Below are positions 1 to 20,000 of a DNA stretch of 20,000 nucleotides, piece by piece. The translations under genes were made by a program, and so were the position numbers. The stretch lies in NCBI GenBank assembly GCA_040771865.1, contig JAXGZF010000012.1:47639-67638 (forward strand), in the 5' to 3' direction. The notes under the pieces are model-generated. The model was given only the letters and a program-made list of their open reading frames with translations. It had not been told where the DNA came from and made no database searches. Numbering within the stretch: position 1 is the stretch's first letter; every line of letters begins with the position of its first letter. This DNA is from Desulfobacterales bacterium (GTDB lineage Bacteria > Desulfobacterota > Desulfobacteria > Desulfobacterales > UBA2245).

Positions 1-1
1 C

Positions 2-82
2 CTGGTTGCGGACAAGGATTTCGGTATTGGTCGCGTTTACGAGCTGGCCGTGGAAGATGGAAAGGTAGAGAAGGAAAATTAA
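2..82 (+). CDS. 3' end of a CDS entering from the left (unknown product)
   Basis: Open frame LVADKDFGIGRVYELAVEDGKVEKEN* ending TAA at 80-82, convergent with the Nudix gene; too short to assign. Confidence 0.5.
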   Translation: MVADKDFGIGRVYELAVEDGKVEKEN

Positions 83-126
83 ACCGCCCGCGTTCTTGAC
101 CGCAACTGTTTGCATTTCAAACTAGC

Positions 127-663
127 CTATTGGTTTAGACCGTATTTTAAAGCCTCGCGGGTTTTTGCGTGTGTTGTATAAAAAGCCCGAATGAAGTGCA
201 GATGGCTGTCAAAGGCGATGTCCGGCAGTGCATGCGCCTGAAAGCAGGCCGCTTCGGAAGCGTCGTCACCTGGCTGCATCCGGCCGGTATAGCGCCTGAC
301 CAGGAAACCGATCAGAACGACTGTATGGTAATCCGGGCTTGGATTCGCGGTTACGCCCAGCAGCCGCTCTATTTGTCCGCAAAGGCCGGTTTCTTCCTTT
401 AGTTCCCTCAGGGCAGCCTGCTCCGGCGTTTCACCGAGTTCCATGAAACCGCCGGGAAGACACCACAAGCCCTTTTGGGGTTCGACGCTTCGTTTGACCA
501 GAAGAATCCGGTCTTTTTCATCCGCGACCACCAAGCAGGTGGCGGGAATCGGATTTTCATACAAAGGCTGCCGGCAGAATTCGCAGTATAAACGAACACA
601 CCCTTCAAAAAATTTTTCTGAAAGCCGCTTCCCGCAATAGAGACAGAACTTTTTGGGGCGCAT
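127..663 (-). CDS. Nudix hydrolase with N-terminal zinc ribbon (ADP-ribose pyrophosphatase-like)
   Basis: Nudix box GGFMELGETPEQAALRELKEETGL; N-terminal CLYC...CEFC; start lies 2 nt from the aldolase stop (operon). Confidence 0.92.
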   Translation of the reverse strand: MRPKKFCLYCGKRLSEKFFEGCVRLYCEFCRQPLYENPIPATCLVVADEKDRILLVKRSVEPQKGLWCLPGGFMELGETPEQAALRELKEETGLCGQIERLLGVTANPSPDYHTVVLIGFLVRRYTGRMQPGDDASEAACFQAHALPDIAFDSHLHFIRAFYTTHAKTREALKYGLNQ

Positions 664-665
664 GG

Positions 666-1961
666 TTAATCGTCGAATTTTCCCTTCGGTCCTTTATCAG
701 ATTGAATATTCCTGGCGCGCTGCGCAATTTTTTCAGGAGTCCATTCCTGCGGGTTTTCCAGCCGGCCTGCCTTGGGGCCCGGATCGCAGCCGCCGGCCTC
801 GCAGATCGCCTGAATGGCCAGGGGCGCCGTATCCCCGGAATTAAAGACGCTTATGATCATGTTGTATACAAAATCTTCAACGCGCCGGGCCATGCGCTCC
901 CGAATTTCCACCGGCTGGCCCAACAGTCTGTTTTCAAAGGGCAGGTTGAGTTTCTTGTAGTCGCCAGCCTTGTATTTTTTGGATGCGGCATAGGCTTTCA
1001 TTTCGGCCCAGACTTCTTCGCTCACGCCCTGATTCCTGACCTTGATAAATTCGCCGTTTGCATCCATAAAGGCGTTTCCGTAATCATTGACCTCAAGACC
1101 CCAGGAGATCATTTGAAGCGCGGTAGCCACATTGGCCTTGGTGGTCCGCGTCTGAGAGGCAATGGCTCTGAGCCGGTCGGAGTTGTTTCCCGATGTTCCG
1201 TGCTGAGCTCCGGAAATACCGTATCTGGCTAGAGCTGCATGGATGTTTGCGGTGAGTTCCACCTGAATTCCCTGGTCGTTTGCCTCGATGCCGTGTGTGG
1301 TTCCGTTGTTCAGAGCAATCCAGTCCGGAAAGATATCGTGCGCATTGAGTCCCTGAATGAGAAACAGAGCCTCTTCAACCGTGCTGAGGCCTTCCTTGCC
1401 CTTGATTTCTCCAACCTCGGTTTCAAGACCCGCCCATGAAGGAACGCAGGGATTTAATGCGATATTGGCCAGCAGATTCTGATCGTCTGGCATATGAGAA
1501 GCGTCGATGGCGATCGAGGTGAGTCCCGCTTCAAACAGAGTCGGAATTTCGATCTTGGCCGGGGCAATGTCGGTCTGGGCCTTGATTCCGTAATGATCGG
1601 CATGAATGGCGACCGGTACGGTGATGTTCAGTTCATTGCACAGATTGTCCACGATTCTGGCGATATTCCAGTAATTGACTGCGCAATAGGCACTGGCCCC
1701 GCCTTCCGACCTTGCAATCTCGATCATGATGGCGGCGTTGGCCCGCTGAGCCGCCTGTAGCGCGCCTTTTATGACAAAGTAGTTTCTGCCGTTGGCGGCG
1801 ATGGCTATCGTTTTGCCTTTGTTGATCATGGCCCGATCGATAAATTTGCCGCTGACGATCAGCGCTTTTGAATTGGGGAAAAGTTTGACCACGTTGGGAG
1901 GACGGCCGATCTGAAGGGCACGTTCAAAATCCGGTTGCTTGTGAGTATTTCTTTCCGACAT
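666..1961 (-). CDS. fba: Class II fructose-bisphosphate aldolase
   Basis: VAIHADH, SIAIDAS, ETEVGEI, GTTHG, QHGTSG and KANVAT match class II aldolase metal/substrate motifs; AGGAGG RBS upstream. Confidence 0.88.
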   Translation of the reverse strand: MSERNTHKQPDFERALQIGRPPNVVKLFPNSKALIVSGKFIDRAMINKGKTIAIAANGRNYFVIKGALQAAQRANAAIMIEIARSEGGASAYCAVNYWNIARIVDNLCNELNITVPVAIHADHYGIKAQTDIAPAKIEIPTLFEAGLTSIAIDASHMPDDQNLLANIALNPCVPSWAGLETEVGEIKGKEGLSTVEEALFLIQGLNAHDIFPDWIALNNGTTHGIEANDQGIQVELTANIHAALARYGISGAQHGTSGNNSDRLRAIASQTRTTKANVATALQMISWGLEVNDYGNAFMDANGEFIKVRNQGVSEEVWAEMKAYAASKKYKAGDYKKLNLPFENRLLGQPVEIRERMARRVEDFVYNMIISVFNSGDTAPLAIQAICEAGGCDPGPKAGRLENPQEWTPEKIAQRARNIQSDKGPKGKFDD

Positions 1962-2134
1962 GGTTAAAACCTCCTTTTATTTTGAGAGGGAATCTCATCC
2001 GTCGGATTCCTTGAAACAGGGCGTCGTGTTTTTGCCGTCCGAAGCCCATAGTCGACCCGACACATCCGATGGTTGATATTTTTGGCCGCCTGAAATAACT
2101 TCGAAACAAGGCGGCATTCTTTTCAAGCTGTTTT

Positions 2135-2163
2135 AATATAAAAGAGCCACAGTGCAAATTCAA
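2135..2163 (-). promoter_or_regulatory. Putative sigma70 promoter for fba-nudix
   Basis: Minus strand TTGAAT-N17-TATATT about 175 nt upstream of the fba start. Confidence 0.35.
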
Positions 2164-2281
2164 CAAGATTGTGGAAACAGGCGCATTCCAGGATGCCTCA
2201 AAACGGTGTAAGAATCGTTCGGGCTGAAGCGGCAGGTTGCGCAATACAGTTATGGTCCGTATCCGGAAAGGAGGTTTGATT

Positions 2282-2680
2282 TTGAACAAAAAGATTATTC
2301 ACACCCCAAAAGCGCCGGAGGCCGTCGGCCCGTATTCTCAAGCCGTTCGGGCGGGGAATTTTGTTTTTGTTTCCGGACAGATTCCGGTGGATCCGGCAAC
2401 GGGAACCCCGGTTTCAGGAGACATAAAAGTCCAGACCCGCCAAGCGATTTACAATCTTTCGGCAATATTGGCTGCCGCCGGCGGCGGTCTTTCCGATGTG
2501 GTCAAAACAACGGTTTACCTGGGTTCAATGGATGATTTCTCCGCGATGAATATGACTTACGCAGAGTTTTTTGGTGCCCAGGCTCCAGCCCGCGCCTGTG
2601 TAGAGGTGTCTCGCCTTCCCAGAGGCGTGAGCCTTGAGATTGATGCCGTTGCGTTTATTCGATCTGCTTCAGATGGCTGA
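2282..2680 (+). CDS. ridA: RidA/YjgF/UK114 enamine-imine deaminase
   Basis: [41 protein letters not shown] start at 2282 follows AAGGAGG; the track start at 2237 is too far upstream. Confidence 0.93.
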
Positions 2681-2741
2681 AAACGGGCGTCTTCCCGATT
2701 TCCGGAATGAAACGTCCGAATTGCACGACTGAGAAAAATGA

Positions 2742-2775
2742 ATGCCGGATGCGCTTTCTGCAGGCGATCCGGCAT
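2742..2775. terminator. Hairpin between convergent ridA and ABM genes
   Basis: ATGCCGGAT (2742-2750) pairs with ATCCGGCAT (2767-2775), with inner CGCTT/AGGCG pairing; no strong adjacent U-tract. Confidence 0.4.
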
Positions 2776-2842
2776 CAAAATTTGAAATCATAGCGGTCGG
2801 CGCCGCTATTCATGGGGCTTCGCCCGGGACAAGCCATTTCAC

Positions 2843-3130
2843 TTATCCATAGTAGTAAGCCCTGTATTCGGTCTTCTCTCCCAGCATTGCATCGATCTGT
2901 TCCTGAAGTTCGTTGCGTTCTCTGCTTCCGGCCCATCGTTTCCAGTCTTCAAGGGATTGCCAGGTTCCGATGACCAGGTACTCGGTGGGGTTGTCGGCGC
3001 CCCTGAGCGTTTCGCCGGTGATGTACCCCGGCTGGTTCATTGCGCTGTTTCTCAACTGCCGTAAGATCGGCAGCAACGATTTTGACTTATGTTCCGGAAC
3101 GATCCGCTTGATAAGAACCTTGATTGCCAT
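2843..3130 (-). CDS. Antibiotic biosynthesis monooxygenase (ABM)-family protein, 95 aa
   Basis: MAIKVLIKR...QPGYITGETL...YLVIGTWQSLEDWKRW is the ABM pattern; ATG at 3130 follows AAGGAGG. The track's longer N-terminus is probably not real. Confidence 0.85.
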   Translation of the reverse strand: MAIKVLIKRIVPEHKSKSLLPILRQLRNSAMNQPGYITGETLRGADNPTEYLVIGTWQSLEDWKRWAGSRERNELQEQIDAMLGEKTEYRAYYYG

Positions 3131-3434
3131 GAAAACCTCCTTTTCTGTTGCTGAGTTTTGAATAAACCGAACGGTTTGTAAATTGCTGACCTGAGCAAAA
3201 TTCAATCCAAAGCTTGACAAGATCGGTTGATCGACATGGGCTGATGATGGTCGGCTCGGTTTTGATTCAACCAAATGAAGGCACCTGACCACCTGACCGC
3301 AGTGTGCACTTGGTTCACAATACAAAAAACAAGTTATTAAACGTCTTTGGTACGTCCGCCGTCTGTACAGAACAGCATTGTCGAAAAAAGAATGAAAGAA
3401 GACGGGTAAGGCTGAAAATCTATTTTACTAACTC

Positions 3435-3464
3435 AATATAAAAAGGATCGTAACCTTGTGTCAA
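3435..3464 (-). promoter_or_regulatory. Putative sigma70 promoter toward the ABM gene
   Basis: Minus strand TTGACA-N18-TATATT; the -35 lies within the palindrome CCTTG-TGT-CAAGG. Confidence 0.4.
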
Positions 3465-3578
3465 GGAAAAACAGGGGAAATGATCCGGTTCCGAAAAGCA
3501 TGTTCTCAATGATGGAAACAGAATGATATCAGCGGATCGATTTTAACTTCGAACAAGACAATCCGGGGAAACAATGAT

Positions 3579-3606
3579 TTGACAATATAAACAGGTTGTG
3601 TAAATT
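3579..3606 (+). promoter_or_regulatory. Putative sigma70 promoter toward the LpoA-like gene and waaA
   Basis: TTGACA (3579-3584)-N16-TAAATT (3601-3606). Confidence 0.35.
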
Positions 3607-3844
3607 GAGCGCCATGTCGGTGCATTTAAGAATCTGTTAGGGCGAGCTGCTCTCAGCGTTTCTTTTTCCTTCAGGAGTGATTTCGGGTTAAGCTGCTGTT
3701 TCCAAGAGCAAATGTTCATGAGCGGACGGGCTTTGACTTGAGGAAGACAAAACGGCAATTGCATCGCCATACCGGTTTCTTCGGGCCAGGGTTCTTCCAA
3801 TGTGTGCGGTTTCTGATAAAAGCTTACAGGGGCGTCGAGTGGGT

Positions 3845-5746
3845 ATGATAAAAAGGATGATGCTAATCATGGTGGCGCTTTTCTGCGCCTGCGGCCCAAA
3901 GCCCTTGATCGAGCGAACTGTGCAGGACGATTCTGATGCGCTTTTTTTTAAGGCGGATGAGTCTTTTCGAAATCAATCGCATGATAAAGCCCTGTCCGGC
4001 TTTCAGGAATATATGAGCCGTTTTCCGGGTGGAAAACGGGCGCCGGATGCGCTCATGAAAATCGGGGCTATTCATTCCTCCAGAAAAAAGTATTCGGAAG
4101 CACGCAACAGCTATCAGCGCCTTATGGACGCCTATCCCGCAAGCTCCCTTGTTCCGGACGCCTTTGTGGCGCGACTGTATACCTTCTACCAGGAGGGACA
4201 ATACAAAATCGTGATCGAGGAAGCCGGAAAGTCGTCGCTTCAGACATTTCCCGCCCTGCAGCTGTTACGATTATTCACACTTAAGGGCGATTCCTATGCC
4301 GCTCTGGGCGAATGCTCAGATGCGGTTTTGTATTACAGCCAGGCTTATGAAATGGCGCAGGGCGCTGAAAAGGAAGTGATTGCATCCAAGGTTCAGAGTT
4401 CGGTGATTCAGCTCAGCTCTCCGGAAATTCAGTCGGTTCTCAAGGAGATTAAACCGCCCTATGTAACGGGTTTGCTGTGGTACCAACAGGCCATGAATGA
4501 GGCTGCGCAGGGCAGGTTTGACGAAGCATCGGCATGGCTTCAGCAGCTCTTGGATGCGATGCCCGATCATCCTCTGGCTGAAGACGCCCGCAGGCGGGCT
4601 GTCGAATATGCCGCACCTTCCCGGTTCGATCGGCGCACGGTGGGATGTCTGCTCCCTTTAAGCGGCCGGTACCGGGTTTACGGGGAAGGGGTGCTTAAGG
4701 GAATTCAGCTGGCTCTGAGCCGCTATGGGATTTTGAGAAATTCGGAAATCAAAGTGCTGATTCAGGATACCGGATCGGATCCGTCTATGGCGGTGGCGGG
4801 AGTGCGGAAACTGGTCGAACAAAAGGCGGCGGTCATTATCGGCCCGCTGGTAACGGCCGATGCGGCTGCGCCCGAAGCTCAAAAGTGCGGCATTCCGATC
4901 ATTGTCCTGACTCAGAAGGAAAACGTCACCGGAATCGGAGATTATGTTTTTCGAAACTTTTTAACGCCCGGCATGCAGGTTGAGCAAGCGTTGGAGTATG
5001 CCGTTCAGACGCTGGGGCTCAAGCGATTTGCAATCATGTATCCCGATGAAAAATACGGCAAAATATTTACGGGCCTTTTTGGGGATGCGGTGATCGCTTA
5101 TGGGGGATCTCTCTGCTGTGTGGAATCCTATTCTCCGAATCAAACCGATTTTGCAGATGTGATTAAAAAACTCGCCGGAACAGCCCGCCGGATAGCTCAG
5201 CGACTCAAACCGACGGAGTCGGTTCTTGCCGGCGGCATGACCGTGGACGGTTCGATCGTGGAGAAGCCGGCAGTTGATTTCGATGCCCTTTTTATTCCCG
5301 ATGCGCTGAAAAATGTTGAATTAATTCTTCCCCAGCTGGCCTACCATGATGTTGAAGGCATGTATCTGATCGGCACCAATCTCTGGCACCATTCTGAGCT
5401 GGTGAAAACCTGTCAGCAGTTCATTCAGCAGGCCATTATTCCGGATGGGTTTTTTTCGGAAAGCCAGAACCCTGATGTTCAGGATTTTGTCCGTATCTTT
5501 GAAGATACCTTTGGCGAAAAGCCCGGCTTTGTAGAGGCAGTCAGTTATGATACGGCCGTCATGCTGTTTCAGTTGCTTCACCGCGGGGTTGATTCACGAA
5601 GCGCTTTGCGGGACGAACTGATCCGTATTCGAGATTTTCCGGGAATAACCGGAAAAACCAGTTTCACCGAGAGTGGTGATGCGCTGAAAAAGCTCTATCT
5701 GCTGCGTGTAAGGGGAGACAGATTCGTCGAAATCAGCCGGCCGTAG
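3845..5746 (+). CDS. Lipoprotein with TPR repeats and a type 1 periplasmic-binding domain (LpoA/LppC-like penicillin-binding protein activator)
   Basis: Signal peptide and lipobox MIKRMMLIMVALFCAC; TPR helices (FPGGKRAPDALMKIG, YPASSLVPDA); C-terminal VGCLLPLSG...IIGPL...FPGITG of the PBP1/LppC fold. Start uncertain (3800/3845/3857). Confidence 0.8.
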   Translation: MIKRMMLIMVALFCACGPKPLIERTVQDDSDALFFKADESFRNQSHDKALSGFQEYMSRFPGGKRAPDALMKIGAIHSSRKKYSEARNSYQRLMDAYPASSLVPDAFVARLYTFYQEGQYKIVIEEAGKSSLQTFPALQLLRLFTLKGDSYAALGECSDAVLYYSQAYEMAQGAEKEVIASKVQSSVIQLSSPEIQSVLKEIKPPYVTGLLWYQQAMNEAAQGRFDEASAWLQQLLDAMPDHPLAEDARRRAVEYAAPSRFDRRTVGCLLPLSGRYRVYGEGVLKGIQLALSRYGILRNSEIKVLIQDTGSDPSMAVAGVRKLVEQKAAVIIGPLVTADAAAPEAQKCGIPIIVLTQKENVTGIGDYVFRNFLTPGMQVEQALEYAVQTLGLKRFAIMYPDEKYGKIFTGLFGDAVIAYGGSLCCVESYSPNQTDFADVIKKLAGTARRIAQRLKPTESVLAGGMTVDGSIVEKPAVDFDALFIPDALKNVELILPQLAYHDVEGMYLIGTNLWHHSELVKTCQQFIQQAIIPDGFFSESQNPDVQDFVRIFEDTFGEKPGFVEAVSYDTAVMLFQLLHRGVDSRSALRDELIRIRDFPGITGKTSFTESGDALKKLYLLRVRGDRFVEISRP

Positions 5747-5785
5747 CCGGCGCATTTTCCGCCTGACGGGCGCATACAAATTTTC

Positions 5786-7099
5786 ATGAATTTTGCCTAT
5801 TCTGTTTATTTAGCATTGAGTACGGCCGTTTTTTTGGTCCTGTACCCTTTTGCCCGGATTTGCCTGATGTTGACCGGCCGGTTCGGAAGGGGGTTTTCCG
5901 AGCGTATGGGAAGGTACCGGCCTGAGAAGCCGGTCAGAGTTGCCGGCCGGACGCCGCGCATATGGATCCATGCCGTATCCGTGGGTGAGATCGGCGTGGC
6001 TCAGCCGATCATCGATGCCCTGAAAACCCAGATGCCCGAATGTGCCATAATCCTTTCCACATCCACCGATCACGGAAAAGCCGTGGCCGATGAATGCGTC
6101 CGCTCAGTCGATGCGTGCGTTTATGCGCCGGTGGATTTTATCCTGTGCGTACGTCGCGCCTTGTCCGCATTTCGTCCCGATATTCTGGTGTGTCTGGAAA
6201 CCGAAATTTGGCCGAACTGGATCATTCAGGCTGCTCGAAGCGGCATTCGGACCGCTTTGGTCAATGGAAGGGTTTCGTCAAGATCCATTCAAAGATATTT
6301 GAAAATCCGCCCTCTCATGCGTTATGTTCTGGAGCATATCGACGGATTCAGCATGATCAGCCGGGTGGATTCGGATCGTATTGTTCAGATGGGGGCGCGG
6401 ACGCGGCGGGTCAGGGTTTCCGGCAATGCAAAGTATGACCGGCTTCTTTCGCGCGCCTTACCTGAGATGCTGGAAGGGCAGAAAAAGCTGTATCGAGTTT
6501 CCGATCAGCCGGTTTTTGTGGCAGGCAGCATTCGAGGACAGGAACCTGAGATGCTGATGAATGCCTGTGACCGGATTCGAAAAAGATTTCCGGAACTTCT
6601 GGTGATTCTGGCGCCCCGGCATATCCATCGGGCAAAGGAGATTCGGGCCATGATTCAGGCCAGGGGAGTTGCCTGTCAGCTTCGAACCGAGCTTGCCGCC
6701 GATCCGAGAACGGCCCCGGTGGTGGTTGTGGACACCATCGGAGAACTTCAGACCTTGTACGGAATGGCGAGCGTGGTTTTTTGCGGAGGCAGCCTGGTCG
6801 CCCTGGGCGGGCAGAACGTTCTGGAAGCCGCAATTTGGGCAAAGCCCGTCATCTATGGGCCCTTTATGGAGGATTTCCAGGATGCCCGGGATCTGCTTTG
6901 CCGATGGCGGGCATCCATCGAGGTGGAGGATTGGCATCAGCTTTCCGAAAAGCTTATGAGCCTGCTGGAAAATCCTCAGGAAGCGCGTCGTATCGGCCAA
7001 AGCGCCAGACAGGCCGTTTTGTCTGTCGATGGGGCCGCCCAAAGACATGCAGCGGTGATTGTGCAACTGTTGAATGAAAAACAAAAAATCCGGAGTTGA
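5786..7099 (+). CDS. waaA: 3-deoxy-D-manno-octulosonic acid (Kdo) transferase
   Basis: IWIHAVSVGE, ETEIWPN, VNGRVS, GNAKYD, APRH, DTIGEL, GGSL, GGQNVLEAA motifs; N-terminal membrane anchor. Confidence 0.96.
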   Translation: MNFAYSVYLALSTAVFLVLYPFARICLMLTGRFGRGFSERMGRYRPEKPVRVAGRTPRIWIHAVSVGEIGVAQPIIDALKTQMPECAIILSTSTDHGKAVADECVRSVDACVYAPVDFILCVRRALSAFRPDILVCLETEIWPNWIIQAARSGIRTALVNGRVSSRSIQRYLKIRPLMRYVLEHIDGFSMISRVDSDRIVQMGARTRRVRVSGNAKYDRLLSRALPEMLEGQKKLYRVSDQPVFVAGSIRGQEPEMLMNACDRIRKRFPELLVILAPRHIHRAKEIRAMIQARGVACQLRTELAADPRTAPVVVVDTIGELQTLYGMASVVFCGGSLVALGGQNVLEAAIWAKPVIYGPFMEDFQDARDLLCRWRASIEVEDWHQLSEKLMSLLENPQEARRIGQSARQAVLSVDGAAQRHAAVIVQLLNEKQKIRS

Positions 7100-7159
7100 C
7101 TTCGACCTGGAATTCACCTTTTCCGGCGTTTGAACGTTCGGCCGAATCGTTTTTCCAGG

Positions 7160-8503
7160 TCAGGCCTGCCTTGCGTTTATCAAACACTCCTGTCCGGTTG
7201 TTTCCAGAACGCTGAGCCAGAGCGTTCCATTCGGATTGACCTGCTTGCGTTTTCCCGCCGAAGCATTCATGGGGATATGGACAAAATGGTTGTTCCAGTG
7301 TCCGACCAGAAGCTGTGTTTTCCCGGCCATTCCTGCATGGACCGCGTTTCGTCCCAGAAACGAGCAGAAGACATTGTCACCGGCATTGGCTGGCAGGCTT
7401 CGAATCATATAGCTTGGATCGATATATTTCAAAGAGATATCGATGCCTTTTTTCTTGAAATAGTCAGAGATCTCTTCTTTTAACAACCACCCGATGTCGT
7501 TCAGCCGGATGTTTCCGGAGGCATCCTTTTGTTGCTCAACGTCTTTGAAAAATTTCTGCCCGGCGCCTTCGGCCACCACGATCACGGCATGACCGCGGAG
7601 TTTCAAGCGGTTTTCCAGAGCCTGAAGAAGTCCGTTCGGTCCGCGCAGGTCAAAATCCACCTCGGGAATGAGTACGAAGTTTGCATCCTGCTGGGCCAGA
7701 GCGGCCGTGGCTGCGATAAAGCCCGAATGACGCCCCATCAGCTTGATCAGTCCGATGCCGTTGGGGTAGCCTTCTGATTCATTGTGTGCGCCCTCAATCG
7801 CCTGCGTGGCCACATCCACGGCCGTGTCAAATCCAAAAGATCGAGAAACCATGTAAATGTCGTTGTCTATGGTTTTCGGGATGCCGACGACGCTGATTTT
7901 GAGGCCTCTTTCCTGAATCGATTCGGAAATTTTCAGAGCAGCCATCAAGGTTCCGTCTCCGCCGATCATGAACAGAATTCCGATGTTCATACGCTCCAGG
8001 CAATCGATGATTTCCTCGATGGGCTGCGGACCCCGTGAGGATCCTAAAATCGAGCCCCCCATGTCCAGAATATTGACCACGGAGGCGGGCTTCAGATCCA
8101 TGATATCGTGACCGTAGCGTGGAATGAATCCCTGAAGGCCGTAACGTATGCCGTAAATATTGTGGACTCCGTAGCCATGATACAGCTGGAGAACGATGGA
8201 ACGGATGATGCCGTTGAGCCCGGGACAAAGCCCTCCGCAGGTAACCAGAGCGCATCTGAGCTTGCTTGGATCAAAATAGATGCGGTTCCGGGGACCGGCC
8301 AGCTCAAAGGTCGGCACTGCTTCGTCGGCCTGAAATTTGCGGGCAATGGTGCTCAGGTCCACATCGATCAATATTCGATCGTTGTCCGAAACATACAGAT
8401 CTTCGTCGCATTTCTGCAATCCTCTGCTCAGCGGCGATGGAATCTTGGCCTCGCCGAGTGACGAAATTTTCGTTTCCAGCGAATCATGATTAGGTATGTC
8501 CAT
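7160..8503 (-). CDS. pfkA: 6-phosphofructokinase, group II clade X type, predicted ATP-dependent
   Basis: VTCGGLCPGLN, GGDGT, PKTIDND, MGRHSG, YIDPSYMIRS. Gly in GGDG (not GGDD) indicates ATP preference. AGGAGAGG RBS. Confidence 0.92.
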   Translation of the reverse strand: MDIPNHDSLETKISSLGEAKIPSPLSRGLQKCDEDLYVSDNDRILIDVDLSTIARKFQADEAVPTFELAGPRNRIYFDPSKLRCALVTCGGLCPGLNGIIRSIVLQLYHGYGVHNIYGIRYGLQGFIPRYGHDIMDLKPASVVNILDMGGSILGSSRGPQPIEEIIDCLERMNIGILFMIGGDGTLMAALKISESIQERGLKISVVGIPKTIDNDIYMVSRSFGFDTAVDVATQAIEGAHNESEGYPNGIGLIKLMGRHSGFIAATAALAQQDANFVLIPEVDFDLRGPNGLLQALENRLKLRGHAVIVVAEGAGQKFFKDVEQQKDASGNIRLNDIGWLLKEEISDYFKKKGIDISLKYIDPSYMIRSLPANAGDNVFCSFLGRNAVHAGMAGKTQLLVGHWNNHFVHIPMNASAGKRKQVNPNGTLWLSVLETTGQECLINARQA

Positions 8504-8542
8504 GAGGTCCTCTCCTTTGAAAAGGTTCGAAGTTTTCCGGTG

Positions 8543-9523
8543 TCAGGGGGTTGAACCGTTAAACTTGAATTCACCTTTGCCAAGGATATCGTGCAGGTGA
8601 AGAATACCCATGACCTGCCCGGAAAAACTGGTGATCGGCAGTACCGTAATCTGGTATTGTTCCATCATGTTCAGCGCGTCATAAGCCGGAATGTCGGGGC
8701 CGAGGGTACGCGGATTTTGCGTCATGACCTCCTCGACGTACATCTCGTAGATCGGTTTTTTCTTGGCGATGCATCGCCGAATGTCGCCGTCGGTAATGAT
8801 GCCGGCCAGCGCATGATCGGCCCTGGTTACCAGGGTGACTCCCATTTCCATGCGGTCGATCTCCCGAATCGCCTCATCCATGCGACAGCCTTCCATAACG
8901 AAGGGAACCTCATGGCCGGTGAGCATGATGTCCTTTACCTTGCTGCTCAGCCGCTGACCCAGAATGCCGCCCGGGTGAATTTTTTTGAAGTCGCTGGTGT
9001 TGAAATGCCTTTTATTGATCAGGACCACGGCCAGCGCATCTCCCATGGCCAGCATGGCGGTTGTGCTGGCGGTCGGGGCAAGCCCCAGGGGGCAGGCTTC
9101 GCGTTCCACGCCGACATCAATGACGATGTCGCTGTTTTTGGCCAGAGTGGAGCAAGGGTTTCCGGTAAAGGCGATGATGGTGCATCCGATCACGCGTATG
9201 CTGGGCAGCAGCAGGTTGAGCTCGTCGGTTTCCCCGCTGTTGGAAAGCGCAAGAAAGATGTCGTCCGGACAGACGATGCCCAGATCGCCGTGCATGGCTT
9301 CGACCGGATGCAGAAAGACCGAGCGGGTGCCCGTGCTGTTGAGAGTGGCGGCGATTTTCCGGCCGACGATGCCCGATTTTCCGATTCCTCCGATAATAAT
9401 TCTGCCCTTGCAGTTATAAATCAGGTCCACCATCTCGACAAAACAATGATCGATCCGCTCGATAAGCCTCAAAATTCCTTCCGCTTCGATTCTAAGAACA
9501 TCAGCGGCCTGCTGAATCATCAT
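8543..9523 (-). CDS. kdsD: KdsD/KpsF/GutQ arabinose-5-phosphate isomerase (SIS domain plus CBS pair)
   Basis: GIGKSG, HPVEAMHGDLG, SNSGET, EACPLGLAPTAST, HPGG, GIITDGD, LHLHDIL. Confidence 0.95.
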   Translation of the reverse strand: MMIQQAADVLRIEAEGILRLIERIDHCFVEMVDLIYNCKGRIIIGGIGKSGIVGRKIAATLNSTGTRSVFLHPVEAMHGDLGIVCPDDIFLALSNSGETDELNLLLPSIRVIGCTIIAFTGNPCSTLAKNSDIVIDVGVEREACPLGLAPTASTTAMLAMGDALAVVLINKRHFNTSDFKKIHPGGILGQRLSSKVKDIMLTGHEVPFVMEGCRMDEAIREIDRMEMGVTLVTRADHALAGIITDGDIRRCIAKKKPIYEMYVEEVMTQNPRTLGPDIPAYDALNMMEQYQITVLPITSFSGQVMGILHLHDILGKGEFKFNGSTP

Positions 9524-9951
9524 AACGCTTTTATTCCAATTCTGATCTGTATGTATAGCGTCTAATGCGCTCTGGTTTTATTGAAATCAAACTGTAATTG
9601 ATTAATCTGCCAATTTTTGCGGCAAAAATCAAGATGACTTTTCAATCGGTTTCGGACAGCTCCTATAGAGCTTTACTTCATTACAGATCATATCCCTTTC
9701 CGCCTTACAAAATAGATAATTCAGATACATATCCTTATATAAATTGATAAAATCTTTTGATTTTGATATGTTTAAGATTAATGAAGATATCGTAAAACAT
9801 TCAATTTCAAGGCGTCGCAAACTCAGACGAGTGGTGCCAAGGCAGAAATAAAGCTTTCAATACTTAAGGTCAATGACCAGCATCATTCATGCGGCATGAC
9901 ATAAAGGCAGATCTCGCGCTCATATCAACCTTTTGGGAAAGGAGGCAGGTT

Positions 9952-10671
9952 ATGGCGGAAAAGCCGAAGGTGGGTTGTGCGCGTCCGACCGGCGGGCTGG
10001 TCGGACAGCCGGAGGCAAAACAGGAACAGCAGACATCGCAACCAGCAAAGGAGGTGAGAACCATGATACAGGTAGGAAAACCAGCCCCTGATTTCGTCGC
10101 GCCTGCATATCACAAAGGGGAGTTCACATCCGTTAAGTTGTCCGAGCATCTGGGCAAGTGGGTTGTTCTGTGCTTTTATCCCGGCGATTTCACATTTGTC
10201 TGAGCGACTGAAATATCGGCGGTCGCCGATAATTATAAGAAATTCCAAGACCTTGGCGTTGTACTGTTTTCGATGAGCGTGGACAGCATTTTTGTACACA
10301 AGATGTGGAACGATCATGAACTGTCCAAGATGGTCAAGGGGGGCGTTCCCTTCCCGATGCTTTCAGACGCGGGCGGAAAAGTCGGAACCGCTTATGGCGT
10401 ATATGATGAAGGTGCAGGGGTTGAGAACCGAGGCAGATTTATTATCGATCCGGATGGCATTATCCAGGCATTCGAGGTTCTCACGCCGCCGGTGGGCAGA
10501 CACGTGTCCGAAACCATCCGGCAGATCCAGGCCTATCAGCATGTGAGAAACAGCAAAGGGACCGAGGCAACCCCATCAGGATGGAAGCCCGGCAAAATGA
10601 CCCTCAAACCTGGCCCGGAACTTGTGGGCAGGGTGTGGGAAGTCTGGAAAACAAGCATGGAGGCCGACTAG
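9952..10671 (+). CDS. prxU: Selenocysteine-containing peroxiredoxin (AhpC/Prx1 family, PrxU-like); TGA at 10201-10203 read as Sec; alternative start at 10063
   Basis: Track ORFs 9889..10203 and 10273..10671 are one frame separated by a single [20 protein letters not shown], where AhpC has FTFVCPTE. Frame continues [43 protein letters not shown] before both 9952 and 10063. Confidence 0.93.
10214..10231 (+). promoter_or_regulatory. Bacterial SECIS-like hairpin
   Basis: Perfect 7-bp stem TATCGGC/GCCGATA with GGTC loop, starting 10 nt after the in-frame TGA. Confidence 0.8.
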
Positions 10672-10737
10672 TCCTGCTGTCAAATTCGGTATGCACGTCT
10701 TGCTGATGACTGACCAAGAAATAATGATATACAATGG

Positions 10738-10783
10738 ACGGCGGTTTGGAAGAAATGATTTATTCTAACCCGCCGTTTTTTTT
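10738..10783 (+). terminator. Rho-independent terminator of the peroxiredoxin gene
   Basis: ACGGCGG..TGGAA / TTCTA..CCGCCGT stem followed by a T run to 10783; lies between convergent prxU and sbcC. Confidence 0.65.
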
Positions 10784-10790
10784 ATCTAAT

Positions 10791-13700
10791 CTAAACTGAC
10801 CGTGACGGTCTGCCGGGCTGGATTTTTCCCTTGCAGCCCGGGCCGGATATCAGGCTTCTTCCTCCTGTTTGCGGTGTAACCTGGATGCGAGTGCCGATTC
10901 GCTCCCTGATGGCCGGTACGTGCGAAATGACACCGATTATCTTGCCATCCTGCTGCAGGCCCGCAAGCGTTTCGAGCGCCGTGTCCAATGCTTCCTCGTC
11001 CAGCGATCCAAAGCCTTCATCCAGGAACAGGGAATCGACCCGGACATTTTTGCTGGCCGTTTGAGACAGGCCAAGCGCCAGCGACAGGCTGACGATGAAG
11101 CTTTCGCCGCCGGAGAGATTCTGGGTGGACCGAACCTCTCCGGCCTGATAGTTGTCGATGACATTGAGTTCCAGAGGCTGAACATCGTCCCGGATCAGCA
11201 GGTAACGGTCGGTCATTTTCCGTAACTGCCGGTTGGCGTGGCCGACCATCATTTCAAAGGTCAACCCCTGAGCAAAGTTTCGGTATTTCTTCCCGTCGGC
11301 CGAACCAATGAGTTCATGGAGCAAATCCCATCGTGCGCTTTCCTTCTTTTGCGCTTCAATGGCCAAAGCCCGTTCCCGCTGCTTTTGTTTCAGATTCTCG
11401 TTGTCCTTGAGTTTCTGTCGAATGCCCCAGATCTCCTGCTGAAGCGCTTTCTGGTCGGCTGCCAGCAGCGTCAGCGCCTGATGGATTTCGTCCCGGGGTT
11501 GATCCGTAATCCGCCTCCGACGCTCGGCTTCCAGCAAGTTTATCTTGTCCTGTTCCCTGGACGTCAGTTCGGTTTTCTCGTCGGCCAGCTTCTGGGCATG
11601 CTGCGCCAGGGTTTTACGCTCGTCCTCCGGCAGGCATGCGGCCCTAAAGTTTTCTTCGTCGGTAAACCCAGATTTTTTGATTCGCATCAGGAATGCTTCT
11701 TCAGCCGGCTTCAGCTGCGCGGACCGTTCAGTTATCGATTTGCCCAGCCCTTCGATTCTGAATTTCAGCTGACCGAGTTTCTGTGCCGCCGTATTCAGTT
11801 TTTGGCGGGATGCTTCCAGATCGTTTTCAGCAGCCTCAACAGCTGTCGAAAGACGGAGTTCTTCATCATCAGGGTTTTTATCGCCGAATATTTCGCGCCG
11901 CTTTTGACTCAGGGCCTCTTGTTCGCGGAGCAGGTCATTGAACAGTTTGCGTTGTTTCATGATCTCTTCGTTGGACTTATGAATCTGTTCAGCCTGATGG
12001 CGTGTCTGACTCTCCAGCGCGGTAATGGTGTGATCCAGTTCCGACTTTTTTTTCTGACGCGAAACCCACTGGTCACGGTGGTCTATCAGCCGGGCCTGAA
12101 TCTGATCCAGAGTCTCGAACGTTACGGCTTGTACCCCATAAGCAGAAACATCCTGCCGCAATATTTCCAAGGACTTCTCCTGCTGTGACCGTAGCGACTC
12201 AACCTCCTTGCCGAGCCTTTCAATCAGCTGCCCGTTGAGATCCTTGTTGTGAAAAGCGGTCTGCGTCTCGCGTTCCGCCCGTGCAACCGTTTCTCTGGCT
12301 TTTTCCAGCGATTCGCGCAGTTTGATTGTTTCCTTTTCAGCGTTTTCGGCGGTTTGTACGATTCGGGTTGCGTGATCCAGTTTTGCCGCATTTTCATTCC
12401 CAAGCCTTTCCAGTTTATCGTTCAGATTCGGATCGGCGGCATCAAGGGGGAGGTCGGAGCAGGCCCGGCGAATCAGGTCGTTCGATTCCGCAATTTTCTC
12501 GGAATGCTCCTTCTGGCTGGAATCGACTTGCTCAAGGTCTTTTTCCACTCTGGCCTGTTTAACCTTCAATCCGGAAACAGCGTTATTCGCTGCTTTCAAG
12601 TCGGCTCTGACCCGGCCAAGCCGTTGCCGGGTTTCATCCGGAACCGGGATGTTGCCATCAGCGAACGGGTGTTCCTTGGCGCCGCACAGCGGGCAGGCTT
12701 CGCCATCCTGAAGCTGGCGTCTGGCTTCCTTGAAATCCTCGATTTTCTTCAGCAGGGATAGCTGTGTTTCCAGCAGGCCCATTTCCTTCTCCAGAGAAAC
12801 CTGCTTCTCAACCTGAATTCGAAGTTGCGCGGTCAGGCTTGAATTTTCGGCAACAAGCGCTTCATGGCGTTTTCCCGTCTGATCAAGAACCTGCCTTGAT
12901 TTTGCAAGGGACCGCGCCGCCTCGCGGACCTGGGCAAAAAGAGATTTCTGCGTTGTCAGAGACAATACGCAATTGCGCCAGTCTGACAGTTCTCTGCCGT
13001 TCAGAATGCCCTTGATCTCCACCTGCTTTCGCGACAGTTTGCCTTGATCGTCGTCCAAGCCGCGTTTCAGGGCTTCCAGATTTTCAGACAGCTTTTTCCA
13101 TGTCCGTGTGGATGCTGCCGACTGCTCCTCGGCCGCATCACGCTCCTTGAGCTTGCCGATCAGCTGTGCATGAAGGTTTTTCAGGGCTTCGACTTGACCC
13201 CGAATTCCTGCCAGGCGTTCGATCAGCCCTTCGTCGGCCTTTGTTTCTTCGAGCTGCTTTTGCAATGCTTCGAGGGCTTTTTGTCTGCCGTTCAGATCGG
13301 CGCAGTCTTTACCCTGTCTGGAGCGGAGTGCTTCAAAAGATTTTTCGTATTCGGAAATGGAATTGAAAGCCTCCTGGACGCGCGCATTTTGTTCCCGGAT
13401 TTTCAGATCCAGTTCTCTTGTCAGGCGGATGACCGGTACTGCTTCTTTTTGCTCGGACTTTCTTTGATCGAGCTGCCCGCCGGCTGTTTTCACGGCGCCG
13501 TTTGTCTCCTTTTCAACCGCTTCGAGAGCGGGAAATAATTTCAAGCAGTCGCCGAGATTCCCCTGGTCGGCCTCCTGCTCTCTCCGGAGCGACGTCAGTG
13601 CGGCGTATTCGCCAGCCAGTTCAAGTGCCTGAACGGCTTGCCTGAGTTTTTCCTGCTCGGGAGCGAACGCTTCTTGTCGGGCATATAGATCCTGCTTCTG

Positions 13701-14492
13701 GAGCTGAAGGAGCTTTAAGTCTTCTTCAAGACGGGAGATTCCGTCAATCCAGGAAAGCGCCTGGTTCTTCAGGACGATCTTCCGGCTCAGCTCTGTATCC
13801 TGTTCGGTTTTCTGCGCCAGGCTGATGTTGAGCAGTTGCTCATCTTCTGGGCTCAAAAGCTGTATGCCGGCGAGTTCGGACTGCAGCGCATCGAGCTTTT
13901 TTCGTTCCTCGGAACGGCGTTCATGAACGCGCATGGATATCCGGCTGTAAATCTCCGTCCCGGTGATTTGCTCCAGGATCGGCGCCCGTTCATCGGGACC
14001 AGCCTGCAGAAATACCGCAAAACTCCCCTGGGCAAGCAGCATGGAGCGGGTAAACCGATCAAAGTCCATGCCGGTGGCTGTTTCAATCTGCTCGGCAACG
14101 CCTCGAATTTTTGCCTCGAAAATTCGTCCGGAATCGGCATCGGCAATTTCATGCCTCGGCGCCTGCAGCTCTCCGTCGGGTTTTTTGCGCGCCCGGTGTT
14201 GACTCCAGTGGCATCGGAAACGGCCTGCCTGAGTTTCAAATGTCACCTCGGCATAGCACTCACCGGTCTGGCGGGACATGAGCTCGTTCCCGCCTTTGTT
14301 GATCCTGCTGAGGCGGGGTGTGCGCCCATAGAGCGCCAGACAGATGGCATCAAGGATGGTGGTCTTGCCTGAACCGGTCGGACCGGTAATGGCAAAAATG
14401 CCGTCCGAGGCAAAGGCCGGGTGCGTAAGGTCAATCTCCCATTCGCCAACCAGTGAGTTCAGGTTTTTGAAACGTACCTGCAAAATCCGCAT
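10791..14492 (-). CDS. sbcC: Exonuclease SbcCD subunit C (Rad50-like ATPase)
   Basis: Walker A GPTGSGKT, long coiled coils, zinc hook CPLCG, signature LSGGE, Walker B FLDEGFGSLD, ISH. Confidence 0.96.
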   Translation of the reverse strand: MRILQVRFKNLNSLVGEWEIDLTHPAFASDGIFAITGPTGSGKTTILDAICLALYGRTPRLSRINKGGNELMSRQTGECYAEVTFETQAGRFRCHWSQHRARKKPDGELQAPRHEIADADSGRIFEAKIRGVAEQIETATGMDFDRFTRSMLLAQGSFAVFLQAGPDERAPILEQITGTEIYSRISMRVHERRSEERKKLDALQSELAGIQLLSPEDEQLLNISLAQKTEQDTELSRKIVLKNQALSWIDGISRLEEDLKLLQLQKQDLYARQEAFAPEQEKLRQAVQALELAGEYAALTSLRREQEADQGNLGDCLKLFPALEAVEKETNGAVKTAGGQLDQRKSEQKEAVPVIRLTRELDLKIREQNARVQEAFNSISEYEKSFEALRSRQGKDCADLNGRQKALEALQKQLEETKADEGLIERLAGIRGQVEALKNLHAQLIGKLKERDAAEEQSAASTRTWKKLSENLEALKRGLDDDQGKLSRKQVEIKGILNGRELSDWRNCVLSLTTQKSLFAQVREAARSLAKSRQVLDQTGKRHEALVAENSSLTAQLRIQVEKQVSLEKEMGLLETQLSLLKKIEDFKEARRQLQDGEACPLCGAKEHPFADGNIPVPDETRQRLGRVRADLKAANNAVSGLKVKQARVEKDLEQVDSSQKEHSEKIAESNDLIRRACSDLPLDAADPNLNDKLERLGNENAAKLDHATRIVQTAENAEKETIKLRESLEKARETVARAERETQTAFHNKDLNGQLIERLGKEVESLRSQQEKSLEILRQDVSAYGVQAVTFETLDQIQARLIDHRDQWVSRQKKKSELDHTITALESQTRHQAEQIHKSNEEIMKQRKLFNDLLREQEALSQKRREIFGDKNPDDEELRLSTAVEAAENDLEASRQKLNTAAQKLGQLKFRIEGLGKSITERSAQLKPAEEAFLMRIKKSGFTDEENFRAACLPEDERKTLAQHAQKLADEKTELTSREQDKINLLEAERRRRITDQPRDEIHQALTLLAADQKALQQEIWGIRQKLKDNENLKQKQRERALAIEAQKKESARWDLLHELIGSADGKKYRNFAQGLTFEMMVGHANRQLRKMTDRYLLIRDDVQPLELNVIDNYQAGEVRSTQNLSGGESFIVSLSLALGLSQTASKNVRVDSLFLDEGFGSLDEEALDTALETLAGLQQDGKIIGVISHVPAIRERIGTRIQVTPQTGGRSLISGPGCKGKIQPGRPSRSV

Positions 14493-14503
14493 CAGCCGCC
14501 TCT

Positions 14504-15733
14504 CTATTCTGCCCGGGAATCGTCTTCATTGAGAGACATGACGACTTCCTGATGGGCGCGAAGCAAATCCGGCCTCTGAGCTTCCGGCACTTCGTGAACC
14601 GTCATGCAGCGCTCGAATACCTCGTTGACGTTCAGGTCATAGAGCGTTTCATTGTCGTGGAACTGATTGAGAACCCGATCGATGATCCGGTTGTTCTTCA
14701 CGCGCAGAATTTCCATTTCCGAGCCGGAAACGAGCGCATCCAGCCGTTCGCGTAAATCGCCGATGACCTCATCGCCTTCGTAAACGACTTCGAGCCAGGC
14801 CTGAGAACCTGTGGCCGACAGTTCAAGAATTCTGGCCGACAGTATGTCCCAGTCGCCCTTGACGCGCTCGATTTTTTGAAAAACGGGCGCCTTGACAAGC
14901 CGGACATCGGCTTCGGCGCCGGAAAAATCGACCAGACAGACGCTTTTTTCCTGCTTTGCTTCCCCAAATCCCATGGGCAGAGGGGAGCCACTGTAGCGCA
15001 TCAGATCGGAATTATTGACTTTCTGCGGAACATGAAGATGGCCAAGGGCCAGATAATCCAGGCCGTCAGGGAAAATTCCGGCTGAGACATGGGCCAGGGA
15101 GCCGATATAGAGTTCCCGGACGCCGTCCCCATCGACGGTTTGTCCACCGCTGGTGAAAAGATGCCCCATGGCGATGATGGGGACCTCGGCGCCCAGCTTC
15201 GCGCGCTTCTGCCCGGCCAGAGCGGCCGCCTCGGCATAGTGGCGGCGGATGCCTTCGATCAGCTTTCGCTCCTTGTCTTCTATTGTCTCACCGGCTTCAA
15301 CCATCCGGATATCGCGGTCTCGAAGGTATGGGACGGCACAGACGATCAGTTCCGCGGAACCATCGCTCGTTCTGAGGACAAGAACCTCGTCTTCCAGATT
15401 GTCGGAGACACTGCCGATCACGTGAACATTGAGCGCCTTGAGCAACTCCCTGGGCGCAGCGAGAAATGAAGGAGAATCGTGATTGCCCGCAATGACCACA
15501 ACATGACGGCAGGGCGAGGCCGCGATGCGTGATAAGAACCGGTAATAAAGCTCCTGCGCAAGATTGCTCGGGGAACTGGTGTCGAATATATCGCCCGCGA
15601 CCAGCAGAGCATCGACCTTTTCCTGGTGAATTGTGTCTGCCAACCAGCTTAGAAAGGCCGCGAACTCCTTGTAACGCTTTCGGCCACACAGGGTCCGCCC
15701 AATATGCCAGTCAGATGTGTGAAGAATTTTCAT
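14504..15733 (-). CDS. sbcD: Exonuclease SbcCD subunit D (Mre11-like nuclease)
   Basis: LHTSDWH, AGDIFD, GNHDS, MGHL, LGHLH, YSGSP; 11 nt upstream of sbcC. Confidence 0.96.
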   Translation of the reverse strand: MKILHTSDWHIGRTLCGRKRYKEFAAFLSWLADTIHQEKVDALLVAGDIFDTSSPSNLAQELYYRFLSRIAASPCRHVVVIAGNHDSPSFLAAPRELLKALNVHVIGSVSDNLEDEVLVLRTSDGSAELIVCAVPYLRDRDIRMVEAGETIEDKERKLIEGIRRHYAEAAALAGQKRAKLGAEVPIIAMGHLFTSGGQTVDGDGVRELYIGSLAHVSAGIFPDGLDYLALGHLHVPQKVNNSDLMRYSGSPLPMGFGEAKQEKSVCLVDFSGAEADVRLVKAPVFQKIERVKGDWDILSARILELSATGSQAWLEVVYEGDEVIGDLRERLDALVSGSEMEILRVKNNRIIDRVLNQFHDNETLYDLNVNEVFERCMTVHEVPEAQRPDLLRAHQEVVMSLNEDDSRAE

Positions 15734-15939
15734 TCGGAAAACAGATCCTTCATCGCAACTCCTTTTTTTTAACTTCGAAACACACGAAAAACACGAACCG
15801 TTTCATACGGCAAACGTCCTGGTAATAGAATCAAGCTGCGTCGTGTAAGTTGATTGCCAGTCGGTTGAGCGGAATCGGTTTGTTTTCAACTGTTCGAGGA
15901 CTCGTGCATTGTTCGCGCCGAAACCCTGTTGACTCGGGT

Positions 15940-15990
15940 AAAAAGAAAACCCGTCGTTTCGAAGAATGATCTCGAAGAGACGGGTTTTCT
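15940..15990 (-). terminator. Rho-independent terminator downstream of the repeat lipoprotein (possibly bidirectional)
   Basis: Perfect 12-bp inverted repeat AGAAAACCCGTC (15944-15955) / GACGGGTTTTCT (15979-15990), inner TTCGA/TCGAA pairing, A tract on the left. Confidence 0.65.
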
Positions 15991-16158
15991 GCTTTATTTT
16001 TGGGACGGTGCCCATCAATTTTGCACAGCAGGTTGCCTAATAATACAAACCATTTCGGGCGTCCGGCTGGAATAAAAAAATTCAGGCTTCTGTTGTCAGC
16101 AAGCGCGATACCGGATAAAAACTTCGTCAACCTTGCCGTTGTGCTCAATAACTTAGTA

Positions 16159-16620
16159 TTACTTGGCCGTTTCCTTTGCCTCGCCTGCCGCTTCCTGGGC
16201 GGGAGCTACAGCTTCTTTGGCCACTTCAACGGCCTTCTCAACAGCTGCACCCGCGGCTTCCTGTGTGGCGGTCGCCGCTTCCTGGGTTACTTGCGCTGCC
16301 TTCTCAACAGCTGCGCCCGCTGCTTCCTGAGTGGCGGTCGCCGCTTCCTGAGTTGCTTCCGTCGCCTTTTCTACAGCTGCACCCGCGGCTTCCTGTGTGG
16401 CGGTCGCCGCTTCCTGGGTTACTTCCGCTGCCTTCTCAACAGCTGCGCCCGCTGCTTCCTGGGTTGCTTCCGCTGCCTTCTCAACGGCTGCGCTTGGCGC
16501 CTGCGTGGTAACAGGTGCGGCCTCCTTGGTTTCTTTGGCGGCTTTTTTCGCTTCGTCGCTACCGCAACCATAGAATCCCATCAAGAGCAGGCCAGCAAGG
16601 ATAAATGCAATTTTTTTCAT
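16159..16620 (-). CDS. Ala/Glu/Thr-rich repeat lipoprotein of unknown function
   Basis: Signal peptide with lipobox MKKIAFILAGLLLMGFYG-C; AGGAGGG RBS; mature part is almost entirely AAVEKA.E.TQEA repeats. Confidence 0.85.
   Translation of the reverse strand: MKKIAFILAGLLLMGFYGCGSDEAKKAAKETKEAAPVTTQAPSAAVEKAAEATQEAAGAAVEKAAEVTQEAATATQEAAGAAVEKATEATQEAATATQEAAGAAVEKAAQVTQEAATATQEAAGAAVEKAVEVAKEAVAPAQEAAGEAKETAK
16232..16493. repeat. Intragenic tandem repeat: three 66-bp units, one 45-bp unit and a partial unit
   Basis: Units start at 16232, 16298, 16364, 16430 and 16475 (GCCTTYTCWACRGCTGC...); each 66-bp unit encodes the 22-mer AGAAVEKAAEVTQEAATATQEA or a close variant. Confidence 0.9.
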
Positions 16621-16862
16621 GGCGTTTCCCTCCTGTTATACTGTTTAAGTTATTGTAAATATCTACTGCTTCGAATACATAAAGTCAAGGTATTTGGAAC
16701 CCATTTCATTTCTCGGCCATTTTCCTGATTTCTAAGTTCATGCTTATACACGGGTTTTCACTCTTGAGCTTTTTATGCTCAACGATCATGGGTAAACTGA
16801 ACACAGACGAAATCTTGTTTTTTCGACAAAGAAACCTGCCGCCAGCCTGGTCGGCCGCCGGT

Positions 16863-17834
16863 TCAACTGCCAAAGGCGCTGCTCACCAGACAGGCGGAAT
16901 AGCCGATGTAACAGGCCAGCAAGGCCCCGCCTTCGAATCGGTTGATACGGCCAGGACCCCGGAACCCGTAGCCGATAATAAACAGCGAGACGGTCAGCGC
17001 AGCCATGACCAGGATATCCCGTGAAAAAACTTCCGGCTCCACCGTCATCGGATGGATCGCTCCGGCGATTCCAACTACCGCCAGTGTATTGAACAGGTTG
17101 GAGCCGAGCACATTGCCCAGTGCGATATCGGCCTCTCCTCTGCGGGTGGCGATGATCGAAGCGGCCAGTTCCGGCAGCGAGGTTCCCACGGCAACGATGG
17201 TCAGGCCGATGATCATATCGCTGACGCCGAAGCTATGAGCAATTTTCACCGCACTCCAGATCAGGATGCGGGAACTGACGATCAGCATCACCAAACCGGC
17301 GATTAGCCAGAAGATCGCCCGGCGCAGCGGCATGGCGCGGATCTCCAGTTCCAGAGATATTTCTTTCCCCATCGGGTCTGCTTTTTTCCGCACGCCCTGC
17401 CAGATGGTCCAGGCCATCAAGCCGGCGAACACAGCGAGAAGCAGAACGGCATCGAACCGGGTAATCTCGCCGTCCCAGAGCTGCCAGGCGGCCAGAGCGG
17501 TCAAAACGGTAAGGATTGGAAGCTCCTTGCGCAAAACCTGAGAATGGACGGAGATGGGCCTGATCAAGGCCGTCACGCCCAGGATCAGGGCGATGTTGGT
17601 AATGTTCGAGCCGTAGGCGTTGCCAAGGGCGATGCCGGGATTTCCCTGGGAAGCGGCGAGCGCGGAAACCACCATTTCCGGCGCGGAAGTGCCGAAGCCG
17701 ACGATGACCATGCCGATCAACAACGGCGGCACGCTGAAATGACGGGCAGTGGAGGCTGAACCCTCCACAAAACGATCGGCGCTCCAGACCAGCAGCGCGA
17801 GACCAAAGGCAACAGCGATAAAAGGAAGCGTCAT
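16863..17834 (-). CDS. yrbG: Calcium/sodium antiporter (CaCA family, YrbG-like)
   Basis: Two alpha repeats: GFGTSAPE...GNAYGSNI and AVGTSLPE...GNVLGSNL; many TM segments. ATG at 17834 preferred over the track start 17879. Confidence 0.92.
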   Translation of the reverse strand: MTLPFIAVAFGLALLVWSADRFVEGSASTARHFSVPPLLIGMVIVGFGTSAPEMVVSALAASQGNPGIALGNAYGSNITNIALILGVTALIRPISVHSQVLRKELPILTVLTALAAWQLWDGEITRFDAVLLLAVFAGLMAWTIWQGVRKKADPMGKEISLELEIRAMPLRRAIFWLIAGLVMLIVSSRILIWSAVKIAHSFGVSDMIIGLTIVAVGTSLPELAASIIATRRGEADIALGNVLGSNLFNTLAVVGIAGAIHPMTVEPEVFSRDILVMAALTVSLFIIGYGFRGPGRINRFEGGALLACYIGYSACLVSSAFGS

Positions 17835-17886
17835 AGAATTCCTGTTTTCCTCTTCCTGGCGAGCCAGCCTAAAATACAAGTCCGCC

Positions 17887-18221
17887 TTATTTTAGGTTCG
17901 AGTAACTCTCTGAAATAATGGTCTCTATTATTTTGATCTCGTATCCCATGGCCCGGTAGCCGCGTTGGCGCTTGTCCCACATGCGGGCGAGCTATGTCTG
18001 ATCGGTCTCGGCGTAGTCGTAGATGCGCACATCCCGTTTGTTGGCGTGTTCCCGGTGCAGGCGACCGGCATACTGCTGCAAGGTTCCCTTCCAGGAGATC
18101 GGCATGGCCAGCACCAGCGTGTCGAGCGTCGGGTGGTCAGAAGAGCCTTAAGTCGGGCATTTTCTTCTCTCAGTTGTCTTTCTTCATCATACGCTTGCGG
18201 TGTTAGCTCAATCCTTGCCAA
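17887..18221 (-). pseudogene. Collapsed SF2 (DEAD/DEAH, Res-III-like) helicase gene, probably of the TOTE-type primase-helicase family
   Basis: Frame from 18138 reads DHPTLDTLVLAMPISWKGTLQQYAGRLHREHANKRDVRIYDYAETDQT*LARMWDKRQRGYRAMGYEIK (motif VI QxxGRxxR, internal TAG at 17994-17992). It is joined out of frame to YDEERQLREENARLKALLT. Family call is from recalled similarity. Confidence 0.8.
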
Positions 18222-18638
18222 ATCCGCACTCCGCTATCAAGTCGTCCATATCATCACCAACCCACCAGCCCCAATTGTGGCCCTCATGCCGCAAAAATTG
18301 AGAAAATCCACGCATGTCTCGCAGTAAAACACCGACAGTTCCGCCATCCCTTCCGGACGCCCGATGGCATTCTTGTAATCGGAGATCGCCTTCTTGGCTT
18401 TGGCGACGGAAACATCCTGATTGCGCATCACATCCGGACAAACCCAGCGGTCGATGGTGGCCTTGTACGGTTCGAGCACGTCCTCGCCCAGGGCAAAGCG
18501 GGCATGGAGAAAGGCCTGATTATTCTTGTCGGCGGCGTACAGATCCTGAATCAAGCCGAGCAGCGCCGTACGGTCGAGGTCGGCAAGCTGGCGCTTGAGG
18601 TCGCTCCAGGTCGGTTTTTTCTTGCTCGGTTTTCTCAT
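18208..18638 (-). pseudogene. Frameshifted conserved hypothetical protein (DUF6155-like)
   Basis: TWSDLKRQL...DLY...VAKAKKAISDYK...FYCE...FCGM in one frame; a plausible native C-terminus RHEGHNWGWWVGDDMDDLIAECGFGKD* in another frame, switching at about 18284-18293. Confidence 0.6.
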
Positions 18639-18646
18639 AAACCCCG

Positions 18647-18994
18647 TTATTTGCTCTTGATGGCTCGAAAGGCCGAGTCGTCGGCCAGATGCAGATAGAT
18701 GCGGCCGTTCAATTCGCCATTTTCAACGATCGCCCAACCCCGGCCGCAAGCCGAATCATTTTCATCCTGCCCGGACCATGAGAATTCGAAACGGGGCGAA
18801 TTGCCGCATTGCTCCACCCGGCCATCGATATCCCCGGATACCAGCCCAAACTGAAATTGCCCGGTTCCATCCGAGCCGATGCGGATGTATCCCGGCACCT
18901 CCATATCCACATAATCCCGGTCCCACATCTCCATCTCGGCGATGCGCCACTTTCCGGCAAATGGTTTCATCTGCTTCATAGGATGCCTTTCCAT
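18647..18994 (-). CDS. Conserved hypothetical protein, beta-rich
   Basis: GAGGGAGG RBS; GKWRIAEMEMWD...GQFQFG...FSWSG.DE...GRGWA...GRIY; 8 nt upstream of the next gene (operon-like). Confidence 0.8.
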   Translation of the reverse strand: MERHPMKQMKPFAGKWRIAEMEMWDRDYVDMEVPGYIRIGSDGTGQFQFGLVSGDIDGRVEQCGNSPRFEFSWSGQDENDSACGRGWAIVENGELNGRIYLHLADDSAFRAIKSK

Positions 18995-19083
18995 AACCTC
19001 CCTCTGTCGCCGCCAAGTTCCCCCAGGATGTCACAGCGCTTGCCATAGCTCTGTCACAAGCCGTGTCGCGAGTTTGTCGCAAG

Positions 19084-19143
19084 TTATCCACCACCGTGCT
19101 GGGCCATCACCTGACGGCCCTTGTCGGTCAGCCGGTATTTCTG
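19084..19143 (-). pseudogene. C-terminal stub of a Fic-like/winged-helix-tailed protein
   Basis: QKYRLTDKGRQVMAQHGGG* matches the Q.YRLT.KG terminal motif of Fic-associated C-terminal wHTH domains; similarity is lost immediately upstream. Confidence 0.55.
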
Positions 19144-19171
19144 CTTGATAGGGAAAGCAAAAAATTTTCAG

Positions 19172-19192
19172 GGTGCGGAGAAGAGAACCCCT
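19172..19192 (-). mobile_element. Putative att site: degenerate tRNA 3' fragment (tRNA-Leu-like)
   Basis: Minus strand AGGGGTTC-T-CT-TCTCCGC-A-CC resembles T-arm, acceptor 3' strand, discriminator A and CC, with about 6 nt missing from the T-loop/stem. Confidence 0.45.
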
Positions 19193-19380
19193 TTTTCTGA
19201 AACTGGTGTGGGCGAACCGAAACCGTGGCCCCGAAAAACCGGAGCAACTCGCGGATATAAAAAACAAACCCGTCAAACACACCGGTCTCGATGCTTGAAC
19301 GGGTTATCTTGGCGGCGTCTATCACATTCGAGACTTATCTATTTGAATTTACAATTTTTTCAAGATCATCATTTTCTCTG

Positions 19381-19402
19381 CTACCCCAAATTCTACCCCA
19401 AA
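19381..19402. repeat. Direct repeat CTACCCCAAA x2, resembling integrase arm-type sites
   Basis: CTACCCCAAA at 19381-19390 and 19393-19402 (12-bp period) in an AT-rich tract about 190 nt from the putative att. Confidence 0.55.
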
Positions 19403-19429
19403 AACGAAAAAGATTAAAGCTTAGACTAA

Positions 19430-19993
19430 CTATGAATCAATTAAATTTTCTTTTTGTCGAAGTCGTTTCATCCCGGCACGTTTTTGACAAGCTGGGCTAC
19501 AATATGCCTGTCGTTTCTTTGTTGGGGCGTAAAAAAGCTTCCCACAATCTGCACAGCGACGGAAAGAATCGGGCCTGTGTCCTTGCAATGCTTTAAGGAA
19601 TGCCAGCGCGCCCTGTGGAAATGTAATTCTTTCGCCTGTTATGTCGTCCTGGAGGGCAATTTCGGCTGTCGGGTCCTTATCACCCAGCACGAAAAGCGAA
19701 TCCTTATCCCTTGCACCCCATCTAAACAGCTTTGGAGCTGCAAATGAAAGCTGTCCATTGCGATCAAGGCGGTCAAAAAGCCAAGTTAGGCATTTTAACC
19801 ACCCGTTCTTGAATTCGAAAACTTCCGTCCACTCTTCCGCAGACGGCATCGGCGCGACGATTGGCGGTTCGAACACGTCTCCCCTTTTCAAATATTTCAT
19901 TTCGGCAACCCACATGTCGCGCTGGTTGTCTGGAATGTCATCAAGGTTTCGCTGTGCCAGTTCCAGCAGCCGATTCACAAATTCAACGTACAT
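19430..19993 (-). CDS. CGNR-like zinc-finger protein; may be 5'-truncated by the window edge
   Basis: C-terminal FRRCADCGKLFY...YCSPACQKRAGMKRLR; frame stays open (GGA GCA ATG) to position 20000. Confidence 0.75.
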   Translation of the reverse strand: MYVEFVNRLLELAQRNLDDIPDNQRDMWVAEMKYLKRGDVFEPPIVAPMPSAEEWTEVFEFKNGWLKCLTWLFDRLDRNGQLSFAAPKLFRWGARDKDSLFVLGDKDPTAEIALQDDITGERITFPQGALAFLKALQGHRPDSFRRCADCGKLFYAPTKKRQAYCSPACQKRAGMKRLRQKENLIDS

Positions 19994-20000
19994 TGCTCCC

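Follow-up and report, generated by a model that had tools for sequence, protein, structure and literature searches.

Probable N-terminal proteoforms and a Cys-bearing arm in prxU

We propose that the selenocysteine peroxiredoxin gene prxU is translated into two N-terminal proteoforms, one with and one without a Cys-bearing arm, which would co-assemble and in which the arm residue Cys9 would take over the resolving role at the selenocysteine Sec84. Judging from sequence comparisons, we give this reading as a whole a probability of about 0.55. The window (the whole 20,000-nt stretch of DNA that was analyzed) carries prxU as a single gene at 9952-10671 on the forward strand. It encodes a selenocysteine peroxiredoxin (Prx) with its UGA codon (TGA) at 10201, and its identity as prxU is certain. 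Translation from ATG 9952 gives a long form of 239 aa and translation from ATG 10063 a short form of 202 aa, in the same frame and with TGA read as selenocysteine (Sec). The elements of the gene are as follows.

9938-9945, + strand: Shine-Dalgarno (SD) sequence for the first start, AAAGGAGG; spacer CAGGTT, 6 nt
9952-9954, + strand: ATG of the 239-aa long form; NF040737 positions 1-233 align from 5 residues past this Met
9973-9996, + strand: arm motif GCARPTGG, with the Cys9 codon TGT at 9976-9978
9997-10062, + strand: variable low-complexity linker, residues 16-37, predicted to be disordered
10047-10056, + strand: internal SD sequence, AAAGGAGGTG, within the linker codons A-K-E-V; spacer AGAACC, 6 nt
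10063-10065, + strand: internal in-frame ATG, start of the 202-aa core form, equivalent to the start codon of arm-less relatives
10171-10173, + strand: Cys74 codon (VVLCFYP), the only Cys in the short form
10196-10232, + strand: SECIS-like hairpin spanning the UGA and the bases just downstream; minimum free energy (MFE) -15 kcal/mol, z -0.76
10201-10203, + strand: TGA read as Sec at the peroxidatic position (PGDFTFVU); the single TGA here in nearly all matches
10564-10584, + strand: EATPSGW in place of the canonical EVCPxGW, with a Thr codon at 10570-10572 instead of Cys
10669-10671, + strand: stop codon TAG shared by both forms, from sequence reading
10736-10783, + strand: intrinsic terminator, a hairpin followed by T8; -19.5 kcal/mol, z -4.37, with 0/200 shuffles folding as well

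The initial annotation had described two in-frame SD+ATG pairs (9952 and 10063), and both can be read directly in the sequence, correct in every detail. Its other descriptive points also stood: the 239- and 202-aa forms agree with a translation in which TGA 10201-10203 is Sec, the extra arm of 37 aa with GCARPTGG and a low-complexity linker is present, the C-terminal VCP is replaced by ATP (in EATPSGW), and the Cys of VVLCFYP is the sole one in the short form. The anti-SD duplex amounts to -10.0 kcal/mol at the first start and to -14.3 kcal/mol at the internal one, which is thus the stronger of the two. In the core coding sequence of PrxU genes, only 6.5% of 51,967 windows of 17 nt reach -9 kcal/mol or lower, and against this background the two pairs exceed chance.

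Some candidate features of the region were rejected. An ATG at 9889 has no SD sequence, and the NF040737 profile stops short of it. We discarded the idea that the arm Cys belongs to a lipoprotein or a signal peptide, as no hydrophobic segment precedes it. Folding of the region 9900-10110 was no better than that of shuffled sequences (z -0.16).

This PrxU is a Prx1-like selenoenzyme with Thr at the resolving position

The long form scored 414.6 bits with NF040737 (PrxU, equivalog; cut-off, 270 bits) and the short form 393 bits; the former score was taken on the frame from 9889, with aligned residues that match the 9952 form. In a six-frame search of the genome, the same profile gave 408.9 bits. 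The short form covers only positions 35-233 of the 233 in the profile, and the arm adds 21.6 bits. Since NF040737 aligns across the arm, the arm belongs to the curated family model. The idea that it might be a peculiarity of this gene therefore has to be dropped, the NCBI curated PrxU model already including it; as a full-length equivalog match, arm included, the window protein shows no difference at the family level.

The Sec residue lies in a PxxxTxxU motif (P77-G-D-F-T81-F-V-U84). The same genome encodes SelB (362.6 bits; cut-off, 242) and tRNA-Sec (76.1 bits; gathering score, 47). With both above their cut-offs and a hairpin at the UGA, the reading of TGA as Sec is well founded, although the hairpin at 10196-10232 is by itself not significant (z -0.76). 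An Rfam search returned nothing beyond a sub-threshold match to RAGATH-25 over the SECIS-like region (10209-10250; 19.6 bits against a threshold of 49), which we took as chance.

Knowledge of selenocysteine peroxiredoxins goes back to 2001, and every selenoproteome survey lists them (PMC1794560 and PMC13188914). The PrxU prototype is that of Eubacterium acidaminophilum (Sohling et al. 2001, as cited in PMC7231847 and PMC8533274).

Pfam assigned an AhpC-TSA domain (1.9e-37) and a 1-cysPrx_C tail. The closest solved structures were typical 2-Cys Prx of the Prx1/AhpC type (E values of 1.7e-47 to 1e-36 over residues 38-228), and among the PDB matches no solved chain aligned with residues 1-37. The window protein shares the fold class and the C-terminal GWKPG segment with typical 2-Cys Prx (PDB 4fh8, 1qmv, and 1yf1), but it has Sec at the position of the peroxidatic Cys and Thr at that of the resolving Cys of EVCPAGW (4fh8). 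By its sequence, it is a Prx1-like enzyme outside the canonical 2-Cys class, with EATPSGW where EVCP would be expected.

The N-terminal arm is a conserved feature of PrxU

We searched 401 genomes of the phylum, including that of the window, in six frames with NF040737 and found PrxU in 130 of them (139 matches). The match began at profile position 3 or earlier, and hence included the arm, in 105 cases and at position 10 or later in 34. We fetched 96 of the 105 arm-type loci and all 34 others (130 loci), 120 of which could be analyzed by script. The ten that were dropped comprised a TAG-interrupted gene (L023), three genes without the active-site motif (L055, L060, and L062), one without a core start codon (L050), and five for want of the APDF anchor (L061, L065, L084, L093, and L131). 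The script classified 94 genes as arm bearing (93 with Sec and 1 with Cys) and 26 as arm-less, the arm being nearly confined to Sec forms (93:1). Because the script defines the arm by its Cys, only the count over profile-defined arms is free of circularity: the Cys was found in all of the fetched ones (96/96), in 92 by script and in L023, L084, L093, and L131 by eye. Conservation of the N-terminal Cys, which the initial annotation had named as a check on its proposal, was thus confirmed.

An alignment of 94 sequences with 57 to 82% identity to the window protein (A1) showed M1 and C9 to be invariant. A second scan, at one genome per GTDB species, gave 80 loci, of which 78 were analyzable and 75 had the arm by script; in L157, L173, and L175 of this sample, the arm is present and the first start is a non-ATG codon. 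The record titles of the 80 loci name Desulfobacterota, Nitrospirota, Chloroflexota, Planctomycetota, Spirochaetota, Zixibacteria, KSB1, Acidobacteriota, Gemmatimonadota, and others, a phylum spread that is read from the titles and calls for caution where MAG labels sit on short contigs.

The two samples overlap by few genes and together hold 165 distinct arms out of 169. Their motif has the consensus G-C-x-[RK]-P-[TA]-x-G-P-[VI] and is followed by a variable linker. Relative to the Cys, Gly(-1) was found in 146 of the 165 arms, Pro(+3) in 146, Gly(+6) in 133, and V/I/L(+8) in 158, with [RK](+2), [TA](+4), and P/V(+7) as further motif positions. Two flavors of the motif, one of them GCVxPAKGPI, align with each other without gaps. 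The arms have 27 to 42 residues (median, 37) and a single Cys in 164/165 cases. The linker is composed mainly of E (18%), P (13%), T (12%), A (10%), K (10%), and Q (9%), and its positional information is near zero apart from the SD sequence. A genome-wide search with the arm motif hit prxU alone, a single further match with 2 mismatches being at control level. A hairpin within the arm codons at 9984-10007 (z -2.45 in the window gene) was rejected as a family feature: over the 94 genes, the median z was -0.86, and 17 genes fell below -2.

The arm is, by these comparisons, a real and conserved feature. This bears on the reading in which the short form is the sole real enzyme and the upstream 111 nt are a translated leader or an annotation artefact, in frame by accident. 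Such a reading would suit the internal SD sequence being stronger than the first (-14.3 against -10.0 kcal/mol) and the prototype PrxU, which is said to have about 203 aa. It is nonetheless highly improbable, as the arm is in frame and free of stops in all the arm-bearing genes examined, its motif is conserved at the protein level in records titled as many phyla, it contributes its 21.6 bits to the profile score, and its own SD sequence is at -9 kcal/mol or lower in 78/94 arm-bearing homologues.

The internal start site appears to be maintained by selection

We then looked into the boundary between arm and core. The boundary codon is ATG in 91/94 arm-bearing genes and GTG in 3/94; of the GTG cases, L092 and L103 retain GGAGG upstream and L124 does not. 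Selection for initiation predicts just such a replacement of Met by Val, in which the codon remains a start. Over the 17 nt preceding the boundary codon, the anti-SD duplex was at -9 kcal/mol or lower in 82/94 genes, against the 6.5% of background windows, which were drawn from the coding sequence of these genes' cores. The second sample gave a similar picture, with ATG in 74/75 genes, GTG in 1/75, and an SD sequence at -9 kcal/mol or lower in 55/75. The initial annotation had pointed to conservation of the internal SD-ATG across orthologs as a check, and the pair is indeed conserved in both sets. About four genes are without the internal ATG (L124, L131, L195, and L203).

The signal is concentrated on the SD sequence itself. 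Positional information reached 0.95 to 1.23 bits at -13 to -9 (GGAGG); at the other positions from -30 to -1 it was only ∼0.1 to 0.5 bits, and the linker around the motif in these sequences provides an internal control for relatedness. GGAGG was present in 77/94 genes and a weaker GGAG or GAGG in 12, with none in 5; the spacer from GGAGG to the start measured 5 to 11 nt (mode, 8). The motif is not tied to one reading frame but occurs in each of the three (69, 4, and 4 genes) and lies over 21 different peptides, among them KEV, REV, KEA, EEE, GG, and RRE, with KEV as the commonest (21/77). Codon usage for Glu points in the same direction, with GAG:GAA ratios of 102:30 in the SD window, 114:298 in the remaining arm, and 630:615 in the core. 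Taken together, the information peak, the occurrence of GGAGG in three frames, the GAG bias, and the GTG swaps indicate that the internal ribosome-binding site is kept by selection at the nucleotide level, which makes a core-only proteoform likely. With both ribosome-binding sites selected, two N-terminal proteoforms are the most likely outcome, and we consider it probable that prxU makes them.

The opposing reading is that only the long form is made, and that the internal SD-ATG is a relic of the arm-less start, a pause site before the UGA/SECIS, or the by-product of a need for K-E-V...M in the protein. Common descent could explain the position of the internal ATG, which is the exact start codon of the arm-less relatives; KEV is the most frequent peptide over the motif; and the internal SD sequence is weak in 12/94 and 20/75 arm-bearing genes. 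However, a neutral relic should decay like the linker around it (0.1 to 0.5 bits), whereas GGAGG holds 1.0 to 1.2 bits. A requirement for a given peptide does not fit a GGAGG spread over three frames and 21 peptides, with a GAG bias at that spot alone, and the swaps from ATG to GTG retain start potential even though Met becomes Val. For a pause site, a start codon at a spacing of 5 to 11 nt would be needless. We therefore regard exclusive production of the long form as unlikely and favor two proteoforms.

RNA that holds both starts and the arm codons exists, since two metatranscriptome contigs (9818-10339 and 9916-10258) cover this region and are identical to the window; they come from two assemblies of one study and are uninformative as to transcript ends, strand, abundance, and the parts that they leave uncovered, and carry-over of DNA is possible. 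The 50-nt MFE was -6.7 at start 2, -6.3 at start 1, and -12.0 within the core. A-rich linker codons could by themselves reduce local RNA structure at start 2.

The arm Cys and the C-terminal resolving Cys have a complementary distribution

We analyzed how the resolving Cys is distributed among the 120 genes. The E[VA]CP motif is found in 8/94 arm-bearing genes, the C-terminal resolving Cys being missing in the other 86/94. Among the 26 arm-less genes, 14 keep VCP, 10 from a single clade have a far-C-terminal Cys (GKVCEIW), and 2 have neither, such that a C-terminal Cys is retained in 24/26. One of the two exceptions, L064, is near-identical to an arm-bearing sister, and its arm looks frameshifted; the other, L035, is genuinely arm-less. 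In a maximum-likelihood tree of the 120 cores, the arm state changes 5 times, with just 2 independent pairs on supported branches, and the VCP state changes at least 4 times among the arm-bearing rows. The VCP-keeping forms sit near the base of the arm clades in this unrooted tree, an arrangement compatible with a gain of the arm, after which a redundant VCP would have been lost repeatedly.

The two Cys thus show complementary distributions over few independent lineages, which fits a resolving or shuttling role for the arm Cys, and on balance we lean slightly toward the arm Cys having replaced the resolving one. The initial annotation had proposed that the N-terminal Cys could resolve, or shuttle electrons to, the Sec. 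This proposal draws support from the complementarity, although the pattern comes from few independent lineages and the arm is undocked in the AlphaFold2 (AF2) model described below. The notion of the two Cys as strict alternatives, however, does not hold: since 8 of the 94 arm-bearing genes keep VCP, the arm is no simple substitute. Cys74 is invariant in the arm-bearing alignment (94 sequences) and present in 7/26 arm-less genes, and it may possibly act as an alternative or additional redox partner.

A candidate mechanism for the arm

We propose the following scheme. Initiation at the ribosome-binding site before the arm and at the one inside the linker, both apparently selected, would yield long and short subunits, which would co-assemble in a Prx dimer or decamer. 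Cys9, on its tether of ∼22 residues, would swing in and attack the selenenic acid formed on Sec84. The resulting selenenylsulfide would then be opened by a thioredoxin-type reductant. We infer that translation most likely begins at each of the two starts in vivo, that long and short subunits mix, and that Cys9 reacts with Sec84.

In an AF2 model built from the 94-sequence alignment, pLDDT was below 50 for residues 1-15 and 19-35 and above 90 for the core. A disordered arm predicted on a confident core is as expected for a swinging arm; in this monomer model, the arm was docked nowhere and yielded no contact information. The conserved Gly, Pro, and hydrophobic positions next to the Cys indicate that the arm may dock with a specific geometry, be it within the pocket of the active site or to a reductase. 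A short form without any resolving Cys calls for a separate explanation.

The same two proteoforms could also serve another purpose, the arm Cys acting in docking or relay (to a reductase or a client), as a selenol cap, or in selenium or metal binding, and the ratio of the forms tuning the interaction. Conservation that extends beyond the Cys (Gly-1, [RK]+2, Pro+3, Gly+6, Pro+7, and V/I/L+8) does resemble a binding site, VCP is kept in 8 arm-bearing genes, and AF2 leaves the arm off its own core. Against these roles, a Pfam scan of 150 of the 202 frames flanking prxU revealed no recurrent partner gene beside it, and the arm motif is absent elsewhere in the genome. Substitution is, moreover, the simplest explanation for the complementary pattern in which the C-terminal Cys is lost. 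We consider these alternative roles improbable and retain the resolution of Sec84 by Cys9 as the preferred reading. The matches in the flanking frames were scattered genes of oxidative stress and sulfur metabolism and included catalase, KatG-type peroxidase, Fur-family regulators, rubrerythrin, and cytochrome bd, as well as pyridine-nucleotide-disulfide oxidoreductases with a rhodanese domain and MBL-rhodanese proteins.

A more elaborate version of the Cys9 scheme is that the pair of ribosome-binding sites keeps arm-bearing subunits sub-stoichiometric to arm-less ones. The few long, disordered arms of a mixed decamer would then move among several Sec sites as an intrinsic resolving and electron-shuttling thiol and, by way of the G-C-x-[RK]-P-[TA]-x-G-P-[VI] motif, dock to a reductase. 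We offer this version as a speculation that is rather doubtful at present.

Discussion

The elements that we describe are of kinds already known, namely Prx in which the resolving Cys has moved and genes with a programmed internal start, and we did not find their arrangement in prxU described. Our survey of the searchable literature, outside of which the 2001 prototype paper lies, returned no work on the role of the prxU arm or on the internal start.

Proteoforms that arise by internal initiation are exemplified by ClpB, IF2, and CheA. As reported by Meydan et al. (retapamulin Ribo-seq, 10.1101/520783) and in PMC11005335, internal in-frame initiation is an established source of N-terminal proteoforms in bacteria. 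prxU has the same layout of two in-frame SD+start pairs, the shorter product lacking an N-terminal module. It differs from the Ribo-seq cases in being known from comparison alone and in having a site that is conserved in records titled as many phyla. Ribo-seq yields many internal in-frame starts, and clear evidence of selection exists for few; the comparative signal in prxU is strong. The gene therefore offers a clean and easily mutated test case for the retention of two N-terminal proteoforms by bacteria. For annotation, we suggest retaining the long start and flagging the internal one, and in expression work on Sec-containing Prx, two products should probably be expected.

Prx mechanisms are classed by the location of the resolving Cys, and a Prx1-type selenoenzyme that bears it on a disordered N-terminal tether would, if confirmed, constitute a new class. 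It would also show that a selenenic acid can be resolved without the canonical C-terminal Cys. Should the shuttle in mixed decamers prove true, it would define a sixth location class for the Prx resolving Cys, and few bacterial examples of programmed internal initiation would be as widely conserved as prxU. Resolving Cys outside the C terminus are found in yeast Ahp1 (Cys31), Tpx, PrxQ/BCP, and Prx5, which provide a precedent for movement of this residue in Prx evolution. In these proteins the Cys lies in a folded domain, whereas that of the PrxU arm is in a predicted disordered extension, ∼28 residues before the fold of a Prx1-type enzyme.

Outside the Prx family, mammalian thioredoxin reductase has a flexible C-terminal Gly-Cys-Sec-Gly tail and DsrC a C-terminal arm that ends in ...PKPTGCV. 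In both, as proposed for PrxU, a mobile peptide at the terminus bears a Cys and reaches a buried redox center. The PrxU arm is at the other terminus, has a different order of residues, and belongs to a different protein. It shares with the DsrC arm the string [KR]-P-T-G, a likeness that we note as a lead only.

Cysteines of the PrxU core and C terminus

We examined the Cys residues that accompany Sec in the selenocysteine peroxiredoxin PrxU, and found one in the core, 10 residues N-terminal of Sec, that is invariant among the aligned proteins bearing the N-terminal arm. In the window, it is encoded as follows.

10171-10173, + strand: codon of Cys74 (VVLCFYP), invariant in the alignment of arm-bearing sequences

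Cys74 was kept in all arm-bearing sequences of the alignment (94/94), and a Cys occupied this position in only 7 of the 26 arm-less ones, the others having Y, F, L or V. Cys74 may act as an additional redox partner, or it may just mark a clade. Among the arm-less proteins, 10 Sec-Prx genes (L038-L041, L043, L045-L047, L052, and L053) formed one well-supported clade in the tree (SH-aLRT, 99), with neither the arm nor VCP, the usual C-terminal resolving-Cys motif. In their products, a Cys lies within the far C-terminal helix (GKVCEIWSPEMAF; GRVWEVW in the window protein), and this arrangement looks like a third way to place a resolving Cys.

Arm codons and variant loci

The arm codons of the window gene contain an inverted repeat.

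9984-10007: perfect 10-bp hairpin, GUCCGACCGG/CUGGUCGGAC, within the arm-motif codons and between both starts

Its z score was -2.45 in the window prxU, and such a hairpin was not general across the family (median z of -0.86 over 94 genes). At L157, L173, and L175, whose records carry the titles Syntrophaceae or Syntrophales, the arm apparently starts with a Leu codon (non-ATG), with AAGGAGGT upstream, so that the first prxU start, too, appears to tolerate different codons. Another arm-bearing prxU (L023, genome G292) has an in-frame TAG that breaks the core (…AYHKG*FTNV…) and may represent a pseudogene or a sequencing error. L061 (genome G203) is a distant PrxU-like Sec gene scoring below the family cut-off; since its extension resembles a signal peptide and continues with a Cys-containing stretch (…LKGGCGAKPG…), its product may be a variant that is exported or anchored to lipid. 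The genome of the window itself contains a second, weak match to the PrxU profile (L002, G000:C8:112611-113153; 40 bits), with one internal TGA and one internal TAA.

Genetic environment of prxU

As seen at nine loci (L009, L015, L021, L134, L140, L141, L170, L174, and L179), prxU often adjoins other oxidative-stress genes, which encode catalase, KatG-type peroxidase, a Fur-family regulator, rubrerythrin, and cytochrome bd, or, in several records titled Desulfobacterales, MBL-rhodanese or CoA-disulfide-reductase-like genes. The neighbors in the window are the following.

7160-9523 (- strand) and 10791-14492 (- strand): three ORFs, phosphofructokinase-like, SIS+CBS, and SbcC/Rad50-like

They comprise a 447-aa ORF that we take, from its sequence, to be phosphofructokinase-like and, from Pfam, a KpsF/GutQ-type SIS+CBS protein and a 1,233-aa SbcC/Rad50-like ATPase; none of the three has an obvious redox link. 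A terminator of its own follows the window prxU, and an AT-rich region of 390 nt precedes it.
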